Shown here: positions 1 through 64,000 of the stretch, piece after piece
How positions within the stretch are numbered: the first letter of the stretch is position 1
How the letters are laid out: each line of letters starts with the position of its first letter
Source: Escherichia coli
Lineage (GTDB): Bacteria > Pseudomonadota > Gammaproteobacteria > Enterobacterales > Enterobacteriaceae
NCBI RefSeq assembly: GCF_011045215.1
Contig: NZ_CP049201.1
Reading direction: 5' to 3' (one strand)
DNA: 64,000 nucleotides
Program-made: the position numbers and the translations under genes
Notes under the pieces: model-generated
The model's database searches: none
Told to the model about the DNA's origin: nothing
What the model saw: only the letters and a program-made list of their open reading frames with translations

Positions 1-425
1 GGGTCGTAGCAGACGGCGTTTTTCCAGGAGCTGCCTTCCGGCATTTTGCGCAACTTGTAGTTATTCACTGCGTTAATGATGACCGTCTCGGAGAGCGGGC
101 CGTAGCCGCATACGCTGTCGCCCACCGCATAGTCAGTAACGGCGCTGCCGCACTCGATAATGTCGCCAACCACCATGTTGCCAAGCTGGAATTTGCCAAA
201 CTCAATGCCGCGCGGCGCATCTGCCGGACGCGGGGTGAACATCTGCCACTCGCCGTTAAAGTCTTCATCGATAAACGGGCTGGCGGCGCGGAAGTCGACC
301 ACTTCCGTTCCGTGTTTCGGTGCGCCGAAACGCACGCGGATCTTCACTTCATTGGATAAAATCGCCCGATCTTCATACTCAACCAGCGCAGCAACACGCG
401 GTGCTGTGGCTACTAACTTTTTCAT
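1..425 (-). CDS. ycjQ: Zn-dependent sugar dehydrogenase YcjQ, N-terminal 141 codons; 3' end lies beyond the window start
   Basis: Minus-strand ATG at 425 with AAGGAG RBS; translation MKKLVATAPRVAALVEYEDR... open to the window edge; synteny downstream of ycjP. Confidence 0.85.
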   Translation of the reverse strand, partial: MKKLVATAPRVAALVEYEDRAILSNEVKIRVRFGAPKHGTEVVDFRAASPFIDEDFNGEWQMFTPRPADAPRGIEFGKFQLGNMVVGDIIECGSAVTDYAVGDSVCGYGPLSETVIINAVNNYKLRKMPEGSSWKNAVCYD

Positions 426-455
426 GTAAAACTCCTTGTAAAGAAACTGGCCGCT

Positions 456-1298
456 TTAGCCCTTCACGCCACCGGCGGTCAAACCACTCTTAATAAAACG
501 TTCCGAAAGCGCATACATAATCACCACCGGCAATGCGGTCACCAGCGAGGCCGCCATCATGCGTCCCCAGATGTAATCAGGCGTACTGAACAGCGCGTTC
601 AGGCCCACTGGTAAGGTGAAATTGCTGGCGCTGGAGAGGAAAATCGACGCAAACAGATAGTCGTTCCACGCCACCATAAAGCAGTAGACGAACACCGATA
701 TCAGCCCGGACATCGACAGGGGCACGGTGATACGGAAGATAATTTGCAGACGGTTGAGGCCATCCATCATCGCCGCTTCTTCGATCTCATCAGGGATGGT
801 GTCGAAGTAACTTTTCAGCATAAACACGGCGGTGGGCAGAGTTTGCGTCACCATGGTAATGATCAGCGCCATCTCGGTGTCGTAAATGCCAAGCGCGGTG
901 ATGATTTTGAACAGCGGCACCACCAGCAAAATGCCAGAGAACATATACACCGTGTAAAAGCTGGCGTTGATGGTCATCCGACCTTTAAAGCGCAGGCGAG
1001 AAAGCGCGTAAGCTCCGAGAATGCCGAGAAATACCGCCACCACGGATGAAACCACCGACACCACCATGCTGTTACGGAAGTAGTCGACAAACGGGAAAAT
1101 CACCGGGTTAAAAATGTCGACATAATGCTCCAGCGTCCACTGTTGCGGCAGCAGCGTAGGATGCAGCGAGATCGCCTCTTTTGCGCTCTTGAACGAGGTC
1201 ATCAGCATCACAAAAAACGGAAACAGCGTGATGATGAGAAACAGCGCCAGCCCGCAGTAAAATCCGATACGACTGAGTGTGCGTTTATTTGTTGCCAT
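456..1298 (-). CDS. ycjP: ABC sugar transporter permease
   Basis: 280-aa ORF with multi-TM permease sequence; position in ycjMNOPQ cluster. Confidence 0.9.
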   Translation of the reverse strand: MATNKRTLSRIGFYCGLALFLIITLFPFFVMLMTSFKSAKEAISLHPTLLPQQWTLEHYVDIFNPVIFPFVDYFRNSMVVSVVSSVVAVFLGILGAYALSRLRFKGRMTINASFYTVYMFSGILLVVPLFKIITALGIYDTEMALIITMVTQTLPTAVFMLKSYFDTIPDEIEEAAMMDGLNRLQIIFRITVPLSMSGLISVFVYCFMVAWNDYLFASIFLSSASNFTLPVGLNALFSTPDYIWGRMMAASLVTALPVVIMYALSERFIKSGLTAGGVKG

Positions 1299-2166
1299 TG
1301 AGGTTCACCCGTTTCCTGGTCAGAAGAATGACAGCGAAAATAATGATGAAGAGCACCACCGAGATCGCCGCCGCTTTCCCTAAGTCATTAAAGGCAAAGG
1401 CAGTTTTGTAGAGATAGACACCGAGAATATCGACCTTGGTCGTCAGCAGATAAACGTCAGCGAACATGTAGAACATCCAGATGGTGCGCAGGGTCACCAC
1501 CGTCGCCAGGACCGGCATAATTGCGGGCAGCGTGACGATGCGAAACCGCTGCCAGGCATTAGCGCCATCCATCTCTGCCGCTTCGTACAGCGATTTGTCG
1601 ATGGTCTGCAAAATCGCCAGAAACGAGATAAAGGCATACGGGAAGTAGCGCCAGATGGCGAACAGCACCACCAGCACAAAGCTACTGCCCGGATTATCGA
1701 ACCACAGCGGTGCCTGCTCGTAGAGATGCAGAAGATCGACGCCGAGGTAGTTCACAATGCCGTAGCCGTTGTTGAACATGTATTTCCAGGCGAACACCAG
1801 CGAAATGGACGGCGTTACGTAGGAGAGGATCACCAGCGAACGCGCGGTTTTGCGCAGGCGGAACTCGCGGTTGAAAAACATCGCCACCGCCAGCCCGAGC
1901 ACGGTGCTGCCCGCCACCACCAGCGCGGTATACCAGACCGTCATCCACAGCGAATGCCAGAAGCCGGGATCGGAGAGGATACGCACATAGTTGCTCACCC
2001 CAACAAACGTTGACTCGATGTTGGGATTGAGCGGCAGACGTAAAAAACTGATTTCGATATTCGACACCATCGGCCACGCCACCAGACCGCCCAGCAGTAA
2101 TAAGCTGGGCGCGAGAAGCAGCAGCGCAAAGGGCATATCGGAACGACCTGAAAAAAGCCTGTTCAT
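1285..2166 (-). CDS. ycjO: ABC sugar transporter permease
   Basis: 293-aa membrane ORF overlapping ycjP start by 14 nt (operon arrangement). Confidence 0.9.
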   Translation of the reverse strand: MNRLFSGRSDMPFALLLLAPSLLLLGGLVAWPMVSNIEISFLRLPLNPNIESTFVGVSNYVRILSDPGFWHSLWMTVWYTALVVAGSTVLGLAVAMFFNREFRLRKTARSLVILSYVTPSISLVFAWKYMFNNGYGIVNYLGVDLLHLYEQAPLWFDNPGSSFVLVVLFAIWRYFPYAFISFLAILQTIDKSLYEAAEMDGANAWQRFRIVTLPAIMPVLATVVTLRTIWMFYMFADVYLLTTKVDILGVYLYKTAFAFNDLGKAAAISVVLFIIIFAVILLTRKRVNLNGNK

Positions 2167-2186
2167 TGCGGATTCCTGTCCTGGGT

Positions 2187-3479
2187 TTAGTGCTGTTCGA
2201 TCAGTTCATCCAGTTTTTTCTGGCTCGCTTGCAGCGTAGTAGAGAGATCGGCTTTACCCACGGTGACGTTATGCACCATTGAACTCACCACGCCAGAACC
2301 CGTCACATCACCCATGCGGGTAAAGTTTTTATCCCCTACTGCGCCAAAGACCTGAATATTTGGCAGTTCACCGATTAGCTGATTCGGTAGTTCACCCAGC
2401 GCCTTAATAACGTCGTTGTCTTTCCAGGTGGCGGTAGTGACAACCGCTTTGTTCACCGGCAGTGCCGCGCCTGGCGACATCATCACCCAGTCGGCAATGT
2501 TGTCCGCCTGCTCCATAAAGGTGACGAATTTTTCTGCTGCTTCCGTTTCTTCGGTCTTTTGTCCGGCGGTAATGGTCAGCGAGGTCAACATGCCGTAGAC
2601 GGCAGAGTTTTTCTCGGTTGGCACCACGAAACCGACGTTTTTCGGGTCGCCTTCTTTAATCACAGCCGGAAGGATATAGGTGGAGTAAATCGCCATCGGC
2701 GCGGTGCCGTTCATAAAGGCGTCTTTCACTTCCATGATGTCGTTAGAACCCGGCATGGTGTTGGCAGCAAGGTCGCGGTAATAGGTCAGCGCCTGCATCA
2801 TCTCTGGTGTATCAAGGGTGATTTTGCCTTCGGCGTTAAAGACGTTGGCCTGGTTGGATAACGCAAACTGGGAGAAGGATTGTTCCGTCAGCACGCTTTC
2901 TGCCGTAGGCAGCGCAATACCGTATTTTTTATTCGCCGGGTCATTCAGTTTCTGTGCAACGTCCAGCAGCTGCTGCCAGTTTTTCGGCTCCTCCAGCCCG
3001 ACTTTTGCCAGCACATCTTTGCGATACCAGATGCCGCCAATCCAGGCGCTGACGGGAACACCGGTCCAGGCACTCCCATCTTCGGTGCGCACAATACGCA
3101 GTACGCCATCGTAAAACGCGCCTTCACCAACGTTGCTGATGACCGTGGCAACCGCCTTGCGATCGATAAGCTGCTCTTTGTCCATAACTTTGGCGTAGTC
3201 ATGGCTGGTTTCGATCACTTCCGGCAGCGAACCGCTACGTGAAAGGGTAATGACTTTAGTGTTATAGGCATCTTCTTCCACGGGCACTTGCTTAACGGTG
3301 ATGCCCGGGTTTTCTTTTTCAAAACGGGCAATCAATTTACTGATAACTGCCTGACGCTCCTGCTCCACCGAAGAATGCATAAATTCGATGGATACATTCG
3401 TTTTATTTTCTTCTTTACAGCCAGAAATCAGGGCGCAGGAAACCAGTGCTGATAACAGCACGATTTTTGATTTAATCAT
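2187..3479 (-). CDS. ycjN: Periplasmic sugar-binding lipoprotein of ABC transporter
   Basis: 430-aa ORF with N-terminal lipoprotein signal (LISGC). Confidence 0.9.
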   Translation of the reverse strand: MIKSKIVLLSALVSCALISGCKEENKTNVSIEFMHSSVEQERQAVISKLIARFEKENPGITVKQVPVEEDAYNTKVITLSRSGSLPEVIETSHDYAKVMDKEQLIDRKAVATVISNVGEGAFYDGVLRIVRTEDGSAWTGVPVSAWIGGIWYRKDVLAKVGLEEPKNWQQLLDVAQKLNDPANKKYGIALPTAESVLTEQSFSQFALSNQANVFNAEGKITLDTPEMMQALTYYRDLAANTMPGSNDIMEVKDAFMNGTAPMAIYSTYILPAVIKEGDPKNVGFVVPTEKNSAVYGMLTSLTITAGQKTEETEAAEKFVTFMEQADNIADWVMMSPGAALPVNKAVVTTATWKDNDVIKALGELPNQLIGELPNIQVFGAVGDKNFTRMGDVTGSGVVSSMVHNVTVGKADLSTTLQASQKKLDELIEQH

Positions 3480-3492
3480 GAGATGTTCCTTT

Positions 3493-5172
3493 TTATTTAA
3501 TCCACATAACCTGCCAGGGGCGCAGCGTTATTTCATTACCCAATATATCAACTTCACTAATCAGATCGCGACCATGCAGATTAGTAATATTTACATGCTG
3601 AATATTTTTACTGACATTAAACAATCCAGTCAGACAATTACCCTCTGCGTTACTTCTTTGAATACGCATTACGGATGAATTAACCGTATCGATGGTAAAA
3701 TTATTATCCGGATGAAACTCGTTATGGCTGCGACGAAGTGTAATTAAACGCGACAACTCATGATATACCGCATGCCTTAATGTAGCTTCATCGTTCAGTT
3801 CTCGGGTTATCTCTTCACTGTGATATTTTTTACGGTTAATCGCACGGTTATATCCGAGTTTTTCGACACCTGCGTAATCATTACGCGAGCCCAGAATACT
3901 TTGAATATATATCGCTGGCACACCGGGGAAACTTAACAAAATCGCATGGGCAAGGATAAACCTGGCGCAACGTTCTTCATCGCTACTCTCGCGGCGGCTT
4001 AACGCATCCATATAGGTGACATTTATTTCATAGGGACTGCGCGTACCGTCGGGATTATTTTTCCAGTTTACTAATGCACCTTCCTGCTGTAATGCCTCGA
4101 CCAGCGCTAATATTTCGCTTTCTGGTAACAAGCCCCGCAGTGGGTTCAGCCCGATGCCATCGTGAGAGGCGAGGAAGTTAAACCAGGTCGTTTTACCGGA
4201 GGGCAAGCTCAGACTTTGCGCCCACTGGCACAGCGCCTCGACGTTCTGTTTTTGCACCGCATGTAACACCAGCGGCGGCAGCGAGAACTGGTACACCATA
4301 TGCGCTTCGTCATCGCCTTCGCCAAAGTAAGCAATGTTATCTTTATGCGGAACATTCGTCTCAGTAATAATCACCGTACCTGGCGCGATGTCATCAATAA
4401 TCGACCGTAACAGTTTGATAATCAGATGTGTTTTTTCCAGATGGATGCAGCTTGTTCCCGGCTCTTTCCACATAAAGCCAACGGCATCCAGACGGACATA
4501 TTCTGCGCCCTTTTCCAGGTAACAAAGCAAAACATCCACCATCGCCAGCAACACGTCAGGGCTACGGTAATTCAGGTCAATTTGATCGTCGCTAAAGGTG
4601 GTCCATAAATGGCGCGTGGAATTATCATCCATTTGAAACGGCGTTAATAGCGGTAATGCACGCGGACGGGTGACAGCGCTGAGATCGGTTTGCGGATCAA
4701 CCGCAATAAAAAAATCTTCAAAACCTGGCTGCTGTTGTAAATAGTTTTTAAACCATTCACTTTTTGCCGACATATGGTTGCAGACAAAATCAAACATTAA
4801 ATGACTGCATTCACCGAGCTGCTGAATATCCTGCCACTCCCCCGCTTCACTGGCGACCTGATGATAATCAATTACCGAAAATCCATCATCAGATGACCAT
4901 GGATAAAAAGGTAATAAATGAACATGTGAAAAAATGCTTTGCAGCCATTGATGGTAAAACTGATTAAATGTGGGTAGTGGTTTTAAATCATTACTGTGAA
5001 ATTGATCGGCATAGGTAATTAACACGACATCACTTTCATCCCAGTGTTTTTTACGTCGCTGTGTAATTAATCGTTTCGCACTCTCAAGACGCGTTACAAG
5101 TTTCTGTAAATGAGTTGCGGTAAATGTTCCACCGTAGATTTCGTCCAGGTAATCCGTAATTTTCTGTTTCAT
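3493..5172 (-). CDS. ycjM: GH13 sucrose-phosphorylase-family glycoside phosphorylase
   Basis: ORF track gives 568 aa; trimmed to MKQKITDYL start (ATG at 5172, GGAAAGG RBS) giving 559 aa; recognisable YcjM sequence. Confidence 0.9.
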   Translation of the reverse strand: MKQKITDYLDEIYGGTFTATHLQKLVTRLESAKRLITQRRKKHWDESDVVLITYADQFHSNDLKPLPTFNQFYHQWLQSIFSHVHLLPFYPWSSDDGFSVIDYHQVASEAGEWQDIQQLGECSHLMFDFVCNHMSAKSEWFKNYLQQQPGFEDFFIAVDPQTDLSAVTRPRALPLLTPFQMDDNSTRHLWTTFSDDQIDLNYRSPDVLLAMVDVLLCYLEKGAEYVRLDAVGFMWKEPGTSCIHLEKTHLIIKLLRSIIDDIAPGTVIITETNVPHKDNIAYFGEGDDEAHMVYQFSLPPLVLHAVQKQNVEALCQWAQSLSLPSGKTTWFNFLASHDGIGLNPLRGLLPESEILALVEALQQEGALVNWKNNPDGTRSPYEINVTYMDALSRRESSDEERCARFILAHAILLSFPGVPAIYIQSILGSRNDYAGVEKLGYNRAINRKKYHSEEITRELNDEATLRHAVYHELSRLITLRRSHNEFHPDNNFTIDTVNSSVMRIQRSNAEGNCLTGLFNVSKNIQHVNITNLHGRDLISEVDILGNEITLRPWQVMWIK

Positions 5173-5343
5173 GTTGCCTTTCCGTGGTAGCGGTCCCATG
5201 AAATGAGAGACTACTCCGCAGAAAATAAACTGTCAATTGAGCACAAGGGTTTTAGTCACGCAGGAAATCATTTTTTACCAGGGAAAAAGCGTATTTGTGA
5301 GCTGACGCAAATAATCTATAGGGATGTAAATAAGGTGTGACAG

Positions 5344-5366
5344 AAAAAAACGGCGCATAAGCGCCG
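5344..5366 (-). terminator. Rho-independent terminator downstream of pspE
   Basis: Hairpin CGGCGC-ATAA-GCGCCG followed by a U-run on the minus strand (A-run 5344-5350 on plus). Confidence 0.7.
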
Positions 5367-5382
5367 CTCATGGTGAATTCTT

Positions 5383-5697
5383 TTAACCTTTGACCTTCGG
5401 CATTGCGATGTCTTTCAGGCCACCGGCGTTCTCAACGTGGGTATATCCCATCTCGCTAAGGATCTCTTTTGCCTGCCCTGACTGGCGTCCGGCATTGCAA
5501 TACACTTTCACGGTGTCGTTTTTATCGGGAACGGCGGTGGCAATGCGCTCTTTCACTTCCTTCAGGGGAATATTGATGGCCCCCTGAACGTGCTCTTGCT
5601 TATACTGCTCTGGAACACGAACATCGATCCAGTGTTCAGCGGCAAAAACGGGCAGTGAAAACACCAGTGCCAGAGCAAGTAAGCCTTTTTTAAACAT
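5383..5697 (-). CDS. pspE: Periplasmic rhodanese (thiosulfate sulfurtransferase)
   Basis: 104-aa ORF with signal peptide and rhodanese active-site region (YCNAGRQS). Confidence 0.93.
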   Translation of the reverse strand: MFKKGLLALALVFSLPVFAAEHWIDVRVPEQYKQEHVQGAINIPLKEVKERIATAVPDKNDTVKVYCNAGRQSGQAKEILSEMGYTHVENAGGLKDIAMPKVKG

Positions 5698-5771
5698 GTA
5701 AGCGTCCTTCTATGGATGAAAATTGCTATCCATTATACGCCTGAGATTTAACAATTTTTGCGAAACTCCCC

Positions 5772-5993
5772 TCACCTTTTATAACGCTGTGCCAGTTTAT
5801 TAGCAGCCCGACTTAACAGCGGTTCCAGCGCCACAGCCAGCAACATTTTCAGCGGTCGGCGAGCAACTGATTTTATCGCCCAGCCCGCCACACCCGCCGG
5901 GCCATAGCGCAGTGCGGTAAGAAGTACCAGCTTGCCTGCTAATTTGAAACCAGGCTTCACCTTTTGCCCGGCCTGTTGCCAGCGAGTATTCAT
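5772..5993 (-). CDS. pspD: Phage shock protein D
   Basis: ORF trimmed to [11 protein letters not shown] start (73 aa); immediately downstream of pspC. Confidence 0.88.
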
Positions 5994-6001
5994 AACTTTC
6001 C

Positions 6002-6361
6002 TCACAGTTGACGGAAACGGCTACGTAACGTGAAAGTATCGGAAGTGACATAACGTTCCATCTCGCGTAAACGCGTTTCACTTGCCGCCAGTTCACGGTC
6101 GACTTCATCCAGCAATTCGCTGCTGGAAGGTAGCTGCTCACCAAAGGCCATGTTGTCCGGCATTGGATCAAGCGCAAATGACAAAATGATGTAAGCAACC
6201 AGGGTAAACAGCGCCAGACCGAAGAAAATCGACAGCACCACCAGGATACGCACCAGTTTTACCGGTACATCAAAATAGTTGGCAATCCCGGCGCAGACGC
6301 CACGGACCATGCCCTGCTGTGGAATACGCCATAATTTTTTATTGAGATTAATGCCCGCCAT
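6002..6361 (-). CDS. pspC: Phage shock protein C
   Basis: 119-aa ORF with single TM segment; start overlaps pspB stop. Confidence 0.93.
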
Positions 6362-6585
6362 TAGCGATCCCTCCAGTTCGGATGTTCTGCATCAAGAATA
6401 GATTCCAGCGCCTGAATACGTTCGCGCATCCGTTTTGCTTCATCAGCCAGTTGCGCTAATCGCTGCTGCTCACTTTGCGACAATTCACTGCGACCAGAAC
6501 GATTGCTGTAATGCAGCCATAACCAGATCGGTAAAACAAACAGCACAAAAATGGTTAACGGAATAGCCAGAAATAGCGCGCTCAT
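6361..6585 (-). CDS. pspB: Phage shock protein B
   Basis: 74-aa ORF with N-terminal TM helix. Confidence 0.93.
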   Translation of the reverse strand: MSALFLAIPLTIFVLFVLPIWLWLHYSNRSGRSELSQSEQQRLAQLADEAKRMRERIQALESILDAEHPNWRDR

Positions 6586-6638
6586 AAGTACTCCTTAGAC
6601 GATGAGCGGCGGCGCGTTCGGACGCCGCCTGGATGTTA

Positions 6639-7379
<741 letters not shown>

Positions 7380-7473
7380 TTATCTTTTTGATTTATAAAG
7401 ATCTGATTGAAGATTCAACAGCAACATGCCAGGATGAATTAGCGAATTACACTAACAAGTGGCGAATTTCATC

Positions 7474-8451
7474 ATGGCAGAATACAAAGATAATTTACTC
7501 GGTGAGGCGAACAGCTTTCTCGAAGTGCTGGAACAGGTTTCGCATCTCGCGCCGCTGGACAAACCTGTGCTCATCATCGGCGAGCGCGGCACCGGTAAAG
7601 AGCTGATCGCCAGCCGCCTGCATTATCTCTCCTCCCGTTGGCAAGGGCCGTTTATTTCCCTTAACTGCGCGGCGTTAAATGAAAATCTGCTGGATTCCGA
7701 ACTGTTTGGTCACGAAGCGGGCGCTTTTACCGGTGCGCAAAAACGTCATCCAGGAAGATTTGAACGTGCCGACGGCGGTACGCTATTTCTTGATGAACTC
7801 GCTACAGCACCGATGATGGTGCAGGAAAAATTATTGCGCGTGATTGAGTACGGTGAACTGGAGCGTGTTGGCGGCAGCCAGCCATTGCAGGTGAATGTGC
7901 GGTTGGTATGCGCGACGAATGCCGATCTCCCGGCGATGGTCAATGAAGGTACTTTTCGCGCTGACCTGCTCGACCGGCTGGCTTTCGATGTAGTGCAACT
8001 GCCGCCCCTGCGCGAGCGCGAAAGCGACATTATGCTGATGGCAGAACACTTTGCCATTCAGATGTGTCGGGAAATCAAGCTGCCTCTGTTCCCGGGTTTT
8101 ACCGAGCGCGCCAGAGAAACATTGCTGAATTATCGTTGGCCGGGAAATATTCGTGAATTGAAAAACGTGGTGGAACGTTCAGTGTATCGCCACGGCACCA
8201 GCGATTATCCGCTTGATGACATCATTATTGATCCCTTTAAACGGCGTCCACCTGAAGAAGCCATCGCCGTTTCAGAAAACACTTCGCTTCCAACACTGCC
8301 GCTGGATTTACGTGAGTTTCAGATGCAGCAGGAAAAAGAGTTGCTGCAACTCAGTTTGCAACAAGGGAAATATAACCAGAAGCGCGCAGCTGAATTGCTG
8401 GGGTTAACCTATCATCAGTTCCGCGCGTTGTTGAAAAAGCACCAGATTTAG
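7474..8451 (+). CDS. pspF: Sigma-54 enhancer-binding activator of the psp operon
   Basis: AAA+ sigma-54 activator sequence (GERGTGKE, GAFTGA motifs); start trimmed to MAEYKDNLL giving 325 aa. Confidence 0.95.
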   Translation: MAEYKDNLLGEANSFLEVLEQVSHLAPLDKPVLIIGERGTGKELIASRLHYLSSRWQGPFISLNCAALNENLLDSELFGHEAGAFTGAQKRHPGRFERADGGTLFLDELATAPMMVQEKLLRVIEYGELERVGGSQPLQVNVRLVCATNADLPAMVNEGTFRADLLDRLAFDVVQLPPLRERESDIMLMAEHFAIQMCREIKLPLFPGFTERARETLLNYRWPGNIRELKNVVERSVYRHGTSDYPLDDIIIDPFKRRPPEEAIAVSENTSLPTLPLDLREFQMQQEKELLQLSLQQGKYNQKRAAELLGLTYHQFRALLKKHQI

Positions 8452-8467
8452 CGAAGTTGGGCAATAC

Positions 8468-8555
8468 AACTTGCCGGATGCGGCGTGAACGCCTTATCCG
8501 GCATACATAATCAATACGTCGTTTGCAGGTCTGATAAGCGCAGCATATCAGGCAT
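8468..8555. repeat. REP/BIME palindromic units between pspF and puuE
   Basis: GCCGGATGCGGCGTGAACGCCTTATCCGGC and a second degenerate inverted unit. Confidence 0.7.
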
Positions 8556-8581
8556 TATTGCGTTGCCCCTGCTTCTGCGTA

Positions 8582-9847
8582 TTAATCTCTCAGCGCATCC
8601 TGCAAAATTTTCATTGCCGCATCGAATTGCGCATCCGGGATGGTCAGCGGATACAGGAAACGAATCACGTTGCCGTATGCGCCACAGGTCAGTAGAAGCA
8701 GTCCCTGCGCCAGCGCGCGTTGCTGGATTTTCTGTGCAATCGCCGCTGACGGCTCGCCCGTTTGCGGATCGTTAAACTCTGCCGCAATCATAGACCCCAG
8801 ACCGCGTACCGCCGCGATGGCCGGAACGCTTTCTTTGGCATCAATCAGCGTGTTTGTCAGACGCTGGCCCAGTTGATTCGCGCGTTCGCAGAGTGATTCT
8901 TTGTCGATAATGTTGAGCACCGCGTGCGCGGCAGCCACCGCCAGCGGGTTACCGGCGTAGGTGCCGCCAAGCCCGCCCGGCGCGGGTGCGTCCATAATAT
9001 TCGCGTTACCGACCACGCCCGAAAGCGGCATCCCGCCCGCGAGGCTTTTCGCCATCGTCATTAAATCCGGCTTATCGGCGTAATGATCCATGGCAAACAG
9101 CTTACCGGTACGCGCAAAGCCGCTTTGCACTTCATCAGCAATCATCACAATACCGTGCTCGTCGCACAGGCGGCGAATGGCGGCAACCAGCTCTTTTGGC
9201 GCAACGTTGAAACCGCCCTCGCCCTGCACCGGTTCGAAAATAATCGCCGCCACCTGCTTCGCTTCAATGTCCGATTTAAACAAGCGTTCGATGGCGTCGA
9301 GGGAGTCCTGCGTTGAAACGCCATGTAAATCTGACGGATAAGCTACGTGATACACCGAACCGGGGAACGGGCCGAAGCCGATTTTGTACGGCGCGACCTT
9401 TCCAGTTAACGCCATAGTCATATACGTACGACCGTGAAAGCCGCCGCTAAACGCAATCACGCCAGGGCGTCCGGTATGGGCGCGGGCGATTTTCACCGCG
9501 TTTTCCACCGCTTCCGCACCGGTGGTGAAGAACGCGGTTTTGGCCTGCCCGCTCACCGGGGCAAGGGCGTTGATTTTCTCCGCCAGGGTGACGTAGCTTT
9601 CATATGGCACAATCTGATACGCGGTGTGGGTAAACTGTTGCAGCTGCTGCTCCACCGCCGCGACCAGATCAGGGTGGCGATGTCCGGTATTCAGCACCGC
9701 AATGCCTGCGGCGAAATCGATGTACTCGTTGCCCTCAACATCCTTCAGCGTGGCGTTTTCAGCCGACTGGGCGAAGAAGTTACACATCACGCCAACCCCG
9801 CGCGGGGTGGCAGAAAGACGACGCTGATGGAATTCATTGTTGCTCAT
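8582..9847 (-). CDS. puuE: 4-aminobutyrate aminotransferase (PLP-dependent)
   Basis: 421-aa class-III aminotransferase sequence; puu cluster synteny. Confidence 0.93.
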   Translation of the reverse strand: MSNNEFHQRRLSATPRGVGVMCNFFAQSAENATLKDVEGNEYIDFAAGIAVLNTGHRHPDLVAAVEQQLQQFTHTAYQIVPYESYVTLAEKINALAPVSGQAKTAFFTTGAEAVENAVKIARAHTGRPGVIAFSGGFHGRTYMTMALTGKVAPYKIGFGPFPGSVYHVAYPSDLHGVSTQDSLDAIERLFKSDIEAKQVAAIIFEPVQGEGGFNVAPKELVAAIRRLCDEHGIVMIADEVQSGFARTGKLFAMDHYADKPDLMTMAKSLAGGMPLSGVVGNANIMDAPAPGGLGGTYAGNPLAVAAAHAVLNIIDKESLCERANQLGQRLTNTLIDAKESVPAIAAVRGLGSMIAAEFNDPQTGEPSAAIAQKIQQRALAQGLLLLTCGAYGNVIRFLYPLTIPDAQFDAAMKILQDALRD

Positions 9848-9884
9848 GTTTCACACCTTTTGACTCTTCACTGTTAATCGGAAA

Positions 9885-11165
9885 TTAAACGCCCAGACGA
9901 TCGCGCAGGCTGTAATACGCCGCGCCCATCGCGGTAAACGGTACGCGCAGCGTGCGCCCGCCGGGGAACGGGTAATGCGGCAGATTGGCGAAGGCATCGA
10001 AACGTTCGGCGTCGCCGCGCAGCAGTTCGGCAATCAGACGCCCGGCGAGGTGGGTACAGGTGACGCCGTGGCCGCTGTAGCCCTGCATGTAATAGATGTT
10101 GGTATCGAGGCGACCAAACTGCGGCATACGCGACAGGGTCAGCAGGAAGTTGCCCGTCCAGCGGTAATCAATTTTCACGCCCTTCAGCTGCGGGAAGGTT
10201 TTCAGCATTTTCGGCACCACAAGGCGCTCAACATCGTCCGGGTCGCGAGCGCCATACACTACGCCGCCGCCGTACAGCAGGCGGTTATCGGCGGTAAGAC
10301 GGTAGTAATCAAGCAGATAGTTACAGTCTTCGACGCAGTAGTTTTTCGGGATAAGGGAACGGGCTAAATCTTCCGACAGCCGCTCGGTGGTGATCACCTG
10401 CGTGCCGCACGGCATGCTGCGTTTCGCCAGCTCCGGCTCCACTTTATCGCCCAGGTACGCATTCCCGGCGACAATCACATACTTCGCCGTCACCTGACCT
10501 TTGGCAGTACGCACCACGGCGGGCGTGGTGTGCTGGATCTGCGTCACCGCAGAAAGCTCATACACGCGCCCGCCGTTCAGGCGGATGGCATCGGCTTCAC
10601 CAATGGCGAGGTTTAGCGGGTGAATATGTCCACCGCTGTGATCCAGCAGCGCACCAGTGTAGCGATCGCTGGCGACTTCACGGCGAATGGCGTTGGCGTC
10701 CAGCAGCTCCAGCTGTTTATTGCCGTAGCGTTCCCAGTTCTCTTTCTGCTCTTCGAGTGTGGCGAGCTGTTTATCATTCATCGCCACAAACAGGCCGCCG
10801 GGGCGGTAGTCGCAGTCAATCTGATAACGTTTGATACGTTCGCGGATGATCTCACCACCTTCGAACATCATGCTGCCGAGCATACGGACGGTGTCCATGC
10901 CGTAGCTTTTTTCGATCACGTCGATGTCGCGGCTGTAGGAGTTCACAAGCTGCCCGCCGTTGCGCCCGCTCGCGCCAAAGCCGATGCGTGAGGCTTCGAG
11001 AACCACTACGTCAAAGCCCGCTTCCGCCAGATGTAGCGCGGAGGAGAGCCCGGTATAGCCGCCGCCGACCACGCAAACATCACAGGTGATTGACTCATTC
11101 AGCGTGTCGAATGGCGCGTATTTATTCGCACTGGCGGCGTAGTAACTGCTGGTATGTTCGGTCAT
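9885..11165 (-). CDS. puuB: Gamma-glutamylputrescine oxidase (FAD-dependent)
   Basis: 426-aa ORF with FAD-binding GxGxxG (VVGGGYTG). Confidence 0.93.
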   Translation of the reverse strand: MTEHTSSYYAASANKYAPFDTLNESITCDVCVVGGGYTGLSSALHLAEAGFDVVVLEASRIGFGASGRNGGQLVNSYSRDIDVIEKSYGMDTVRMLGSMMFEGGEIIRERIKRYQIDCDYRPGGLFVAMNDKQLATLEEQKENWERYGNKQLELLDANAIRREVASDRYTGALLDHSGGHIHPLNLAIGEADAIRLNGGRVYELSAVTQIQHTTPAVVRTAKGQVTAKYVIVAGNAYLGDKVEPELAKRSMPCGTQVITTERLSEDLARSLIPKNYCVEDCNYLLDYYRLTADNRLLYGGGVVYGARDPDDVERLVVPKMLKTFPQLKGVKIDYRWTGNFLLTLSRMPQFGRLDTNIYYMQGYSGHGVTCTHLAGRLIAELLRGDAERFDAFANLPHYPFPGGRTLRVPFTAMGAAYYSLRDRLGV

Positions 11166-11166
11166 T

Positions 11167-12654
11167 TCAGGCCTCCAGGCTTATCCAGATGGTTTTCAGT
11201 TCGGTGAATTTTTCAAGGGCATGCAGGGATTTGTCGCGACCGTTGCCGCTCTGCTTATAGCCGCCAAACGGCACGGTCATATCGCCGTCGTTGTAGTTAT
11301 TGACGAAGACGGAACCGGCTTTCAGGCGTCGGCTCATGCGGTGCGCGCGGGAGAGGTCGCGCGTCCATACCGCCGCGCCAAGGCCGTACTGGCTGTCGTT
11401 GGCAAGCTGTAGCGCCTGTTCTTCTGATGTGAAACGCGTGACTACCAGCACCGGACCGAAAATCTCTTCGCGGCTTAAGGACGCATTCGGGTCTACATCC
11501 ACAAAGATGGTCGGGCCGATGGCGGCAGCCAGCCCGGCGTTACGGCCATCCAACAACAGTTGCCCTTTGCTTTCGCCTTCCCGAATAAAGCTATGGACCG
11601 AGTCGGCGTGGGCGCAGTCGATTAAGGTGCCCATGGTGGTTGCGAGATCAAGTGGATGGCCCGGCAGCCAGTTTTGCGCCTGCTGTTTTAACAGGGCTAA
11701 GAATTCATCGGCGATGCTCTCTTCCAGCAACAGGCGCGTTCCGGCGATGCACACCTGACCCTGGTTGTAGAAGATGCCTGCTGCGGTGGCGCTTGCCGCC
11801 TGTTGCAAATCCGGGCAGTCAGCGAAAACGATGTTGGCGCTTTTGCCGCCCGCTTCCAGCCAGACGCGTTTCATGTTGCTGTCGCCCGCATCTTTCAGCA
11901 GCTGTTTCCCGGTACGGGTTGAACCGGTAAAGGCGATGGCATCGATATCGTTATGACGCGACAGCGCCTGCCCCGCTTCATGACCAAAACCCGTTACTAC
12001 GTTCAGTACTCCATCCGGCAGACCTGCTTCTTTCGCCAGCCCGGCGAGACGAATCGCACTGAGCGGTGATTTTTCAGACGGTTTTAGAATCACGCTGTTT
12101 CCCGCCGCCAGCGCCGGGCCGAGTTTCCAGCAAGTCAGCAGCAGCGGGAAGTTCCACGGCACGATGGCGGCAATTACGCCGACCGGTTCACGCACGATCA
12201 TCGCCAGCTCATGGCTACTGGTGGTCGCCACTTCGCCATACACTTTGTCGATCGCTTCGGCGTACCAGCGAATGGCGCGCGCCGCGCCGGGAATATCATC
12301 ACGCAGGCTGTGACGAATCGGTTTGCCGGTGTCGAGGGTTTCCAGCAACGCCAGTTCTTCGGCGTGGGCTTCCATTAAATCAGCGAGTTTGTTCAGCACC
12401 GCTTTACGTTTTGCCGGGGCGGCCTGTGACCAGTCGCCGCGTTCAAATACGCGGCGTGCTGCGCTCACCGCACGGTCGATATCGGCGCTCTTGCCGCGGG
12501 CAATTTTCGCCAGCGGTGCCTGGGTGACCGGATCAACGGTTTCAAAGGTTTCATTTTCCGCCGCAGCAGTATATTCACCGTTAATAAATAAGCGGGTTTC
12601 AATGGCGAGACTTAACGCTTTATCCTGCCAGTAAGCCAGATGATGAAAATTCAT
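11167..12654 (-). CDS. puuC: Gamma-glutamyl-gamma-aminobutyraldehyde dehydrogenase (aldehyde dehydrogenase family)
   Basis: ORF track 527 aa; trimmed to MNFHHLAYWQDK start (495 aa). Confidence 0.9.
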   Translation of the reverse strand: MNFHHLAYWQDKALSLAIETRLFINGEYTAAAENETFETVDPVTQAPLAKIARGKSADIDRAVSAARRVFERGDWSQAAPAKRKAVLNKLADLMEAHAEELALLETLDTGKPIRHSLRDDIPGAARAIRWYAEAIDKVYGEVATTSSHELAMIVREPVGVIAAIVPWNFPLLLTCWKLGPALAAGNSVILKPSEKSPLSAIRLAGLAKEAGLPDGVLNVVTGFGHEAGQALSRHNDIDAIAFTGSTRTGKQLLKDAGDSNMKRVWLEAGGKSANIVFADCPDLQQAASATAAGIFYNQGQVCIAGTRLLLEESIADEFLALLKQQAQNWLPGHPLDLATTMGTLIDCAHADSVHSFIREGESKGQLLLDGRNAGLAAAIGPTIFVDVDPNASLSREEIFGPVLVVTRFTSEEQALQLANDSQYGLGAAVWTRDLSRAHRMSRRLKAGSVFVNNYNDGDMTVPFGGYKQSGNGRDKSLHALEKFTELKTIWISLEA

Positions 12655-12803
12655 TATGACTCCTGTTTCACGTCTATCAGATATATGCAGTTTGTGAACG
12701 TCAGGGCGCAGAGATCCCCGGGCCGTATGCCCGTTTATTTCTGGCGACATTCTTTATGGATTGCCGGGCGCATTGCGCTTACCCGGCTTACAGAACAAAA
12801 AGA

Positions 12804-13361
12804 TTAAAACGTGGTGGGCGTATGGGCGCTGATAATTCGGCAAATACCTGCCGACGTATTACTGAAACTGTGCGGGATGCCGGTATTAATGGCATAACTT
12901 TGCCCCGCGACGAGGTGGTAATCCTGACCATTAATCGTCAGAACAATTTCACCTTCCAGTACAGTGCCTATTTCCTCACCCTGATGCTTAATTCTTTCCC
13001 CAGTGGTTGTGCCCGGCTGGTACGTTTCAAAGATCATCGCCAGCGTGCGATTCGGGTTACCGTTATGAACCAGCTTCATTGACACACCCTGACTGCCCAT
13101 CTCAATTAAATCGTCCTGATTAATGACGACCTGCGGCTCATCAGGTTTTTCCGGCTCGGAAAAGAATTCCGAGAGTGACAGACCATACACCTTCAGCAGC
13201 TTTTGCAGCGTACTGATGGCAGGGCTGACTTTATCTTGTTCTATCGTACTGATAGCACTGTGAGTCAGCCCGGAGAGTTCGGCGGCACGACGTTGTGAAA
13301 GCCCCTGCTGCTGGCGGATTTCCGACAAGCGTTTTCCTGGCGCCAGTCCCTCATCACTCAT
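12804..13361 (-). CDS. puuR: HTH-XRE/cupin transcriptional repressor of puu genes
   Basis: 185-aa ORF with N-terminal HTH and C-terminal cupin. Confidence 0.93.
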   Translation of the reverse strand: MSDEGLAPGKRLSEIRQQQGLSQRRAAELSGLTHSAISTIEQDKVSPAISTLQKLLKVYGLSLSEFFSEPEKPDEPQVVINQDDLIEMGSQGVSMKLVHNGNPNRTLAMIFETYQPGTTTGERIKHQGEEIGTVLEGEIVLTINGQDYHLVAGQSYAINTGIPHSFSNTSAGICRIISAHTPTTF

Positions 13362-13387
13362 ATTTGCATTTCCTTAAACTGTAGTGG

Positions 13388-14152
13388 TCAGAGTCGCTGT
13401 TTTTCAGCGATATGGTGCTGACAAGCGGTGATAAAGCCCTCGAACAATATACGCGAAAGCGCGTACTCGCTACTGTTCCATTCCGGGTGCCACTGTACGC
13501 CCAGCGCAAAAGGATGATTGATGACGCTAACCGCCTCAACTAAGCCATCCGGCGAGCGAGCTTCAACACGCAACCGTGGGCTAACGACCTTCGCCCCTTG
13601 TCCATGCAGAGAGTTTACCCAAAAGTTGCTACATTCAGGTAACAACGCAGACAGTAATCCCCCCTCTTCAACCTGAACTTCATGCGACGGTGCATATTGC
13701 TGTTCCACCGGCAGTTCGGGATCTTCCCGATGTTCCAGCAATTCAGGCTGTTCGCACAGCTTGCGATGCAACGAACCACCGGTTGCCACCACCAGTTCCT
13801 GTAAACCCCGGCAGATGGCGAAAATGGGGATGCGCCTTTCGAGTGCGGCATTAATTAACGCCATGCTCAGAAGATCACGCCCGGGATCGGCGTCAGGCTC
13901 ATCGCCGTTTTCACCATATAGGTGCGGCTGCACATTGCTGGGACTACCAGGAAGATAAATGCCATCGAGTTTCGGCAAAAGTTGTTCAAGTAACGACGGT
14001 TCCGCCAGCGCATGTGGCAGCGCAATTGGCAAACCGCCTGCGTGGATGATGGCATTCAGGTACTTTTCTTGCAGAGTTTGGGTCGCATGACCCTTAAGCC
14101 TGTTCCTGCACATTACGACACCGATAACCGGATTGTTCATTATATTTTCCAT
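13388..14152 (-). CDS. puuD: Gamma-glutamyl-GABA hydrolase (class-I glutamine amidotransferase-like)
   Basis: ORF trimmed to MENIMNNPVIGVV start (254 aa). Confidence 0.92.
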   Translation of the reverse strand: MENIMNNPVIGVVMCRNRLKGHATQTLQEKYLNAIIHAGGLPIALPHALAEPSLLEQLLPKLDGIYLPGSPSNVQPHLYGENGDEPDADPGRDLLSMALINAALERRIPIFAICRGLQELVVATGGSLHRKLCEQPELLEHREDPELPVEQQYAPSHEVQVEEGGLLSALLPECSNFWVNSLHGQGAKVVSPRLRVEARSPDGLVEAVSVINHPFALGVQWHPEWNSSEYALSRILFEGFITACQHHIAEKQRL

Positions 14153-14363
14153 GCTCAATCTCACAAAGTGGACTAAATTATCGCCATTACTGCGGTTTAA
14201 ATGACCTTTCTGTTCAATATTTTTTCAATCTAGCAGTGAGTTTTCTTTTTTGCAAACTCAATTTAACATTTGACAAACATTTAGTTTGCATACAGATTCG
14301 AATGGTGGTCATTATATTTTACGCTTTGATAACGAGCGGAAAACAAACCAAAGGCGAAGAATC

Positions 14364-15782
14364 ATGGAAACCAATATCGTTGAAGTAGAGAACTTTGTTC
14401 AGCAGTCAGAAGAGAGGCGGGGTAGCGCCTTTACGCAGGAAGTGAAACGCTACCTGGAGCGCTACCCGAATACGCAATATGTTGATGTTTTACTTACCGA
14501 TTTGAATGGTTGCTTCCGTGGAAAACGTATTCCTGTTTCAAGCCTGAAGAAGCTCGAGAAAGGATGTTATTTCCCGGCCTCGGTGTTTGCAATGGATATT
14601 CTGGGCAACGTAGTAGAAGAAGCGGGTCTGGGTCAGGAAATGGGCGAGCCGGATCGTACCTGTGTTCCTGTTCTCGGTTCCTTAACCCCTTCTGCCGCCG
14701 ATCCAGAGTTTATCGGTCAGATGCTCCTGACCATGGTTGATGAAGATGGCGCTCCCTTTGACGTTGAGCCGCGGAACGTTCTTAACCGCCTGTGGCAGCA
14801 GCTGCGCCAGCGCGGATTGTTCCCGGTCGTAGCGGTAGAGCTGGAGTTCTATTTACTGGATCGTCAGCGCGACGCTGAAGGGTATCTGCAGCCGCCCTGC
14901 GCGCCCGGCACCGATGACCGCAATACACAAAGCCAGGTTTACTCGGTTGATAACCTCAACCACTTCGCCGATGTGCTCAATGATATTGATGAACTGGCAC
15001 AGTTACAGCTGATTCCGGCAGATGGCGCGGTCGCTGAGGCCTCGCCGGGTCAGTTTGAAATCAACCTTTACCATACTGATAACGTGCTGGAAGCCTGCGA
15101 TGATGCGCTGGCACTAAAACGCCTGGTGCGTCTGATGGCAGAAAAGCATAAGATGCACGCCACTTTTATGGCGAAGCCGTATGAAGAGCACGCGGGCAGC
15201 GGAATGCATATCCATATCAGTATGCAAAATAATCGTGGCGAGAACGTGCTTTCTGACGCGGAAGGCGAAGATTCGCCGCTGCTGAAAAAGATGCTCGCCG
15301 GGATGATTGACCTGATGCCGTCATCAATGGCGTTGCTGGCACCAAACGTGAACTCGTATCGCCGCTTCCAGCCAGGTATGTATGTACCGACGCAGGCGTC
15401 GTGGGGCCATAATAACCGTACCGTCGCCCTGCGTATTCCATGCGGCGATCGCCATAATCACCGCGTGGAATATCGCGTGGCGGGTGCCGATGCCAACCCA
15501 TATCTGGTGATGGCAGCGATTTTTGCCGGTATTTTGCATGGCCTTGATAACGAGCTGCCGTTGCAGGAAGAAGTCGAAGGTAACGGGCTGGAACAGGAAG
15601 GCTTACCCTTCCCGATTCGCCAGAGCGATGCCCTGGGTGAGTTTATCGAGAATGATCACCTGCGCCGCTATTTAGGCGAACGGTTTTGCCATGTCTATCA
15701 CGCCTGTAAAAATGATGAGCTGTTGCAGTTTGAGCGCCTCATCACAGAAACAGAAATTGAGTGGATGTTGAAAAACGCGTAA
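14364..15782 (+). CDS. puuA: Glutamate-putrescine ligase (glutamine synthetase family)
   Basis: ORF trimmed to METNIVEVENF start (472 aa); GS-like sequence. Confidence 0.93.
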   Translation: METNIVEVENFVQQSEERRGSAFTQEVKRYLERYPNTQYVDVLLTDLNGCFRGKRIPVSSLKKLEKGCYFPASVFAMDILGNVVEEAGLGQEMGEPDRTCVPVLGSLTPSAADPEFIGQMLLTMVDEDGAPFDVEPRNVLNRLWQQLRQRGLFPVVAVELEFYLLDRQRDAEGYLQPPCAPGTDDRNTQSQVYSVDNLNHFADVLNDIDELAQLQLIPADGAVAEASPGQFEINLYHTDNVLEACDDALALKRLVRLMAEKHKMHATFMAKPYEEHAGSGMHIHISMQNNRGENVLSDAEGEDSPLLKKMLAGMIDLMPSSMALLAPNVNSYRRFQPGMYVPTQASWGHNNRTVALRIPCGDRHNHRVEYRVAGADANPYLVMAAIFAGILHGLDNELPLQEEVEGNGLEQEGLPFPIRQSDALGEFIENDHLRRYLGERFCHVYHACKNDELLQFERLITETEIEWMLKNA

Positions 15783-15784
15783 TA

Positions 15785-15804
15785 CCCCTTGCGGGGTTGT
15801 TTCA
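15785..15804 (+). terminator. Rho-independent terminator after puuA
   Basis: CCCCTTGCGGGG hairpin followed by TTGTTTC. Confidence 0.65.
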
Positions 15805-16084
15805 TCGGCCTGAGCGGAGCCAGGCCTGACATTTGCTGGTAATCCAGACATTTTCCGGATGTCGCGTTATGGAGCGCAGGCGGCAACGGGCTTCCGTTAA
15901 CGATTAAGACTGTGACGAGGAAATGAGATGATGCCGATGATTAAATCCCCGCATGGCGAGGGAGGCTGCGTATGCGCCCCTCCTGCGACTGACTGGACTC
16001 CGCCCCCTTTGCTTCCCTTGCTAAACAGGTTTGATTTCAGGTCGACACGACCGCAAACCTTATTACGCAGGGGAGGCAGCAATT

Positions 16085-17470
16085 ATGGCTATTAATTCAC
16101 CACTGAATATTGCTGCGCAACCCGGCAAAACCCGTCTGCGAAAATCACTGAAATTGTGGCAGGTGGTAATGATGGGTCTGGCCTATCTCACGCCGATGAC
16201 TGTGTTCGATACTTTTGGCATTGTGTCAGGCATTAGCGACGGTCACGTTCCGGCGTCCTATTTGCTGGCGCTGGCGGGCGTGCTGTTTACCGCTATCAGC
16301 TACGGCAAACTGGTTCGCCAGTTTCCGGAGGCCGGTTCGGCCTATACCTACGCGCAAAAGTCGATTAACCCGCACGTCGGATTTATGGTCGGCTGGTCAT
16401 CACTGCTGGATTATCTCTTTTTGCCGATGATCAACGTTTTGTTGGCGAAAATCTATCTCTCCGCCCTCTTCCCGGAAGTGCCGCCGTGGGTGTGGGTGGT
16501 AACCTTCGTCGCCATTTTAACCGCCGCGAATCTGAAGAGCGTCAACCTGGTCGCTAACTTCAATACCCTGTTTGTACTGGTGCAAATCTCCATCATGGTG
16601 GTGTTTATCTTCCTGGTGGTTCAGGGACTGCATAAAGGAGAAGGCGTTGGCACCGTCTGGTCACTTCAGCCGTTTATCAGCGAGAACGCGCACCTGATCC
16701 CGATTATTACCGGGGCGACGATTGTCTGTTTCTCGTTCCTCGGTTTCGATGCGGTGACCACGCTTTCGGAAGAGACGCCGGACGCCGCACGCGTGATCCC
16801 GAAAGCCATCTTCCTGACGGCGGTATACGGCGGCGTTATCTTTATCGCTGCGTCGTTCTTTATGCAGCTGTTCTTTCCTGATATCAGCCGCTTTAAAGAC
16901 CCGGACGCCGCACTGCCTGAAATTGCGCTGTACGTCGGCGGCAAGCTCTTCCAGTCGATTTTCCTCTGCACCACATTTGTGAACACATTGGCGTCTGGCC
17001 TGGCTTCACATGCCAGCGTGTCGCGCCTGCTGTATGTAATGGGGCGTGACAATGTGTTCCCAGAACGTGTGTTTGGCTATGTACACCCGAAATGGCGTAC
17101 CCCGGCTCTGAACGTCATTATGGTCGGTATTGTCGCGATGTCGGCATTGTTCTTTGATTTAGTCACCGCTACAGCATTGATTAACTTCGGTGCTCTGGTG
17201 GCGTTTACCTTCGTGAATCTGTCGGTGTTTAATCATTTCTGGCGGCGTAAAGGAATGAATAAAAGCTGGAAGGAACACTTCCACTATTTATTAATGCCGC
17301 TGGTTGGCGCGCTGACGGTGGGCGTACTGTGGATTAACCTCGAAGCCACCTCGCTGACGCTGGGTCTGGTGTGGGCCTCGCTGGGTGGGGCGTATCTGTG
17401 GTATCTGGTACGTCGTTATCGCAAAGTACCGCTGTACGAGGGTGACAGAACACCGGTGAGCGAGACGTAA
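16085..17470 (+). CDS. puuP: Putrescine importer (APC family permease)
   Basis: ORF trimmed to [15 protein letters not shown] start (461 aa); 12-TM permease. Confidence 0.93.
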
Positions 17471-17602
17471 TTGTTGGATGCGGGCGCATTATCCGACCTG
17501 AGGGTAATGCGCCGCTCTATTAGCTATAAAAAGATGTATGACCCGGATCACGAGTGCTATTATCCGCCCCTATGCGTAGCGCATTAACCCCAGGGGCAAA
17601 CA

Positions 17603-17848
17603 ATGAACCACGATATCCCGCTAAAATATTTTGATATTGCCGATGAGTACGCGACCGAATGCGCAGAGCCTGTCGCAGACGCTGAACGCACACCGCTGGC
17701 CCACTACTTCCAGTTACTGCTCACCCGTTTGATGAACAATGAAGAGATCAGCGAAGAAGCCCAGCATGAAATGGCTGCTGAAGCGGGGATTAATCCCGTA
17801 CGCATTGATGAGATCGCAGAGTTTTTGAATCAATGGGGTAATGAGTAA
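17603..17848 (+). CDS. ymjA: Small uncharacterised protein YmjA
   Basis: 81-aa acidic ORF between puuP and sapA. Confidence 0.85.
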
Positions 17849-17891
17849 TTATTTAATTGCAGACGATCGGTCAGTATCGTTGTCCGGATAA

Positions 17892-17922
17892 AGCGTTCAC
17901 GCCGCATCCGGCTAACAATGAC
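17892..17922. repeat. REP palindromic unit
   Basis: GTCCGGATAAAGCGTTCACGCCGCATCCGGC. Confidence 0.7.
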
Positions 17923-18160
17923 ACGCACTGCAGCGTGCTTTAATGGGTTTCTCACGATCGTACCGCTCTGCTCCTCGCTAAGTTGTTCTGTGAGTTATAG
18001 TTATAGAGAAATCACGGGTACGAATGTTGAACAGATGGCGACGCCACCTGTTCAACGACCAACCACACGGCCCTCATTACGACCCCTGAACACAAACGGT
18101 AATGGCAAATGTCATTAAATATTAGTAAGATAGCCTCTTTACATAAAATCCCTTAATATT

Positions 18161-19804
18161 ATGCGCCAGGTATTATCGTCTCTTTTGGTGATTGCTGGAC
18201 TTGTGAGTGGTCAGGCAATCGCCGCGCCTGAATCCCCCCCGCATGCTGATATACGCGACAGCGGTTTTGTCTATTGCGTCAGCGGGCAAGTCAACACCTT
18301 TAACCCATCCAAAGCGAGCAGTGGGTTAATTGTCGATACCCTTGCCGCCCAGTTTTATGATCGACTGCTGGATGTCGATCCCTATACCTATCGCCTGATG
18401 CCAGAACTTGCCGAAAGCTGGGAAGTACTCGACAACGGCGCGACCTATCGCTTCCACCTACGTCGCGATGTTCCGTTTCAAAAAACCGACTGGTTTACTC
18501 CCACTCGTAAAATGAATGCCGACGATGTGGTGTTTACCTTCCAGCGAATTTTTGACCGCAACAACCCGTGGCATAACGTCAACGGCAGCAACTTCCCCTA
18601 CTTCGACAGCCTGCAATTTGCCGATAACGTGAAAAGCGTCCGTAAACTGGATAATCATACCGTTGAGTTCCGTCTGGCTCAGCCGGATGCTTCTTTTTTG
18701 TGGCACCTCGCAACCCATTATGCTTCGGTCATGTCGGCAGAATATGCCCGGAAGTTAGAGAAAGAAGATCGCCAGGAGCAACTCGACCGTCAACCGGTCG
18801 GCACTGGACCGTATCAGTTGTCGGAATACCGCGCCGGGCAATTTATTCGCCTACAACGTCATGATGACTTCTGGCGCGGTAAACCGTTAATGCCGCAGGT
18901 GGTGGTGGATTTAGGCTCCGGCGGCACCGGACGTCTGTCGAAACTCCTGACCGGGGAATGCGACGTTCTGGCCTGGCCTGCTGCCAGCCAGCTATCCATT
19001 TTGCGTGACGACCCGCGCTTGCGTTTAACGCTGCGTCCTGGGATGAACGTCGCCTATCTGGCATTTAACACCGCCAAACCGCCGCTAAATAATCCCGCTG
19101 TCCGCCATGCGCTGGCACTGGCGATTAATAACCAGCGCCTGATGCAATCCATCTATTATGGTACGGCTGAAACGGCGGCCTCTATTTTACCGCGCGCCTC
19201 GTGGGCCTATGACAACGAGGCTAAAATTACTGAATACAATCCGGCGAAATCGCGCGAACAGTTGAAGTCGTTGGGGCTGGAAAATTTAACGCTGAAACTG
19301 TGGGTGCCCACACGTTCGCAGGCGTGGAACCCCAGTCCACTGAAAACTGCCGAACTGATTCAGGCGGATATGGCGCAGGTTGGCGTAAAAGTGGTGATTG
19401 TGCCGGTAGAAGGTCGCTTTCAGGAGGCGCGGTTGATGGATATGAGCCATGATCTGACGTTATCCGGTTGGGCGACGGACAGTAACGACCCGGACAGTTT
19501 CTTCCGTCCGTTACTGAGCTGCGCGGCAATTCATTCACAGACCAACCTCGCCCACTGGTGCGATCCGAAATTCGACAGCGTGTTGCGTAAGGCGCTCTCC
19601 TCGCAGCAGCTGGCGGCGCGTATTGAAGCCTATGACGAAGCGCAGAGTATTCTGGCGCAGGAATTGCCCATTTTGCCGCTGGCGTCGTCATTGCGTTTGC
19701 AGGCCTATCGGTACGATATCAAAGGTCTGGTACTTAGCCCGTTTGGTAACGCCTCCTTTGCTGGGGTGTATCGCGAGAAACAGGATGAGGTGAAAAAACC
19801 ATGA
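18161..19804 (+). CDS. sapA: Periplasmic peptide-binding protein of Sap ABC transporter
   Basis: 547-aa ORF with signal peptide; family-5 SBP. Confidence 0.93.
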
Positions 19805-20766
19805 TTATCTTCACCTTACGCCGCATTTTGTTATTGATTGTCACCTTGTTCCTGCTGACCTTCGTTGGCTTCAGCTTGAGCTATTTCACTCCACACGCGC
19901 CGTTACAAGGCGCGTCACTGTGGAATGCCTGGGTGTTCTGGTTTAATGGCCTGATCCACTGGGATTTTGGTGTTTCCAGCATTAACGGTCAACCAATTGC
20001 CGAACAGTTAAAAGAGGTCTTCCCGGCGACGATGGAACTGTGCATCCTCGCCTTCGGTTTTGCGCTGATTGTTGGCATCCCCGTGGGGATGATTGCCGGG
20101 ATTACGCGCCATAAGTGGCAGGATAACTTGATCAACGCCATCGCCTTACTGGGCTTTTCAATCCCGGTGTTCTGGCTGGCGCTTCTGTTGACGCTGTTTT
20201 GTTCACTCACGCTAGGTTGGTTGCCCGTTTCAGGGCGTTTCGATCTGCTCTACGAAGTGAAACCGATTACCGGTTTTGCGTTGATTGATGCCTGGCTTTC
20301 GGACTCACCATGGCGGGATGAAATGATCATGAGCGCAATCCGCCATATGATATTGCCCGTGATCACCCTGTCGGTTGCGCCAACAACTGAAGTGATCCGC
20401 CTGATGCGTATCAGCACTATTGAAGTGTATGACCAGAACTATGTTAAAGCGGCGGCGACCCGCGGTTTGTCGCGCTTTACTATTTTGCGTCGCCACGTTC
20501 TGCATAACGCGTTACCGCCGGTTATTCCTCGCCTGGGCTTACAGTTTTCCACCATGCTGACGCTGGCGATGATCACCGAAATGGTTTTTAGCTGGCCGGG
20601 TTTAGGGCGCTGGTTAATTAACGCCATCCGCCAGCAGGATTACGCAGCCATTTCCGCCGGAGTGATGGTGTGTGGCTCACTGGTCATTATTGTTAACGTG
20701 ATTTCTGATATTTTGGGTGCCATGGCTAACCCTCTGAAACATAAGGAATGGTATGCCTTACGATAG
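19801..20766 (+). CDS. sapB: Sap ABC transporter permease
   Basis: 321-aa membrane ORF; 4-nt overlap with sapA. Confidence 0.93.
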
Positions 20767-21643
20767 CGTATACAGCGAAAAGCGCCCGCCGGGCACGCTG
20801 CGTACCGCCTGGCGCAAATTTTATAGTGACGCCTCTGCGATGGTCGGCCTGTACGGCTGCGCGGGGCTGGCTGTACTGTGTATTTTTGGCGGCTGGTTTG
20901 CGCCTTACGGCATCGACCAGCAATTTCTCGGTTACCAATTATTGCCGCCGTCATGGTCGCGCTATGGCGAAGTTTCTTTCTTCCTGGGGACTGACGACCT
21001 CGGACGCGATGTTTTAAGCCGTTTACTGAGCGGAGCTGCGCCAACCGTGGGTGGCGCATTTGTGGTGACACTTGCCGCGACGATCTGTGGCCTGGTACTG
21101 GGCACCTTCGCCGGGGCGACACACGGCCTCCGCTCAGCGGTGCTTAACCATATTCTGGATACCTTACTGGCGATCCCTTCCCTGCTGTTGGCAATTATCG
21201 TTGTAGCGTTTGCCGGACCGAGTTTGTCCCACGCTATGTTTGCTGTCTGGCTGGCATTGCTGCCGCGTATGGTACGTTCGATTTACAGCATGGTGCATGA
21301 CGAACTGGAAAAAGAGTACGTTATCGCCGCCCGTCTGGATGGCGCATCAACGCTGAATATTCTCTGGTTTGCTGTGATGCCTAACATCACCGCCGGGCTG
21401 GTCACCGAGATCACCCGCGCACTGTCGATGGCAATTCTCGATATCGCCGCGCTGGGCTTTCTCGATCTCGGCGCACAACTCCCCTCGCCTGAATGGGGAG
21501 CGATGCTCGGTGATGCGCTGGAACTGATTTATGTCGCCCCGTGGACTGTCATGCTGCCAGGTGCGGCAATTATGATTAGCGTGCTGTTGGTTAACCTCCT
21601 TGGCGACGGTGTCCGTCGTGCAATTATTGCGGGGGTGGAATAA
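20753..21643 (+). CDS. sapC: Sap ABC transporter permease
   Basis: 296-aa membrane ORF. Confidence 0.93.
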
Positions 21644-22635
21644 TGCCATTACTCGATATTCGTAACCTGACTATTGAATTTAAAACCGGGGATGAGTGGG
21701 TTAAAGCCGTCGACCGGGTAAGTATGACCTTAACCGAAGGTGAAATCCGCGGTCTTGTTGGTGAATCCGGTTCCGGCAAGAGTTTGATTGCGAAAGCGAT
21801 TTGTGGGGTGAATAAAGATAACTGGCGTGTTACTGCTGACCGTATGCGTTTTGATGATATCGATTTGCTGCGTCTCTCCGCACGCGAACGGCGCAAGCTG
21901 GTTGGTCACAACGTGTCGATGATTTTCCAGGAACCGCAGTCGTGTCTTGACCCTTCAGAACGTGTGGGTCGCCAGTTGATGCAAAACATCCCAGCCTGGA
22001 CCTATAAAGGCCGTTGGTGGCAGCGTTTTGGCTGGCGCAAACGCCGTGCCATTGAACTGCTGCACCGCGTGGGAATTAAAGATCACAAAGATGCGATGCG
22101 CAGTTTTCCCTATGAGTTGACCGAAGGTGAATGTCAGAAAGTGATGATAGCCATTGCACTGGCGAATCAACCGCGTCTGCTGATTGCTGACGAACCGACA
22201 AACTCAATGGAGCCAACAACCCAGGCGCAAATCTTTCGCCTGCTGACGCGTCTAAACCAAAACAGCAATACCACTATTTTGCTTATCAGCCATGACTTAC
22301 AAATGCTTAGCCAATGGGCGGATAAAATTAACGTGCTTTACTGCGGTCAAACGGTGGAAACCGCGCCGAGTAAGGAGTTAGTGACGATGCCACATCATCC
22401 TTATACCCAGGCGCTGATCCGCGCGATACCAGACTTCGGAAGCGCGATGCCGCATAAAAGTCGCCTCAATACGCTACCCGGCGCTATCCCACTGCTGGAA
22501 CAGTTACCGATTGGTTGTCGTCTGGGGCCACGTTGCCCATATGCACAACGAGAATGCATTGTGACGCCACGTTTGACGGGGGCGAAAAATCATCTCTATG
22601 CCTGTCATTTCCCGCTGAACATGGAGAAAGAGTGA
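21643..22635 (+). CDS. sapD: Sap ABC transporter ATPase
   Basis: 330-aa ORF with Walker A (GESGSGKS). Confidence 0.93.
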
Positions 22636-22636
22636 G

Positions 22637-23443
22637 ATGATCGAAACGCTGCTTGAAGTGCGTAATTTAAGTAAAACGTTCCGCTACCGGACCGGTTGGT
22701 TTCGTCGTCAGACCGTAGAAGCGGTAAAACCCTTGAGCTTTACGCTACGTGAAGGCCAGACACTGGCGATTATTGGCGAGAATGGTTCGGGTAAATCCAC
22801 GCTGGCAAAAATGCTGGCGGGAATGATAGAACCTACCAGCGGCGAGTTATTGATTGACGATCATCCACTGCATTTTGGCGATTATTCCTTCCGCAGTCAG
22901 CGTATTCGCATGATTTTTCAGGATCCTTCGACCTCGTTGAATCCCCGTCAACGTATCTCGCAAATCCTGGATTTTCCACTGCGTCTGAACACCGACCTGG
23001 AACCGGAACAGCGTCGCAAACAGATTATTGAAACGATGCGTATGGTTGGGCTGCTACCGGATCACGTCAGTTACTATCCGCATATGTTGGCCCCCGGGCA
23101 AAAACAGCGTCTGGGTCTGGCGCGCGCGCTGATATTGCGCCCAAAAGTCATTATTGCCGATGAAGCCCTCGCTTCACTGGATATGTCGATGCGTTCGCAG
23201 TTGATTAATCTGATGCTGGAATTACAGGAAAAACAGGGCATTTCGTATATTTATGTTACCCAGCATATCGGAATGATGAAGCACATTAGCGACCAGGTGC
23301 TGGTGATGCATCAGGGCGAGGTTGTCGAGCGAGGCAGCACCGCGGATGTGCTTGCATCGCCGCTGCATGAACTCACCAAACGGCTGATTGCCGGGCACTT
23401 TGGCGAGGCATTGACAGCGGATGCGTGGCGTAAAGATCGTTAA
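22637..23443 (+). CDS. sapF: Sap ABC transporter ATPase
   Basis: 268-aa ORF with Walker A (GENGSGKS). Confidence 0.93.
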   Translation: MIETLLEVRNLSKTFRYRTGWFRRQTVEAVKPLSFTLREGQTLAIIGENGSGKSTLAKMLAGMIEPTSGELLIDDHPLHFGDYSFRSQRIRMIFQDPSTSLNPRQRISQILDFPLRLNTDLEPEQRRKQIIETMRMVGLLPDHVSYYPHMLAPGQKQRLGLARALILRPKVIIADEALASLDMSMRSQLINLMLELQEKQGISYIYVTQHIGMMKHISDQVLVMHQGEVVERGSTADVLASPLHELTKRLIAGHFGEALTADAWRKDR

Positions 23444-23469
23444 TTTTCTGAATCCTCCTTCCAGATTAT

Positions 23470-23514
23470 TCACCTCATTCTGACAAGAGATTAAATCTTG
23501 TCAGAATGAGGTGA
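23470..23514 (+). other. Perfect 19-bp inverted repeat (7-nt loop) spanning the ycjD ribosome-binding site and start codon
   Basis: TCACCTCATTCTGACAAGA-GATTAAA-TCTTGTCAGAATGAGGTGA; no U-tract on either side. Confidence 0.8.
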
Positions 23515-23876
23515 TGGATAAAATAAAATCAAATGCGCGTGATTTAAGACGCAATCTCACTTTGCAGGAACGAAAGCTCTGGCGATATCTTCGCAGCCGA
23601 CGTTTTGGTGATTTCAAATTTCGTCGTCAACATCCAGTGGGGAGCTACATTCTCGATTTTGCTTGCTGCTCGGCGCGTGTAGTAGTTGAGCTGGATGGTG
23701 GGCAGCATGATTTGGCAGTTGCCTATGATACCAGGCGCACTAGCTGGCTTGAGTCGCAGGGCTGGACCGTGCTGCGTTTCTGGAATAACGAGATTGATTG
23801 TAATGAGGTGGCGGTGCTGGAGATTATTCTGCAGGAACTGAACCGCCTGTCACCCTCACCCCAACCCTCTCCCTGA
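23514..23876 (+). CDS. ycjD: DUF559 endonuclease-like protein
   Basis: ORF with ATG at 23514 (the ORF-track start at 23511 is a GTG); 120 aa; last codons lie inside a GC-rich repeat. Confidence 0.85.
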   Translation: MDKIKSNARDLRRNLTLQERKLWRYLRSRRFGDFKFRRQHPVGSYILDFACCSARVVVELDGGQHDLAVAYDTRRTSWLESQGWTVLRFWNNEIDCNEVAVLEIILQELNRLSPSPQPSP

Positions 23877-24135
23877 AAGGGCGAGGGGGCCGACCGAGCC
23901 GAATAGCTGTTGTGGTGAAAACATGGAGGCGGATGATGAAGAATATTCGGCAAGGTCTGAACCACCATTCACTCTTACCCCAGCCATCGCCCTGAAAGGG
24001 TTAGGGGGCTGTATAAGCCTGTTTGTTGCTGGGGTGACAATATTTGCACAATACGGTCCCCACGCCCCTCTGGGGAGAGGGTTAGGGTGAGGGGAATAGC
24101 GCCCACCCTGCCGCACCCTGCTCCGGTCGGACCTG
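23851..24135. repeat. Cluster of three GC-rich palindromic extragenic repeat copies (two direct, one inverted), REP-like, possibly box C family
   Basis: CCCTCACCCCAACCCTCTCCCTGAAAGGGCGAGGGGG, a second direct copy at about 23975-24015 and an inverted copy at about 24062-24098. Confidence 0.65.
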
Positions 24136-24258
24136 GCAACTATAGCCACCCACAGCCAGGTTGATTATAATAACCGTTTATCTGTTCGTACTGTTTACTA
24201 AAACGACGAATCGCCTGATTTTCAGGCACAACAAGCATCAACAATAAGGATTAAAGCT

Positions 24259-25047
24259 ATGGGTTTTCTTTCCGGTAAGCGCATTCTGGTAACCGGTGTT
24301 GCCAGCAAACTGTCCATCGCCTACGGTATCGCTCAGGCGATGCACCGCGAAGGAGCTGAACTGGCATTCACCTACCAGAACGACAAACTGAAAGGCCGCG
24401 TAGAAGAATTTGCCGCTCAATTGGGTTCTGACATCGTTCTGCAGTGCGATGTTGCCGAAGATGCCAGCATCGACACCATGTTCGCTGAACTGGGGAAAGT
24501 TTGGCCGAAGTTTGACGGTTTCGTACACTCTATTGGTTTTGCACCTGGCGATCAGCTGGATGGTGACTATGTTAACGCCGTTACTCGTGAAGGCTTCAAA
24601 ATTGCCCACGACATCAGCTCCTACAGCTTCGTTGCAATGGCAAAAGCTTGCCGCTCCATGCTGAATCCGGGTTCTGCCCTGCTGACCCTTTCCTACCTTG
24701 GCGCTGAGCGCGCTATCCCGAACTACAACGTTATGGGTCTGGCAAAAGCGTCTCTGGAAGCGAACGTGCGCTATATGGCGAACGCGATGGGTCCGGAAGG
24801 TGTGCGTGTTAACGCCATCTCTGCTGGTCCGATCCGTACTCTGGCGGCCTCCGGTATCAAAGACTTCCGCAAAATGCTGGCTCATTGCGAAGCCGTTACC
24901 CCGATTCGCCGTACCGTTACTATTGAAGATGTGGGTAACTCTGCGGCATTCCTGTGCTCCGATCTCTCTGTCGGTATCTCCGGTGAAGTGGTCCACGTGG
25001 ACGGCGGTTTCAGCATTGCTGCAATGAACGAACTCGAGCTGAAATAA
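24259..25047 (+). CDS. fabI: Enoyl-ACP reductase (NADH)
   Basis: 262-aa [42 protein letters not shown]. Confidence 0.97.
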
Positions 25048-25066
25048 TCGTTCTGTTGGTAAAGAT

Positions 25067-25095
25067 GGGCGGCGTTCTGCCGCCCGTTATCTCTG
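25067..25095 (+). terminator. Rho-independent terminator after fabI
   Basis: GGGCGGC-GTTCT-GCCGCCC followed by a T-rich tract. Confidence 0.7.
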
Positions 25096-25190
25096 TTATA
25101 TCTTTCTGATATTTGTTATCGCCGATCCGTCTTTCTCCCCTTCCCGCCTTGCGTCAGGATAACGATTTCCTTTACGACCAAGGAGCGCCC

Positions 25191-26318
25191 ATGGAACAAC
25201 GCCACATCACCGGCAAAAGCCACTGGTATCATGAAACGCAATCCAGTACTACGGAGTATGACGTTCTGCCTCTGGTCCCGGAAGCCGCAAAGGTCAGCGA
25301 TCCCTTTCTACTCGACGTGATCCTTGAAAAAGAAACGCTGGCCCCCTTCCTTTCATGGCTGGACCCTGCGCGTGTTCTTGCAGTGGATTTGTTCCCTGAC
25401 CAGCTTACCGTGACCCGTTCACAGACCTTCACCGCTTATGAACGCTTGTCGACGGCCCTGACGGTTGCTCAGGTTTGCGGCGTCCAGCGGTTATGTAACT
25501 ACTATTCGGCGCGACTTACGCCGCTCCCCGGGCCTGATTCCTCCAGGGAAAGTAATCATCGGTTGGCACAAATCACGCAATATGCCCGCCAACTGGCTAG
25601 CTCGCCTTCTATTATCGACAACCGATCGCGCCAGCATCTGAATGACGTCGGTCTTACTGCCTGGGACTGTGTAATCATTAACCAAATCATTGGTTTTATT
25701 GGCTTTCAGGCGCGGACAATTGCGACATTTCAGGCTTATCTCGGGCATCCGGTACGCTGGTTACCCGGGCTGGAGATACAAAACTACGCCGACGCGTCAC
25801 TGTTTGCTGATGAATCATTACGCTGGCGAAGCAGCTATGAGGTGGAAAAACTACCTGAAGAGCACACAAAAAGTTCAACTGCAGAACTTTGCCAACTGGC
25901 CGAAATACTCTCTCTCCACCCTATTTCACTTTCCCTTCTCGAAAAGTTATTAAACAGCACACGGGTCAATACACAGCCGGATAATCAGCTTGCGGCGTTG
26001 TTATGCGCGCGGATAAATGGCAGTCCTGCTTGTTTTGCCGCCTGTATGGATTCATCAAATGAATATAAAAAAATCAGCACCCTTCTGCGCAAGGGCGAAA
26101 ATGAAATTAACCAATGGGCTGACCGTCATTCTGTTGAGCGCGCTACCGTTCAGGCGATACAATGGCTGACCCGAGCACCCGATCGCTTTAGCGCCGCCCA
26201 GTTCAGCCCTTTACTCGAACACGAAAAATCATCAACGCAGATTATTAATCTGCTGGTATGGAGCGGGCTGTGTGGCTGGATAAATCGCTTAAAAATCGCG
26301 TTGGGTGAGACATATTAA
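25191..26318 (+). CDS. yciW: Uncharacterised YciW (carboxymuconolactone-decarboxylase-like)
   Basis: ORF trimmed to [14 protein letters not shown] start (375 aa) with AAGGAG RBS. Confidence 0.88.
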
Positions 26319-26385
26319 CCTTGCCGCGTCAGACAGATTCGCGTAAAACTGTCAGCCGCTCTAATGGCCACCAAAATAGACAATT

Positions 26386-28320
26386 ATGTTTCAGGACAAC
26401 CCGCTGCTAGCGCAGCTTAAACAGCAACTGCATTCCCAGACGCCACGCGCTGAAGGGGTGGTAAAAGCCACAGAAAAAGGTTTTGGCTTCTTGGAAGTCG
26501 ACGCGCAAAAAAGTTATTTCATTCCGCCGCCGCAGATGAAAAAAGTCATGCATGGCGACCGAATTATCGCGGTGATCCACAGTGAAAAAGAACGTGAATC
26601 CGCAGAGCCAGAAGAACTGGTTGAACCGTTTCTGACTCGTTTCGTGGGTAAAGTTCAGGGCAAAAATGACCGTCTGGCCATCGTTCCTGATCATCCACTC
26701 TTAAAAGACGCCATTCCTTGCCGCGCAGCCCGTGGTCTGAACCACGAGTTTAAAGAAGGCGACTGGGCAGTTGCCGAAATGCGCCGTCATCCGCTGAAAG
26801 GCGATCGTTCTTTCTATGCTGAACTGACACAATACATCACTTTTGGTGACGACCACTTTGTACCGTGGTGGGTTACACTTGCGCGCCATAATCTGGAAAA
26901 AGAAGCACCAGACGGCGTCGCTACCGAAATGCTCGATGAAGGTCTGGTTCGTAAAGATCTGACCGCGCTGGATTTTGTCACCATCGACAGTGCCAGCACA
27001 GAAGATATGGATGACGCCCTTTTCGCTAAGGCGTTGCCGGATAACAAACTTCAGCTGATTGTGGCGATTGCCGATCCAACCGCGTGGATTGCTGAAGGCA
27101 GCAAGCTGGACAAAGCCGCGAAAATTCGCGCATTCACCAACTATCTGCCTGGCTTCAACATCCCTATGCTGCCTCGCGAGCTTTCTGACGATCTCTGCTC
27201 ACTGCGCGCCAATGAAGTCCGCCCGGTACTGGCATGCCGCATGACGCTCTCCGCTGATGGCACCATTGAAGATAATATCGAATTCTTTGCCGCCACCATC
27301 GAATCCAAAGCGAAGCTGGTGTATGACCAGGTTTCTGACTGGCTGGAGAATACCGGTGACTGGCAGCCTGAAAGTGAAGCAATTGCCGAACAAGTCCGTT
27401 TGCTAGCGCAAATTTGCCAACGACGCGGCGAGTGGCGTCATAACCACGCACTGGTGTTTAAAGATCGCCCGGATTACCGCTTTATTCTCGGTGAAAAAGG
27501 TGAAGTGCTGGATATCGTCGCCGAGCCTCGTCGCATTGCCAACCGTATCGTCGAAGAAGCGATGATCGCCGCTAATATTTGTGCGGCCCGCGTACTGCGC
27601 GATAAGCTCGGTTTTGGCATCTATAACGTGCATATGGGCTTTGATCCGGCGAATGCCGACGCGCTGGCAGCGTTGCTGAAAACGCACGGTCTGCATGTCG
27701 ATGCCGAAGAAGTGCTCACGCTGGACGGTTTCTGCAAACTGCGTCGTGAACTGGATGCGCAACCAACTGGTTTCCTCGACAGCCGCATTCGTCGCTTCCA
27801 GTCATTTGCTGAAATTAGCACTGAACCCGGTCCTCACTTTGGCCTCGGTCTGGAAGCATACGCCACCTGGACTTCGCCGATCCGTAAATATGGCGACATG
27901 ATCAACCACCGTCTGCTGAAAGCGGTTATCAAAGGCGAAACTGCGACGCGTCCACAGGATGAAATCACTGTGCAAATGGCCGAGCGTCGCCGTCTCAACC
28001 GGATGGCAGAACGTGATGTTGGTGACTGGTTATACGCACGCTTCCTGAAAGACAAAGCCGGGACCGACACCCGTTTCGCAGCGGAAATTGTCGATATCAG
28101 CCGTGGCGGCATGCGTGTTCGTTTGGTTGATAACGGCGCTATCACCTTTATTCCGGTACCTTTCTTACACGCTGTGCGCGATGAAATGGTTTGCAGCCAG
28201 GAAAACGGCACCGTACAAATTAAAGGTGAAACGGTTTACAAAGTAACTGACGTTATTGACGTCACCATTGCCGAAGTCCGCATGGAAACCCGCAGCATTA
28301 TTGCGCGCCCGGCCGCGTAA
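26386..28320 (+). CDS. rnb: Exoribonuclease II
   Basis: 644-aa [18 protein letters not shown]; RNB-domain sequence. Confidence 0.96.
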
Positions 28321-28330
28321 TCTCCTTTCA

Positions 28331-28362
28331 CGGCCCATTCCTCATGGATGGGCCGTTTATTT
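28331..28362 (+). terminator. Rho-independent terminator after rnb
   Basis: CGGCCCAT-loop-ATGGGCCG followed by TTTATTT. Confidence 0.75.
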
Positions 28363-28555
28363 CCCCGCTCTACCTTCGTTATATCCAGGCAGATTTTTTA
28401 ACTGACTTTCGTTTGAAAACTGGCGTTTTTCCAAAACTGGATTACAAATAAATATATAAAAAAAACAATGCGTTTAGCCGCCGTTAATTTCATGTAAGTC
28501 ATGTTGTTCCTTTTATTTAACCGCGGACTCCGCAGTTAACCGGAGGATATGCATC

Positions 28556-30541
28556 ATGAAAACCGTTAGGGAGTCCACAACGTTGTACAACTTTCTCGGA
28601 TCGCACAATCCATACTGGCGGTTGACGGAAAGCAGCGATGTTTTGCGCTTTTCTACCACCGAAACCACAGAACCTGATCGTACTTTGCAGTTATCTGCCG
28701 AACAGGCTGCTCGCATCAGGGAAATGACGGTCATAACCTCCAGCCTGATGATGAGTCTGACCGTCGATGAGAGCGATCTTTCTGTGCATCTGGTAGGACG
28801 AAAAATCAATAAACGGGAATGGGCTGGCAACGCGTCTGCATGGCATGACACACCGGCAGTTGCTCGTGATTTATCACACGGGCTTTCCTTTGCTGAGCAG
28901 GTAGTTTCTGAAGCACATTCCGCAATAGTGATTCTCGACAGCCGGGGGAATATCCAACGCTTCAATCGGTTATGTGAAGATTACACAGGGTTGAACGAAC
29001 ACGACGTCATTGGCCAAAGCGTGTTTAAACTGTTTATGAGCCGTCGTGAAGCTGCGGCATCCAGGCGCAATAACCGTGTATTTTTTCGAAGCGGCAATGC
29101 ATATGAAGTCGAACTGTGGATACCAACACGTAAAGGCCAGCGGCTGTTTCTGTTTCGCAATAAATTTGTCCACAGCGGCAGTGGCAAAAACGAGATTTTT
29201 TTAATCTGTTCCGGCACCGACATTACCGAAGAGCGCCGCGCTCAGGAGCGACTGCGTATTCTGGCAAATACCGACAGTATCACCGGACTGCCGAATCGTA
29301 ACGCAATGCAGGAGTTAATCGATCACGCTATTAATCAGGCAGATAACAATAAAGTTGGGGTTGTGTATCTTGATTTGGATAATTTTAAAAAGGTCAACGA
29401 CGCCTATGGGCATTTATTTGGTGACCAGTTATTACGCGACGTGTCATTGGCCATTTTAAGCTGTCTCGAACATGACCAGGTTTTGGCGCGTCCGGGTGGC
29501 GATGAGTTTCTGGTACTGGCATCCAATACCTCACAAGGCGCGCTGGAAGCAATGGCATCACGAATTTTGACCCGCTTACGCCTCCCCTTTCGTATTGGTT
29601 TAATTGAAGTTTATACCAGCTGTTCAGTGGGTATTTCACTCTCTCCCGAACATGGTTCGGACAGCGCGGCTATTATTCGTCACGCCGACACAGCAATGTA
29701 CACAGCGAAGGAAGGCGGACGAGGACAATTTTGCGTTTTTACTCCAGAAATGAATCAGCGAGTATTTGAATATCTCTGGCTGGATACCAACTTGCGTAAA
29801 GCACTGGAAAACGATCAGTTGGTTATTCACTATCAACCGAAAATCACCTGGCGTGGCGAAGTGCGCAGTCTGGAAGCACTAGTACGTTGGCAGTCACCTG
29901 AACGTGGGTTGATTCCACCGTTGGACTTCATTTCCTACGCAGAAGAGTCAGGGCTAATTGTGCCTTTAGGCCGTTGGGTGATTCTCGATGTCGTACGCCA
30001 GGTGGCGAAGTGGCGGGATAAAGGCATTAACCTGCGAGTGGCGGTAAACATTTCTGCACGTCAGCTCGCCGATCAAACCATTTTCACCGCCCTGAAACAG
30101 GTTCTCCAGGAACTCAATTTTGAATACTGCCCTATTGATGTTGAATTGACAGAGAGTTGTCTGATTGAGAATGATGAACTGGCACTGTCTGTTATTCAAC
30201 AATTTAGCCAACTAGGTGCGCAAGTGCATCTGGATGATTTTGGTACCGGCTACTCTTCACTTTCGCAACTGGCGCGCTTTCCGATCGATGCCATCAAACT
30301 TGACCAGGTTTTTGTTCGAGATATTCACAAACAACCTGTCTCGCAGTCACTGGTCCGGGCGATCGTCGCTGTGGCCCAGGCATTGAATCTTCAGGTGATC
30401 GCCGAAGGTGTAGAGAGTGCAAAGGAAGATGCTTTTTTAACCAAGAACGGGATCAATGAGCGGCAAGGATTTTTGTTTGCCAAACCGATGCCCGCCGTCG
30501 CCTTCGAACGCTGGTATAAACGCTATCTGAAGCGCGCATAA
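28556..30541 (+). CDS. pdeR: c-di-GMP phosphodiesterase with PAS-GGDEF-EAL domains
   Basis: 661-aa ORF; degenerate GGDEF and an EAL region; matches YciR/Gmr. Confidence 0.93.
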   Translation: MKTVRESTTLYNFLGSHNPYWRLTESSDVLRFSTTETTEPDRTLQLSAEQAARIREMTVITSSLMMSLTVDESDLSVHLVGRKINKREWAGNASAWHDTPAVARDLSHGLSFAEQVVSEAHSAIVILDSRGNIQRFNRLCEDYTGLNEHDVIGQSVFKLFMSRREAAASRRNNRVFFRSGNAYEVELWIPTRKGQRLFLFRNKFVHSGSGKNEIFLICSGTDITEERRAQERLRILANTDSITGLPNRNAMQELIDHAINQADNNKVGVVYLDLDNFKKVNDAYGHLFGDQLLRDVSLAILSCLEHDQVLARPGGDEFLVLASNTSQGALEAMASRILTRLRLPFRIGLIEVYTSCSVGISLSPEHGSDSAAIIRHADTAMYTAKEGGRGQFCVFTPEMNQRVFEYLWLDTNLRKALENDQLVIHYQPKITWRGEVRSLEALVRWQSPERGLIPPLDFISYAEESGLIVPLGRWVILDVVRQVAKWRDKGINLRVAVNISARQLADQTIFTALKQVLQELNFEYCPIDVELTESCLIENDELALSVIQQFSQLGAQVHLDDFGTGYSSLSQLARFPIDAIKLDQVFVRDIHKQPVSQSLVRAIVAVAQALNLQVIAEGVESAKEDAFLTKNGINERQGFLFAKPMPAVAFERWYKRYLKRA

Positions 30542-30688
30542 GTAGATGAATATATATACTTAGCGCTATATTCCGTCATTATATATCGTATTCCCGGATG
30601 ATAATTAGCCGTTGCTGTTAAACACTTCTCTTTTAGCGGCAATTTTTGCATTATTCATTTTCCCCCTTTTGCTATAAGGATGTCCTTG

Positions 30689-30862
30689 ATGTCTGAATTT
30701 GATGCCCAGCGCGTTGCCGAACGTATTGATATTGTGTTAGATATCCTTGTGGCAGGCGATTACCACTCTGCGATCCATAATCTCGAGATACTTAAAGCAG
30801 AACTCTTGCGCCAGGTTGCTGAATCTACGCCAGACATCCCGAAGGCACCGTGGGAGATTTAA
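30689..30862 (+). CDS. yciZ: Small UPF0509 protein
   Basis: Trimmed to [12 protein letters not shown] start (57 aa), AGGA RBS 8 nt upstream. Confidence 0.85.
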
Positions 30863-30950
30863 CAATCGTGCCTTCAGGTTTTCCTATTTGAGGATGCCCG
30901 GCGCGTCAGTATTTTTTATTTAGTATTATAACGTTATAAGAATTACAGCG

Positions 30951-31700
30951 ATGAATTCCCGACAACAAACTATTCTACAGATGGTCATTGACCAGGGTCA
31001 GGTTAGCGTAACCGATCTGGCAAAAGCCACTGGAGTTTCTGAAGTTACCATTCGCCAGGATCTCAACACCCTCGAAAAACTGAGTTACCTCCGCCGTGCA
31101 CATGGCTTTGCGGTTTCGCTTGATAGTGATGACGTCGAAACCCGTATGATGAGCAACTATACGCTGAAGCGTGAACTCGCCGAGTTTGCCGCGTCGCTGG
31201 TTCAACCGGGCGAAACCATCTTTATCGAAAATGGCAGCAGCAATGCCCTGCTCGCCCGGACTCTGGGCGAGCAGAAGAAAAATGTCACTATCATCACGGT
31301 CAGCAGCTACATCGCGCATTTGCTGAAAGACGCGCCTTGTGAAGTTATTTTGCTCGGTGGCGTGTACCAGAAAAAAAGCGAAAGTATGGTTGGCCCTTTG
31401 ACACGCCAGTGCATCCAACAGGTGCATTTCAGCAAAGCATTTATTGGTATTGATGGCTGGCAACCTGAAACTGGATTTACCGGTCGCGATATGATGCGTA
31501 CCGATGTGGTCAATGCCGTGCTGGAAAAAGAGTGCGAAGCGATAGTCCTGACTGACAGCTCGAAATTTGGTGCTGTACATTCATACTCCATCGGTCCCGT
31601 TGAGCGATTCAATCGCGTGATTACCGATTCGAAAATACGCGCCAGCGATCTGATGCATCTTGAGCACAGTAAACTCACCGTTCACGTCGTTGACATTTAA
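30951..31700 (+). CDS. yciT: DeoR-family transcriptional regulator
   Basis: 249-aa ORF with N-terminal HTH and DeoR C-terminal sugar-binding domain. Confidence 0.92.
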
Positions 31701-31968
31701 CCATTTCCCTTCTCTACGGATGATTTGCAGTTTGGCAAATCATCCGCTCTAAGATGATTCCTGGTTGATAATTAAGACTATTTACCTGTTATTAACACTC
31801 TCAAGATATAAAATTATTATCAGCGATATAACAGGAAGTCATTATCACCTGCGTGATATAACCCTGCGCGCGAGCGGATTTCACGGAATAATTTCACCAG
31901 GCTTATTCTTAGCTATTATAGTTATAGAGAGCTTACTTCCGTGAATCATAAATTCAGGAGAGAGTATT

Positions 31969-32187
31969 ATGTTTGTAACGAGCAAAAAAATGACCGCGGC
32001 TGTTCTGGCAATTACCCTGGCAATGTCTCTGAGTGCCTGTTCTAACTGGTCTAAACGGGACCGCAACACCGCAATCGGCGCGGGTGCAGGGGCATTAGGC
32101 GGTGCAGTACTGACCGATGGCAGTACGTTGGGTACATTAGGTGGCGCAGCTGTCGGTGGTGTTATTGGTCACCAGGTCGGTAAATAA
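31969..32187 (+). CDS. osmB: Osmotically inducible lipoprotein B
   Basis: 72-aa ORF with lipobox (LSAC) and Gly-rich body. Confidence 0.95.
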   Translation: MFVTSKKMTAAVLAITLAMSLSACSNWSKRDRNTAIGAGAGALGGAVLTDGSTLGTLGGAAVGGVIGHQVGK

Positions 32188-32284
32188 TCGTAAATAAATG
32201 TCGATTATCGACTCGTAATTATAATACGCTTGATTCTGTTCAGTACGAAATAACTGAATAATACACACAGTAAAATATTCGAAA

Positions 32285-32310
32285 GCCACGGATATATCCG
32301 TGGCTTTTTA
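32285..32310. terminator. Bidirectional terminator between convergent osmB and yciH
   Basis: GCCACGGATATATCCGTGGC palindrome followed by TTTTTA. Confidence 0.75.
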
Positions 32311-32312
32311 TG

Positions 32313-32639
32313 TTAACCGCCTGCGAGTTTTACCTTCATCCCTTTCGCTTCAAGTAGTGATTTTAATAAATCACGCTTATCGCCCTGGATTTCAATAACT
32401 CCATCTTTAACTGCTCCGCCGCAGCCGCATTTTTTCTTCAGTTCCGCTGCAAGTTTTGTCAGTTCGGCATCATCGAGATCGATACCGGTAATCAGGCAAA
32501 CGCCCTTACCTTTACGTCCACTGGTCTGACGCTGAATACGCACCACACCATCGCCTTTAGGGCGTACTGGGGCCGCTTTGGGCTCATCAATACGCCCGGT
32601 TTCTGTCGAGTAGACCAGACGGCTGTTGGAATCACTCAT
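32313..32639 (-). CDS. yciH: SUI1-family translation initiation factor-like protein
   Basis: 108-aa [13 protein letters not shown]; start overlaps pyrF stop. Confidence 0.92.
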   Translation of the reverse strand: MSDSNSRLVYSTETGRIDEPKAAPVRPKGDGVVRIQRQTSGRKGKGVCLITGIDLDDAELTKLAAELKKKCGCGGAVKDGVIEIQGDKRDLLKSLLEAKGMKVKLAGG

Positions 32640-33376
32640 CATGCACTCCGCTGTAAAGAGGCGTTGATCGCTTTCAGTGTTTGCGCTGGATCTACCGATT
32701 GCGTTACCGGGCGACCAATCACCATATAATCAACACCAGCCGCCAACGCCTGTTCTGGCGTCATAATGCGGCGCTGGTCACCTGCTTCACTCCCCTGCGG
32801 ACGAATGCCCGGTGTAACCAGTTTGAACTCCTGACCGAATACCTGTTTAAAGCGCACAGCTTCCTGAGCAGAACACACCACACCATCAAGGCCACATTTT
32901 TGCGTCAGTGCCGCCAGACGTTCTGCATAATCTGCAGGTGACAGTGTCACGCCAAGATCGGCCAGGTCGCTGGCTTCCATGCTGGTCAACACTGTCACAG
33001 CAATCAAAAGCGGTGCATCTTTGCCATACGGAACCAGTGCCTCACGCGCTGCGGTCATCATACGCGCCCCACCAGAGGCATGAACATTCACCATCCACAC
33101 GCCTAAGTCAGCTGCAGCAGCGACAGCGTGCGCTGCAGTGTTAGGGATATCGTGGAATTTCAGGTCAAGAAAGATATCAAAACCACGCTGTTGAAGTTCG
33201 CGCACAAACTGTGGCCCAAACAATGTAAACATCTCTTTGCCGACCTTCAGACGACAATCGCGTGGGTCGATCTTGTCGACAAAGGCCAGCGCGGCATCAC
33301 GATTATGATAATCAAGGGCAACAACCACAGGAGAATTCGTAACAGCGCGGGAAGAAGATGAAGCAGTTAACGTCAT
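32639..33376 (-). CDS. pyrF: Orotidine-5'-phosphate decarboxylase
   Basis: ORF trimmed to [12 protein letters not shown] start (245 aa). Confidence 0.95.
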
Positions 33377-33568
33377 GACCAGACCTTCTTGATGATGGGC
33401 ACCGGAAGTGGCGCGAAACAGGTAAACGGCGAGCATTCTACCCGTGGAAATAAAAAATTAACAGTTGCGATTTCTCCCCTGGCAGGCTTTTTCTGCGCTG
33501 TCGTTGCCGGAGCACAATGGGACATCAATAACTAGTATGTTGTAACTAAAGTCGGTTTTTTTAAAAAA

Positions 33569-34738
33569 TTACAGGCCATCAAGACCGCGAATCGGTTTAA
33601 TAGTTGACCAGGCACGACAAGACGGACAATGCCAGTAGAGGGTGTATGCGGTAAAACCACATTTCTGGCAGCGATAACGAGGCTTACTACGTACCTTCTC
33701 GCCAACCATGTCACGCAGCACCATCAGGCTCTCTTTGGCACGCCCTTCTTCCGCTTCATTTAAGTGGTAATCCATTAACTTATGGAACACACGCATGGTC
33801 GGATGACGCTGAAGCTGGCGCGTAATATAGACCTGTGCGGCCTCACTACCGTCGCGCGCTTCGATGATATCAGCAAGCATCAATTCAGCATCGGCACCGG
33901 TGTTCTCTTCCACCGCGCGTTGCAGGAATTCTGCCCATTCGGCAGTTTTACCCAACTGCTGATAGCAGGTTTGCAGCATTTCCAGCGTTTCGCTGACCAG
34001 TTCTCTGTCCTGGGATATCACGCGTTGCAAACTTTCGACGGCTTTGGCGTATTCTCCTTTCGCCATAAACACGCGTCCCATCATGATGGATACGCGGGCG
34101 CTGTTTTTATCTGCCGCCGCCCCTTTTTTTAGCAAGGTCATGGCACGATCGAGATCGTCGCTGGCCATATGCTGCAGGGCTAACTCACAGTAGAAATGGG
34201 CAATTTCGACGCGCTGTTTATCTTTACCCAGCTTCACCAGGCGTTCGGCAACATCAATTGCTTTCTGCCACTCACTGGTAGCCTGGTAGATTTGTAGCAA
34301 CTGTTGCAGCGCGCCAATGCGGAAGTCAGTTTCATCGGTCAGCTGATTGAACATGTCTTCCGCGCGGTCATATAACCCGGCGGCCATGTAATCACGCCCC
34401 AGTTGTTGAATCGCCAACAGACGCTGTTCATAGGTCAGCGAGGCGCTTTCCATTAGGGTCTGATGGATGCGAATAGCGCGATCAACTTCGCCACGCGAAC
34501 GGAACAGGTTTCCGAGCGTAAGGTGGGCTTCAACGGTGCCTGTATCCTCTTTAAGCATATCGAGAAACAGGTCTACCGCTTTATCCTGTTGATTACTAAG
34601 CAGGAAGTTAACCCCCGCTACGTAATCACGCGACAAGCGGTTGGCTTCATCTTGCTTGTTTTGTTGCGCACTTCTGCGGCCCATATACCAGCCATAGGCA
34701 GCGGCTACAGGCAAAAGCAGAAACAACAACTCCAGCAT
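33569..34738 (-). CDS. lapB: LPS assembly regulator LapB (TPR plus rubredoxin-like zinc finger)
   Basis: 389-aa ORF with N-terminal TM, TPR repeats and C-terminal CxxC...CxxC. Confidence 0.93.
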   Translation of the reverse strand: MLELLFLLLPVAAAYGWYMGRRSAQQNKQDEANRLSRDYVAGVNFLLSNQQDKAVDLFLDMLKEDTGTVEAHLTLGNLFRSRGEVDRAIRIHQTLMESASLTYEQRLLAIQQLGRDYMAAGLYDRAEDMFNQLTDETDFRIGALQQLLQIYQATSEWQKAIDVAERLVKLGKDKQRVEIAHFYCELALQHMASDDLDRAMTLLKKGAAADKNSARVSIMMGRVFMAKGEYAKAVESLQRVISQDRELVSETLEMLQTCYQQLGKTAEWAEFLQRAVEENTGADAELMLADIIEARDGSEAAQVYITRQLQRHPTMRVFHKLMDYHLNEAEEGRAKESLMVLRDMVGEKVRSKPRYRCQKCGFTAYTLYWHCPSCRAWSTIKPIRGLDGL

Positions 34739-34744
34739 AGAAAG

Positions 34745-35053
34745 TTATTCCTTCGCCGCTGACGAGTGCTGCACTACAGCCACGTCAGTCGCGGGTGAAA
34801 GCTGGTTTTCCAGTCGCTTTATTTTACGTTCAGCGCGCACCAGGGAAACACGAACTCGCAGCCAGAACAGGCCACAAATCAACCAACCGATAGCAAAACC
34901 CGCAGCAAACAATACCGCCAGCAATGTGGAAATACGGTACTCCCCTTGCGCTAACAGATAATTAAACGTCACCTGTTGATCGTTCTGCGCACCCAACGTG
35001 ACCGAAATCACAAAGATCGCTAACACCAGTAAGAAAATGAGTAAATATTTCAC
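34745..35053 (-). CDS. lapA: LPS assembly protein LapA
   Basis: 102-aa two-TM ORF immediately upstream of lapB. Confidence 0.92.
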   Translation of the reverse strand: MKYLLIFLLVLAIFVISVTLGAQNDQQVTFNYLLAQGEYRISTLLAVLFAAGFAIGWLICGLFWLRVRVSLVRAERKIKRLENQLSPATDVAVVQHSSAAKE

Positions 35054-35201
35054 ATTACTTCCCGTTATGTGGTTAGAGCGAATAAATTATGGTCAACTTA
35101 CCGCAATAGCCCTTTAAAGTACCATTTTCGCGCCGTCTGCGAAATGGCATCCACGCGCATTGTTGATGATTTAAGGGCTAAATTCGGAAAATCAACCAGC
35201 G

Positions 35202-35966
35202 TTAACTTTCTTGTTCTCGTTGCGCTATTTCGCGATTTTCTTCCGCAGGTGGTGTTAATGGCCCACAAATTCGTTGCGCAAGCCACGTTGCCACCGCCAC
35301 CAGCGCCCACGAAATCAACGTAGCTACTACCAGATCGCGTGGCCAATGCATCCCGAGCAGCAGGCGGCTTCCCATGACTCCAGTTGCCCAGACCAACAAG
35401 ATAGCAATGGTTAACGTTCGCCGACGCGGCCACAGCAAACCAACGGCCAGCAGTGCCCAACTGGCAGCAAACATCGTGTGACCGGAAGGAAAGGCAAACC
35501 CCGTCTCTTTCTGCCAGTGTGAACGCAAATATTGTGGGATATTTTTCTCTTCAGCCAACTGTTCTTTCACTAGATTTCCGCGTTCTGCTCGCTTTAAAGT
35601 GTAGAACTCATCAACCGGAATATGATGTGTTTTTTCCAGCCAGATAACAAAAGGTCGTGGTTCCTGGACTTTGTCTTTGATCCAGGATTTAACGCCTTGT
35701 CCCACAAGGATTGCCGCCGCCAGAATGGCAAATAATACAAAGGCAGCCTTAATGCGAAAACGCAGACACCAGAGAAACCAGCCGAATAAAATCAAATGTG
35801 TAATGACGCCCCAGGGCTGGGTGACAGTTTCAGTAACCCAAAAAGCCGCTTTTAGTAGCCAACTTTGTTCTCCAGGTTGCCAACGCCAGCCAGAAATCCA
35901 TACGGCTACTGGCATAACAAGCAATAGTGCAGCTCCCACTGCGGTACGTCGGGCAATCGAACGCAT
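35202..35966 (-). CDS. pgpB: Phosphatidylglycerophosphatase B (PAP2 family)
   Basis: 254-aa membrane ORF with PAP2 motifs (PSGH, SRLLLGMHWPRD). Confidence 0.93.
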   Translation of the reverse strand: MRSIARRTAVGAALLLVMPVAVWISGWRWQPGEQSWLLKAAFWVTETVTQPWGVITHLILFGWFLWCLRFRIKAAFVLFAILAAAILVGQGVKSWIKDKVQEPRPFVIWLEKTHHIPVDEFYTLKRAERGNLVKEQLAEEKNIPQYLRSHWQKETGFAFPSGHTMFAASWALLAVGLLWPRRRTLTIAILLVWATGVMGSRLLLGMHWPRDLVVATLISWALVAVATWLAQRICGPLTPPAEENREIAQREQES

Positions 35967-36135
35967 GGCCTCTCCTTTTTGATAAGTCCCACAATCATAA
36001 CTGAAAATGCCAGTTCCAGGAAAAATTGACAGATTTGTGCCATTCCGTGAACGATCGACGCGTCGTGATTAGGTGAACCCCTTCTCGTTATGGCAAAATA
36101 AGCCAATACAGAACCAGCATTATCTGGAGAATTTC

Positions 36136-36726
36136 ATGCAGCTTAAACGTGTGGCAGAAGCCAAACTGCCAACCCCATGGGGCGATTTCCTGATGGTGGG
36201 ATTTGAAGAACTGGCAACCGGACACGATCATGTCGCGCTAGTCTATGGCGATATTTCCGGGCATACCCCGGTACTTGCGCGCGTCCATTCCGAATGTCTG
36301 ACCGGTGACGCCCTGTTCAGCTTGCGCTGCGATTGTGGCTTCCAGCTCGAAGCGGCATTGACGCAAATTGCCGAGGAAGGCCGTGGTATTTTGCTGTATC
36401 ACCGTCAGGAAGGTCGTAACATTGGTCTGCTGAATAAAATCCGCGCTTACGCACTGCAGGATCAAGGTTACGATACTGTAGAGGCTAACCACCAGTTAGG
36501 CTTCGCCGCTGATGAGCGCGACTTCACTCTTTGCGCTGATATGTTCAAACTCCTTGGCGTCAATGAAGTCCGCTTGTTAACCAATAACCCGAAAAAAGTC
36601 GAAATTCTGACCGAAGCAGGGATTAATATTGTTGAACGCGTACCATTGATTGTAGGTCGTAACCCCAATAACGAACATTATCTCGATACCAAAGCCGAGA
36701 AAATGGGCCATTTGCTGAACAAATAA
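36136..36726 (+). CDS. ribA: GTP cyclohydrolase II
   Basis: ORF trimmed to [18 protein letters not shown] start (196 aa). Confidence 0.95.
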
Positions 36727-36747
36727 CCCTCTTGCATTGTGTAATTC

Positions 36748-36784
36748 ATTTGCTTGCCGGAAGCAAAATAACCGGCAAGCAAAT
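36748..36784. terminator. 13-bp perfect palindrome between convergent ribA and acnA (probable bidirectional terminator)
   Basis: ATTTGCTTGCCGG-11 nt-CCGGCAAGCAAAT; no strong U-tract. Confidence 0.5.
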
Positions 36785-36789
36785 ACTTG

Positions 36790-39465
36790 TTACTTCAACA
36801 TATTACGAATGACATAATGCAAAATGCCGTCGTTCTGGTAGTAGGTCAACTCCGTCGCGGTGTCGATACGACAACGGCAGGGTACGACTTCCTGGCTACC
36901 ATCCGCGCGCGTAAGCGTCACCGGAACCGTCGCGCCGGGTTGTAGGTTTTGCAGATCGCCAATATCAATCTTCTCTTCCCCGGTTAGCCCTAACGTTTTA
37001 CGCGTTACGCCTTGCGGAAATTCCAGCGGCAGGATGCCCATGCCAATTAAATTCGAACGGTGAATTCGTTCAAACGATTCGGCAATCACCACACGAATAC
37101 CAAGCAGACGCGGACCTTTTGCCGCCCAGTCACGGCTGGAGCCTGATCCATACTCTTTCCCGGCAATCACCGCCAGCGGCGTTTGCTCCTGCTTATAGCG
37201 CATCGCAGCATCATAAATAGAGACTACGTCGCTGTCAGGTAAATGCCGCGTCATCCCCCCTTCAACGCCAGGCACCATTTCATTACGGATGCGAATATTG
37301 GCGAAGGTGCCGCGCATCATCACTTCATGGTTACCACGCCGCGAACCGTAGGAGTTAAAGTCTTTTCGCTCAACACCCCGACCTTGTAGGTATCGACCCG
37401 CTGGGCTGTCGGGCTTAATACTGCCCGCCGGAGAGATATGGTCAGTGGTGACTGAATCCCCCAGCATTGCGAGGATCCGCGCACCGTGAATATCTTCCAC
37501 AGGTGCTGGTGTTGCCTGCATTTCATCAAAGAAAGGCGATAAACGAATATAGGTTGAATCCTCCTGCCATCCGTAGGTATCGGATCGTGCGACGTTAATT
37601 TCTTTCCACTCTGCAGTGCCTTCAAAGACTTCTGCGTACTCTTTGCGGAACATTTCTGTGGAGACTTGTTCTACCGCACGGGCAATTTCTTGTGCCGATG
37701 GCCAGATATCTTTCAGATATATTGGATCGCCTTTACGATCATGACCAATAGGCTCAGAAGCCAGGTTGATATTCATATTTCCCGCCAGCGCATAAGCAAC
37801 CACCAGCGGCGGCGAGGCCAACCAGTTGGTTTTAACCAGCGGATGGATACGGCCTTCAAAGTTACGGTTGCCGGACAGCACTGCACCGACGGTTAAATCG
37901 CCTTTTTTGATTGCCGTTTCGATAGGATCGGGCAGCGGCCCAGAGTTACCAATACAGGTGGTACAACCGTATCCCACAAGGTTAAACCCCAGTTCGTCGA
38001 GATACGGTGTAAGTTTCGCTTTTGCCAGATAATCAGAAACGACTTTCGAACCCGGTGCCAGCGACGCTTTGACCCACGGTTGCCGCTTGAGGCCCAGAGT
38101 TACGGCTTTTTTCGCCAGCAAGCCTGCGGCCATCAGCACACTTGGGTTAGAGGTGTTGGTGCACGAGGTTATCGCAGCAATGACCACAGCGCCATCAGGT
38201 AACTGATACTGATGTCCGTTCATAACATAATCGACCGGCTGGCGATCTTTATGCGTGGCATTCACTTCCAGTTCGTTACTGGCGGCAAATGCTTTTGGTA
38301 CATCGGGCAGTGCAACGCGATCCTGTGGGCGTTTAGGCCCTGCCAGGCTCGCTTCAACGTCATTCATATCCAGTTCTAACGTACTGGTAAAAATCGGTTC
38401 ATCGCCCGGGTTACGCCACATGCCCTGCGCTTTGGCATATTTTTCGACCAACTCGACCTGATCTTCGCTGCGCCCGCTTAAACGCATGTAATCGAGGGTT
38501 ACAGCATCGATTGGGAAGAAGCCACAGGTGGCACCATATTCTGGCGACATATTGGCAATGGTGGCGCGATCCGCCAACGGTAGTGAATCCAGACCATCAC
38601 CATAAAATTCGACGAATTTCCCCACCACGCCATGTTTGCGCAGCATTTGGGTAACAGTGAGAACCAGGTCTGTAGCGGTAATACCTTCACGTAATTTTCC
38701 GGTAAGTTTAAAGCCCACTACGTCCGGGATAAGCATGGAAACCGGCTGGCCTAACATTGCGGCTTCTGCTTCGATGCCACCCACGCCCCACCCCAACACG
38801 CCAAGGCCGTTTATCATAGTGGTGTGCGAGTCAGTACCAACGAGTGTATCCGGATAAGCAATCCATTCACCGTCCTGCAATTCGCTCCACACTGCTTTGC
38901 CGAGATATTCGAGGTTAACCTGATGGCAAATGCCTGTGCCTGGCGGCACGACGCTAAACCGACTGAACGCCTGCTTTCCCCATTTCAGGAACACATAACG
39001 TTCGTGGTTGCGCTCCATTTCCAGGCGTACGTTTTCTTCAAATGCCTCATCATCACCAAAACGATCGACGGTCACCGAGTGGTCAATGACCAGGTCGACC
39101 GGTGAGAGCGGGTTAACCTTTGCAGTATCGCCGCCGAGGCGTTTAACCGCTTCGCGCATTGCAGCGAGATCAACAACGGCAGGTACGCCGGTAAAGTCCT
39201 GCATCAGCACCCTTGCCGGGCGGTAGGCAATTTCACGGTCAGCATGGGCATTTTTCAGCCATCCCGCCAGCGCGTGGATATCCTCTTCGGTAACCGAGTT
39301 ACCATCCTGCCAGCGCAGCAGGTTTTCGAGCAAAACTTTGAGTGACTTGGGTAGACGGGTGATATCGCCCAGTGATTTGGCAGCAAGCGGCAGGCTGTAG
39401 TAGTGGTAAGTTTTATCTTTGGCCTGCAACGTGTCCTTACTGGCTTCTCGTAGGGTTGACGACAT
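36790..39465 (-). CDS. acnA: Aconitate hydratase A
   Basis: 891-aa [32 protein letters not shown]. Confidence 0.97.
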
Positions 39466-39837
39466 AGCTCCTCCTTAATGACAGGGTTGCGAAGCCCTGA
39501 TTCTCTTCAGGGTGAATATTAAAGATAACACAAACATCGCGTAACGATTTGATAACAACCCAAATTGATAAAAGAGGAGAAACCTTGTGGCAAAGCAAAT
39601 GACAACCCCGCCGCAGCGGGGTCAAGGATCAGTGAGTAATGATCCAGAGGAGTTCGGCCCAGAAGAGCATCGACAGAGAAAACGCGCCCATCCAGGACCA
39701 ATATTTCATATTTGTGTTGATCATAGGCTACACCCTTAACGGTTATTACTTTGTGTTGAGATAACTCAACCTGTTATTGCTGCGGTGTATTAAAAGCCCT
39801 GTAATTCATTAAAAATGGGTAATAAGAATGATGATAA

Positions 39838-40005
39838 TTATTGTTTCGGCTGATCATCTTCAGCAAACAGTTCTATAAAGGCTTGCTGCTGCGATGTTAG
39901 TTGCCAGTCGTCTGGAATAACGACGGAACATTCCCGTTTCGTTTCTGGTTCATTGTCACTATGCTGGCATAATGGTGACGACTCCAGTTGCTCCTGACCA
40001 ACCAT
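39838..40005 (-). CDS. yciX: Small protein YciX
   Basis: 55-aa ORF MVGQEQLESSPLCQH; start 2 nt after ymiA stop. Confidence 0.75.
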   Translation of the reverse strand: MVGQEQLESSPLCQHSDNEPETKRECSVVIPDDWQLTSQQQAFIELFAEDDQPKQ

Positions 40006-40007
40006 AG

Positions 40008-40136
40008 TTATCCCCACACTTTCCAAATCAGCAGTGCGACAACCACCCAGAAAAGTGCAGAACCAAGAAAAACCGCCAGCCAGGCTTTACGTTTTAATTC
40101 AGGATCGCGGCGGGGTTCCTGATTTCCAGAAGGCAT
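40008..40136 (-). CDS. ymiA: Small membrane protein YmiA
   Basis: 42-aa ORF MPSGNQEPRRDPELKRKAWLAVFLGSALFWVVVALLIWKVWG; below the ORF-track size cut-off, found by manual translation. Confidence 0.7.
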   Translation of the reverse strand: MPSGNQEPRRDPELKRKAWLAVFLGSALFWVVVALLIWKVWG

Positions 40137-40465
40137 TGCTAACCTCATATAATCGCCATCACTTATCAGCAAGACGTTGAACGATTGGTGTAATTAATCA
40201 TACGATGAGACAAATCCTAAAGAAACTTTAGTCAAAAATCCAGCGAATTTACGAATCGTCTTCAGTGAATAATTCAATCTTTTGACCTGAAATAGATATT
40301 TGAAAACTGGAGTTTGCGAGGCGGGTAATTAGACACTACTTTACAGGTAATTTACCCTATAAATATGAGGGATAAAATATTGTGCACGATATACAAATAA
40401 GTAACAAAAGAAAATATATTTCGGCACCTTCGCTACAAAAAAGGTGCCGAAAATAACGCAAGAAA

Positions 40466-41464
<999 letters not shown>

Positions 41465-41649
41465 TCAGAACATCGTTTTTTCGTCACACCTGGCGGGTGA
41501 CTAATACGATTTAATAATAAAAAAGGTGCTAACTATAACCACTATATCATTTATAGCCTTAGTGTATAGGTGTGAAGAAAAAATAATATGCAATAAAAAA
41601 GGGCCGCTTTCGCGCCCCTTTGTTTATAAAAACCTGACAGAATTAAAGG

Positions 41650-44247
41650 TTATTTTTTCCCTTCAACCCATTTGCCATCAACATAAAATGCTGACCAGCC
41701 AGTCGCCTTTCCGTCTTTTTCCGAAGAGACATATTGCTGTTTGGTTTTACGGCTAAAGCGAACCATAGTCTTATTACCTTCCGGATCCTGCTGCGGCGCA
41801 TCGGCCAGATAACGCAGTTTTTCCGGCAGACGATCGCGGAAGCGATACAGCTCTTCCACCAGCGGCGCACGCGTTTCACGCGATTTCGGGAAGGTATTGG
41901 CCGCCAGGAACACACCGGCAGCACCGTCACGCAGCACGAAATAGGCATCTGATTTTTCGCACGGCAGCTCCGGTAATGGTACCGGATCTTCTTTCGGTGG
42001 AGCCACTTCGCCGTTACGTAAAATCTTACGCGTGTTTTTACACTCTTCGTTGGTGCAGGCCATATATTTACCGAAACGCCCCATTTTCAGGTGCATTTCA
42101 GAACCACATTTTTCACACTCAACGATCGGGCCGTCATAACCTTTAATGCGGAATTCGCCCTCTTCGATCTCGTAACCGTCGCAGGTTGGGTTATTACCAC
42201 AGACATGCAACTTACGTTTCGGATCGATGAGATAGCTGTCCATCGCCGTGCCGCATTTCGGGCAACGACGTTTTGCGCGCAGCGCGTTGGTTTCAGCGTC
42301 TTCGCCTTCCAGCACGTTCAGCACTTCGTTTTCCGGCACCAGGTTAATGGTGGTTTTGCAACGCTCTTTCGGCGGCAGCGCATAGCCAGAACAGCCAAGG
42401 AATACCCCGGTGCTCGCTGTGCGAATACCCATTTTGCGACCACAGGTCGGGCAGTCGATGCTGGTCAGAACCATCTGGTTCGGACGCATACCCCCCTCTT
42501 CCGGATCTTTTTCAGCTTTATCTAACTGCTGAGTGAAATCCGAGAAGAAGTGATCCAGTACAGCTTTCCACTCTGCTTCGTGATTTGCCACCTGGTCGAG
42601 GCTGTTTTCCATCTGCGCGGTGAAGTCGTAGTTCATTAACTCGCGGAAATTCTCTTCCAGGCGATCGGTGACGATTTCGCCCATTTTTTCCGCATAGAAA
42701 CGACGGTTTTCTACACGCACATAGCCACGGTCCTGAATGGTCGAAATGATCGACGCATAGGTAGACGGACGACCGATACCGCGTTTTTCAAGCTCTTTAA
42801 CCAGCGATGCTTCACTGAAACGGGCTGGCGGTTTGGTAAAGTGCTGGGCTGGTGTCAGTTCAACGAGCGTCAGAGCATCGCCTTTATCGACTGCCGGTAA
42901 GATACGATCTTCATCGCCTTTACGCAGTGCAGGCATCACTTTTGTCCAGCCATCAAAGCGCAAAATACGACCGCGTGCTTTCAGGCGGAAATCGCCCGCA
43001 CCAACGGTCAGCGTCGTGGAGTCATATTTCGCTGGGGTCATCTGGCAGGCAACGAACTGACGCCAGATTAACTGGTACAGTTTCTGAGCATCTGCTTCCA
43101 TATCCTTCAGCGATTCCGCCATCACATTGACGTCAGAAGGACGAATCGCTTCGTGCGCTTCCTGTGAGTTTTCTTTGCTGGCGTACTGATTCGGACTTTC
43201 CGGCAGATATTTCTTACCAAAATTATCGCTGATATAACCGCGAACCATATTTACCGCGTCCTGACTCAGGTTAGTGGAGTCGGTACGCATGTAAGTGATA
43301 TAGCCTGCTTCATACAAACGCTGCGCCATCATCATGGTTTTTTTCACGCCAAATCCAAGACGGGTGCTGGCAGCTTGTTGCAGCGTAGAGGTAATAAAAG
43401 GAGCGCCAGGTTTACTGGTTGTCGGTTTGTCTTCACGTTCCAGCACGCTGTAGCGCGCTTTTTCCAGCAGACTTACCGCAGCCTGAGTTTGTTCTTTGTT
43501 GACCGGACGGAACGGTTTGTCGTTCTGATGAGTCACCTGCAACGCCAACGCTTCACCAGATGGCGTGGTCGTGCTGGCATCGACTTCCCAGAACTCCTCC
43601 GGCACGAACGCTTTAATTTCACGCTCACGCTCGACCACCAGGCGAACTGCCACCGACTGCACACGACCGGCAGACAGACCACGAGCGATCTTTTTCCATA
43701 GCAGCGGCGAAACCATATACCCCACCACGCGGTCCATAAAGCGACGCGCCTGCTGGGCATTAACACGATCAATATTCAGCTCACCCGGTTTGTTAAACGC
43801 CTGGCGGATCGCGTTTTTAGTAATTTCGTTAAACACCACTCGGCTATAGCGCGCATCATCACCCCCAATAACTTCCCGCAGGTGCCATGCAATGGCTTCC
43901 CCTTCGCGGTCAAGGTCGGTTGCGAGATAGATGTGATCGGCTTTTTCAGCCAGTTGTTTCAGTTCAGAGACGACCTTCTCTTTACCAGGCAACACTTCAT
44001 AGTGCGCCTCCCAATTGTGCCACGGGTCAACCCCCATACGGTTGACGAGAGCGCCACGTTCATCCTTTTTAGGCTTTTTAGCCGTCTTGGTGGAGGTAGA
44101 GTCGGCACTCTTTTTGGCAGCTGAGCCACTGGTCGGCAAATCGCGGATGTGACCGACGCTGGATTTAACCACGTAGTCACTACCCAGATACTTGTTGATC
44201 GTTTTGGCTTTTGCCGGGGACTCAACGATGACAAGAGCTTTACCCAT
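41650..44247 (-). CDS. topA: DNA topoisomerase I
   Basis: ORF trimmed to [22 protein letters not shown] start (865 aa); C-terminal zinc ribbons. Confidence 0.97.
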
Positions 44248-44626
44248 ATTCACCTTACCTAATTTGATTCTTCCAGGAATGCGTCGCACGTTGAAAAACC
44301 TTCCACTGGCAACGAGTTACCGATATGGACTCGTTCTCTGCGGATATCAACCCCTTGTCGTGACTCTGTTCACGAAAATTCAGGTGACTGAGTTAACAGG
44401 TCTTGGCCTACAGGCGCTATAGCACGACGGAATTTTGGTCGAATGTCAAGCAAATCTATTGCCAGATTGACGAAAGCGTCACACTGTACCTGATAAAATC
44501 CGATACGCAACTTTATTAGCATGCAAAATCCAAAGTTGCCAGTAAGGCGCTCTTGCCACCAGCGTGGTATATTTGTCTGCAAGCCATGCCTGGCGTAGAC
44601 TAATGTCCTTGTTTAAGGAGTAAATA

Positions 44627-44878
44627 ATGAACAAAGAGACACAACCCATCGACCGCGAAACGCTGTTGAAAGAGGCCAACAAAATCATTCGTGAGCATGA
44701 GGATACGCTCGCAGGGATTGAAGCCACCGGCGTCACGCAGCGTAATGGCGTGCTGGTATTTACCGGCGACTACTTTTTAGATGAACAAGGATTGCCAACA
44801 GCCAAAAGCACCGCGGTGTTTAATATGTTCAAACACCTGGCCCATGTGCTTTCAGAAAAATATCACCTGGTTGATTAA
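44627..44878 (+). CDS. yciN: Small protein YciN
   Basis: 83-aa ORF between topA and sohB. Confidence 0.88.
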
Positions 44879-44913
44879 AGCAAAACGCGAGGTCTTACCC
44901 TCGCGTTTGTCTT

Positions 44914-45963
44914 TTACATCAATGGCTTTTGCCCCCGCTGCCACCAGCGTAACAACAATCGATCGGCGCTCTCTGCCGCGCTGCCGGTGAATCGGTCAAT
45001 GAGTCGTTTACGCTGCATATAGCGTACATTGACCACTTCACGGCCTTCCATCAGGCTAAGAATAACTTCATCACTGGTGTTGATTTCATCAACCAGGCCT
45101 TTCTCTACCGCCTGTTGTCCGTACCAGTGCTCACCCGTTGCCACCTGTTCAATATCCAGAGACGGACGCATACGCTTCACAAAATCTTTAAATAACTGAT
45201 GCGTTTCGTTCAACTCTTCGCGGAATTTCTCCCGCCCTTCTTCGGTATTTTCACCCAGCAAGGTCAGCGTGCGCTTATACTGCCCGGCGGTGTACAGTTC
45301 GATATCAATATCTTTGCTTTTCAGGAAGCGGTTAAAGTTGGGCATTTGCGCAACCACGCCAATGGAACCCACAATAGCAAACGGTGCGGAAACAATTTTG
45401 TCCGCCACACAGGCCATCATGTAACCGCCGCTGGCAGCGACTTTGTCTACCGTAACAGTTAAAGGAATGTTTTTATCACGCAGACGCTGCAGCTGCGAAG
45501 CCGCCAACCCGTAACCATGCACCATGCCACCAGGGCTTTCCAGACGGAGCACAACCTGATCCTGCGGTTTGAATGCTGCGAGTACAGCCGTTATCTCTTC
45601 ACGTAGCGAGTTCACTTCATGGGCGTCCATGCTGCCTTTAAAATCCAGCACCCAGACGCGGGGTTTACTGTCAGTTGCCACCTCGCCCAGTTTGGCTTTC
45701 GCTTTTGCTGCTTTCGCTTCTTGCTTGTGCTTTTTCTTCTGCGCTTTGTGCCACTGTTTTTGCTGATGTGAGTCCATCAGCGCCGCGGCCAGTTCTTCTT
45801 TCATCTCCTTATACTGTTCGCTGAGATTGTTGACCCGTAACTCGCCACGCTGGCGTTTATTACGTTGAGCAACATTGACAATAATGGCGGCAATCGCCGC
45901 AATCGCTAGCACAACGGTAACGATTTTCGCCAAAAACAAACCATATTCAGACAACAATTCCAC
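44914..45963 (-). CDS. sohB: S49-family periplasmic peptidase
   Basis: 349-aa ORF with N-terminal TM and ClpP/SppA-like fold. Confidence 0.93.
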   Translation of the reverse strand: MELLSEYGLFLAKIVTVVLAIAAIAAIIVNVAQRNKRQRGELRVNNLSEQYKEMKEELAAALMDSHQQKQWHKAQKKKHKQEAKAAKAKAKLGEVATDSKPRVWVLDFKGSMDAHEVNSLREEITAVLAAFKPQDQVVLRLESPGGMVHGYGLAASQLQRLRDKNIPLTVTVDKVAASGGYMMACVADKIVSAPFAIVGSIGVVAQMPNFNRFLKSKDIDIELYTAGQYKRTLTLLGENTEEGREKFREELNETHQLFKDFVKRMRPSLDIEQVATGEHWYGQQAVEKGLVDEINTSDEVILSLMEGREVVNVRYMQRKRLIDRFTGSAAESADRLLLRWWQRGQKPLM

Positions 45964-46182
45964 GAGTCCCCACCTTGGTTAAACAACGCTTTGGCTCACA
46001 GTTTACAACAGGCATGTTAAGCCGTCTCGCAGAGATGTTATTGCAGCGAAAGTATGACAAAGTATCCATTTTGCGGTGTTATCGCCCCAGGCTGATTGAA
46101 ATGCCCTTCTGTTTCAGGCATAAAGCCCCAAAGTCATAAAGTACACTGGCAGCGCGACAGACAACGTCGTTGAGGAGTAGCC

Positions 46183-46941
46183 ATGCATTACCAGCCAAAA
46201 CAAGATTTACTCAATGATCGCATTATCCTGGTGACGGGAGCCAGTGATGGTATTGGTCGTGAAGCCGCGATGACGTATGCACGCTATGGTGCGACAGTGA
46301 TTCTGTTGGGCCGTAATGAAGAAAAATTACGTCAGGTAGCCAGCCACATAAACGAAGAAACTGGGCGTCAGCCACAGTGGTTTATTCTCGATTTGCTGAC
46401 CTGCAGGTCCGAAGATTGCCAACAACTGGCACAGCGCATTGCCGTTAATTATCCGCGTCTGGATGGTGTTTTGCATAATGCCGGATTGCTCGGCGATGTT
46501 TGTCCAATGAGCGAACAAAATCCACAGGTCTGGCAGGACGTCATACAGGTCAACGTTAATGCCACCTTTATGCTCACCCAGGCACTGCTTCCTTTATTAC
46601 TCAAATCGGACGCTGGTTCTCTGGTCTTTACTTCATCAAGCGTTGGACGTCAGGGACGAGCCAACTGGGGCGCATATGCAGCGTCGAAATTTGCCACCGA
46701 AGGGATGATGCAGGTACTGGCCGATGAATATCAGCAGCGCCTGCGCGTCAACTGCATTAACCCAGGCGGTACGCGCACCGCAATGCGTGCCAGCGCCTTC
46801 CCGACCGAAGATCCACAGAAACTTAAAACACCCGCTGATATCATGCCGCTCTACCTCTGGCTGATGGGCGATGACAGCCGCCGTAAAACCGGCATGACCT
46901 TTGACGCCCAACCGGGCCGTAAACCAGGAATTTCCCAATGA
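46183..46941 (+). CDS. yciK: Short-chain dehydrogenase/reductase
   Basis: 252-aa ORF with TGASDGIG Rossmann motif. Confidence 0.92.
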   Translation: MHYQPKQDLLNDRIILVTGASDGIGREAAMTYARYGATVILLGRNEEKLRQVASHINEETGRQPQWFILDLLTCRSEDCQQLAQRIAVNYPRLDGVLHNAGLLGDVCPMSEQNPQVWQDVIQVNVNATFMLTQALLPLLLKSDAGSLVFTSSSVGRQGRANWGAYAASKFATEGMMQVLADEYQQRLRVNCINPGGTRTAMRASAFPTEDPQKLKTPADIMPLYLWLMGDDSRRKTGMTFDAQPGRKPGISQ

Positions 46942-47528
46942 GTGATGAACGCTACCAACAGCGTCAGCAGCGAGTGAAAGAAAAAGTAGATGCTCGTGTG
47001 GCCCAGGCCCAGGATGAACGCGGTATTATCATCGTCTTTACCGGCAATGGAAAAGGCAAAACCACCGCGGCATTTGGTACGGCAACACGCGCAGTTGGTC
47101 ACGGAAAAAAAGTGGGCGTCGTGCAGTTTATTAAAGGCACCTGGCCTAATGGCGAACGCAATCTGCTGGAGCCACATGGCGTTGAGTTTCAGGTGATGGC
47201 AACGGGCTTTACCTGGGATACACAAAACCGCGAGTCTGATACCGCCGCCTGCCGCGAAGTCTGGCAACATGCAAAGCGGATGCTTGCTGATTCCTCACTG
47301 GATATGGTTTTGCTTGATGAGCTGACTTATATGGTGGCGTATGACTATTTGCCACTGGAAGAAGTGGTGCAGGCGTTAAATGAACGTCCACATCAACAGA
47401 CGGTGATTATCACGGGTCGAGGCTGTCATCGGGATATTCTTGAACTGGCGGATACGGTGAGTGGGTTGCGCCCCATCAAACATGCGTTTGATGCCGGTGT
47501 AAAAGCGCAGATAGGGATCGATTATTAA
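46938..47528 (+). CDS. btuR: Cob(I)alamin adenosyltransferase
   Basis: 196-aa ORF with P-loop (GNGKGKTTAAFG); overlaps yciK stop. Confidence 0.93.
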   Translation: MSDERYQQRQQRVKEKVDARVAQAQDERGIIIVFTGNGKGKTTAAFGTATRAVGHGKKVGVVQFIKGTWPNGERNLLEPHGVEFQVMATGFTWDTQNRESDTAACREVWQHAKRMLADSSLDMVLLDELTYMVAYDYLPLEEVVQALNERPHQQTVIITGRGCHRDILELADTVSGLRPIKHAFDAGVKAQIGIDY

Positions 47529-47567
47529 TCTGTAAAAATGCCGGATATGACGTCCGGCATACTTTGA

Positions 47568-48443
47568 TTAACCGTTATTATTACGTCCGCCAGAACGACG
47601 ACCGCCGCTCACCTGACTGTGACGTTTCACCGCACGACGAATCTGATTCGCCTTCATGCGACGACGGTCTTTTTCTACAGCGACTTTAGAGCTGGTTTCT
47701 GGCGGTAGCTCCACCAGTTCGCGCAGATAGTTAGTCTGGGCGAGGTCCAGCTCCGTCCAGCCACCGCGTGGCAGACCTTTTGGCAGTGGGATATCACCGT
47801 AACGAACACGGATCAGGCGGCTCACCTGCACACCAACCGCTTCCCACAGACGACGAACTTCACGGTTACGGCCTTCGGTCAGAGTCACGTTGTACCACTG
47901 GTTGATCCCTTCGCCGCCGCTGAACTTGATGGTTTTAAAAGCTGCCGGACCATCTTCCAACTGCACGCCACGACTCAAATCACGCAGTTTCGCGTCGTCA
48001 ACCTGACCAAATACACGCACGGCATATTCACGTTCAACTTCACGGCTTGGGTGCATTAAACGGTTTGCCAGTTCACCATCGGTGGTGAACAGCAGCAGAC
48101 CACAGGTATTAACGTCCAAGCGACCCACGGCAATCCAGCGTGCGCCACGTAGTTTTGGCAGACGGTCAAACACCGTTGGACGTCCTTCCGGATCGTTACG
48201 GGTACACAACTCACCTTCCGGTTTGTAATAGGCCAGAACGCGACAAATTTGTTCAGCGGACTCACGTACCGAAATCAGGTGACCATCGATACGGATTTTC
48301 AATCCAGGGGTAACTTCAACGCGATCGCCGAGTTTAGCAATTTTGCCATCAACACTCACACGACCGGCTTCAATAATAGATTCGATTTCACGGCGAGAAC
48401 CGTGGCCGGCACGCGCCAGCACTTTCTGTAGCTTTTCGCTCAT
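47568..48443 (-). CDS. rluB: 23S rRNA pseudouridine(2605) synthase
   Basis: 291-aa ORF with S4 domain and RsuA-type catalytic region; Arg/Gly-rich C-terminal tail. Confidence 0.93.
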
Positions 48444-48655
48444 AGAGCTTCCTTTTGGTGTCGCCTTCCCAGGCGTCTGATATGCTTTTGTGCAACAGTG
48501 AGTCAGAACTTACATCTGACTCACTGATAGTAAAGTCTGTTTGAACTCTTCAGGCCTTAAGTAAACGACTCGACGTTTTAACTGGCCTGGCTTTGAGGCG
48601 CAACATACTACACTATCTTTATGGTTAAAGCTTGTTTCGATTAACATCAGCTTAA

Positions 48656-50551
48656 TTACCAGCCACCACCGCCTCCGCCACCCGCGCCGCCGCCAGAACC
48701 ACCACCGGAATAGCTCCGCCCCAACAAACTGGTATAGGCCCCGCAACTCAGGTGCGTCTGTAATGAGAATAAAACGCCACTACGGGCAATTTCCGGGGCG
48801 CTAACAGCCGCTGTGAGTGATGGGGTGATACGTGCTGCCCATTCTCTTCCAAGATTTGCTGAGACTGCCCAACCTAGCAACGCGTAATCCAGTTTCCGTG
48901 TTTCCCCTTTCCGCCGCCGCCCACTGTGTGTTGCCGCCTCTTTACGCGCAAGATAGTTAACGATAGCTTCACCGTGGGCATAACGTTGCTGCCCAGTTTG
49001 GGTAAACTTTGGCAGAAAAATATACCCCATACCAGTGAGATAACCGGTCAGGAAAACAGCGCTAAAATAACCCGCTGACATATACCAGTAAAAGAATACA
49101 TCTCCGACATTGATATAGAGAGAATAAAAGGCCACGCCTGAACAAATCAGCGGTAAAAACAAAGTGATGATTACACGATTAACGCAAGGCTTGTCATCAT
49201 CGCGGGCAAACAAAAGCTCAAGGGAACAAAATAAAAAAGGAAGAAGCCAGCAGATCATAATAAACATATCGCCCACCAGACTCATTCCTGCCCAGCCTAC
49301 AGGACTCAGGTTACCGTAGAGAATGACCGCCAATATTGCCAGTCCACCCCATTGCAAAAACATATCAGGCCGGTAAAACGAAGACTTTTTACGCGGCAGA
49401 TAAAATTTCTGCATTCGTAAAAATGCCCTGCGTAACACTCTGTTTCGCCCACCGCTCAGAATAACCTTATCGCTTTTGCGAAATAACGCGTCCAGCAATA
49501 ACTGCTCTGCGGGCAGTAATTCAGCATTATTTCTGGTCGCGCCTTCATTAACACGAATTAGGGTTTGCTGGTTCTTGTCATACTGATCTTCCAGATGAAT
49601 TTTTCCTTTCACAATCAGATTTACGATATCAGCACAAAAACCTTTATCGTCATAAACCAGCTTCGCATCGAGACGTAACATGCCGGGCGTGTAATCGGGT
49701 GGAATGACATCAGTTTCCATCACTTCCACCGGCGTAAATTGCGGCCTGCGCTTCCAGAGATATAACCATCCACACGCCAGGAACAGGCACGGAAACCAAA
49801 TTAACAACGATGACGTAGAAGGTAAAAGAAGATGGCTGAAAATATTCGTCGTTTGTGGTACCGGGGCATTACCAAGTAAAGCGTGAGGCCAGCGGTAGAG
49901 TACCGTGAAATCTTCACGATAAAACGGATCGCGGGATTCAATTCTTCCGTCCTCAAGGATGCGGCCATTTCGATATGTGTCGCCCTCTTCTCCAGTAAAG
50001 AGATCGATTTCGCTAAATGGATTACCCGCGATATCAGGGAACTTGAGTGAAAATCGGGTCTTATAGATTTCAAACGGCCAGTGGTTACCAGTCACGTTCC
50101 AGATTAACAGATCTGAATCTCCCTCACGCTGGAAAGCATTTTTAACCTGATAATGAATTTGATAATGATAGTCGCCTTGAGGCAAGAAACGTTGTTTATC
50201 GCCCACGACAATACTCATTAACCCGATATGCCAGTCATGATGCCAGGGTTCAGGAATACCATCACGGGTGACGCCAACAATATGATAGTTCAGCAGTGCA
50301 GCGTCCCCATTAGGCTGCATCCATAGTCGTGGTAAATCACGATAAAATCCGTGCTTAATCTGCTGATTTCGCGCCTGAAAATGAATGTTCTCTTTGATGT
50401 CGAGCACCCCATCCGGTTGCAGAGTGGCTTCAACATCAAAGAGCGAGATCCCTTCTTCATAAGAAGGCATCTCCGTGTTTTTCGCATAACTTAACGAAGA
50501 GAAAAAAAGCCCAACTATCAATAGCAAAATGCAGCGAAACTTCCCTGCCAT
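48656..50551 (-). CDS. yciQ: DUF2207 membrane protein
   Basis: 631-aa ORF with signal peptide, multiple TM segments and a Gly-rich C-terminus. Confidence 0.88.
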   Translation of the reverse strand: MAGKFRCILLLIVGLFFSSLSYAKNTEMPSYEEGISLFDVEATLQPDGVLDIKENIHFQARNQQIKHGFYRDLPRLWMQPNGDAALLNYHIVGVTRDGIPEPWHHDWHIGLMSIVVGDKQRFLPQGDYHYQIHYQVKNAFQREGDSDLLIWNVTGNHWPFEIYKTRFSLKFPDIAGNPFSEIDLFTGEEGDTYRNGRILEDGRIESRDPFYREDFTVLYRWPHALLGNAPVPQTTNIFSHLLLPSTSSLLIWFPCLFLACGWLYLWKRRPQFTPVEVMETDVIPPDYTPGMLRLDAKLVYDDKGFCADIVNLIVKGKIHLEDQYDKNQQTLIRVNEGATRNNAELLPAEQLLLDALFRKSDKVILSGGRNRVLRRAFLRMQKFYLPRKKSSFYRPDMFLQWGGLAILAVILYGNLSPVGWAGMSLVGDMFIMICWLLPFLFCSLELLFARDDDKPCVNRVIITLFLPLICSGVAFYSLYINVGDVFFYWYMSAGYFSAVFLTGYLTGMGYIFLPKFTQTGQQRYAHGEAIVNYLARKEAATHSGRRRKGETRKLDYALLGWAVSANLGREWAARITPSLTAAVSAPEIARSGVLFSLQTHLSCGAYTSLLGRSYSGGGSGGGAGGGGGGGW

Positions 50552-50578
50552 AGTCTTCCATCCGTGGAACGCAATTTG

Positions 50579-51199
50579 TTATAAGAAAGGCTTCACATCA
50601 CCTACGCCTTCACGCACCACGACCGGCGTATCATCGGTAAGATCAATAACCGTTGTTGGTTTCTGCCCGAGATAGCCACCGTGAATAATCAAATCCACCT
50701 GTTTTTCCAGACGGTCTTTAATTTCTTCCGGGTCCGATTCGGTAAATTCGCTGCCTGGCAGCATTAGCGAAGTGGAAAGCATCGGTTCGCCCAATGCTTC
50801 AAGCAACGCCTGCGCAATCGGGTTAGAAGGCACACGCATACCGATGGTTTTGCGTTTTTCCTGCAACAGACGGCGTGGCACTTCTTTCGTCCCTTTCAGG
50901 ATGAAGGTGTAGTTACCCGGCGTGTTGTTTTTCATCAAACGAAACGCAACGTTATCGACAAATGAATAGGTCGAGAGTTCAGAAAGATCGCGACACATCA
51001 GGGTAAAGTTGTGACCGTCCGGCAGCTGGCGAATACGACAAATACGCTCCATGGCGTTTTTATCTTCAATTTTACAGCCGAGCGCATAGCCGGAATCAGT
51101 TGGATAAACAATCACCCCGCCTTTGCGCACGATCTCCACCGCCTGGTTGATCAGACGTTGCTGTGGGTTATCTGGATGAATATAAAAAAACTGGCTCAT
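50579..51199 (-). CDS. yciO: YrdC/Sua5-family protein
   Basis: ORF trimmed to MSQFFYIHPDNPQQR start (206 aa). Confidence 0.92.
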   Translation of the reverse strand: MSQFFYIHPDNPQQRLINQAVEIVRKGGVIVYPTDSGYALGCKIEDKNAMERICRIRQLPDGHNFTLMCRDLSELSTYSFVDNVAFRLMKNNTPGNYTFILKGTKEVPRRLLQEKRKTIGMRVPSNPIAQALLEALGEPMLSTSLMLPGSEFTESDPEEIKDRLEKQVDLIIHGGYLGQKPTTVIDLTDDTPVVVREGVGDVKPFL

Positions 51200-52077
51200 A
51201 ATTCCCTCTCTGTGGTGTTCTGCGGCTGTTCCCATAGCTGCCAGACGCCTTCAACGCCTGCGGGCAGCCAGAGTTTACGACCCAGTTCGATCCACGGGCA
51301 TGGCTGATGAAAATCAGATCCTTGTGATGCCCATAAATGATGCTGACGCGCAAGTGTCGCCAGCTGGGTGCGTTCATTGGGCGATTGCTGGCACTGCGCG
51401 ACTTCCATCGCGTCGCCGTCGTGTTCGGCAAAATGCGCAACCAATCTTTTCAGCCATTTAGCACTAAGATTGTACCGCCCAGGATGAGCTAGCACCGCCT
51501 TACCGCCAGAATGATGAATGACATCAATAGCTTGTTCTATTGTACACCACTGTGGCGGAACGTATCCGGTTTTCCCGCGCGCCAGATACTTTTTAAAGAC
51601 ATCCGCCATTGAACTGGCTTTGCCGCACTCAACAAGGAAACGCGCAAAATGACCGCGCGTCACTGCGCCGCCCTGCGCCAGTCGTTGTGCGCCTTCCAGC
51701 GCCCCAGGTATTTGCGCTTTTTCAAGTCTTTCGGCAATTTGCTGCGCCCGCTGATTGCGCCGTTCTGTCTGCTGCGCGAGGAACTCACACATTAGCGGAT
51801 GAGTAATATCAATATTCAGCCCGACAATATGAATTTCATGATTTTCCCAGACCGTGGAAATTTCCACGCCGGGAATAAGATTCAGCGCCAGTCCCGAACG
51901 TGAAATTTCCTCTCTTGCTGGCGCGATTGCAGCTGTGGTGTCATGGTCGGTGATCGCCAGGGTGCCGACGCGCATCTCGACTGCACGGTGCACCAATGCT
52001 TCTGGCGTCAGGCAGCCATCGGAAGCTGTGGTATGGCTATGCAGATCGTAAATCACTGCGTAATTCGTGTCGCTCAA
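51196..52077 (-). CDS. trpH: PHP-domain 5'-3' exoribonuclease
   Basis: 293-aa ORF with PHP motif (YDLHSHTTASDG). Confidence 0.92.
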   Translation of the reverse strand: MSDTNYAVIYDLHSHTTASDGCLTPEALVHRAVEMRVGTLAITDHDTTAAIAPAREEISRSGLALNLIPGVEISTVWENHEIHIVGLNIDITHPLMCEFLAQQTERRNQRAQQIAERLEKAQIPGALEGAQRLAQGGAVTRGHFARFLVECGKASSMADVFKKYLARGKTGYVPPQWCTIEQAIDVIHHSGGKAVLAHPGRYNLSAKWLKRLVAHFAEHDGDAMEVAQCQQSPNERTQLATLARQHHLWASQGSDFHQPCPWIELGRKLWLPAGVEGVWQLWEQPQNTTEREL

Positions 52078-52153
52078 GGCGCACTCCCGTTCTGGATAAT
52101 GTTTTTTGCGCCGACATCATAACGGTTCTGGCAAATATTCTGAAATGAGCTGT

Positions 52154-52190
52154 TGACAATTAATCATCGAACTAGTTAACTAGTACGCAA
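52154..52190 (+). promoter_or_regulatory. trp promoter with TrpR operator
   Basis: TTGACA (52154-52159), 17-nt spacer, TTAACT (52177-52182); palindromic operator CGAACTAGTTAACTAGTACG. Confidence 0.95.
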
Positions 52191-52214
52191 GTTCACGTAA
52201 AAAGGGTATCGACA

Positions 52215-52259
52215 ATGAAAGCAATTTTCGTACTGAAAGCTTGGTGGCGCACTTCCTGA
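52215..52259 (+). CDS. trpL: trp operon leader peptide (14 aa, tandem Trp codons)
   Basis: ATG AAA GCA ATT TTC GTA CTG AAA GCT TGG TGG CGC ACT TCC TGA = [14 protein letters not shown]. Confidence 0.95.
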   Translation: [14 protein letters not shown]

Positions 52260-52299
52260 AACGGGCAGTGTATTCACCATGCGTAAAGCAATCAGATAC

Positions 52300-52329
52300 C
52301 CAGCCCGCCTAATGAGCGGGCTTTTTTTT
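52300..52329 (+). terminator. trp attenuator (3:4 terminator hairpin)
   Basis: CAGCCCGCC-TAAT-GAGCGGGC followed by eight T residues. Confidence 0.95.
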
Positions 52330-52350
52330 GAACAAAATTAGAGAATAACA

Positions 52351-53913
52351 ATGCAAACACAAAAACCGACTCTCGAACTGCTAACCTGCGAAGGCGCTTA
52401 TCGCGACAACCCGACTGCGCTTTTTCACCAGTTGTGTGGGGATCGTCCGGCAACGCTGCTGCTGGAATCCGCAGATATCGACAGCAAAGATGATTTAAAA
52501 AGCCTGCTGCTGGTAGACAGTGCGCTGCGCATTACAGCTTTAGGTGACACTGTCACAATCCAGTCCCTTTCCGGCAACGGCGAAGCCCTGCTGACACTAC
52601 TGGATAACGCCCTGCCTGCGGGTGTGGAAAATGAACAATTACCAAACTGCCGTGTGCTGCGCTTCCCCCCTGTTAGTCCACTGCTGGATGAAGACGCTCG
52701 CTTATGCTCCCTTTCGGTTTTTGACGCTTTCCGCTTATTGCAGAATCTGTTGAATGTACCGAAGGAAGAACGAGAAGCCATGTTCTTCGGCGGCCTGTTC
52801 TCTTATGACCTTGTGGCGGGGTTTGAAGATTTACCGCAACTGTCAGCGGAAAATAACTGCCCTGATTTCTGTTTTTATCTCGCTGAAACGCTGATGGTGA
52901 TTGACCATCAGAAAAAAAGCACCCGCATTCAGGCCAGCCTGTTTGCTCCGAATGAAGAAGAAAAACAACGTCTCACTGCTCGCCTGAACGATCTTCGCCA
53001 GCAACTGACCGAAACCGCGCCACCGCTGCCGGTGGTTTCCGTGCCGCATATGCGTTGTGAATGTAACCAGAGCGATGAAGAGTTCGGTGGCGTAGTGCGT
53101 TTGTTGCAAAAAGCGATTCGCGCTGGAGAAATTTTCCAGGTGGTGCCATCTCGCCGTTTCTCTCTGCCCTGCCCGTCACCGCTGGCGGCCTATTACGTGC
53201 TGAAAAAGAGTAATCCCAGCCCGTACATGTTTTTTATGCAGGATAATGATTTCACCCTGTTTGGCGCGTCGCCGGAAAGTTCGCTCAAGTATGACGCCAC
53301 CAGCCGCCAGATTGAGATCTACCCGATTGCCGGAACACGTCCACGCGGTCGTCGTGCCGATGGTTCACTGGACAGAGACCTCGACAGCCGCATCGAACTG
53401 GAAATGCGTACCGATCATAAAGAGCTTTCTGAACATCTGATGCTGGTGGATCTCGCCCGTAATGATCTGGCACGCATTTGCACCCCCGGCAGCCGCTACG
53501 TCGCCGATCTTACCAAAGTTGACCGTTACTCTTACGTGATGCACCTGGTCTCCCGCGTGGTCGGTGAGCTGCGCCACGATCTCGACGCCCTACACGCTTA
53601 CCGCGCCTGTATGAATATGGGTACGTTAAGCGGTGCGCCGAAAGTACGCGCTATGCAGTTAATTGCCGAGGCTGAAGGTCGTCGCCGCGGCAGCTACGGC
53701 GGCGCGGTAGGTTATTTCACCGCGCATGGCGATCTCGACACCTGCATTGTGATCCGCTCGGCGCTGGTGGAAAACGGTATCGCCACCGTGCAAGCCGGTG
53801 CTGGCGTAGTCCTTGATTCTGTTCCGCAGTCGGAAGCCGACGAAACCCGTAATAAAGCCCGCGCTGTACTGCGCGCTATTGCCACCGCGCATCATGCACA
53901 GGAGACTTTCTGA
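52351..53913 (+). CDS. trpE: Anthranilate synthase component I
   Basis: 520-aa [31 protein letters not shown]. Confidence 0.97.
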
Positions 53914-55508
53914 TGGCTGACATTCTGCTGCTCGATAATATCGACTCTTTTACGTACAACCTGGCAGATCAGTTGCGCAGCAATGGGCATAACGTGGTGA
54001 TTTACCGCAACCATATTCCGGCGCAAACCTTAATTGAACGCCTGGCGACGATGAGCAATCCGGTGCTGATGCTTTCTCCAGGACCCGGTGTGCCGAGCGA
54101 AGCTGGTTGTATGCCTGAACTGCTTACCCGCCTGCGCGGTAAGCTGCCTATTATTGGCATTTGCCTCGGTCATCAGGCAATTGTCGAAGCTTACGGGGGC
54201 TATGTCGGTCAGGCGGGCGAAATTCTCCACGGTAAAGCGTCGAGCATTGAACACGACGGTCAGGCGATGTTTGCCGGATTAACAAACCCATTGCCGGTGG
54301 CGCGTTATCACTCGCTGGTTGGCAGTAACATTCCGGCAGGTTTAACCATCAATGCCCATTTTAATGGCATGGTGATGGCAGTACGTCACGATGCGGATCG
54401 CGTTTGTGGATTCCAGTTCCATCCGGAATCCATTCTTACTACCCAGGGCGCTCGCCTGCTGGAACAAACGCTGGCCTGGGCGCAGCAGAAACTAGAGCCA
54501 ACCAACACGCTGCAACCGATTCTGGAAAAACTGTATCAGGCACAGACCCTTAGCCAACAAGAAAGCCACCAGCTGTTTTCAGCGGTGGTACGTGGCGAGC
54601 TGAAGCCGGAACAACTGGCGGCGGCGCTGGTGAGCATGAAAATTCGCGGCGAGCACCCGAACGAGATCGCCGGAGCAGCAACCGCGCTACTGGAAAACGC
54701 CGCGCCGTTCCCGCGCCCGGATTATCTGTTTGCCGATATCGTCGGCACCGGCGGTGACGGCAGCAACAGCATCAATATTTCTACCGCCAGTGCGTTTGTC
54801 GCCGCGGCCTGTGGGCTGAAAGTGGCGAAACACGGCAACCGTAGCGTCTCCAGTAAATCTGGTTCGTCCGATCTGCTGGCGGCGTTCGGTATTAATCTTG
54901 ATATGAACGCCGATAAATCGCGCCAGGCGCTGGATGAGTTAGGTGTTTGTTTCCTCTTTGCGCCGAAATATCACACCGGATTCCGCCACGCGATGCCGGT
55001 TCGCCAGCAACTGAAAACCCGCACCCTGTTCAATGTGCTGGGGCCATTGATTAACCCGGCGCATCCGCCGCTGGCGTTAATTGGTGTTTATAGTCCGGAA
55101 CTGGTGCTGCCGATTGCCGAAACCTTGCGCGTGCTGGGGTATCAACGCGCGGCGGTGGTGCACAGCGGCGGGATGGATGAAGTTTCATTACACGCGCCGA
55201 CAATCGTTGCCGAGCTGCACGATGGCGAAATTAAGAGCTATCAGCTCACCGCAGAAGACTTTGGCCTGACACCCTACCACCAGGAGCAACTGGCAGGCGG
55301 AACACCGGAAGAAAACCGTGACATTTTAACACGCTTGTTACAAGGTAAAGGCGACGCCGCCCATGAAGCAGCCGTCGCGGCGAACGTCGCCATGTTAATG
55401 CGCTTGCATGGCCATGAAGATCTGCAAGCCAATGCGCAAACCGTTCTTGAGGTACTGCGCAGTGGTTCCGCTTACGACAGAGTCACCGCACTGGCGGCAC
55501 GAGGGTAA
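53913..55508 (+). CDS. trpD: Anthranilate synthase component II / anthranilate phosphoribosyltransferase
   Basis: 531-aa bifunctional ORF; start overlaps trpE stop. Confidence 0.97.
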
Positions 55509-56870
55509 ATGATGCAAACCGTTTTAGCGAAAATCGTCGCAGACAAGGCGATTTGGGTAGAAGCCCGCAAACAGCAGCAACCGCTGGCCAGTTTTCAGAA
55601 TGAGGTTCAGCCTAGCTCGCGACATTTTTATGATGCGCTACAGGGTGCGCGCACGGCGTTTATTCTGGAGTGCAAGAAAGCGTCGCCGTCAAAAGGCGTG
55701 ATCCGTGATGATTTCGATCCAGCACGCATTGCCGCCATTTATAAACATTACGCTTCGGCAATTTCGGTGCTGACTGATGAGAAATATTTTCAGGGGAGCT
55801 TTGATTTCCTCCCCATCGTGAGCCAAATCGCCCCGCAGCCGATTTTATGTAAAGACTTCATTATCGACCCTTACCAGATCTATCTGGCGCGCTATTACCA
55901 GGCCGATGCCTGCTTATTAATGCTTTCAGTACTGGATGACGACCAATATCGCCAGCTTGCAGCCGTCGCCCACAGTCTGGAGATGGGTGTGCTGACCGAA
56001 GTCAGTAATGAAGAGGAACTGGAGCGCGCCATTGCATTGGGGGCAAAGGTCGTTGGCATCAACAACCGCGATCTGCGCGATTTGTCGATCGATCTCAACC
56101 GTACCCGCGAGCTTGCGCCGAAACTGGGGCACAACGTGACGGTAATCAGCGAATCTGGCATCAATACTTACGCTCAGGTGCGCGAGTTAAGCCACTTCGC
56201 TAACGGCTTTCTGATTGGTTCGGCGCTGATGGCCCATGACGATTTGCACGCCGCCGTGCGTCGGGTGTTGCTGGGCGAGAATAAAGTGTGTGGCCTGACG
56301 CGTGGGCAAGATGCTAAAGCTGCTTATGATGCGGGGGCGATTTACGGTGGGTTGATTTTGGTTGCGACATCACCGCGTTGCGTCAACGTTGAACAGGCGC
56401 AGGAAGTGATGGCTGCGGCACCGTTGCAGTATGTTGGCGTGTTCCGCAATCACGATATTGCCGATGTGGTGGACAAAGCTAAGGTGTTATCGCTGGCGGC
56501 AGTGCAACTGCATGGTAATGAAGATCAGCTGTATATCGATACGCTGCGTGAAGCTCTGCCAGCACACGTTGCCATCTGGAAAGCATTAAGCGTCGGTGAA
56601 ACCCTGCCCGCCCGCGAGCTTCAGCACGTTGATAAATATGTTTTAGACAACGGCCAGGGTGGAAGCGGGCAACGTTTCGACTGGTCACTATTAAATGGTC
56701 AATCGCTTGGCAACGTTCTGCTGGCGGGGGGCTTAGGCGCAGATAACTGCGTGGAAGCGGCAAAAACCGGCTGCGCCGGGCTTGATTTTAATTCTGCTGT
56801 AGAGTCGCAACCGGGCATCAAAGACGCACGTCTTTTGGCCTCGGTTTTCCAGACGCTGCGCGCATATTAA
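55509..56870 (+). CDS. trpC: Indole-3-glycerol phosphate synthase / phosphoribosylanthranilate isomerase
   Basis: 453-aa [24 protein letters not shown]. Confidence 0.97.
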
Positions 56871-56881
56871 GGAAAGGAACA

Positions 56882-58075
56882 ATGACAACATTACTTAATC
56901 CCTATTTTGGTGAGTTTGGCGGCATGTACGTGCCACAAATCCTGATGCCTGCCCTGCGCCAGCTGGAAGAAGCTTTTGTCAGCGCGCAAAAAGACCCTGA
57001 ATTTCAGGCCCAGTTTAACGACCTTTTGAAAAACTATGCCGGACGCCCAACCGCGCTGACCAAATGCCAGAACATTACGGCTGGCACGAACACCACGCTG
57101 TACCTGAAGCGTGAAGATTTGCTGCACGGCGGCGCACACAAAACCAACCAGGTGCTCGGTCAGGCTTTGCTGGCGAAGCGAATGGGTAAAACCGAAATCA
57201 TCGCCGAAACCGGGGCTGGTCAGCATGGCGTGGCCTCTGCCCTTGCCAGCGCCCTGCTCGGCCTGAAATGCCGCATTTATATGGGGGCCAAAGACGTCGA
57301 GCGCCAGTCACCCAACGTTTTTCGTATGCGCTTAATGGGTGCGGAAGTGATCCCGGTGCATAGCGGTTCCGCAACGCTGAAAGATGCCTGTAACGAGGCT
57401 CTGCGCGACTGGTCCGGCAGTTATGAAACCGCGCACTATATGCTGGGTACCGCAGCCGGCCCACATCCTTACCCGACTATTGTCCGTGAGTTCCAGCGGA
57501 TGATTGGCGAAGAAACCAAAGCGCAGATTCTGGAAAGAGAAGGTCGCCTGCCGGATGCCGTTATCGCCTGTGTTGGCGGCGGTTCGAATGCCATCGGTAT
57601 GTTTGCAGATTTCATCAACGAAACCAACGTCGGCCTGATTGGTGTGGAGCCTGGTGGTCACGGTATCGAAACTGGCGAGCACGGCGCACCGCTAAAACAT
57701 GGTCGCGTGGGCATTTATTTCGGTATGAAAGCGCCGATGATGCAAACCGAAGACGGGCAGATTGAAGAATCTTACTCCATCTCCGCCGGACTGGATTTCC
57801 CGTCTGTCGGCCCACAACACGCGTATCTTAACAGCACTGGACGCGCTGATTACGTGTCTATTACCGATGATGAAGCCCTTGAAGCCTTCAAAACGCTGTG
57901 CCTGCACGAAGGGATCATCCCGGCGCTGGAATCCTCCCACGCCCTGGCCCATGCACTGAAAATGATGCGCGAAAACCCGGAAAAAGAGCAGCTACTGGTG
58001 GTTAACCTTTCCGGTCGCGGCGATAAAGACATCTTCACCGTTCACGATATTTTGAAAGCACGAGGGGAAATCTGA
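56882..58075 (+). CDS. trpB: Tryptophan synthase beta chain
   Basis: 397-aa [28 protein letters not shown]. Confidence 0.97.
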
Positions 58076-58881
58076 TGGAACGCTACGAATCTCTGTTTGC
58101 CCAGTTGAAGGAGCGCAAAGAAGGCGCATTCGTTCCTTTCGTCACGCTCGGGGATCCGGGCATTGAGCAGTCATTGAAAATTATCGATACGCTAATTGAA
58201 GCCGGTGCTGACGCGCTGGAGTTAGGTATCCCCTTCTCCGACCCACTGGCGGATGGCCCGACCATTCAAAACGCCACTCTGCGCGCCTTTGCGGCAGGTG
58301 TGACTCCGGCACAATGTTTTGAAATGCTGGCACTGATTCGCCAGAAACACCCGACCATTCCCATTGGCCTGTTGATGTATGCCAATCTGGTGTTTAACAA
58401 AGGCATTGATGAGTTTTATGCCCAGTGCGAAAAAGTCGGCGTCGATTCGGTGCTGGTTGCCGATGTGCCTGTTGAAGAGTCCGCGCCCTTCCGCCAGGCC
58501 GCGTTGCGTCATAATGTCGCACCTATCTTCATCTGCCCGCCAAATGCCGATGACGACCTGCTGCGCCAGATAGCCTCTTACGGTCGTGGTTACACCTATT
58601 TGCTGTCACGAGCGGGCGTGACCGGCGCAGAAAACCGCGCCGCGTTACCCCTCAATCATCTGGTTGCGAAGCTGAAAGAGTACAACGCTGCACCTCCATT
58701 GCAGGGATTTGGTATTTCCGCCCCGGATCAGGTAAAAGCAGCGATTGATGCAGGAGCTGCGGGCGCGATTTCTGGTTCGGCCATTGTTAAAATCATCGAG
58801 CAACATATTAATGAGCCAGAGAAAATGCTGGCGGCACTGAAAGCTTTTGTACAACCGATGAAAGCAGCGACGCGCAGTTAA
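58075..58881 (+). CDS. trpA: Tryptophan synthase alpha chain
   Basis: 268-aa [31 protein letters not shown]. Confidence 0.97.
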
Positions 58882-58888
58882 TCCCACA

Positions 58889-58915
58889 GCCGCCAGTTCC
58901 GCTGGCGGCATTTTA
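58889..58915 (+). terminator. trp operon terminator after trpA
   Basis: GCCGCCAG-TTCCG-CTGGCGGC followed by ATTTT. Confidence 0.8.
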
Positions 58916-59261
58916 ACTTTCTTTAACGAAGCCGGAAAAATCCTAAATTCATTTTATATTTATCTTTTTACCGTTTCGCTTACCCCTGTCGAACGTCAAC
59001 TTACGTCATTTTTCCGCCCAACAGTAATATAATCAAACAAATTAATCCCGCAACATAACACCAGTAAAATCAATAATTTTCTCTAAGTCACTTATTCCTC
59101 AGGCAATTGTTAATATATCAAGAACGTTCCTCATAATATATTTTCCCACTTTCTTCTCGTTACGCTTAATTTGACTAATTCTCATTAGCGACTAATTTTA
59201 ATGAGTGTCGACACACAACACTCATATTAATGAAACAATGCAACGCAACGGGAGAAATAAC

Positions 59262-59441
59262 ATGGCCGAACATCGTGGTGGTTCAGGAAATTTCGCCGAA
59301 GACCGTGAGAAGGCATCCGACGCAGGCCGTAAAGGCGGTCAGCATAGCGGCGGTAATTTTAAAAATGATCCGCAACGCGCATCTGAAGCGGGTAAAAAAG
59401 GCGGTCAACAAAACGGTGGTAATAAATCAGGTAAATCCTGA
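59262..59441 (+). CDS. yciG: Small Gly-rich stress protein (KGG repeat)
   Basis: ORF trimmed to MAEHRGGSGNFAED start (59 aa), GGAG RBS 7 nt upstream. Confidence 0.88.
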   Translation: MAEHRGGSGNFAEDREKASDAGRKGGQHSGGNFKNDPQRASEAGKKGGQQNGGNKSGKS

Positions 59442-59526
59442 TTCACCGTTAATTATTAATATCAGCTGATAAAGATAATTGCATCTGCGGGCCGTATGGC
59501 TCGCAGTGATTCCACTGGAGAAAAAT

Positions 59527-60027
59527 ATGAATATGAAGACCATTGAAGATGTATTTATTCACCTGCTTTCAGATACCTACAGCGCAGAAAAACAATTAAC
59601 CCGGGCACTGGCAAAACTCGCAAGAGCAACATCAAACGAAAAATTAAGTCAGGCTTTTCATGCGCACCTCGAGGAAACACATGGACAGATTGAACGTATT
59701 GATCAAGTTGTGGAATCAGAATCGAATCTGAAAATTAAGCGCATGAAATGTGTGGCAATGGAAGGTCTTATTGAAGAAGCTAATGAGGTCATCGAAAGTA
59801 CCGAGAAAAACGAAGTGCGTGATGCCGCACTGATTGCCGCAGCACAGAAAGTCGAGCACTATGAGATTGCCAGTTACGGGACATTAGCGACGCTGGCTGA
59901 ACAATTAGGTTACCGTAAAGCAGCGAAGCTTCTGAAAGAGACCCTGGAAGAAGAAAAGGCCACCGACATCAAACTGACTGATCTGGCCCTTAATAACGTA
60001 AATAAGAAAGCCGAAAATAAAGCCTGA
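59527..60027 (+). CDS. yciF: DUF892 ferritin-like stress protein
   Basis: ORF trimmed to MNMKTIEDVFIHLL start (166 aa). Confidence 0.92.
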   Translation: MNMKTIEDVFIHLLSDTYSAEKQLTRALAKLARATSNEKLSQAFHAHLEETHGQIERIDQVVESESNLKIKRMKCVAMEGLIEEANEVIESTEKNEVRDAALIAAAQKVEHYEIASYGTLATLAEQLGYRKAAKLLKETLEEEKATDIKLTDLALNNVNKKAENKA

Positions 60028-60072
60028 AATATGAACTTTAACTTTTAGTCATTTTATAAAGAGGACATTTTC

Positions 60073-60579
60073 ATGAATCGTATTGAACATTATCATGACT
60101 GGTTACGTGACGCCCATGCAATGGAAAAGCAAGCCGAATCTATGCTTGAATCCATGGCCAGCCGTATAGATAATTATCCTGAACTACGTGCTCGTATTGA
60201 ACAACATCTTAGTGAAACCAAAAACCAGATTGTTCAACTGGAAACTATTCTTGATCGTAATGACATTTCACGTTCAGTCATTAAAGATTCCATGAGTAAA
60301 ATGGCTGCGCTTGGGCAGTCAATCGGTGGTATATTCCCTTCTGATGAAATAGTCAAAGGCTCTATTAGCGGATATGTCTTCGAGCAATTTGAAATCGCCT
60401 GTTACACCTCTCTATTAGCAGCAGCAAAAAATGCCGGTGATACAGCCTCAATTCCGATCATCGAAGCGATTTTAAATGAGGAAAAGCAAATGGCCGACTG
60501 GCTGATTGAGCATATTCCGCAAACAACTGAGAAATTTTTAATTCGATCTGAAACTGATGGCGTAGAAGCGAAGAAATAA
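60073..60579 (+). CDS. yciE: DUF892 ferritin-like stress protein
   Basis: 168-aa ORF MNRIEHYHDWLRDAHAMEKQAE. Confidence 0.92.
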   Translation: MNRIEHYHDWLRDAHAMEKQAESMLESMASRIDNYPELRARIEQHLSETKNQIVQLETILDRNDISRSVIKDSMSKMAALGQSIGGIFPSDEIVKGSISGYVFEQFEIACYTSLLAAAKNAGDTASIPIIEAILNEEKQMADWLIEHIPQTTEKFLIRSETDGVEAKK

Positions 60580-60603
60580 TACCCTTTATGCCATGTCCTT
60601 ATT

Positions 60604-60630
60604 GACCCCGTATATTACGGGGTCGTTTTT
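60604..60630 (+). terminator. Rho-independent terminator after yciE
   Basis: GACCCCG-TATATTA-CGGGGTC followed by GTTTTT. Confidence 0.85.
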
Positions 60631-60638
60631 GTGCGGAA

Positions 60639-60761
60639 TTAAAAACGATATCCTGCTGAGAACATAAACACCCACGGATCGAGGCGTACGCTATCGTGTT
60701 GCTGTGCACCGCCCAGCTTATAATTGGCGGTGGTATCGATATCCATGTACCAGACTGACAT
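60639..60761 (-). pseudogene. ompW: 3'-terminal remnant of the outer membrane protein W gene (last 40 codons)
   Basis: Minus-strand translation MSVWYMDIDTTANYKLGGAQQHDSVRLDPWVFMFSAGYRF-stop matches the OmpW C-terminus; an in-frame stop lies directly upstream (60765-60767), so the N-terminal about 170 codons are absent. Confidence 0.85.
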
Positions 60762-60948
60762 GTTTTAAAAAATGAAATAAGACATTGTATCTGAAAGAAA
60801 AAACAGGATTTTGAGGCGCTTTTTTATACCGTTTCTCCGTGTTTTTAACTGCCTGATTTTATTGAAATCTTTTTTAGTTTTGCAGAAAGGATTTTTTGCT
60901 CGATCGTTTTAATTTTATACATTCCTGATAACGGAAATTTTTTTGCCG

Positions 60949-60978
60949 TTGACAGTTTTTGTTCTCCGGGGCTATATT
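60949..60978 (+). promoter_or_regulatory. Predicted strong sigma-70 promoter inside the prophage terminus
   Basis: TTGACA (60949-60954), 18-nt spacer, TATATT (60973-60978). Confidence 0.55.
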
Positions 60979-60984
60979 CCTCAC

Positions 60985-61064
60985 ACAACCGCAAAATCGG
61001 TTGTCGGGATTGGCGTCCCGGATGTTTACGGAGCGATATAAGACGCGCCCGCGTCTTTTTTCAT
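60985..61064 (+). ncRNA. Candidate prophage-encoded small RNA (about 80 nt: two stem-loops, single-stranded AU-rich tract, intrinsic terminator)
   Basis: Stem-loops ACAACCG-CAAAAT-CGGTTGT (60985-61004) and CGGGA-TTGGCG-TCCCG (61005-61020); terminator AAGACGC-GCCC-GCGTCTT plus TTTTC (61040-61064); no ORF with an RBS. Confidence 0.4.
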
Positions 61065-61224
61065 ATCGTTTGCACAGTCACATTCGCGATTTATGGCGGG
61101 CTGTGTGGGGGAGCCGAAAGGCTCGCCGGTTTCCGTACCCGGTTACGCCAACCCTGCACAGTTCGCCACCAGTTCGATTGGCGTCGTCGGTGGCGATAAT
61201 TTCCAAATGTACGGAGTTATCGTT

Positions 61225-61788
61225 ATGACCACTCAGATTTCTGTCGAAACTCTTTCCCCGATTACACACAATCAAATTCCCGTTATCACTACCGAGTTGC
61301 TGGCGCAGCTTTATGGCACGGACTCAGATAACATCAAAAAGAATTATTCGCGCAACGCAGATCGCTTTTGTGAAGGTAAGCACTTTTACAAGGTGATTGG
61401 CGATGAACTAAAGAATTTGCGGGTGACTTTAAGTCACTCACAAAATCCCATCTCTCCCAAAACTCGCTCCCTCATCCTCTGGACAGAACGCGGCGCAGCC
61501 CGCCATGCCAAAATGCTCGAAACCGATCAGGCGTGGGAAGTGTTCGAAAAACTGGAAGACTGTTATTTCAGCCATAAACAACCACCAGCAACACAAAACT
61601 CCCCCACCCCAAATGATGGATGCGCATTACTGATCCACTTCGATAAACACGGGCAGGTCGAGTTCACGGAAAAAGTCCCCGCCGATGCGATGGTATGCAC
61701 TCTGGAACGGTTTAAATTTTATCTGGAGCAACATGGGTGGATCGTTGCCCGTAAAGAACAATTGGTAGAAAGGTTGATGCGGTTTTAA
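61225..61788 (+). CDS. Prophage accessory (moron) protein with phage antirepressor-like N-terminal domain (ORF6N/Rha/KilA-N type, unverified)
   Basis: 187-aa ORF MTTQISVETLSPITHNQIPVITTELLAQLYGTDSDNIKKNYSRNADRFCEGKHFYKV; GGAG RBS 8 nt upstream; the ORF-track start at 61093 rejected (no RBS, GC-rich structured region). Confidence 0.6.
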   Translation: MTTQISVETLSPITHNQIPVITTELLAQLYGTDSDNIKKNYSRNADRFCEGKHFYKVIGDELKNLRVTLSHSQNPISPKTRSLILWTERGAARHAKMLETDQAWEVFEKLEDCYFSHKQPPATQNSPTPNDGCALLIHFDKHGQVEFTEKVPADAMVCTLERFKFYLEQHGWIVARKEQLVERLMRF

Positions 61789-61796
61789 TGAATGCA

Positions 61797-61826
61797 AAAC
61801 CCCGGATGATCACCGGGGTTGATTTT
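61797..61826. terminator. Bidirectional terminator between the moron gene and tfa
   Basis: AACCCCGG-ATGATCA-CCGGGGTT followed by GATTTT. Confidence 0.75.
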
Positions 61827-62403
61827 ATCGAGGATGATTGCCGCTAATCGTCATCTCTCTGATTGAGAGTAAATCATCCAAGTTATTCAGCTCTTGCTTC
61901 ATCTCCCGCTGGCGGCGATAAATCTCGTCATTGCGATCGACCTGCGCCTGAACCATTGCAGTAAGCAGCTCATCCAGTTGTTGCATTGACAACTTTACCT
62001 GCTGATTTTCCGCATCGCGCCATACCATGGTTTTCCGTGCCGTGACTGATTTTGCTGATATCACCACCGGGTAAAGACGGGCCATCGAATCCGGTCCCCC
62101 GTTCCAGCTATGACCGTTCCATTCAAAAATGAATGGCTGCGCCTCCTGCTCTGTACGCCATGCTTCAATTTCCCGGCGTTTGGCTGCTTTTGCTGCTTCC
62201 AGCATCTCTGGCGTGACGGTGAACGGCGTTATTTCTCCCCACTTGCCGCTTTGCAGTTCCTGCCAGACTCGCTGCCCTGTCTCTGCTGTATCCGTGGCAG
62301 TTGCCGTATACGGAACCGGTTCATCCATGCCATCAAACAACACCCCGCAGTCAATCGCGCCATTTTCAAGATAACGCGCATTTTCGATGCGTTTTATTTC
62401 CAT
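61825..62403 (-). CDS. Putative tail fibre assembly/chaperone protein
   Basis: 192-aa ORF (ATG at 62403, AGGTG RBS) starting 8 nt after the stf stop; MEIKRIENARYLENGAIDCGVLFDG...; not the lambda Tfa family as far as I can judge. Confidence 0.5.
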   Translation of the reverse strand: MEIKRIENARYLENGAIDCGVLFDGMDEPVPYTATATDTAETGQRVWQELQSGKWGEITPFTVTPEMLEAAKAAKRREIEAWRTEQEAQPFIFEWNGHSWNGGPDSMARLYPVVISAKSVTARKTMVWRDAENQQVKLSMQQLDELLTAMVQAQVDRNDEIYRRQREMKQELNNLDDLLSIREMTISGNHPR

Positions 62404-62410
62404 AAAACAC

Positions 62411-63835
62411 CTACGCAATACGTATGAACAAACCAATCATGACACTGGCTGACCCGGCAGACCCGAGTTCATCGCCTGACAGTGCACGATATGACCCCGG
62501 CATACCACCACCAGAACCCCGCACATATACGGAAACGCTGCCGTTATATCCAACCCCGCTACCGGTCGTGCCGTAACACATAAATTCAACCGCACTCAGG
62601 CGTGACCCCGGATAACTGTAACCGCGCTTTATCCGGCGGTCGGTGTCTGCGTCTCCCTTACCGTTATAAGCCGCCAGTACAAGACTGCCTGCACCGTACC
62701 AGCCGTCCGTGGTACCGGGAGCAATACCGGACAGAAGAGAGATAATGTCCTGTGAGGTAATCTTCAGATTTTCCCAGCCAGTCAGATAACCATTACCTGT
62801 TGTCCAGTAGCGGCTGTAATAAACATCGCCATTGATACCGTAGAAAATAATGGCCTTTGGTGTATATCGCGGTTCCGGTGGATTATTGCGTGCCTCAACC
62901 CACCGGATGCTGACCACCCCGTTAAACAACACACCTCCGGATATGATTTTACTGCCACCCTCAACAAAATATTCACCCGGCGTCGCATTCCTTACCCATG
63001 CCAGAAAATCATCCTCTGTGTTAAAACGGATGCGTTCTGCGGGCAGAAAAATATGCCCAAAACCAAATGCGCCAGGTGTCGCCAGACGGCCTTCAGTCCG
63101 GTCGCGAATGTCGCTCTGTGGCGTCATTGTGGCTGCGCTTTTCAGTCCAAGATTATCACGGGATTCCTGCTGAGCCTCTTCACCTTCATCAGCCAGCTCT
63201 GATAAACGATTCGCCGTTTTCAGTGTCGCAGATAACGCGGTGTCAATATCCTCCCTGACATGCTCTGCATCAGATGCAGCCTGTTTAGCAGCTTCAGCGT
63301 CCTTTTTTACCTCCTCGGCGGCATTCTCAACCTGTGAGACCAGATTTTCGGCCTGTTGTTTACCCTCCGCAACCGCGTCGGCGTTCTGCTGAACACCTTC
63401 CGCCAGTTTTTTTACCTCTTCTTTTTCCCGAGCGGCAGCGTCTGCATGTTGCCCTGCCTGTCGTTCGCTTTCTGTTGCAGTTTCCGCGCTCTGCTGCGCC
63501 TGCGCCACCAGTTCTTCGAACCGCTTAACAACATCCGGCTTCAGGTCGCCTTCATCGAGGGCAGTCAGAAAGTCGTTCAGCGTGCCAGGCTTTGAGTCGT
63601 CGTAAACCGAAATATCACCGACACAGTATTCCCTTTCAATACACGACCGAAGATAAACGTCATATTTTCCGGTCTGAGCTTCAAAAGCATATTCTCCTGC
63701 CGGACCTGTCACCACTGTCGCCACCGTTCTCATGACCACTGCGGATGTATTCTGTCTGGCTTTCAGAATAATATGGTATCCGGACATGGGGAGTCCCGCG
63801 CCATCCGTCAGCACACCCGAAATTAATACAGACAT
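62411..63835 (-). CDS. Side tail fibre protein (lambda Stf-like N-terminus, Ala-rich coiled-coil middle, Gly-rich C-terminal domain)
   Basis: 474-aa ORF MSVLISGVLTDGAGLPMSGYHIILKARQNTSAVVMRTV...VYDDSKPGTLNDFL aligns by eye with lambda Stf MAVKISGVLKDGTGKPVQNCTIQLKARRNSTTVVVNTV...VYEDSQPGTLNDFL. Confidence 0.85.
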   Translation of the reverse strand: MSVLISGVLTDGAGLPMSGYHIILKARQNTSAVVMRTVATVVTGPAGEYAFEAQTGKYDVYLRSCIEREYCVGDISVYDDSKPGTLNDFLTALDEGDLKPDVVKRFEELVAQAQQSAETATESERQAGQHADAAAREKEEVKKLAEGVQQNADAVAEGKQQAENLVSQVENAAEEVKKDAEAAKQAASDAEHVREDIDTALSATLKTANRLSELADEGEEAQQESRDNLGLKSAATMTPQSDIRDRTEGRLATPGAFGFGHIFLPAERIRFNTEDDFLAWVRNATPGEYFVEGGSKIISGGVLFNGVVSIRWVEARNNPPEPRYTPKAIIFYGINGDVYYSRYWTTGNGYLTGWENLKITSQDIISLLSGIAPGTTDGWYGAGSLVLAAYNGKGDADTDRRIKRGYSYPGSRLSAVEFMCYGTTGSGVGYNGSVSVYVRGSGGGMPGSYRALSGDELGSAGSASVMIGLFIRIA

Positions 63836-64000
63836 TTTTATTTCCTGATTCAGAAAACATTAACCAAAATAATTGACGCCTTTTTTCTTGCCACTGGCTT
63901 TCCCCTTTGCAGAAATATCCGTGGCCAGCGACAGATTCAGCGAAAATCCCTGCACCGGTGACAACGAAAATTCCACTGACTCTGCCTGCCAGTTATGGTC

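Follow-up and report, generated by a model that had tools for sequence, protein, structure and literature searches.

In the window, i.e., the whole stretch of 64,000 nucleotides of the Escherichia coli contig NZ_CP049201.1 (assembly GCF_011045215.1) that was analysed, the gene ycjD is followed by a spacer with a cluster of GC-rich palindromic repeats and then by fabI (Table 1). The YcjD protein is a DUF559 (PF04480) Vsr-like PD-(D/E)xK nuclease by sequence, scoring 160.5 bits in Pfam against a cut-off of 20.6 and 263.5 bits for NF007294 against 218, and it matches only DUF559 and MTES_1575, with no HUH/Y1 (IS200-like) transposase domain. The residues D49, E60, D62, Q65, H66, D73, R89, W91 and N92 are invariant in a 36-sequence alignment, and the enzyme is therefore predicted from sequence to be active.

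Table 1. Features of the ycjD–fabI region, in window positions. Numbers with the prefix L denote individual loci carrying DUF559 homologues.
Position	Strand	Feature	Basis
23470..23514	+	Perfect 19-bp-stem palindrome covering the ycjD Shine-Dalgarno sequence and start codon; stands where other phyla have the left inverted repeat	RNA fold -33.5 kcal/mol, z = -8.4
23511..23876	+	ycjD, 121 codons plus stop; the allele 12 nt longer than the K-12 allele	Open reading frame; Pfam DUF559 E = 1.4e-47 over residues 4-111; NCBIfam NF007294; PDB 3HRL (closest solved structure), E = 4e-27; annotated as ycjD in E. coli genomes; 12-nt difference seen by alignment with K-12 and described in PMC12817139
23815..23924	+	Unit 1 of a 119-bp tandem duplication: last ~38 nt of ycjD coding sequence, copy 1 and ~37 nt downstream	Repeat search; in K-12 the two units share an identical 22-nt start
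23853..23887	-	BoxC/TMECO copy 1, read as the right-hand inverted repeat of the ycjD cassette; on the + strand C block, CAA, C arm, loop, G arm	Exact TMECO pattern match, 0 expected by chance; the same unit ends DUF559 genes in L003, L006, L008 and others
23865..23887	+	Hairpin of copy 1: CCCTCTCCC / TGAAA / GGGCGAGGG, one mismatch in the stem; ycjD stop codon TGA (23874-23876) is the first three bases of the 5-nt loop	Read from the sequence; found as an inverted repeat
23934..24043	+	Unit 2 of the tandem duplication, a decayed copy of the ycjD 3' end plus its repeat	72% identity to unit 1 over 110 nt
23972..24006	-	BoxC copy 2, a degenerate unit inside duplication unit 2	3 mismatches to the two-block motif; K-12 lacks 13 nt here
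24059..24094	+	BoxC/TMECO copy 3, type A (loop TTA), inverted relative to copy 1; corresponds to K-12 TMECO no. 9	Published K-12 list, motif scan and alignment with K-12; the same convergent pairing of [C-C-hairpin] with an inverted type-A unit follows the gene in L003, L006, L015, L017, L018, L021 and L044
24134..24171	+	Border of the variable segment (about 24134), then a fabI promoter-like site (24143-24171); from here on genomes carrying ycjD and genomes carrying eefRABCD are collinear	Alignment with an O157 genome; B2-type genomes; promoter scan

The preliminary description of this region had reported three copies of a GC-rich imperfect palindrome (two direct, one inverted) filling the spacer, the first of which encodes the last residues and the stop of ycjD, and this observation is confirmed, albeit with corrections. 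Copy 1 matches the published TMECO pattern CCCTCNCCC N3-6 GGGNGAGGG N3 GGGNGAGGG exactly, whereas no match occurred in 100 dinucleotide-preserving shuffles of the window. On the + strand it reads CCC TCA CCC CAA CCC TCT CCC TGA AAGGGCGAGGG, i.e., the ycjD codons P S P Q P S P plus the stop, so that the unit encodes the last 8 codons of the gene (SPSPQPSP). Copy 3 differs by one base (T to A in the 5' arm) from K-12 TMECO no. 9, listed at 1,351,204-1,351,239 in Table 1 of Holder et al. 2015 (PMC4666352). Copy 2 fails the pattern and is not an independent repeat, since it lies in the second unit of a direct repeat of 110 nt, spaced 119 bp apart, which begins about 38 nt inside the ycjD coding sequence. 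In K-12 the two units still share the 22-nt run GAGACGGTGCTGGAGAATATTC, which lies in the ycjD coding sequence in the first unit, and copy 2 therefore arose by tandem duplication of the gene's 3' end together with its repeat. The convergent pair of copies 1 and 3, in contrast, travels with the gene in other genera.

The two-G-block motif with up to 3 mismatches occurs 4 times in the window against 0.34 expected, and 3 of the 4 lie in this spacer, which is the only cluster in the 64 kb. Queries containing the units hit a median of 4-6 places per E. coli genome, and K-12 has 23 strict copies; Enterobacter asburiae has ~143 units. The claim that these are not REP/PU units also held, as no REP consensus palindrome (GCCGGATGCGGCG-type; GTAG/CGTC tag) occurs in 23851-24135; a true REP is seen for comparison at flgG-flgF in K-12-like strains. 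An Rfam scan of the region gave only sub-threshold miRNA-model hits on the unrelated upstream palindrome, and no terminator-like site (a GC-rich hairpin followed by a T-run) was found at any of the three units. The folding energies of the individual units are not better than those of composition-matched shuffles.

The interpretation given in the preliminary description was only partly supported. The family name that it had tentatively proposed is right: BoxC was first described beside envM (= fabI) by Bergler et al. 1992 and later renamed PIT and then TMECO (PMC4666352). The consensus oligonucleotide of this family forms an intrastrand triplex in vitro, as shown by CD and NMR, although the triplex was not detected in vivo (PMC4666352). 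The claim that the last residues and the stop of YcjD are encoded by the repeat is right as well, which departs from the statement that TMECO in K-12 is "always intergenic"; the K-12 unit is truncated by 12 nt and so escaped the pattern search. Not supported, however, is the idea that the tail is a lineage-specific product of a dispersed repeat remodelling a gene end. A comparison of YcjD orthologues from genomes lacking the repeat had been suggested as a test, but it could not be applied as such, because wherever the tail was found the repeat was there too.

YcjD homologues at 55-68% identity, from Enterobacter, Klebsiella, Kluyvera, Pseudocitrobacter, Serratia and others, sit in at least five different chromosomal contexts in Enterobacterales and end in PSP(R/Q)PSP, or read on into ..GEG/GRG. 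In 14 loci, 56 of 56 tail Pro codons are CCC, against 13% CCC in the window's long ORFs, and Ser is always TCA and then TCT. To avoid a bias towards tailed proteins, a tail-less query was run against 1.84 billion representatives, which found 24,200 clusters (at 50% identity), and about 63% of the top 145 have a PxP tail after the domain. Subsequently, 80 loci from many phyla were fetched with a tail-trimmed alignment, using search patterns that lie inside the domain. Of these, 66 have a CCCTCTCCC-loop-GGGAGAGGG hairpin 0-150 nt after the DUF559 domain (median +38), where the hairpin density is 6.9 per kb against 0.32 per kb elsewhere, 56 have a hairpin within 150 nt upstream, 50 have both and 8 have neither. 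The third block of the repeat is more often on the gene side, both upstream (25 versus 8) and downstream (39 versus 14), and in many loci the start codon lies 0-10 nt after the left third block. More distant DUF559 relatives, below about 45% identity, lack the hairpins.

The two ends are ~36-nt inverted repeats that co-vary within a locus: the loop-proximal 8-mers of the left and right repeats are identical in 42% of loci, against 5.6% for random locus pairs, and distinct matched families exist, for example CCCTCTCCC/GGGGTGAGGG and CCTTCCCCC/GGGATGGGGG. The peptide, on the other hand, is not what is conserved, since the stop lies before (17), in the loop of (6), in the 3' arm of (3) or after (39) the hairpin, and all three reading frames across the C arm are used (18/7/23).

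Several kinds of comparison bear on mobility. Two loci from the same MAG, L067 and L068, share a 502-bp unit at 99.8% identity with unrelated flanks, each copy being flanked by a 9-bp direct repeat, AGTTCAAAA (perfect) in one and 8 of 9 in the other; this was the only pair of recently duplicated cassettes found, a metagenome scan for more copies of the L067 element gave no hits, and in a general scan for flanking direct repeats in 50 cassettes the excess of long matches came from extra motif copies. L030 and L079 share 80% nucleotide identity over the cassette only, although they come from different proteobacterial classes. The cassette is rare on plasmids (42 of 72,556 records) and in viral contigs (18 loci), and the PADLOC defence-system models gave no match. 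Enterobacterial cassettes lack the left repeat and are syntenic within clades, so they are not currently mobile.

Gene-less doublets have the same two ends without the gene. The five K-12 A+B pairs consist of [hairpin-G-G], a 17-30 nt spacer and then [C-C-hairpin], and L062 has three such doublets that match the repeats of its own cassette. No DUF559 coding remnants were seen next to K-12 orphan BoxC units beyond the repeat itself, and no clean empty site or target duplication could be shown for the E. coli orphans at the three loci compared. At ygfF-gcvP the whole ygfF+BoxC segment is replaced; at alx-sstT the B2-type strain has a collapsed single hairpin, made from a full doublet by deletion between CCCTCTCCC repeats, and other strains carry a different insert; and at flgG-flgF BoxC alternates with a REP element. 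Across E. coli, phylogroups A/B1 have ycjD and 19-29 BoxC copies, B2 lacks the gene and has 1-2, and O157 lacks it and has 11. This correlation is suggestive, but it is confounded by phylogeny and contradicted in part by the B2-type remnant at alx-sstT, and is not used as evidence here.

The best reading of these data, to which a probability of about 0.7 is given, is that BoxC (= PIT = TMECO) units are the end-repeats, and miniature derivatives, of a compact cassette encoding the DUF559 nuclease, and that copy 1 is not an intruder in ycjD but the cassette's ancestral, integral right-hand end. In this view, the cassette consists of a left repeat [CCCTCTCCC - loop - GGGAGAGGG - nnn - GGGnGAGGG], an ORF of about 110 codons and a right repeat [CCCTCnCCC - nnn - CCCTCTCCC - loop - GGGAGAGGG], with the purine-rich third block of the left repeat lying a few bases before the start codon, where a ribosome-binding site would be. 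The ORF usually runs into the right repeat, so the C blocks are read as PSPxPSP or, in other frames, PHPNPLP or LTPTLS, and the peptide tail would be a by-product of a DNA element under nucleotide-level constraint. Solo units and doublets would be the same end-repeats without the gene and, by analogy with REP/RAYT and MITE/transposon pairs, the nuclease is proposed to recognise the hairpin- or triplex-forming repeats and to mobilise or maintain them. In E. coli, the cassette occupies the sapF-fabI site as the alternative to the eefRABCD operon; it has lost the left repeat, keeps the enterobacterial arrangement of gene, type-B-like unit and inverted type-A unit, and has suffered the 119-bp tandem duplication, whereas the 117-aa K-12 form is derived by a further 12-nt deletion of the outer C block. 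The analysis itself demonstrates the architecture and its breadth, the co-variation of the two ends, the nucleotide-level constraint, the multiple genomic contexts and the one recent duplication with its 9-bp flanking repeats; that the nuclease is catalytically active, that it binds or cuts the repeats and that it spread the orphan BoxC units is inferred from sequence alone. In addition, a lone PD-(D/E)xK nuclease cannot by itself perform strand transfer, so the 9-bp flanking repeats need another activity or host repair, and some E. coli lineages (O157 and B2 strains) keep BoxC copies without ycjD.

The model of the preliminary description, in which a BoxC repeat landed on the 3' end of a resident ycjD in the E. 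coli lineage and replaced the original C-terminus and stop, is very unlikely. It could draw on the dispersal of BoxC in E. coli, on the position of the tail outside the Pfam domain and on the variation of E. coli alleles at this end, but the same tail with the same nucleotides occurs in homologues in at least five other genomic contexts and in other phyla, so that independent identical insertions at the same codon would be required dozens of times, and the 55-68% protein identity excludes recent transfers of the E. coli gene. The alternative that the repeats came first, BoxC doublets being an independent miniature element and the DUF559 gene a homing-type selfish nuclease gene that inserts between the two halves of a doublet, is more difficult to dismiss, although it is also considered unlikely; the flanking repeats would then be the target of the gene rather than its own ends. 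The gene-less doublets do look like "empty" versions with a spacer exactly where the gene sits, the Vsr/DUF559 clan includes true homing endonucleases such as I-Bth0305I (PMC3424549; PMC3239194), doublets outnumber genes, and BoxC copies persist in lineages without ycjD. However, the unit duplicated in L067/L068 includes both repeats plus 60 and 35 nt beyond them, with the 9-bp direct repeats outside, i.e., what moved was the repeats and the gene together. Moreover, the left repeat provides the likely ribosome-binding site and the right repeat the stop, so the ORF is built around the repeats, and no case of a doublet and an occupied doublet at the same locus was found.

It is likewise improbable that the hairpins are purely regulatory or insulating parts of the gene (transcription barriers, mRNA-end stabilisers or translational control of a potentially toxic nuclease), with the orphan units being unrelated look-alikes or decayed gene ends left by gene loss. 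Such a role would fit the hairpins at both ends of the transcript, the overlap of the left third block with the likely Shine-Dalgarno sequence, the replacement of the left repeat in enterobacteria by another strong hairpin over the start codon, and the single-copy, syntenic state of the gene within clades. Against this, PIT elements showed no promoter or terminator activity (summarised in PMC4666352), conservation of the same 9-mer arms across phyla together with co-variation between the ends is not expected of terminators, and both the dozens to more than 100 orphan copies per genome, far from any DUF559 gene, and the 502-bp duplicate with flanking direct repeats need a spreading mechanism.

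BoxC has been an orphan repeat family since 1992, without known origin, partner protein or function, and the most detailed study stated that mobility functions were "never found" nearby (Holder et al. 2015). Full-text literature searches on DUF559, ycjD and COG2852 and on TMECO and BoxC found no paper that links the two, so that the present analysis gives BoxC a candidate partner gene for the first time and at the same time links it to DUF559, a very large family of uncharacterised nucleases represented in E. coli by the y-gene ycjD. If this reading is correct, the proline/serine-rich or PxP...GEG tails of DUF559 proteins should be annotated as read-through of a DNA element rather than as protein features, and the allelic variation of ycjD (117, 121, 134, 147 residues and so on) would be explained. 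A bolder reading, which can only be held tentatively, is that DUF559 cassettes of about 0.45-0.5 kb are a previously unrecognised class of minimal mobile elements spanning bacterial phyla, whose only protein, a Vsr-like nuclease, would recognise hairpin- or triplex-forming inverted end-repeats, and which would insert with 9-bp target duplications. BoxC/PIT/TMECO repeats, and similar GC-rich "triplex motifs" in other phyla, would then be their miniature non-autonomous derivatives, which would explain both the origin of BoxC and the genome instability reported at its sites.

Among described systems, the repeats share with the E. coli BoxC/PIT/TMECO family (Bergler 1992; Hoyne and Maher 2000; Holder et al. 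2015, PMC4666352) the sequence pattern, types A and B, the inverted A+B pairing and the instability of the locus between strains, but that family was described without an associated gene, whereas here a full unit overlaps a coding end and the family is tied to DUF559 genes across phyla. REP/REPIN elements and their RAYT genes (Nunvar 2010, PMC2817692; Bertels and Rainey 2011, PMC3116915) likewise combine short GC-rich hairpin repeats, dispersed in tens to hundreds of copies and often as inverted doublets, with a usually single-copy gene that is itself flanked by the repeats and inherited vertically within clades. The present data point to a similar repeat/gene partnership, but built on a different enzyme fold: in RAYT the protein is an HUH/Y1 (IS200-like) transposase, not a Vsr-like PD-(D/E)xK nuclease, and RAYT/IS200-type events leave no flanking direct repeats, while here the 9-bp repeats were seen once, the repeats carry a third block with triplex potential and they overlap the ORF's ends. 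As in MITEs and their parent transposons, gene-less doublets of about 100 bp keep both inverted end-repeats of a longer gene-bearing unit, for which flanking direct repeats were observed; yet no DDE or other recognised transposase is encoded, no target duplication could be shown for the E. coli orphan units, and the full element is only about 0.45-0.5 kb. The protein fold and clan (Pfam DUF559/Vsr; PDB 3HRL) are those of Vsr and Vsr-like homing endonucleases (E. coli Vsr; I-Bth0305I, PMC3239194; Caulobacter VsrA, PMC12907096), some of which are selfish, mobile nuclease genes, but there is no adjacent cytosine methyltransferase, no intron or intein context and no known T/G-mismatch role, the conserved partner being a pair of structured repeats. 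Finally, subterminal hairpins act as recognition elements in IS200/IS605, which use an HUH enzyme and make no target duplication, and the TnsA protein of Tn7 is a PD-(D/E)xK nuclease working in transposition, which needs the DDE partner TnsB and gives 5-bp duplications; neither partner is encoded here.

The segment examined lies between sapF and fabI in E. coli, and the open reading frame that it contains is ycjD, with 121 codons, a Pfam DUF559 match over residues 4-111, an NCBIfam NF007294 match, and 3HRL as the closest solved structure. The published TMECO pattern CCCTCNCCC N3-6 GGGNGAGGG N3 GGGNGAGGG matches once and exactly (copy 1 in the table), whereas no match occurred in 100 shuffles. 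On the coding strand this unit reads CCC TCA CCC CAA CCC TCT CCC TGA AAGGGCGAGGG, and it therefore supplies the residues PSPQPSP, while the TGA stop forms the first three bases of the hairpin loop. A second unit (copy 3) differs by one base from K-12 TMECO no. 9. The middle one of the three repeat copies proposed in a preliminary description is degenerate and lies in the second unit of a 119-bp tandem duplication that starts inside the ycjD coding sequence; the two duplicated units are 72% identical, and in K-12 they still share an identical 22-nt start. The observation that GC-rich palindromic repeats follow ycjD and supply its last codons and stop is thus confirmed, with the correction that copy 2 is a segmental duplicate of the gene end. 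One further match to the two-G-block motif, with three mismatches, was seen elsewhere in the window, but it is isolated, has no hairpin partner, and is probably due to chance.

Coordinates of the features in the window and in the other loci that were compared
Sequence	Position	Strand	Feature
Window	ends 23443		sapF
Window	23470-23514		Perfect palindrome with a 19-bp stem, upstream end of ycjD
Window	23511-23876		ycjD
Window	23815-23924		Tandem duplication, unit 1
Window	23853-23887	-	BoxC/TMECO copy 1
Window	23934-24043		Tandem duplication, unit 2
Window	23972-24006		Copy 2, degenerate
Window	24059-24094	+	BoxC/TMECO copy 3
Window	~24134		fabI-side junction with genomes carrying eefRABCD
Window	24143-24171		fabI promoter-like site
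Window	24259-25047		fabI
Window	40718-40738		Isolated 3-mismatch match to the two-G-block motif
L006	4364-4620		Tandem array downstream of a DUF559 gene
L072	~3550-4100		Tandem array downstream of a DUF559 gene
L026	~3650-3860		Tandem array downstream of a DUF559 gene
L062	~850-950		Gene-less doublet
L062	4170-4330		Gene-less doublet
L062	5700-5860		Gene-less doublet
L121	1540-1740		flgG-flgF spacer

According to Holder et al. 2015 (PMC4666352), this motif was first described as BoxC by Bergler et al. in 1992, in the paper on envM (= fabI), and was re-described as PIT by Hoyne and Maher in 2000, before being renamed TMECO by Holder et al. themselves. These authors listed 23 copies in MG1655, distinguished types A (loop TTA) and B (loop CCG), and noted five inverted A+B pairs; they stated that the motif is “always located intergenically”, reported instability of the loci between strains, and wrote that they “never found” transposase or integrase remnants nearby. 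The name and place suggested in the preliminary description, i.e., box C first noted near envM/fabI, were therefore correct. The overlap with the coding sequence was hidden in K-12, which, compared with the window, lacks 12 nt (ACCCTCACCCCA) corresponding to the outer C block, so that YcjD has 117 residues there (...RRSPSP*) and the truncated unit fails the pattern. A 2026 paper on the eefRABCD efflux operon (PMC12817139) notes that ycjD occupies the sapF-fabI site in phylogroups A, B1 and C, and that it is “12 nt longer” in ST69 and ST182, which is the allele carried by the window. Since homologues in E. ruysiae and other genera have both C blocks, the long form is ancestral and the K-12 form is a deletion.

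The locus is variable in other respects as well. E. coli ycjD alleles of 117, 121, 134, 144, 147 and ~160 residues were seen when the window gene was compared with related proteins (P0002-P0016 in the protein listing), and the longer ones read through into the duplicated unit or into BoxC copy 3, in all three frames, giving tails such as ...PLAPLGRGLG and ...TLTLKGRGG, which looks like recombination between the tandem units. IS421 and IS1 insertions lie in or next to the BoxC spacer in E. coli PSS-16 (L102) and PSJ-32-1 (H17), and in PSS-16 ycjD is a pseudogene with an internal stop. In about 2,080 of 5,426 E. coli genomes the best match to the locus covers only the fabI end, and the four that were examined (two O157 strains, R11 and KUN2017-0933; compared through the loci L002, L100 and L101) carry a TetR gene and RND efflux operon (eefRABCD, per PMC12817139) upstream of fabI instead of ycjD and BoxC, with the fabI-side junction just past BoxC copy 3 and ahead of the fabI promoter-like site. 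At the other end of the gene, the perfect palindrome (RNA fold -33.5 kcal/mol, z = -8.4) buries the ycjD Shine-Dalgarno sequence and GTG/ATG start, and promoter-like hexamers lie inside it on both strands. Enterobacter has a different strong hairpin at the same position, and this arrangement may reflect translational silencing of the nuclease or, alternatively, the structure of the sapF 3′ end.

Whether the proline-rich tail is specific to one lineage, as had been suggested for a check, was followed by searching with the window protein, which returned 4,302 relatives. Those from Enterobacter, Klebsiella, Kluyvera, Lelliottia, Phytobacter, Scandinavium and others, at only 55-68% identity, nearly all end in (L)PSPRPSP or PSPQPSP, and some read on into ..KGEGE, RGERE or GRGS, which is the translation of the loop plus the G arm. 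The tail is thus not lineage-specific. Nor are these genes positional orthologues: the gene lies between sapF and fabI in E. coli, between hemW and yggN in Enterobacter, Pseudocitrobacter and RIT691, between an ABC-transporter binding protein gene and yfeX in Klebsiella and Kluyvera, and in two further contexts in Enterobacter sp. Ag1 and in Serratia oryzae with [Erwinia] mediterraneensis. In Pseudocitrobacter, two hemW-yggN loci (L018 and L026) have flanks that are 91-95% identical, but the DUF559 segment between them differs in length and in tail (PSPRPSP versus PHPGPLPQGEGEDRR), which suggests cassette replacement at a fixed site.

At the DNA level each of these genes ends in a full TMECO on the coding strand, and the type-B loop “CCG” of Holder et al. 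is the CGG Arg codon of PSPRPSP. In 14 loci with a PSPxPSP tail, all 56 Pro codons are CCC, against 13% CCC in the long ORFs of the window, and Ser is always TCA and then TCT, and the constraint therefore acts on nucleotides, not on the peptide. In the window and in seven other loci (L003, L006, L015, L017, L018, L021 and L044), the [C-C-hairpin] unit at the gene end is followed 45-210 nt later by an inverted type-A unit, so that the pair formed by copies 1 and 3 travels with the gene. In addition, tandem arrays of units of about 74-103 bp, each carrying a CCCTCTCCC/GGGAGAGGG hairpin, lie directly downstream of DUF559 genes in Klebsiella, [Erwinia] mediterraneensis and Pseudocitrobacter (L006, L072 and L026).

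To avoid selecting for the tail, subsequent searches were made with the domain only. Against 1.84 billion representative proteins, 24,200 clusters matched, and of the top 145 representatives about 63% have a PxP-type tail after the domain and 43% have PxP followed by G(E/R)G. DUF559 domains also occur inside predicted proteins of 500-1,200 residues (P0123, P0130, P0133, P0199 and others in the same protein listing), some of which may be true fusions and others read-through across the repeat into the next gene, as in the loci L039, L045 and L065, where the ORF continues into an ispE-like gene. A tail-trimmed alignment, with search patterns that lay inside the domain, was then used to fetch 80 loci from one-genome-per-species contigs, which came from Enterobacterales, Xanthomonadales, Burkholderiales, Nitrosomonadales, Rhodospirillales, Geobacter, Legionella, Melainabacteria, Nitrospira, Omnitrophota, Elusimicrobia, Deinococcus, Chloroflexi and others. 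In 66 of the 80, a hairpin with a C-rich 5′ arm (CCCTCTCCC, CCCTCCCCC, CCTTCCCC...) and the complementary G-rich 3′ arm (loop 3-6 nt) lies 0-150 nt after the domain end, with a median of +38, and the hairpin density there is 6.9 per kb against 0.32 per kb in the rest of the 450 kb. A second cluster of hairpins lies just upstream of the gene, where 56 of 80 loci have one within 150 nt; 50 of 80 have both, and only 8 have neither.

The hairpin alone is its own reverse complement, and its orientation was therefore read from the third block, which is on the gene side (upstream G-side 25 versus 8, downstream C-side 39 versus 14). When set side by side, the left unit [hairpin-nnn-G block] and the right unit [C block-nnn-hairpin] are reverse complements over about 36 nt, i.e., the two ends are inverted repeats, and they co-vary: the loop-proximal 8-mers are identical within a locus in 42% of cases, against 5.6% for random locus pairs, and matched families exist, for example CCCTCTCCC with GGGGTGAGGG and CCTTCCCCC with GGGATGGGGG. 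The likely start codon often lies 0-10 nt after the purine-rich third block, which is placed like a Shine-Dalgarno sequence. The stop of the ORF lies before (17), in the loop of (6), in the 3′ arm of (3) or after (39) the right hairpin, and all three reading frames across the C arm occur, so that the C-terminal peptide is a by-product of reading into a conserved DNA element.

Signs of mobility were obtained from two contigs of one Omnitrophota MAG (L067 and L068), which share a 502-bp unit at 99.8% identity comprising 60 nt, the left repeat, the ORF, the right repeat and 35 nt. The flanks of this unit are unrelated, and in each case it is bounded by a 9-bp direct repeat, AGTTCAAAA on both sides in L068, and gTGAATATT / cTGAATATT in L067. 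Two further loci, L030 and L079, which come from different proteobacterial classes, share 80% nucleotide identity over the cassette only. The cassette is rare on plasmids (42 of 72,556 records) and in viral contigs (18 loci), and more distant DUF559 relatives lack the hairpins.

Gene-less forms were also found. The five K-12 A+B pairs consist of [hairpin-G-G], a 17-30 nt spacer and then [C-C-hairpin], which are the two cassette ends without the gene. A candidate-division FCPU426 contig (L062) has three such doublets that match the repeats of its own DUF559 cassette, and each of these sits inside its own longer outer inverted repeat of 18-24 bp; two of the three share GGAACTATGCACTTGGC and the third is different. 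The outer repeats may reflect insertion into other palindromes, or a longer element. In E. coli, the alx-sstT spacer holds an A+B BoxC doublet in K-12 (L013 and L097-L099 being the loci compared), whereas a B2-type strain has a single hairpin produced by deletion between two CCCTCTCCC blocks, and other strains carry an unrelated 300-370-bp insert annotated as a hypothetical protein. The flgG-flgF spacer (L121, compared with L122 and L123) holds a solo type-A BoxC in some E. coli strains and a classical REP/PU element in K-12-like strains, in the same intergenic slot and with identical borders (GTGACAA ... TGTCAT).

The best-supported reading of these data is that BoxC/TMECO units are the inverted end-repeats of a DUF559 nuclease cassette, and that in solo or doublet form they are its gene-less derivatives. 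The architecture, its breadth, the co-variation of the ends, the nucleotide-level constraint and the multiple genomic contexts were observed directly in this analysis, whereas it is only inferred that the DUF559 protein, a nuclease by its family assignment, recognises the repeats and spreads them. Only one recent duplicate was found, no clean empty site was found for the E. coli orphan units, the enterobacterial cassettes lack the left repeat, BoxC copies persist in lineages that lack ycjD, and a lone nuclease cannot carry out strand transfer, all of which are weak points of this reading. A serious rival is that the gene is a homing-type invader of pre-existing doublets, and a weaker one is that the hairpins are only regulatory parts of the gene. 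The interpretation in the preliminary description was supported only in part, since the family had been named correctly but the model in which a repeat invaded and remodelled a gene end is excluded.

The BoxC cluster beside fabI was already known. In contrast, the coding overlap, and above all the systematic, phylum-wide coupling of BoxC-type repeats to DUF559 genes, was not found in any paper in full-text searches that covered DUF559 and ycjD (COG2852, PF04480), the TMECO, BoxC and PIT elements, and Vsr-like proteins in connection with REP or MITE elements, and it contradicts two explicit statements in the main TMECO study. There is a substantial chance that the cassette represents a new class of minimal mobile element. 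As a partnership between a repeat and a gene it resembles the REP/RAYT or MITE/transposon pairs, from which it differs in being built on a Vsr-like PD-(D/E)xK enzyme.

Follow-up and report, generated by a model that had tools for sequence, protein, structure and literature searches.

The interval between cysB and acnA in Escherichia coli contains two very small open reading frames (ORFs), one directly after the other, and raises the question of whether these ORFs are genuine genes and whether they belong together. Both lie in the window, by which we mean the whole stretch of 64,000 nucleotides of E. coli DNA analysed here (contig NZ_CP049201.1 of assembly GCF_011045215.1). An earlier sequence-only reading had named them ymiA and yciX, had placed them between cysB and acnA, on the acnA strand, and had taken their close spacing as a sign of translational coupling. 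The length of ymiA and yciX alone proves nothing, because short ORFs are abundant by chance: dozens of this size are listed in the window. We count the two as real genes because of their conservation, the selection acting on them and the published experiments.

The minus strand of positions 39500-40700 was read together with its listed ORFs and gave the order cysB, ymiA, yciX, ymiC, acnA (Table 1), which confirms the position and strand proposed for the pair. The coordinates also proved exact on direct reading and translation: an ATG at 40136, a TAA at 40010-40008, the two nucleotides CT and a second ATG at 40005. Over this 1.1-kb stretch, the identity to complete E. coli genomes is 99.9%, and the region was found in 5,421 of the 5,426 complete E. 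coli genomes, where the annotation always reads cysB, ymiA, yciX, ymiC, acnA. In K-12 MG1655, the three small genes are annotated as b4522 (ymiA, 141 nt), b4523 (yciX, 168 nt) and b4741 (ymiC, 96 nt), and the PGAP/RefSeq annotation agrees with that of K-12. The gene identities were borne out by b4522 and b4523 and by the YmiA family models. The expectation that such a pair would usually go unannotated did not hold: both genes are present in the K-12 and PGAP annotations, and YmiA is covered by a Pfam and an NCBIfam model. The finding of ymiA and yciX is a rediscovery of annotated genes, correct but ordinary and already known. Very probably, the two are known, real protein-coding genes that form, together with ymiC and a terminator, a small three-gene transcription unit in the cysB-acnA interval.

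Table 1. Features of the cysB-acnA interval, in window coordinates and in the order in which they are read on the minus strand.
Feature	Coordinates	Strand	Description	Basis
cysB	40466-41440	-		ORF list
Hairpin terminator 3' of cysB	40452-40419			terminator scan
Conserved non-coding region upstream of ymiA	40149..40342	-	holds the published promoter region	phylogenetic footprint over 74 loci
ymiA CDS	40008..40148	-	46 aa (MRLAMPSG...KVWG) and TAA stop	translation, K-12 identity, HMMs, literature
Internal ATG of ymiA	40134..40136	-	Met5 of annotated ymiA; start of the 42-aa form	invariant in alignments
ymiA/yciX junction	40003..40016	-	TGGGGA-TAA-CT-ATG; gap of 2 nt (CT)	sequence
yciX CDS	39838..40005	-	55 aa (MVGQEQ...DDQPKQ) and stop (39840-39838)	translation, conservation, dN/dS
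ymiC CDS	39629..39724	-	31-aa small membrane protein; third gene of the unit; b4741	ORF list
Intrinsic-terminator-like hairpin	39595..39624	-	CCCCGCTGCGGCGGGG and interrupted T-run	terminator scan, fold
acnA	36790-39465	-	start at 39465	ORF list

The amino-acid sequence of YmiA is identical to that of K-12 b4522, which has the same position in the order cysB-ymiA-yciX-ymiC-acnA, and it matches both available family models far above their cut-offs (Pfam PF22868, 115.2 bits, cut-off 27; NCBIfam NF000536, an equivalog model, 97.2 bits, cut-off 30). A word-indexed protein search gave YmiA matches in many genera, and the gene has a low in-frame dN/dS (0.12, Nei-Gojobori). The N-terminal 21 residues carry a net charge of +3, the hydropathy peak covers residues 23-41 (Kyte-Doolittle mean of 2.54) and only four residues (KVWG) lie beyond the hydrophobic stretch; YmiA is therefore a tail-anchored, single-pass, N-in small protein of the inner membrane, with a short basic N-terminus in the cytoplasm and a C-terminal transmembrane helix. 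AlphaFold2 places a helix at residues 16-45. The single transmembrane segment proposed in the sequence-only reading is in accordance with this hydropathy profile, and the published localisation agrees: a GFP-YmiA fusion is found at the membrane or cell periphery (Yadavalli-lab preprint). The same preprint notes earlier validation of YmiA and YmiC by epitope tagging in the genome, and a targeted-proteomics paper from 2025 quantified the 46-aa YmiA by PRM mass spectrometry at ~1,000-3,000 copies per cell. Deletion of ymiA had no phenotype, and its overexpression resulted in a lag of 8-10 h and longer cells, in a start-codon-dependent manner (Yadavalli-lab preprint). The description of the function of the pair as unknown thus stands in the biochemical sense, but passes over what the literature reports for YmiA, namely its membrane localisation, its PhoQ-dependent, low-Mg2+ promoter and the lengthening of the lag phase on overexpression.

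The K-12 gene differs from the ymiA of the sequence-only reading only in the start codon used. The ATG at 40136 opens MPSGNQEPRRDPELKRKAWLAVFLGSALFWVVVALLIWKVWG (42 codons; MPSGNQEP...KVWG) and has a GAGG 6 nt upstream, at 40146-40143; it is the fifth codon of the annotated coding sequence, which opens at the ATG at 40148. The 42-aa product is the older form, with the length of the NCBIfam model, whereas K-12, PGAP and Pfam use the 46-aa form. The ATG of MPSG is invariant in 82 of 82 sequences, preceded by 'AGGTTAGCA', and Met5 is likewise invariant in the protein alignment. Across the same sequence set, the codon at position 40148 is ATG in 58 cases, GTG in 5 and ACG, AAG or GCG in 20, and the Met5 ATG is the only ymiA start codon conserved in every genus. 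An initiation peak had been expected at 40136; two studies place the start at MRLAMP instead, that is, at the ATG at 40148. Weaver et al., by profiling with initiation inhibitors (Ribo-RET/Onc112), reported that ymiA “likely initiates with MRLAMP”, and the TetRP study mapped the start to the same site. The supplement of the latter also lists a tryptic peptide, LAMPSGNQEPR, which cannot derive from the 42-aa form and therefore backs the 46-aa start in E. coli. The length of 42 aa was thus not upheld for the E. coli product. The 42-aa core is the universally conserved ymiA unit and the 46-aa product is the form observed in K-12; start use may possibly be dual or lineage-specific. Experiments in K-12 and conservation across genera point to different starts, which bears on the annotation of starts in small ORFs.

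Translation of yciX from the ATG at 40005 agrees with the 55-aa protein previously proposed. Its product is 98.2% identical to K-12 b4523 over 55 of 55 residues, with a single substitution (Pro20 here, Thr20 in K-12), and the K-12 gene (RefSeq 'protein YciX') has the same length, position and 2-nt gap, with no difference of substance. Representative genomes were scanned with the YmiA alignment, which yielded 80 ymiA loci from ~25 genera of Enterobacteriaceae, and YciX orthologs were sought in these loci by tblastn and ORF extraction. Of the 80 loci, 78 have an intact YciX-like ORF immediately after ymiA; in the other two (L059, from Salmonella enterica subsp. arizonae, and L079) the YciX ORF is missing and ymiA is kept. 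One further locus, from subsp. diarizonae (L037), has a version of yciX with a GTG start. Indels in yciX are numerous across the loci and all are in frame. The N-terminal half of the protein is variable and the C-terminal half contains a sharp motif. In an alignment of 43 orthologs, W34, L36, Q40, F43 and I44 are invariant, and these five residues are offered as mutation targets for experimenters. The motif of the conserved C-terminal helix is IPDDWQLTSQQQAFIELF (IPxSWxLTxQQxAFIDxF), with the looser family form IPxSWxL[TS]xxQxxFI[DE]xF.

YciX gave no significant match to Pfam, NCBIfam, PHROGs, PADLOC or PDB sequences. A match to a terminase small subunit (E = 0.05) was rejected, as it reflects only the short string LTxxQxxFI. 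The word-indexed protein search returned homologs from Escherichia and Shigella only, which would make yciX an Escherichia orphan; this view was overturned by the tblastn search of the loci and by an exhaustive profile search. The latter covered 1.84 billion representative proteins and yielded only 71 YciX matches, nearly all of 50-60 aa, the most divergent of which retain IPxSWxL[TSN]xxQ[RKQ]xFI[DE]. In AlphaFold2 models, YciX is disordered save for one confident helix (residues 38-48; pLDDT of ~85-93 over residues 31-50). YciX is thus predicted to be soluble and mostly disordered, and its conserved C-terminal amphipathic helix has the appearance of a short interaction motif, not of a domain. 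The net charge is -9 in E. coli and the family median is +2, so that the description of YciX as an acidic protein suits the Escherichia type but not the family. No proteomic or tagged detection of YciX was found in the searchable literature. At 55 aa, YciX is too long for the small-protein studies, whose upper limit was 50 aa.

The junction between the two genes is compact. The 2-nt spacing first noted (TAA, CT, ATG) is present in the sequence, and the Trp-Gly codons of ymiA just before the stop (TGGGGN; TGGAGC in some lineages) make up a G-rich run that resembles a Shine-Dalgarno element, with its last G 6 nt from the yciX ATG; TGGGG or TGGAG is conserved. We counted the gap between the ymiA stop and the yciX ATG in 78 sequences, consisting of 77 fetched loci and the window, with the GTG-start locus left out. 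The gap was 0-4 nt in 78 of 78 sequences (0 nt in 2, 1 nt in 13, 2 nt in 53, 3 nt in 7 and 4 nt in 3 loci), and the frame of yciX relative to ymiA took all three values (0, 1 and 2). Judging from these alignments, indels have repeatedly altered the junction and proximity has nonetheless been kept. Comparison across genera therefore provides good evidence, of a comparative kind, that ymiA and yciX belong together and that their proximity is selected, and the spacing supports translational coupling, as the sequence-only reading had suggested, without amounting to proof of it. From the spacing, ribosomes terminating at the ymiA stop would reinitiate at the ATG of yciX, helped perhaps by the G-rich Trp-Gly codons as a Shine-Dalgarno element, and YmiA and YciX would be made together, in proportion.

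The same junction may also be read as that of two co-transcribed genes translated independently, in which yciX uses TGGGG as its own Shine-Dalgarno-like element and the short spacing reflects operon compaction, with no reinitiation. We regard this as a serious possibility, albeit a doubtful one. The G-rich run lies at an ideal distance from the yciX ATG, the start is not masked by RNA structure (nothing unusual was found at the junction, and no occluding fold; z = 0.02), and the gap widens to 11-13 nt in the more distant L085 and L086. However, a gap of 0-4 nt maintained over ~25 genera despite changes of frame suggests selection on proximity itself, and the run lies within conserved Trp-Gly codons, such that its conservation is inseparable from coding constraint. 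Coupling by termination and reinitiation is the reading preferred here, and the junction is a clean natural test case for this process between two very small ORFs.

Downstream from yciX, the unit includes ymiC and has a terminator of its own, two features on which the sequence-only reading was silent. YmiC matches Pfam PF23694 and NCBIfam NF041484, and ymiC is conserved in most genera; the Citrobacter freundii group and Pseudescherichia lack it. The hairpin that follows it (-18 kcal/mol, z = -3.3) is succeeded by a T-rich tail, and the GC stem and T-run are kept in most genera. The ymiA-yciX-ymiC transcript probably ends at this hairpin, ~140-165 nt short of the acnA ATG; some read-through toward acnA is plausible in E. 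coli, because the T-run is interrupted in this species. The ymiC-terminator segment just downstream of yciX (39595-39797, minus strand) also matches the Rfam covariance model STnc180 (RF02079), on the same strand, with 200 bits (threshold 50; E = 2e-43), the match ending at the terminator. Besides STnc180, only a chance snoRNA match was obtained from Rfam for this region. STnc180 was described as an Hfq-associated candidate in Salmonella, and its source study observed bands of 500-2000 nt and called it a likely processed mRNA. We consider STnc180 unlikely to be an independent small RNA here, on the basis of these 500-2000 nt species and the protein-coding nature of the matched region, which encodes YmiC.

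At the other end of the unit, strong conservation extends over the ~200 nt preceding ymiA (74 loci). The upstream region of ymiA drives a YFP reporter that is induced by low Mg2+ and depends on PhoQ, as seen from the comparison of the wild type with a phoQ deletion, and promoter activity immediately upstream of ymiC is negligible (Yadavalli-lab preprint); ymiC is also described in the literature as having no promoter of its own. In the same preprint, the initiation signals of ymiA and ymiC rose at least 3-fold in low Mg2+, and a ymiA-yciX-ymiC operon was proposed from the reporter data. A scan upstream of ymiA for the PhoP box ([TG]GTTTA-N5-[TG]GTTTA) gave only matches with three mismatches, three of them against 1.7 expected by chance, and the regulation of this promoter by PhoP could be indirect. 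The CpxR-box scan gave a perfect GTAAA-N6-GTAAA repeat, which is Escherichia-specific and has a non-canonical spacing. No conserved RNA structure was found in the upstream block, and no mapped transcription start site for ymiA was found in the Cappable-seq, SMRT-Cappable-seq or preprint supplements. The arrangement resembles those of mgtS-mgtT and yriA-yriB, which are also PhoQ-dependent small ORFs of low Mg2+ on one tight transcript, with at least one membrane protein. In mgtS/mgtT and yriA/yriB, however, the ORFs overlap out of frame, whereas a stop codon and 2 nt lie between ymiA and yciX; and protein targets are known for MgtS but not for YmiA or YciX.

The association of the two genes extends beyond the canonical locus. 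In 74 loci, ymiA follows the C-terminus of cysB at a distance of 300-420 nt, and a YciX ORF follows ymiA in the divergent L083, L084 and L085 as well. L083 and L085 have the order topA-cysB-ymiA-yciX, with acnA further downstream and, in L085, an extra gene on the opposite strand in between; in L084, the pair adjoins cysB and acnA is absent. L086 is the exception to the position next to cysB: its genomic context is unrelated, and a YciX-like ORF comes ~11 nt after a YmiA-like peptide. On this comparative evidence, the pair is conserved as a unit across Enterobacteriaceae. YmiA and YciX would, by inference, act together, and the C-terminal motif of YciX would bind a partner that lies at the membrane or close to it. 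A direct complex of the two found no computational support: an AlphaFold2 prediction for YmiA and YciX joined by a linker, with a genome-paired alignment, gave a pTM of 0.25 and a lower confidence for the YciX helix, in what was a weak test, with no PAE or coordinates, and the negative result is accordingly a weak one. We tentatively consider ymiA-yciX a candidate conserved two-part small-protein module unrecognised by databases, in which a membrane peptide is co-translated with a disordered cytosolic partner whose motif, W-x-L-x3-Q-x2-F-I, docks onto a conserved cellular target; this proposal may well not hold.

A joint function of another type, in which YmiA damages the membrane and the co-translated YciX neutralises it, in the manner of a toxin and its antidote, seems improbable. 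The long lag and longer cells seen when YmiA alone is overexpressed would fit such a module, as would the constant adjacency of the genes and the movement of the pair as a unit. Nevertheless, overproduced small membrane proteins are often toxic, as were six others in the same preprint; normally growing cells contain ~1,000-3,000 copies of YmiA each, and yciX has been lost with ymiA kept in L059 and L079. The locus is also chromosomal, syntenic, single-copy and core, not mobile; it gave no PADLOC match and no significant PHROG match, and AlphaFold2 predicts no complex.

It might still be argued that yciX is not a protein gene at all and that its frame persists as regulatory DNA of acnA. The distal acnA promoter, P1, is said to lie ~407 bp upstream of acnA, and a predicted cluster of Fur sites at acnA -371 falls just past the yciX stop. 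The absence of a Pfam or NCBIfam model, the restriction of the word-indexed homologs to Escherichia and Shigella and the lack of a YciX detection in the searchable literature are all compatible with this explanation. The pattern of substitution is not. In Nei-Gojobori estimates on 349 unsaturated genome pairs, the whole yciX frame had a dN/dS of 0.31, with 0.44 in the N-terminal half and 0.17 in the C-terminal half, which holds the motif, whereas shifted frames of the same columns, used as a control, gave values of 0.9-3.0. The mismatch rate was highest at the third codon position (0.41 vs 0.25/0.23). Synonymous divergence was alike in both halves (0.55 and 0.49), and its level in the C-terminal half is the opposite of what constraint at the DNA level would give; the conservation of this half is thus at the protein level, because synonymous sites diverge equally in the two halves, and does not result from overlapping regulatory DNA of acnA. 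The ORF is intact in all but two of the 80 loci despite its many in-frame indels, divergent members hold the peptide motif in dissimilar DNA, and in L084 and L086 the pair is not located near acnA. We consider a purely regulatory origin of the frame very improbable. Both the ymiA and the yciX frames are under purifying selection; conservation and dN/dS across Enterobacteriaceae, which the sequence-only reading had put forward as a check on its pair, are in its favour.

That ymiA and yciX (once labelled yciX_1 and yciX_2 in older annotation) are the halves of one ancestral gene split by a frameshift, a pseudogene, has next to nothing to recommend it, for although in E. coli the yciX frame has no stop for 25-30 codons upstream, within ymiA, and several ymiA::yciX fusions of 90-100 aa are present in databases (P0003, P0009, P0194, P0200), these fusions are single or rare metagenome and draft calls, fitting indel errors, the stop-then-ATG arrangement is kept in 78 of 78 loci, the relative frame varies by lineage (0, +1, +2) such that no single frameshift restores one ORF, frame-0 lineages have a real stop codon between the genes, and each gene is under its own purifying selection.

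Protein coding by two separate genes is thus the reading that we retain. What is new here, besides the steady 0-4 nt gap and the contrast between the K-12 and the universal ymiA start, concerns yciX. In the comparison, yciX emerges as a coding gene conserved across Enterobacteriaceae; its motif is well defined, and no family model describes it. In databases, only entries from Escherichia and Shigella bear the name, and the orthologs described here occur in ~25 further genera, in which they likewise have no model. If the two-part module is real, YciX would be a new small-protein family, lacking a Pfam model and unannotated outside Escherichia, and the module would link PhoQP or envelope-stress signalling to the docked target in Enterobacteriaceae and in some more distant Enterobacterales.

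The ymiA-yciX pair is, by gene content across lineages, the conserved core of the unit, with ymiC as an accessory member, because ymiA-yciX is retained where ymiC is absent among the ymiA loci fetched from other genomes (L-handles). These lineages comprise the Citrobacter freundii group (L040, L046-L048, L052, L053, L056, L062, L064, L069 and L071), Pseudescherichia and its relatives (L054, L072 and L075) and, likewise, L068. Two loci retained ymiA and ymiC but lost yciX: L059, from Salmonella enterica subsp. arizonae, and L079, from Enterobacteriaceae UBA5654. In locus L037 (subsp. diarizonae), the ymiA stop codon is followed immediately by a YciX-like ORF that begins with GTG.

The divergent pair at L086 lies on a contig segment without cysB and acnA, flanked instead by genes for an ABC ATPase and an MFS transporter. 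This different gene neighbourhood argues that the pair has been relocated as a unit at least once.

Six database protein entries (P0003, P0009, P0054, P0061, P0194 and P0200), of 79-100 aa, have a YmiA N-terminus joined to the YciX frame. Such fusion entries are rare, originate from metagenome or draft-assembly calls, and are most likely the products of single-base indel errors. They resemble the old view of the locus as one frameshifted gene.

Features of the ymiA-yciX-ymiC region (window positions) and of locus L086 (its own positions)
Feature	Position	Strand	Remarks
Direct repeat GTAAATTACCTGTAAA	40340-40355	-	perfect; GTAAA-N6-GTAAA
Conserved non-coding DNA	40149-40342	-	~200 nt upstream of ymiA
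AT-rich AATAATTATCATCATTCTTATTA	about 39815-39840	-	directly 3' of yciX stop
Rfam STnc180 match	39595-39797	-	200 bits; spans ymiC
ymiC	39629-39724	-	31 aa membrane protein; third small gene, between yciX and acnA
Terminator after ymiC	39595-39624	-	T-run GGGGTTGTCATTTGC
YmiA-like peptide (37 aa), then YciX-like ORF	L086 2457-2755		divergent; metagenomic contig

Across about 25 genera, the non-coding DNA upstream of ymiA is more conserved than the N-terminal half of yciX, with conserved blocks CTGGnTTTT, TTTAGGATTT, TGATTAnTT, ACCGATTGTTTGGT and ATGATAAGTGATGTCGATTGT. Neither a conserved RNA structure nor a convincing PhoP box emerged from searches of this segment. The direct repeat (chance expectation 0.01) is confined to Escherichia; it resembles a CpxR box, but its repeats are separated by 6 nt rather than 5 nt. 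In Salmonella, one publication counts yciX among the members of the Cpx regulon.

At the other end of the pair, the distal acnA promoter P1 is reportedly located at about -407, and its start would fall within the 3' end of yciX. The AT-rich sequence following the yciX stop codon coincides with a cluster of Fur sites at acnA -371 in a published prediction.

Since the STnc180 match covers ymiC, this family, classed by Rfam as an sRNA, appears to model a protein-coding stretch at the 3' end of the ymiA-yciX-ymiC mRNA together with its terminator, rather than a non-coding RNA. The terminator T-run is interrupted in E. coli but is an unbroken TTTTTT in the majority of other genera, which suggests that termination after ymiC is leakier in E. 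coli, with read-through into acnA possible.

Follow-up and report, generated by a model that had tools for sequence, protein, structure and literature searches.

Among described systems, the closest to the element reported here are leader attenuators (e.g. those of trp and pyrBI) and autogenous control by substrate mimicry, in which ribosomal protein S4 acts on the alpha-operon leader and the ErmC methyltransferase acts on its own mRNA. Further points of comparison are the 5' stabilising stem-loops of the ompA type, the REP/BIME repeats, the dyad operators of transcription factors, and RNase III sites, which comprise about two helical turns of duplex (around 20 bp). To our knowledge, the regulation of rRNA-modification enzymes is almost unstudied. 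The hairpin analysed here precedes the gene for one such enzyme, rluB, and is an uncatalogued, conserved, structured element of its 5' UTR, with a putative cis-regulatory role. Rfam 15 gave no relevant match to the window region at E <= 10 or to six other loci at E <= 1, with the Trp leader recovered as a positive control, and a full-text search of the literature found no description of the rluB leader.

The window is a 64,000-nt stretch of an Escherichia coli genome (contig NZ_CP049201.1), and the region studied is 100% identical to that of E. coli PapM-32-1 and 98% identical to that of K-12. Between the co-directional genes yciQ and rluB lies a perfect inverted repeat with arms CAGTGAGTCAGA (48496-48507) and TCTGACTCACTG (48515-48526) around ACTTACA (48508-48514). 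Reading of the sequence and an inverted-repeat scan agreed on its extent. The sense RNA is 5'-CAGUGAGUCAGA-UGUAAGU-UCUGACUCACUG-3', and 6 of the 12 bp of its stem are G-C pairs. The distance from the end of the hairpin to the A of the rluB ATG is 53 nt and that from the yciQ stop to its start is 129 nt. Neither strand has a U-tract or T-run after the hairpin, and a consensus scan of 48300-48800 gave no terminator-like sites. The original prediction had described 12-bp perfect arms with a 7-nt spacer about 55 nt before rluB and 130 nt past yciQ, lacking an adjacent U-tract, and the measurements bear it out on each of these points. The features of the locus are collected in Table 1.

Table 1. 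Features of the rluB leader and its surroundings in the window.
Feature	Position	Strand	Basis and remarks
rluB CDS, 23S rRNA pseudouridine-2605 synthase	47568..48443	-	ORF; RefSeq annotation of matching genomes
rluB Shine-Dalgarno sequence, AGGAAG	48448..48453	-	Sequence; unpaired or weakly paired in the leader fold
Full match to the covariance model	48458..48536	-	77.7 bits, E = 1e-12, model positions 1-82 of 82; single match in the 64-kb window
Box, GACGCC-U-GGGA-A-GGCGAC	48460..48477	-	5-bp helix, A.A mismatch and G-C pair, with GNRA tetraloop
Linker between hairpin and box, UUGCACAAAAGCAUAUCA	48478..48495	-	Alignment; holds the MazF ACA
Hairpin, 12-bp stem and 7-nt loop	48496..48526	-	Sequence, fold, covarying homologous helix, TSS position
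First leader hairpin, CCAGGCC...GGCCUG with inner stem	48552..48591	-	Leader fold; Escherichia-specific, shortened by deletion in L011
rluB transcription start site (TSS)	48597	-	From K-12 NC_000913.3 position 1326700 (PMC6131387)
-10 element TAGTAT, followed by G+C-rich discriminator GTTGCGC	48605..48610	-	TSS 48597 lies 7 nt downstream
yciQ, DUF2207 membrane protein, last gene of the yciV(rnm)-yciO-yciQ unit	48656..50551	-	ORF; annotation

The palindrome had also been called only mildly improbable by chance, which is fair at the scale of a genome. For perfect stems with 12 bp or more and loops of 3-10 nt, 0.023 are expected per 64-kb window by an analytic model and 0.017 from 60 dinucleotide shuffles, against 4 in the real window; about 1.7 are expected per 4.9-Mb genome. 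Repeat statistics alone decide nothing here, and chance is set aside because the palindrome is conserved. On the sense (minus) strand the hairpin folds with -20.1 kcal/mol (z = -5.1 against shuffles), and it is present in the minimum-energy fold of the entire rluB leader.

Three of the described classes were set against this hairpin, which is neither a 5'-terminal stabiliser nor a REP element nor a duplex of RNase III size. Like stem-loops of the ompA type it is a very stable 5'-UTR hairpin (-20 kcal/mol) that leaves the ribosome-binding site unoccluded, but its stem begins at +72 of the primary transcript rather than near the 5' end, and would become 5'-terminal solely after a putative upstream cleavage. 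As an imperfect-to-perfect intergenic palindrome between co-directional genes it recalls REP/BIME elements, from which it differs in being present in one copy per genome, in lacking the REP consensus and in having no Rfam match. Its duplex is short beside that of RNase III sites, with 12 bp in E. coli and 8-10 bp in most genera.

Published K-12 data place the hairpin within the rluB transcript. SMRT-Cappable-seq (PMC6131387) recorded a plus-strand transcript from 1326700 to 1327761 that fully covers b1269 (rluB) only, with 37 reads in M9 medium beginning at the TSS at 1326700 and 18 finishing at the terminator; in the tables b1269 has TSSs at 1326297 and 1326700. The terminator 3' end at 1327761 also appears in a Term-seq study (PMC7815308), and the transfer of K-12 coordinates to the window, which is good to about +/-1 nt, was anchored on it. 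The rluB leader is 154 nt long in the window and 152 nt in K-12, and, counted from the mapped TSS, the hairpin occupies about +72 to +102 of the 5' UTR. Full-length reads from TSS to terminator cross the hairpin site in K-12 (PMC6131387). The tables of the same study report no TSS between 1326700 and the rluB ATG, and among the ends listed in the Term-seq tables none falls at 13266xx-13268xx, a null result to be read with low expression in mind. The ROSE supplement has no entry for a TSS or 3' ends of rluB. The sole end mapped nearby is a reported MazF cut of the rluB mRNA at an ACA 49 nt before the AUG (Table 1 of the MazF regulon study, PMC5001579). This ACA lies 4 nt 3' of the stem, so rluB transcripts span the hairpin region.

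The hairpin is part of the rluB 5' UTR and not a 3' element of yciQ, because the TSS lies upstream of it and because a homologous stem precedes rluB in genera that have no yciQ. The original prediction had assigned the palindrome to both the 5' region of rluB and the 3' region of yciQ. The first assignment stands, with the K-12 TSS 152 nt before the AUG, and the second falls, the stem existing without yciQ.

Comparison across the Enterobacterales was made with 80 species loci fetched with RluB as the query, none of which has yciQ, and with additional loci reached through YciQ homologues. Escherichia, Klebsiella, Kosakonia, Leclercia, Enterobacter, Shimwellia, Erwinia and Yersinia all share the same stem, CAGUGAGU...ACUCAyUG, 13-18 nt before a GNRA-capped box and the Shine-Dalgarno sequence. 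In many of the 80 loci the arms are recognisably like those of E. coli (AUCAGUGAGUUA...UAACUC(G/A)UUG). The stem is only 8-10 bp long and A+U-rich in most genera, compared with 12 bp in E. coli, and the loop ranges from 3 to 18 nt. Twenty-three leaders were aligned with MAFFT, the seeds having been chosen because the hairpin was visible in them; related sequences inflate the cell counts of this alignment, in which 92% of the cells of a 10-pair helix are paired and double changes occur at 5 of the 10 pairs. The covariation score was reached by none of 500 column shuffles, and when the partners were slid by 1-3 columns as a control only 30-48% of cells paired. Unaided, RNAalifold returned the same helix together with that of the box.

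A covariance model of 82 positions, built from the 23-sequence alignment and covering hairpin, linker and GNRA box, scored at least 41 bits before rluB in 25 of the 80 species loci and was also matched in loci found via YciQ homologues. The matches include Klebsiella, a further locus (L100) and six others outside the training set. When the alignment was extended to 34 sequences, 11 of them non-training (Klebsiella, L100 and others), 91% of cells were paired and double changes were present at 7 of the 10 pairs, with a covariation score of 0.307 against 0.139+/-0.013 that 0 of 500 shuffles reached. By our own count, which uses pair statistics taken without a phylogeny, there are about six independent compensatory double changes. 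The constraint is placed on the sense-strand RNA because G.U is the commonest pair at one position (15/23); U.G and G.U recur elsewhere. Neither these pairs nor the varying loop suit a hairpin that acts on the other strand. The lower stem also keeps its identity beyond what pairing needs (C-G in 30/34, A-U in 31/34 and G-C in 31/34). Conservation across genomes, which the original prediction had proposed as a test, was therefore positive and accompanied by covariation. As judged from these substitution patterns, pairing of the stem has been selected on the sense RNA strand of the rluB leader.

The box is more widely distributed and more uniform. The pattern GACGCC-U-G(U/G)GA-A-GGCGAC stands before the Shine-Dalgarno sequence in all but one of the 80 loci, its stem is unchanged in every locus with the pattern, and all of its pairs are invariant in the 34 sequences. 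The tetraloop is GGGA in the window and GUGA in most genera, and the box helix is present both in the RNAalifold prediction and in the minimum-energy fold of the leader. The linker of E. coli is homologous to UUUUUGAAAGUAUACCA of other genera and is 13-18 nt long across them. Leaders of other types are present in about half of the loci, where the promoter is followed directly by a short G+C-rich hairpin or, being a TATAAT promoter, by a small hairpin only; the hairpin element is therefore replaceable.

The gene in front of the module changes from lineage to lineage. E. coli, Klebsiella and L100 have yciQ in this place, Yersinia, Pluralibacter and others have yciO with a spacer of 160-390 nt, and in Kosakonia, several Enterobacter, Erwinia mallotivora and Entomohabitans the gene is divergent. 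Between yciO and rluB, Klebsiella huaxiensis and relatives, Entomohabitans and one further assembly encode YciQ homologues (40-56% identity), and the rluB leaders of these loci are homologous to that of E. coli. A -10-like element with a G+C-rich discriminator is conserved before the module (TAGTAT, TATACT, TATAAT or TACCAT with GYGCGGCC), the discriminator in other genera being (A/G)(C/T)GCGGCC after TATACT, TATAAT or TACCAT. In K-12 this conserved -10-like element agrees in position with the mapped TSS. A third group of genera has a near-consensus GTTACA-17-TATAAT promoter, which the promoter scan calls in one locus (L060). The hairpin is classed as a leader element because the upstream gene differs by lineage and because a conserved promoter precedes the module. 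It is independent of yciQ, which is an accessory gene.

By analogy, the element appears to work most like the hairpin of a leader attenuator. It shares with attenuators a stem-loop between a mapped promoter and a start codon, a covarying stem and a drifting loop, and in 14 of the 23 aligned leaders there are 4-6 U in the 8 nt directly after the stem (UUUUUGAAAG). In Klebsiella the leader has an A-tract upstream of the stem too. Yersinia and Pluralibacter have at most 3 U after the stem and Escherichia has 1-2, the E. coli tail being UUGCACAA; loss of the U-run is confined to Escherichia in the alignment. Two defining traits of attenuators, the U-tract and a mapped premature 3' end, are nevertheless lacking in the E. 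coli leader, in which neither a leader peptide nor an alternative antiterminator was identified, and the stems of its relatives are mostly A+U-rich. The relatives are described here solely as followed by 4-6 U because a strict terminator scan left the leader hairpins of two of them (L096 and L027) uncalled. In non-exhaustive searches, no antiterminator alternative was found in the minimum-energy or centroid folds of the leader or in the RNAalifold prediction, and inspection of leader sequences gave no conserved leader ORF. A leader peptide was rejected, as the short ATG ORFs of some genera have stops in others and overlap the -10 element; an AUG-UAA in the E. coli loop was likewise discarded as a leader ORF, not being conserved in a divergent Escherichia (L011). 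Reading the E. coli hairpin as a terminator was rejected as well, there being no U-tract and no listed 3' ends, and reads pass through it.

On balance it is probable, if by no wide measure, that the palindrome is an RNA stem-loop of the rluB leader and the Escherichia form of an Enterobacterales module, which would be attenuator-like or pause-like in relatives and structural in E. coli. The proposed module runs from a promoter (-10 element and G+C-rich discriminator) through a variable spacer, the stem-loop, a linker of 13-18 nt and the GNRA hairpin to the Shine-Dalgarno sequence and rluB; within the stem-loop the lower stem (CAGUGAGU/ACUCAyUG) would be held and the loop free to vary. The element is expected to act in cis, after initiation. 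In its ancestral state the module may have been an attenuator or pause hairpin that limited read-through into rluB. In the yciQ-carrying Escherichia the U-run would then have decayed to UUGCACAA and the stem lengthened to 12 perfect pairs, termination most likely being lost. The present E. coli hairpin could be a structural module, fixing how the leader folds and holding the box hairpin and the Shine-Dalgarno sequence in a defined context, and possibly slowing decay or polymerase. Its output may concern the folding of the leader around the box and Shine-Dalgarno sequence, the decay of the mRNA, pausing of the polymerase or the binding of a protein. The module provides an easily mutable target for studying any coupling of rluB expression to growth rate, nucleotide pools or ribosome assembly. 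Even if the hairpin is plainly structural, the earlier attribution to yciQ is corrected.

One alternative, which we regard as rather unlikely, is that the stem-loop and the GNRA box form an RNA operator for a protein that sets the translation or stability of rluB mRNA, possibly RluB itself through its S4 domain. The lower-stem sequence kept beyond the need for pairing (30-31 of 34) would suit such a role, as would a box that is invariant from Yersinia to E. coli and has the dimensions of helix 93 of 23S rRNA, the substrate of RluB. RluB binds an isolated 21-mer stem-loop of helix 93 with its S4 domain on the loop, and specifically holds the bulged A2602 (PMC3919597). The sequence of helix 93 was checked in 23S genes, the rrl copy being 6 nt shorter than the 2904-nt numbering reference. 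The helix has a seven-pair stem, a GUGA loop and the bulged A2602, and the RluB target, U2605, is in the second pair from its base. The box agrees with it in stem length (7 stacked positions) and in the G-N-G-A loop, and has an A.A mismatch where A2589-U2605 pairs. However, the box has no bulged A2602, no bulge of any kind and no U at the target position, and its stem sequence is unlike that of helix 93. Moreover, the upstream hairpin has no evident rRNA counterpart, and GNRA hairpins are common.

Set beside the known cases of substrate mimicry, the locus is alike in that rluB encodes an S4-domain rRNA-binding enzyme and has an invariant box by the Shine-Dalgarno sequence that resembles the substrate in size and type of loop. 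It is unlike them in that the likeness is limited to dimensions, a G-N-G-A loop and the position of a mismatch, and that the bulged A is missing. A more specific version, in which hairpin and box form a two-part operator, is quite unlikely. In this version RluB, or another protein with an S4 domain or a part in ribosome assembly, would detect 23S rRNA that is unmodified or unassembled and adjust its own synthesis by feedback, with attenuation at the hairpin in genera where the U-run is kept. If the operator reading were true, this would be a case of substrate-mimicry autoregulation of a pseudouridine synthase.

It is doubtful that the hairpin is a functionless relic in E. coli, that is, an ancestral leader terminator left without its U-tract, whose stem would be perfect through recent history and not through selection. 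Of 5426 complete E. coli genomes, 3976 have a single copy of a 61-mer with the hairpin at its centre, and across the 5426 the number of hairpin places per genome has a median of 1 and a maximum of 2. Roughly 940 more genomes match the query solely in its rluB-proximal part. In the one such genome that was examined, yciQ is absent, yciO lies 100 bp before rluB, and the short yciO-rluB leader has a different G+C-rich hairpin after a TATACT -10 element. About 27% of E. coli genomes lack the hairpin and have a short yciO-rluB spacer with a different one, as a relic would allow, and loss of the U-run in Escherichia only points the same way. The strains provide a natural experiment, having either the long hairpin leader or the short yciO-adjacent leader with its own hairpin. 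The perfect stem inside E. coli says little, because the intergenic region is 98% identical overall, and to this extent the intraspecies perfection is compatible with a relic.

The variation that does exist speaks for maintenance of pairing. The hairpin 61-mer is the same as that of the window in 2634 of the 3976 genomes, and the dyad is perfect in 66% of yciQ-carrying E. coli. A single C->T change in the 3' arm is present in 1037 of the 3976 yciQ-carrying genomes. It gives G.U in the sense RNA and A.C on the opposite strand, and the commonest polymorphism of the E. coli hairpin is the one substitution class that keeps RNA pairing. Less common variants affect the loop or the pair that closes it. 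The divergent Escherichia (L011) differs from the window, across the final 96 nt of the leader, at 9 of 31 hairpin positions and at 2 of 65 flanking positions. Its five stem changes (A-U->G-C, U-A->G-C and A-U->G.U) keep 12 of 12 pairs. None of the 5426 complete E. coli genomes has this variant, whose hairpin region folds with -27.1 kcal/mol, within a range for Escherichia of -20 to -27 kcal/mol. Unless pairing has been selected within Escherichia, such paired changes between nearly static flanks are difficult to account for.

Improbable, and largely refuted, is the reading of the hairpin as a 3' element of the yciV-yciO-yciQ unit, either as a U-less terminator or as a hairpin that blocks 3' exonucleases after Rho-dependent termination. 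The hairpin is on the same strand as yciQ, 129 nt past its stop, and U-less stable hairpins mark the processed 3' ends of Rho-terminated transcripts, according to one published account (PMC6061677). Against this, the transcripts listed for the trpH promoter stop short of the yciQ end, and there is a Rho-dependent site within yciQ (Term-seq and SMRT-Cappable-seq data; PMC7815308, PMC6131387). No 3' end at 13266xx-13268xx is among the Term-seq ends listed, the rluB TSS is upstream of the hairpin, and homologous hairpins occur where the upstream gene is divergent or is other than yciQ.

The palindrome is very unlikely to be a DNA signal, whether a dyad operator of a transcription factor or a proximal promoter, TTTACT-16-TAAGTT, with its -10 element in the loop. 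The dyad is perfect in two thirds of yciQ-carrying E. coli and the sequence around it can be taken for a weak -35/-10-like pair. A DNA binding site is nevertheless disfavoured because the half-sites are between 3 and 18 nt apart, depending on the genus, and G.U dominates one position, with G.U and U.G pairs frequent. The C->T variant breaks the DNA dyad and leaves 26% of E. coli copies asymmetric, which, with the variable spacing, is unlike the dyad operators of transcription factors. There is no adjacent regulator gene, and the hairpin is single-copy, so there is no regulon for a DNA operator. The proximal promoter was rejected, being unsupported by the TSS data, with no TSS reported from 1326700 to the ATG, and by the promoter scan, which found nothing on the minus strand here. 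The original prediction had suggested a processing or stability hairpin or a binding site. The RNA hairpin is upheld by covariation and G.U pairing, with processing and stability as candidate roles, but the DNA binding site is disfavoured by the spacing and the same G.U pairs.

That the hairpin is a scar or terminal structure of a yciQ-bearing segment, such as the end of a mobile element or an attC-like site, is hardly credible: although the presence of yciQ varies among E. coli strains and homology with a yciQ-less strain resumes at 48477 (GACGCCTG), 18 nt from the hairpin, the reading is refuted by the lack of other genome copies and of a recombinase, by the hairpin in leaders of yciQ-less lineages, and by the occurrence at this site, in Klebsiella and Entomohabitans, of divergent homologues of yciQ (40-56% identity).

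The rluB leader carries a box upstream of the gene whose sequence is unchanging and which lies 17-34 nt before the rluB AUG at each locus possessing it. The box folds as a GNRA-capped hairpin in which an A.A mismatch takes the place of the second pair, and it equals helix 93 of the 23S rRNA, the substrate of RluB, in both size and loop type. By this analogy, the box may be an autoregulatory operator.

The first hairpin of the leader, located between the transcription start site and the palindrome, is restricted to Escherichia. It differs by a 2-nt indel between the window strain and K-12, and is shortened by a deletion in the divergent Escherichia genome L011. The loop of the palindrome (48508-48514) reads AUG-UAA on the sense strand, forming a start-stop pair, but the pair is probably coincidental as it is not kept in L011. 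In several genera the MFE fold contains an extra outer helix, in which the conserved GUAUAC/AAUAUAU linker pairs with the stretch immediately 5' of the hairpin. This helix surrounds the stem-loop in the Yersinia and Klebsiella folds; no such helix was predicted around the stem-loop of the E. coli leader.

In E. coli, yciQ is a presence/absence polymorphism, and the yciQ-rluB leader is carried by 3976 of 5426 complete genomes. Outside E. coli, the yciO-rluB interval holds cargo that varies between genera, including yciQ homologues (40-56% identical), an acetyltransferase and a divergent gene of 555 aa. The interval looks like a site of repeated gene gain and loss. Published BCM/Term-seq data place a Rho-dependent termination site within yciQ (K-12 1325258, window ~49.5-50.1 kb), and the SMRT-Cappable-seq listing gives transcripts from the trpH promoter as b1266|b1267 only; yciQ therefore seems to be poorly transcribed within its annotated operon. 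A second rluB transcription start site (K-12 1326297) falls within the yciQ coding region. The C-terminal tail of YciQ is glycine-rich and differs in length and sequence across E. coli strains, and most of the differences in alignment A1 come from this tail.

The window holds four perfect inverted repeats whose arms reach 12 bp or more and whose loops span 3-10 nt, compared to 0.017 per shuffled window. The repeat with 19-bp arms is much stronger than the rluB-leader palindrome with its 12-bp arms, and sits in the gap left by two ORFs, one of them ending at 23443 and the other starting at 23511. The repeat at the sohB/yciN junction resembles, with one loop base different, the sequence reported for the Term-seq 3' ends at K-12 1330384 and 1330415.

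Features of the rluB leader and its surroundings, and other perfect inverted repeats in the window
Feature	Window position	Strand	Location or counterpart
Box GACGCC-U-G(U/G)GA-A-GGCGAC, 18 nt	48460-48477	minus	also in comparison rluB loci L002, L010-L101
First leader hairpin, CCAGGCC...GGCCUG plus inner stem	48552-48591		between TSS and palindrome
Outer helix			~5-70 nt upstream of box; Yersinia L073/L077/L082/L083, Klebsiella L090/L092/L094
yciQ presence/absence region	48478-50573		L002 1590-1668
yciQ 3' end, glycine-rich tail GGGSGGGAGGGGGGGW	48656-48720		
TCACCTCATTCTGACAAGA-GATTAAA-TCTTGTCAGAATGAGGTGA, 19-bp arms, 7-nt loop	23470-23514		
12-bp arms	31717-31746		
13-bp arms, no loop	32282-32307		
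13-bp arms	36748-36784		
12-bp arms	40419-40452		
10-bp arms	44883-44908		sohB/yciN convergent junction

Follow-up and report, generated by a model that had tools for sequence, protein, structure and literature searches.

Is a one-base departure from the textbook leader of the tryptophan operon a natural allele of Escherichia coli, a laboratory marker or an error, and would it be expected to change attenuation? The question is raised by the trpL gene in a 64,000-nucleotide stretch of E. coli DNA (RefSeq assembly GCF_011045215.1, contig NZ_CP049201.1), here called the window and numbered from its first base. A first-pass annotation, made from the sequence of the window, had pointed out that codon 9 of trpL reads GCT (Ala) rather than GGT (Gly) and that the change creates a HindIII site. 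In our assessment, with a probability of about 0.86, this is an ordinary trp leader-attenuator with a naturally segregating minority trpL allele that is derived, old, moved by recombination and most likely neutral or nearly so.

The window carries a classic trp promoter-operator-leader-attenuator

Features lie on the plus strand unless stated otherwise. A -35 element (TTGACA, 52153-52158) and, after a 17-bp spacer, a -10 element (TTAACT, 52176-52181) were read from the sequence. Following the well-characterized trp promoter and operator of E. coli, we take 52153-52181 to be the trp promoter and a palindrome at about 52166-52188, which overlaps it, to be the TrpR operator; the known transcription start (AAGTTCACG...) presumably places +1 at 52189. 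The consensus promoter scan does not list this promoter, because TTAACT lacks the A required at position 2. With numbering from 52189, the base under study (52240) is nt +52, the Trp codons are nt +54 to +59, and the trpE ATG at 52351 is nt +163.

The leader-peptide ORF spans 52215-52259 (ATGAAAGCAATTTTCGTACTGAAAGCTTGGTGGCGCACTTCCTGA) and comprises 14 codons on translation. Its tandem Trp codons (TGG TGG, 52242-52247) overlap segment 1 of the attenuator. The Rfam covariance model for the attenuator RNA (RF00513, Trp_leader) matched 52236-52329 over its full length (model positions 1 to 100), scoring 91.4 bits against a gathering score of 41 (E = 2.9e-20). ViennaRNA folds predicted the 1:2 (pause/anti-antiterminator) hairpin at 52242-52279, corresponding to nt +54 to +91. 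The attenuator terminator, segments 3:4, occupies 52302-52329. According to a terminator scan, its stem (52302-52322) has seven pairs, six of them G-C, followed by TTTTTTT, and the Rfam consensus helix agrees. This intrinsic terminator, with its U run, sits just upstream of the trpE ATG. When nt 40 to 70 were forced to be unpaired in a transcript of nt 1 to 125, in which segment 4 has not yet been made, the 2:3 antiterminator was predicted in both alleles, with nt 74 to 86 pairing with nt 107 to 119.

Downstream, trpE, trpD, trpC(F), trpB and trpA are all intact as ORFs (52351-58881). They are equal in length to their K-12 counterparts and have no internal stops. The two sets differ at 176 nucleotides, 158 of them at third codon positions (90%), with 16 amino-acid changes, a divergence that looks to be of the purifying-selection type. 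The window thus holds the classic arrangement, and it has in common with K-12 trpL (b1265; RF00513) the promoter, the operator, the 14-codon leader, the alternative 1:2, 2:3 and 3:4 hairpins, the terminator and the place before trpEDCBA.

On the other side of the promoter, the divergent neighbor of the trp leader is rnm/yciO/yciQ in every E. coli examined. A sigma-70-like site on the minus strand (52144-52116; TTCAGA, 17 nt, TATGAT) is directed towards rnm and away from trpL. It is a candidate divergent rnm promoter and overlaps the sequence immediately preceding the trp -35 element.

A single transversion separates the leader from that of K-12

Across the 273-nt intergenic-plus-leader stretch, K-12 and the window are one base apart, with G in K-12 and C in the window at +52. 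The annotated MG1655 gene (NC_000913.3, trpL b1265) was retrieved and reads ...AAAGGTTGG... / ...CTGAAAGGTTGGTGG..., with GGT (Gly) at codon 9; the reference leader given in the first-pass annotation was therefore correct. Within the trpL ORF the only change is the G-to-C transversion at 52240, which makes codon 9 (52239-52241) GCT (Ala) and produces AAGCTT at 52237-52242. Sequence and translation both bear out the codon and the HindIII site as originally described. What the window alone has, compared with K-12, is Ala-9, the HindIII site and two extra predicted pairs at the foot of 1:2. The site itself is not statistically notable. AAGCTT occurs seven times in the window, against 18.6 ± 4.5 expected from shuffles, and HindIII sites are if anything under-represented.

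The base had also been placed in attenuator segment 1, and this requires correction. In the RF00513 alignment, 52240 falls on model position 5, within the 5' flank that stays unpaired; pairing in the model begins 4 nt further downstream, at 52244. The base thus adjoins segment 1 on its 5' side and lies outside the conserved helices.

Ala-9 is a real minority allele in natural E. coli

An allele census was carried out with a 61-mer centered on 52240 by exact matching to 5,422 complete E. coli chromosome records. The G allele (GGT) was present in 5,037 records (92.9%). The C allele (GCT) was present in 322, or 5.9%, a figure that is not a population frequency, as the genome collection is biased towards outbreak lineages. 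A 71-mer query again gave a C-allele count of 322. The 63 remaining records differ otherwise in the 61-mer, at least one of them (strain 23S01245-7) combining GCT with S14P, and the GCT frequency in the collection is bounded between 5.9% and 7.1%. The original claim had been made to depend on GCT being absent from K-12 and from most natural isolates; K-12 and about 93% of the records carry GGT.

Carriers of the C allele include O104:H4 outbreak strains, 55989, O145:H28, O121:H19, O169:H41, O157:H16, E. coli W and its derivatives KO11FL and LY180, ATCC 8739, and TR01 (labelled O157:H7). Human, cattle, pig, poultry, dog, food and water isolates are all represented, from many hosts and countries. 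In all carriers examined, TrpL is WP_001386774.1, and in GGT strains it is WP_001700591.1. The former, annotated as "trp operon leader peptide" in O104:H4, O145:H28, O169:H41, ECC-1470 and others, is identical to the peptide of the window, and the DNA at 52140-52350 is identical as well, whereas the flanking rnm and trpE haplotypes of these carriers differ from those of the window. The Ala-9 allele is thus already known, in that RefSeq lists its peptide and hundreds of genomes carry it. A literature search on the variant peptide, on trpL polymorphism and on the Shigella dysenteriae trp leader found nothing relevant.

Strain 23S01245-7 (NZ_OZ197100.1, trpL at 3006-3050) represents a third leader-peptide allele, G9A + S14P (WP_112917701.1). 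Its S14P T-to-C change falls at the equivalent of window position 52254, inside segment 1.

The first-pass annotation had considered two origins, natural variation among strains and an engineered marker. That the HindIII site was introduced as a marker, or that 52240 is a sequencing or assembly error, might be entertained when a convenient restriction site arises in a classic cloning target, but the probability that we attach to this is vanishingly small. Both alleles occur in independent natural genomes, and the C at 52240 is common to 322 independent complete ones. The 211 nt around it (52140-52350) match many natural isolates at 100% identity and contain neither linker nor scar, and the haplotype around it agrees with that of natural carriers. 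The low number of HindIII sites across the window also speaks against a marker. Because the same allele recurs in hundreds of natural genomes and its flanks match natural isolates, the marker and error readings are refuted, and of the two origins first proposed only the natural one stands. In the operon downstream, the 90% share of third-position differences and the lack of stops relative to K-12 argue for a natural lineage and not noise.

The plasmid collection gave 11 matches to the trp leader, comprising mislabelled chromosomes or chromosome fragments and Klebsiella chromosomal trp leaders; no vector was among them. The PLSDB records CP054249.1, NZ_OL790696.1, NZ_CP141089.1, CP125156.1 and others are multi-megabase sequences or chromosome fragments misfiled as plasmids.

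The C allele is derived and lies on several flanking haplotypes

Representatives of four other Escherichia species (E. albertii, E. whittamii and two more) all have GGT and a Gly-9 leader. Since all four carry G, the C at 52240 is, on the evidence of these sequences, derived within E. coli.

To place the allele on its backgrounds, 3.1 kb around the leader was aligned for the window, 11 other carriers (including 23S01245-7), five non-carriers and outgroups. The 273-nt intergenic-plus-leader stretch showed zero to two differences among the E. coli of the alignment, and in the 17-sequence panel the only variable site in the trpL ORF besides 52240 was 52254. The nearest informative flanking sites, 52060 and 52410, lie about 170 to 180 bp from 52240, one on each side. 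Each forms all four gametes with it. For 52060 and 52240 these are G-C in the window, A-C in O104:H4, A-G in K-12 and G-G in O157:H7; for 52410 and 52240 they are C-C in the window, T-C in O104:H4, T-G in K-12 and C-G in APEC O18. The carriers have at least four flanking haplotypes, found in O104:H4/ECC-1470/HB-Coli0, in O145:H28/214-4/PRO_A1462, in O157:H16/88COLEC and in O169:H41. The simplest reading of these sequence patterns is that one old mutation was shuffled by recombination among backgrounds, with recurrent mutation as a less simple alternative.

Mosaicism extends beyond the leader. Between K-12 and O145:H28, 266 of 11,480 aligned columns show differences, which are grouped in blocks, and the trp region of the window resembles different strains in different segments. 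When parts of the window (1-24000, 40000-64000 and 50500-59500) were compared with 5,426 complete RefSeq E. coli genomes, none matched at 99% or more. The best matches were 98.8% with OkiPb01695 (1-24000) and 98.4% with O145:H28 (trp operon). The window belongs to a natural, somewhat divergent mosaic lineage and shows no sign of manipulation.

Several further features of the flanks were observed. At 52039 and 52045, in the 5' end of rnm (minus strand), the window has A, whereas 16 of 16 other E. coli and four of four other Escherichia have G; within the panel compared, these bases are private to the lineage of the window. The gene yciQ (48656-50551, minus strand) is a presence/absence polymorphism adjoining the trp operon. 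The window, K-12, O145:H28 and O157:H7 possess the gene, and O104:H4, ECC-1470, HB-Coli0, O26 and O111:H8 lack it, with rluB abutting yciO. The gene is frameshifted in O157:H16 Santai and 23S01245-7 and truncated beside an IS3 element in 88COLEC. Towards the end of the window (about 61900-64000), many E. coli genomes lose their match at about 61.9 kb, and the match annotations include "prophage tail fiber N-terminal domain-containing protein." Beyond yciE/ompW there seems to be the start of a variable prophage segment.

Predicted RNA structure suggests little effect on attenuation

The leader, 141 nt in full, was folded with ViennaRNA for both alleles. The core 1:2 and 3:4 helices had pair probabilities of at least 0.999 in either case. 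The alleles were predicted to differ at the foot of 1:2. Only in the C allele do G51-C52 (52239-52240) pair with G93-C94 (52281-52282), the 51:94 and 52:93 pairs each having a probability of 0.70, whereas in the G allele nt 51 to 53 pair with nt 44 to 46 instead. Considered as an isolated hairpin, 1:2 is about 3 kcal/mol more stable with the C allele (MFE of -20.6 kcal/mol for C52 versus -17.5 to -17.8 kcal/mol for G52). In the whole 141-nt leader, the MFE was -47.6 kcal/mol for C52 versus -46.9 kcal/mol for G52 and the ensemble energy was -49.60 versus -49.02 kcal/mol, a net change of at most 0.6 kcal/mol. The gap narrows to roughly this value because the G allele compensates with the 44-46:51-53 helix. 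The suggestion of the first-pass annotation that the change could slightly alter 1:2 pairing therefore survives as a prediction, though from a position outside segment 1.

In the explanation that we favor, the G-to-C change at +52 replaces Gly with Ala at codon 9, the HindIII site is incidental, and attenuation would be expected to proceed with the C allele as it does in K-12. Stalled at the tandem Trp codons, a ribosome would mask both segment 1 and nt +52; with segment 1 masked, 2:3 would form and transcription would read through. With ample Trp, the ribosome would reach the stop codon, 3:4 would form and transcription would terminate. When nt 40 to 70 were masked in imitation of the stalled ribosome, the energies of the two alleles were identical, both for the first 125 nt (-17.82 kcal/mol) and for all 141 nt (-29.50 kcal/mol). 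When the ribosome was placed at the stop codon instead (nt 54 to 83 masked), the alleles were about 0.55 kcal/mol apart, in the opposite direction.

It might be argued that the Ala-9 allele tunes attenuation, either through a stronger foot of 1:2 or by leaving peptidyl-tRNA-Ala instead of -Gly in the P site while the ribosome awaits Trp-tRNA, so that basal readthrough could shift, or attenuation could be relieved at a different Trp level. The two gained G-C pairs, with their roughly 3 kcal/mol in the isolated hairpin and 0.6 kcal/mol in the free leader, lend this some plausibility, as does the persistence of the C allele and its spread into several lineages. We nevertheless regard tuning as unlikely. 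In the established model, RNA polymerase pauses at about +92, when +93 and +94 are untranscribed, and the extra pairs need precisely these two bases. While the ribosome is stalled at the Trp codons, nt +52 lies beneath it and the folding energies are equal. The ribosome-at-stop difference is small, the overall difference between the full leaders does not exceed the error of the nearest-neighbor parameters, and other enterobacteria have Ser at this position. Since the extra pairs require +93/+94 and the energies do not differ under the stall mask, C52 could, in these models, act only in an untranslated leader, which terminates anyway. The gain of about 3 kcal/mol predicted for the isolated hairpin, which could matter for such untranslated transcripts, is a point against neutrality. 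The effect of Ala-9 on attenuation, as modeled, is most likely negligible or almost none.

The residue before the Trp codons varies among genera

Variation between species bears on the same point. Escherichia and Leclercia have Gly before Trp-Trp. Klebsiella pneumoniae (MKMHFITLHSWWRTS), Enterobacter sp. R1, Dryocola and two Cedecea species have Ser there, and a Hyphomicrobiales metagenome-assembled genome (MAG) has Arg, in a leader that precedes an anthranilate-synthase ORF. The contig scan behind these comparisons used a strict pattern (TGGTGGCGCACNTCCTGAAA) that missed Salmonella, Citrobacter and similar genera, and its sample is small. The TrpL peptides of other Enterobacteriaceae have the WWRTS ending before the stop, the attenuator architecture of the window and a small residue before the Trp pair, while their N-terminal halves have diverged from that of the window. 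Enterobacter, Cedecea and Dryocola end in SWWRTS and Leclercia in GWWRTS, where the window has Ala instead. A small residue such as Ala at codon 9 is, to judge from these sequences, within the tolerated range. Neither the residue before the Trp codons nor nt +52 is tightly constrained in the trp attenuator.

The leader-like ORF of the Hyphomicrobiales MAG (JAPLPC010000441.1, 5355-5419) reads MSTPVRNSRRWWRTS and closes with WWRTS and a stop, the enterobacterial C-terminal motif in an alphaproteobacterium. Its DNA, TGGTGGCGCACCTCCTGAAA, is nearly as in enterobacterial trpL. It lies about 150 nt upstream of the anthranilate-synthase ORF (5551-7605; Chorismate_bind, E = 1e-61). A peptide with this ending, MIATIAWWRTS before the stop, is encoded in Bosea sp. 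117, with no trpE seen downstream.

Taken with the folding predictions, this between-species variation makes functional neutrality of the Ala-9 allele the most likely reading. What is a little unusual is to find a tolerated amino-acid change in an E. coli trpL ORF that is otherwise almost invariant.

Possible roles in trans

The attenuator yields products that could act away from the operon. In E. coli, according to reviews, the released attenuator RNA, rnTrpL, destabilizes dnaA mRNA in an Hfq-dependent manner and represses other mRNAs as well (PMC12029325; PMC12612679). In Sinorhizobium meliloti, where the trp attenuator likewise has a 14-residue Trp-containing leader peptide (PMC6614838; 10.1101/606483), that peptide, peTrpL, functions in trans in a manner sensitive to single residues (10.1101/606483). 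These precedents raise the idea that the codon-9 change alters a trans-acting product, either the sRNA rnTrpL, with its reported action in E. coli on the mRNAs of dnaA, sanA and mhpC, or the leader peptide of 14 residues. We consider this highly improbable. Even where its function is kept, peTrpL shows little sequence conservation apart from the Trp residues (10.1101/606483). Peptide functions in trans have been shown only in Alphaproteobacteria (the S. meliloti system), unlike E. coli trpL, and nothing ties codon 9 to such roles; a literature search yielded no trans function of the E. coli trpL peptide. For the RNA, RNAduplex gave uninformative full-length duplexes of whole rnTrpL with dnaA mRNA, at about -87 kcal/mol for both alleles. 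Overproduction of Ec-rnTrpL left trp mRNAs unaffected in E. coli (PMC6614838).

A more far-reaching proposal is that Ala-9/C52 is non-neutral by any of these routes (the 1:2 foot, the P-site residue or rnTrpL), that it resets basal trp expression or an rnTrpL target, and that selection rather than drift spread it among lineages such as O104:H4, O145:H28, O121:H19 and E. coli W. We hold this to be very unlikely.

Significance of the Ala-9 allele

Our preferred reading remains that of an ordinary attenuator with a natural, most likely neutral or nearly neutral allele, and the overall importance of that allele is small. It has a practical side, in that anyone cloning or restriction mapping the trp region from E. 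coli W, KO11FL, LY180, ATCC 8739 or O104:H4 should expect a HindIII site in the leader and Ala-9 in the peptide. The textbook leader peptide is that of K-12 and of the majority allele and is not the sole allele of E. coli. The Ala-9 allele provides a natural demonstration of the loose constraint on nt +52 and on the residue that precedes the Trp codons.

Follow-up and report, generated by a model that had tools for sequence, protein, structure and literature searches.

The ompW remnant next to yciE

The analysed window is a 64,000-nucleotide stretch of Escherichia coli DNA, the end of which (60639–64000) is considered here together with the chromosomal genes preceding it (Table 1). yciG, yciF and yciE are all present in this conserved order and yciE is followed by a hairpin with a T-run, both as described in an earlier note on this DNA. 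In the intact locus this terminator lies between yciE and the stop codon of ompW, and it has been kept here.

The minus-strand ORF at 60639–60761 is translated as MSVWYMDIDTTANYKLGGAQQHDSVRLDPWVFMFSAGYRF, the same amino acids as residues 173–212 of intact OmpW. Alignment with an uninterrupted ompW locus (L003), which the earlier note had asked for, showed 122 of 126 bases to be identical (4 differ) and placed the breakpoint exactly between 60764 and 60765. The note was right about the OmpW C-terminus and the in-frame stop that follows the homology, but the boundary it had put at about 60762 lies one codon further, as the homology includes Asn172 (60762–60764). On sequence grounds, a 97% match over 126 bases at the expected genomic position is not a matter of chance. 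The ompW copy found in the window has no full-length 212-codon ORF, signal peptide or eight strands; it consists of codons 172–212 only, with the TAA codon and phage DNA before them.

The remnant can be aligned to the repeat annotated as attR in PPompW_132418 (LC567822) and corresponds to the published att duplication of PPompW prophages with one end shifted by a few bases. attL matches attR perfectly over exactly the 35-base core and differs from it on both flanks, both in STEC308 and in contig GCA_025590505.1. Since the att sites of these relatives are identical only there, strand exchange must fall within 60730–60764. The window core has a private G at 60753. The core proposed earlier, ACATGTCAGTCTGG, is located inside this region, but the real one is longer.

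Table 1. Features identified at the ompW junction and in the adjoining prophage end
Feature	Position	Strand	Basis
yciE, last chromosomal gene ahead of the junction	60073..60579	+	ORF; yciE annotation in colinear E. coli loci
Hairpin and T-run terminator 3' of yciE	60603..60625	+	10-pair stem with 6 G-C pairs, then TTTTT
Displaced original ompW 3' end	60639..60764	-	Stop codon (60639-60641) and codons 172-212; alignment to intact ompW
35-base core GTGGTATCGATATCCATGTACCAgACTGACATGTT	60730..60764	.	attL/attR identity in STEC308 and GCA_025590505.1
In-frame TAA closing the ompW frame, phage side	60765..60767	-	Alignment with intact ompW
AT-rich P arm of attR	60765..60948	.	29.3% G+C vs 51% in the chromosome; homologous to the PPompW_132418 P arm
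Putative integrase arm-type site GTTTTGCAGA	60877-60886		Conserved in the PPompW_132418 P arm
Predicted sigma-70-type promoter, TTGACA-18-TATATT	60949..60978	+	11/12 consensus matches
IsrK-like sRNA and C4 a1/b1 target element	60972..61061	+	Rfam RF01394, RF03163
Terminator of the IsrK-like sRNA	61040-61057	+	Hairpin prediction
C4-type antisense RNA element	61089..61173	+	Rfam RF01695 C4, 77.6 bits (gathering score 45)
44-codon upstream ORF	61093-61224	+	Overlaps the C4 element; in frame with the antirepressor, no intervening stop
ORF6N-domain antirepressor, 187 aa	61225..61788	+	PHROG 2379 'anti-repressor', E = 3.9e-89, full length
Terminator hairpin	61798..61820	+	Separates the antirepressor gene from the tail-fibre assembly gene, which converge on each other
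Tail-fibre assembly protein (DUF4376), 192 aa	61825..62403	-	PHROG 1141, E = 1.8e-84; Pfam DUF4376 in relatives
Side-tail-fibre-like protein, lambda Stf-type N-terminal domain, 474 aa	62411..63835	-	PHROG 2636, E = 2.2e-161
P2 gpD-like tail protein, C-terminal 46 codons	63862..64000	-	Translation; cut by the window end

The P arm and the antirepressor module

The phage arm aligns over about 140 nt with the attR flank of PPompW_132418. Exact copies of the putative arm-type motif GTTTTGCAGA occur three times in the 64 kb, with about one expected by chance; in the relatives, three tandem copies of it are located in the P' arm beside int.

The P arm is followed by a plus-strand module positioned between the junction and the fibre genes, which the earlier note overlooked. 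Its "AT-rich junction sequence" holds good as to base composition at 60765–60948, but the att P arm, the promoter and the regulatory RNA genes went unrecognised. The predicted promoter would drive the sRNA and the antirepressor, and occupies the same position as PisrK in Gifsy-1 (PMC4825925). Three Rfam families score above their gathering thresholds here: C4 as listed in Table 1, isrK (RF01394) with 75.2 bits against 50, and c4-a1b1 (RF03163) with 48.6 bits against 46.7. The module also has its own promoter, a terminator after the sRNA and an antirepressor gene downstream; antirepressor proteins identical to this one, found on 92 blocks of contigs, carry the Pfam ORF6N domain. The 10-mer GATTGGCGTC occurs twice, at 61008 and 61176, and is partly complementary to a stretch of C4. 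Taken as a prediction, this repeat hints at control of antirepressor translation or transcription by the C4/IsrK RNAs. The calculated duplex energies could not be told apart from those of shuffled controls.

The same order of promoter, short terminated sRNA, short ORF and antirepressor is found in isrK-orf45-anrP of Gifsy-1 (PMC4825925) and in c4-icd-ant of the P1/P7 immI locus. Unlike these loci, the module described here is the last one on the right-hand side of the prophage, next to attR, and its upstream ORF continues in frame into the antirepressor.

The integrase end in related genomes and the fate of ompW

No public sequence matched the window perfectly; its best relatives are 97–98.9% identical to it. 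The closest of them, contig GCA_025590505.1, shows 97.9% identity over 12.8 kb, is colinear up to the window end and contains the whole prophage of about 47 kb, reading yciC – ompW (212 aa) – int – xis ... Q ... lambda-type heads ... P2-type tail – Stf – Tfa – ORF6N – attR – yciE. In STEC308, int and xis of a prophage of about 40 kb likewise adjoin a 212-aa ompW, and the sheath, gpW and fibre genes are pseudogenised. In both of these and in L024 the integrase end joins the 5' part of ompW to a phage-borne, diverged 3' end, which results in a 212-aa ORF, and the deposited PPompW records have the same 41-codon ompW end at the integrase side. The integrase of the relatives (376 aa, Pfam Arm-DNA-bind_1 and Phage_integrase domains), which is accompanied by Xis, is 94% identical in DNA to the GenBank PPompW integrase; the duplication is annotated in the PPompW records. 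The integrase is located at the far end in all relatives, in agreement with the earlier note, which had placed it beyond the window and had taken the locus for a prophage end inserted into ompW, attR by the lambda convention (the tail-fibre end).

We consider it highly probable that 60639–64000 comprises attR and the right end of a temperate ompW-integrating phage of the PPompW family, with ompW staying full-length. The steps are seen in the relatives, and we infer them for this genome. A phage with a lambda-type tyrosine integrase bearing an arm-binding domain would hold in its attP a version of the 41 terminal ompW codons that has diverged to about 77% DNA identity and encloses the perfectly matching 35-base core. 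Strand exchange in the core would fuse the 5' part of ompW to the phage-borne 3' end beside int (attL), leaving the original 3' end beside yciE as attR, promoterless and closed by TAA; ompW would remain full-length and residues 185–196 alone would be replaced. The phage side of attR would then comprise, in this order, the P arm with its arm-type site, the promoter–IsrK/C4–antirepressor module of the Gifsy-1 isrK-orf45-anrP or P1 immI type, a second fibre set (Stf-like and DUF4376) and the end of a P2-type contractile-tail operon. Taken as a whole, the phage would be mosaic, its integration, early and head genes being lambda-like and its tail P2-like.

As the window stops 3.2 kb into the phage, the right end alone could survive beside the ompW stub as a defective remnant with the rest deleted, and degraded versions of such prophages do exist (the STEC308 pseudogenes; the rearranged prophage of E. 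coli C5). We find this unlikely: all four phage ORFs in the window are intact, the P arm retains an arm-type site and colinearity with complete prophages of about 47 kb extends right up to the final base of the window.

True inactivation of ompW, through loss or mutation of the replacement end on the far side or its separation by rearrangement, appears less likely still. In its favour, the 3' remnant alone is visible within the window and prophages at this locus are known to rearrange, inversions between the ompW and ydfJ prophages having been described (PMC8112680). C5 is, of all complete genomes, the one closest at the junction; it shows an inversion between prophages as well as a Mu-like insertion. 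Its int-ompW junction is nevertheless intact elsewhere in the chromosome (H103), and every relative inspected has either the full 212-aa ORF or, in the case of deposited phages, the same replacement end. ompW and an integrase of the PPompW type lie side by side in 1706 of 5426 complete E. coli genomes, about a third, and ompW was annotated as intact in the sampled rows of these. Outside codons 185–196 the phage-borne end differs from the native one by nine synonymous and no non-synonymous codon changes. Since the changes there are only synonymous, the part coding for the two strands appears to have been under long-term purifying selection, which also argues against inactivation.

Because the integrase end of the relatives restores a 212-aa ompW, the copy in the window would be the displaced original 3' end; ompW is probably intact at the far end of the prophage, outside the window, and loss of OmpW is unlikely. 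The inference of the earlier note that the strain lacks functional OmpW is not supported by the far ends of STEC308, GCA_025590505.1, L024 and the PPompW phages, which supply a replacement 3' end, nor by the 1706 genomes. The note had itself made an exception for a far end of this kind, and it is this caveat that applies. The 40-codon ORF beside yciE would be a displaced att duplicate and no evidence of an ompW knockout. Pipelines that flag it as a pseudogene can mislead predictions of sensitivity to colicin S4 and OmpW-dependent phages and of TraN-alpha/R100-type conjugation.

Fibre and tail genes

Both fibre genes are transcribed toward the junction, as noted earlier. In relatives, the side-tail-fibre-like protein contains the Pfam phage_tail_N domain. 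The gene directly upstream of it, which takes up the last 139 bases of the window and was overlooked earlier, matches a 358-aa protein (L006) in 44 of 46 residues; the Pfam Phage_GPD match of the latter is weak, and it also matches PHROG 52 'tail protein' with E = 5e-92. In five of the six nearest contigs the gpD-like gene is followed by the gpX, gpU, tape measure, tube and sheath genes. The sixth (L009) has a Mu-type baseplate and departs from the window directly after the fibre gene. Of the P2-type tail operon the window contains the 46 gpD-like codons and the relatives the full operon, in the P2 gene order V-W-J-I-H-G-FI-FII-E-T-U-X-D.

The P2 capsid and terminase genes (Q, P, O, N, M, L) and int, C, cox and ogr are absent from the relatives, which have lambda-type ones instead: Nu1, A, W, B, C, D, E and FI together with lambdoid early genes. 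Their head genes Nu1-A-W-B-C-D-E-FI-FII are about 73% DNA-identical to those of phage 21, and Q, RusA, the CI-like repressor, int and xis follow the lambdoid arrangement. GCA_025590505.1 and STEC308 both have int-xis, a CI/Cro-type switch, the Q antiterminator and terminase, portal and capsid genes of lambda type in lambda order. Lacking the P2 genes just named as well as the lambda tail genes, the relatives fit neither family as a whole. "Lambdoid", as the earlier note had it, suits their integrase, att arms, early region and head genes, but the tail next to the fibre gene is contractile and of P2 type. At megablast sensitivity, coverage of the 20-kb structural region does not exceed 20% for any of 50,697 phage genomes.

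A classical lambda-like siphovirus such as the O145:H28 PPompW, with a J-type gene and a non-contractile tail upstream of the fibre, shares the integrase/att family and the Stf-type fibre N-terminus with our prophage but is extremely unlikely here, given the gpD-like C-terminus in place of a J-type gene directly upstream of the fibre, the tail genes that come next in five nearest contigs, the Mu-type baseplate of the sixth and a published PPompW right end (J, then effector genes) that has no counterpart in the window.

Possible exchange of an OmpW loop

All eight amino acid changes of the phage-borne end fall within residues 185–196, inferred to be the last extracellular loop (L4) of OmpW. The native sequence of these residues is NYKLGGAQQHDS, the phage-borne one SYKSNGTPVKDA or KYKSGVTTVKDS. 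Among the matches listed, from about 120 genomes of Enterobacteriaceae species, the phage-borne loop alleles were not found as native ompW; in the single genome among them with a phage-type loop, it lies beside a phage integrase and is fused to truncated rlmC. A 42-kb viral contig with both ends and an OmpW of non-E. coli type repeats the pattern, its loop sequences differing between the two ends.

We speculate that lysogeny by ompW-integrating phages may act as a surface conversion, swapping L4 for a phage allele while the flanking strands remain unchanged, although we regard this as rather unlikely. If true, the swap could alter OmpW recognition by colicin S4, OmpW-dependent phages or conjugative TraN, and the lysogen might then be protected or behave differently as a recipient. 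A replacement end that alters the inferred last loop alone is a testable candidate for lysogenic conversion of a receptor.

Comparison with other prophages inserted into gene ends

The site and the type of the prophage are already known and the junction is an ordinary one. ompW ranks with the most heavily occupied hotspots for prophages (PMC3603311; one sentence there can be read as listing ompW among the genes disrupted by integration), and the P08/PPompW prophage sits in ompW with 121-bp attL/R (PMC8112680). The PPompW phages of STEC/EPEC (Nakamura et al., 2021, PLoS Pathog, PMC8112680; GenBank LC567822 and others) use the same gene and the same position in ompW, and have a homologous P arm with the arm-type motif and the same 3' duplication of about 121–126 bp. 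The published ones are lambda-like siphoviruses whose right end contains the type III effector genes espO, nleG and espM and internal attB sites, whereas the right end described here consists of the C4/IsrK-antirepressor module, the Stf/Tfa pair and the P2-type contractile-tail operon. One integration module would serve phages of different structure, a siphovirus that carries effector loci on the one hand and a mosaic of lambda-type head and P2-type tail on the other. Perfect identity covers 35 bp here, and the phage copy of PPompW_132418 diverges 12 bp earlier on the P-arm side (AATCTACCAGTG vs AACATGTCAGTG).

Phage 21 and e14 integrate into icd, supplying an alternative 3' end. Integration into icd with a phage-supplied 3' end is summarised in PMC3603311. 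As in ompW, a tyrosine integrase aims at the 3' part of a protein-coding gene, a diverged gene end in attP keeps the ORF length and a displaced pseudo-3' end stays behind at the opposite junction. The two systems differ in target gene and integrase specificity, and the replaced part of icd belongs to a cytoplasmic enzyme, whereas in ompW it comprises what would be the last surface-exposed loop of an outer-membrane protein.

Junction between the chromosome and the prophage

Up to 60638 the window is occupied by E. coli backbone in standard gene order (ycjM ... puu ... sap ... trpLEDCBA-yciG-yciF-yciE), including the conserved yciG-yciF-yciE arrangement recognised left of the junction in the earlier note. 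Two ordinary RNA elements, STnc180 and the trp operon leader, are found there at their expected positions. The backbone (1-60638) reaches at most about 98.5-98.9% identity, over stretches of 6.6-25 kb, to any of the 5426 complete RefSeq E. coli genomes; therefore, the source strain appears to belong to a lineage without a representative among them.

The adjoining ompW stub matches the intact gene in 122 of 126 bases and encodes an identical peptide. In an alignment with the uninterrupted locus of strain AHM8C212RI (L003), homology ceases between 60764 and 60765, and the in-frame stop codon noted earlier follows directly. The stub limits proposed earlier were thus off by no more than one codon, the true end being 60764 and not 60761. 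The sequence past the junction is AT-rich, as described (29% G+C in the 184 bases after 60764 vs 51% in the chromosome), and the expected tail-fibre genes, one coding for a fibre and the other for its assembly protein, are both transcribed toward the junction. Exact searches found no match to a 44-mer spanning the junction in IMG/VR, none to a junction 46-mer among one genome per GTDB species, and no recorded protein identical to the 474-aa fibre; these junction and protein searches turned up no identical counterpart of the window among public sequences.

Features of the window at and around the attR junction, with two backbone RNA elements
Feature	Position	Strand	Evidence or context
STnc180 sRNA	39595-39797	-	Rfam
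trp operon leader	52236-52329	+	Rfam
ompW stop codon and codons 172-212	60639-60764	-	alignment to intact ompW
In-frame stop TAA	60765-60767	-	triplet next to the last ompW codon
Phage arm of attR	60765-60948		aligns with the attR-flanking arm of PPompW_132418 (LC567822)
Motif GTTTTGCAGA	60877-60886		inside the phage arm of attR
Near-consensus promoter	60949-60978		directly after the phage arm
c4-a1b1 and isrK	60972-61061		both Rfam matches above gathering score; own terminator 61040-61057
C4	61089-61173		Rfam match above gathering score
44-codon upstream ORF	61093-61224		overlaps the C4-like element; in frame with the antirepressor, no stop between
ORF6N antirepressor	61225-61788		PHROG 2379, E = 4e-89
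Terminator	61798-61820		3' of the antirepressor
DUF4376 fibre-assembly gene (Tfa)		-	past the terminator
474-aa fibre, lambda Stf-type N-terminus		-	past Tfa
P2 gpD-like protein, last 46 codons		-	window end
Fibre sets	61825-63835 (Stf/DUF4376 set, window); 18567-20334 (L006, relative GCA_025590505.1)

Architecture of the prophage in relatives

Contigs whose antirepressor is identical to the one seen here stay colinear with the window all the way from trp to its last base, 64000, and are 97.0-97.9% identical to it over that stretch. The best of these relatives, GCA_025590505.1, was walked across the entire prophage (798-kb contig DAJMPI010000001.1, about 540.3-587.5 kb; L006/L012/L016/L020/L022), which is about 47 kb long. 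At its left end yciC is followed by a full-length ompW (212 aa), int (with Arm-DNA-binding and catalytic domains), xis, exonuclease VIII and dicB. Then come the genes for a repressor of CI type, ydaS/ydaT and replication functions, followed by RusA, Q, a DNA methyltransferase and lysis genes. The head genes are lambda-type (Nu1, A, W, B, C, D, E, FI, FII), the tail genes P2-type (V, W, J, I, H, G, sheath, tube, E, T, U, X, D), and the right end consists of Stf, Tfa, ORF6N, attR, the ompW stub and yciE. As the closest complete relative, this prophage is a mosaic in which a contractile tail of P2 type is combined with int, early and head genes of lambda type. The term "lambdoid", applied to the prophage earlier, suits its integration, regulation and heads, known from relatives only, and does not suit the P2-type contractile tail. 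At megablast sensitivity, none of 50,697 phage records covered more than 20% of the 20-kb structural region of this relative.

Both junctions of STEC308, another relative, are the same as in GCA_025590505.1. E. coli C5 (NZ_CP010122.1; L001, L011; about 3.256 Mb and 3.571-3.620 Mb), the best junction match among complete genomes (98.9%), was dropped as a model because its prophage is split by an inversion, with a breakpoint within the DUF4376 genes of two prophages, and carries a Mu-like prophage inserted near the lysis and early region. In a related ompW prophage (L024 17929-19340, GCA_049157025.1), KwaA/KwaB (Kiwa defence) genes, recognised by Pfam hits, adjoin Q.

The phage has two fibre sets: a P2 H/G-type pair within the tail operon, and a lambda Stf-type fibre with the DUF4376 assembly protein after gpD. 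Nowhere do the window and its relatives differ more than in the Stf/DUF4376 pair (93.8-95.7% identity), while the neighbouring sRNA and antirepressor module is 99.6-100% identical.

Attachment core and fate of ompW

In STEC308 and GCA_025590505.1, attL and attR are identical across 35 bases corresponding to 60730-60764 of the window and differ on either side; therefore, strand exchange took place there. In all relatives inspected at the far end, the int-side ompW is a complete ORF of 212 codons, and the deposited record of PPompW, a published prophage type integrated in ompW, has the same 41-codon replacement end. The phage-borne 3' end shares about 77% DNA identity with the native one. Outside codons 185-196 the two ends differ by nine synonymous codon changes and no non-synonymous ones, which argues for long-standing purifying selection on the translated sequence. 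A query of ompW plus int was covered by at least 80% in 1706 of the 5426 complete E. coli genomes (rearranged C5 included), and the rows sampled from these list ompW as an intact gene. From the complete int-side ORFs, the synonymous-only changes and the 1706 ompW-int genomes we infer that the stub in the window is the displaced original 3' end of the gene. The suggestion that the strain probably lacks functional OmpW is not supported, given the complete ORFs and the frequency of the ompW-int arrangement: judging by the relatives, as its own attL lies beyond the window, the strain is almost certainly not devoid of OmpW. A 9-bp inverted repeat between the ompW stop and int in relatives could be a terminator. 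Phage 21 and e14 in icd present a parallel situation (PMC3603311).

Replacement of the presumed last OmpW loop

All eight amino acid differences between the native and phage-borne ends fall within residues 185-196, where the native last-loop sequence is NYKLGGAQQHDS. These residues sit between the last two strands of the eight-stranded barrel and should form extracellular loop 4, since strands 1 and 2 of OmpW are connected by loop 1 (PMC10833342). An AlphaFold2 model of hybrid OmpW, built on a 3-sequence alignment, was unusable (mean pLDDT 30) and played no part here; therefore, the placement is based on the match of hybrid OmpW to solved structures of the E. coli protein (2F1T and 2MHL) and on standard eight-strand topology.

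Among the E. coli relatives, the junction on the integrase side shows at least two loop alleles. The 42-kb viral contig IMGVR_UViG_3300031370_000117 (L034/L035), whose OmpW is not of E. coli type, has, at one end, the ompW 5' part with one loop variant and, at the other, a stub preceded by a stop and bearing a different variant; therefore, use of the ompW site and replacement of the 3' end are not confined to E. coli-type ompW. In Escherichia albertii NBRC 107761 (L087, NZ_BBMY01000048.1, reverse strand, about 5063), a phage-type ompW end with the loop KYKSGVTTVKDS, next to an integrase, is joined in frame not to ompW, but to a truncated rlmC (TIGR02085 positions 151-232), an arrangement that points to either integration at a secondary site or rearrangement.

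Relaxed constraint on the loop is the simpler explanation of the changes at 185-196. Alternatively, lysogeny might bring about surface conversion of OmpW. The protein is the colicin S4 receptor (PMC2649078), a receptor of a T4-like Serratia phage (PMC10132071) and the recipient-side partner of R100-1 TraN (PMC10833342); the residue defining specificity in the latter case, Ala142, falls outside the swapped segment. We consider such conversion unlikely. A search for an enterobacterial donor from which the phage-borne end might simply have been captured gave no candidate: neither phage-type loop allele is native in any of about 120 Enterobacteriaceae species genomes among the matches listed.

Phage side of attR

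The motif found in the phage arm, GTTTTGCAGA, is present in relatives as three tandem copies between int and the phage-carried end of ompW, a layout that would be expected of arm-type sites for a lambda-type integrase. The full promoter-IsrK/c4-a1b1-C4-ORF6N module (60949-61788) lies beside attR, at the far right of the prophage. Versions about 79% identical to it are labelled "Ant" in many Stx phages. For the C4-like element and its putative targets, RNA duplex energies were no different from those of shuffled controls, so we claim no pairing beyond the Rfam matches. The order of elements is the same as in Gifsy-1 isrK-orf45-anrP (PMC4825925) and in the P1 immI module. The 44-codon ORF is the positional counterpart of Gifsy-1 orf45, but shares its reading frame with the antirepressor. 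Translation starting at 61093 would yield an extended antirepressor of 231 aa, a form reminiscent of P1 Ant1/Ant2.

Comparison with published ompW phages

ompW is among the most occupied integration hotspots according to Bobay et al. (PMC3603311), and Nakamura et al. described PPompW with 121-bp attL/R (PMC8112680). The integrase region of the relatives shares 94% DNA identity with those of the deposited PPompW phages. Overall, the ompW prophage junction is confirmed to be real, common and of an already described kind, and the earlier interpretation of it holds in part. The published PPompW prophages belong to the lambda-like siphoviruses and bear effector loci at their right end, whereas the element in the window combines what is, judging by relatives, a contractile tail of P2 type with a second fibre set and the IsrK/C4-antirepressor module.
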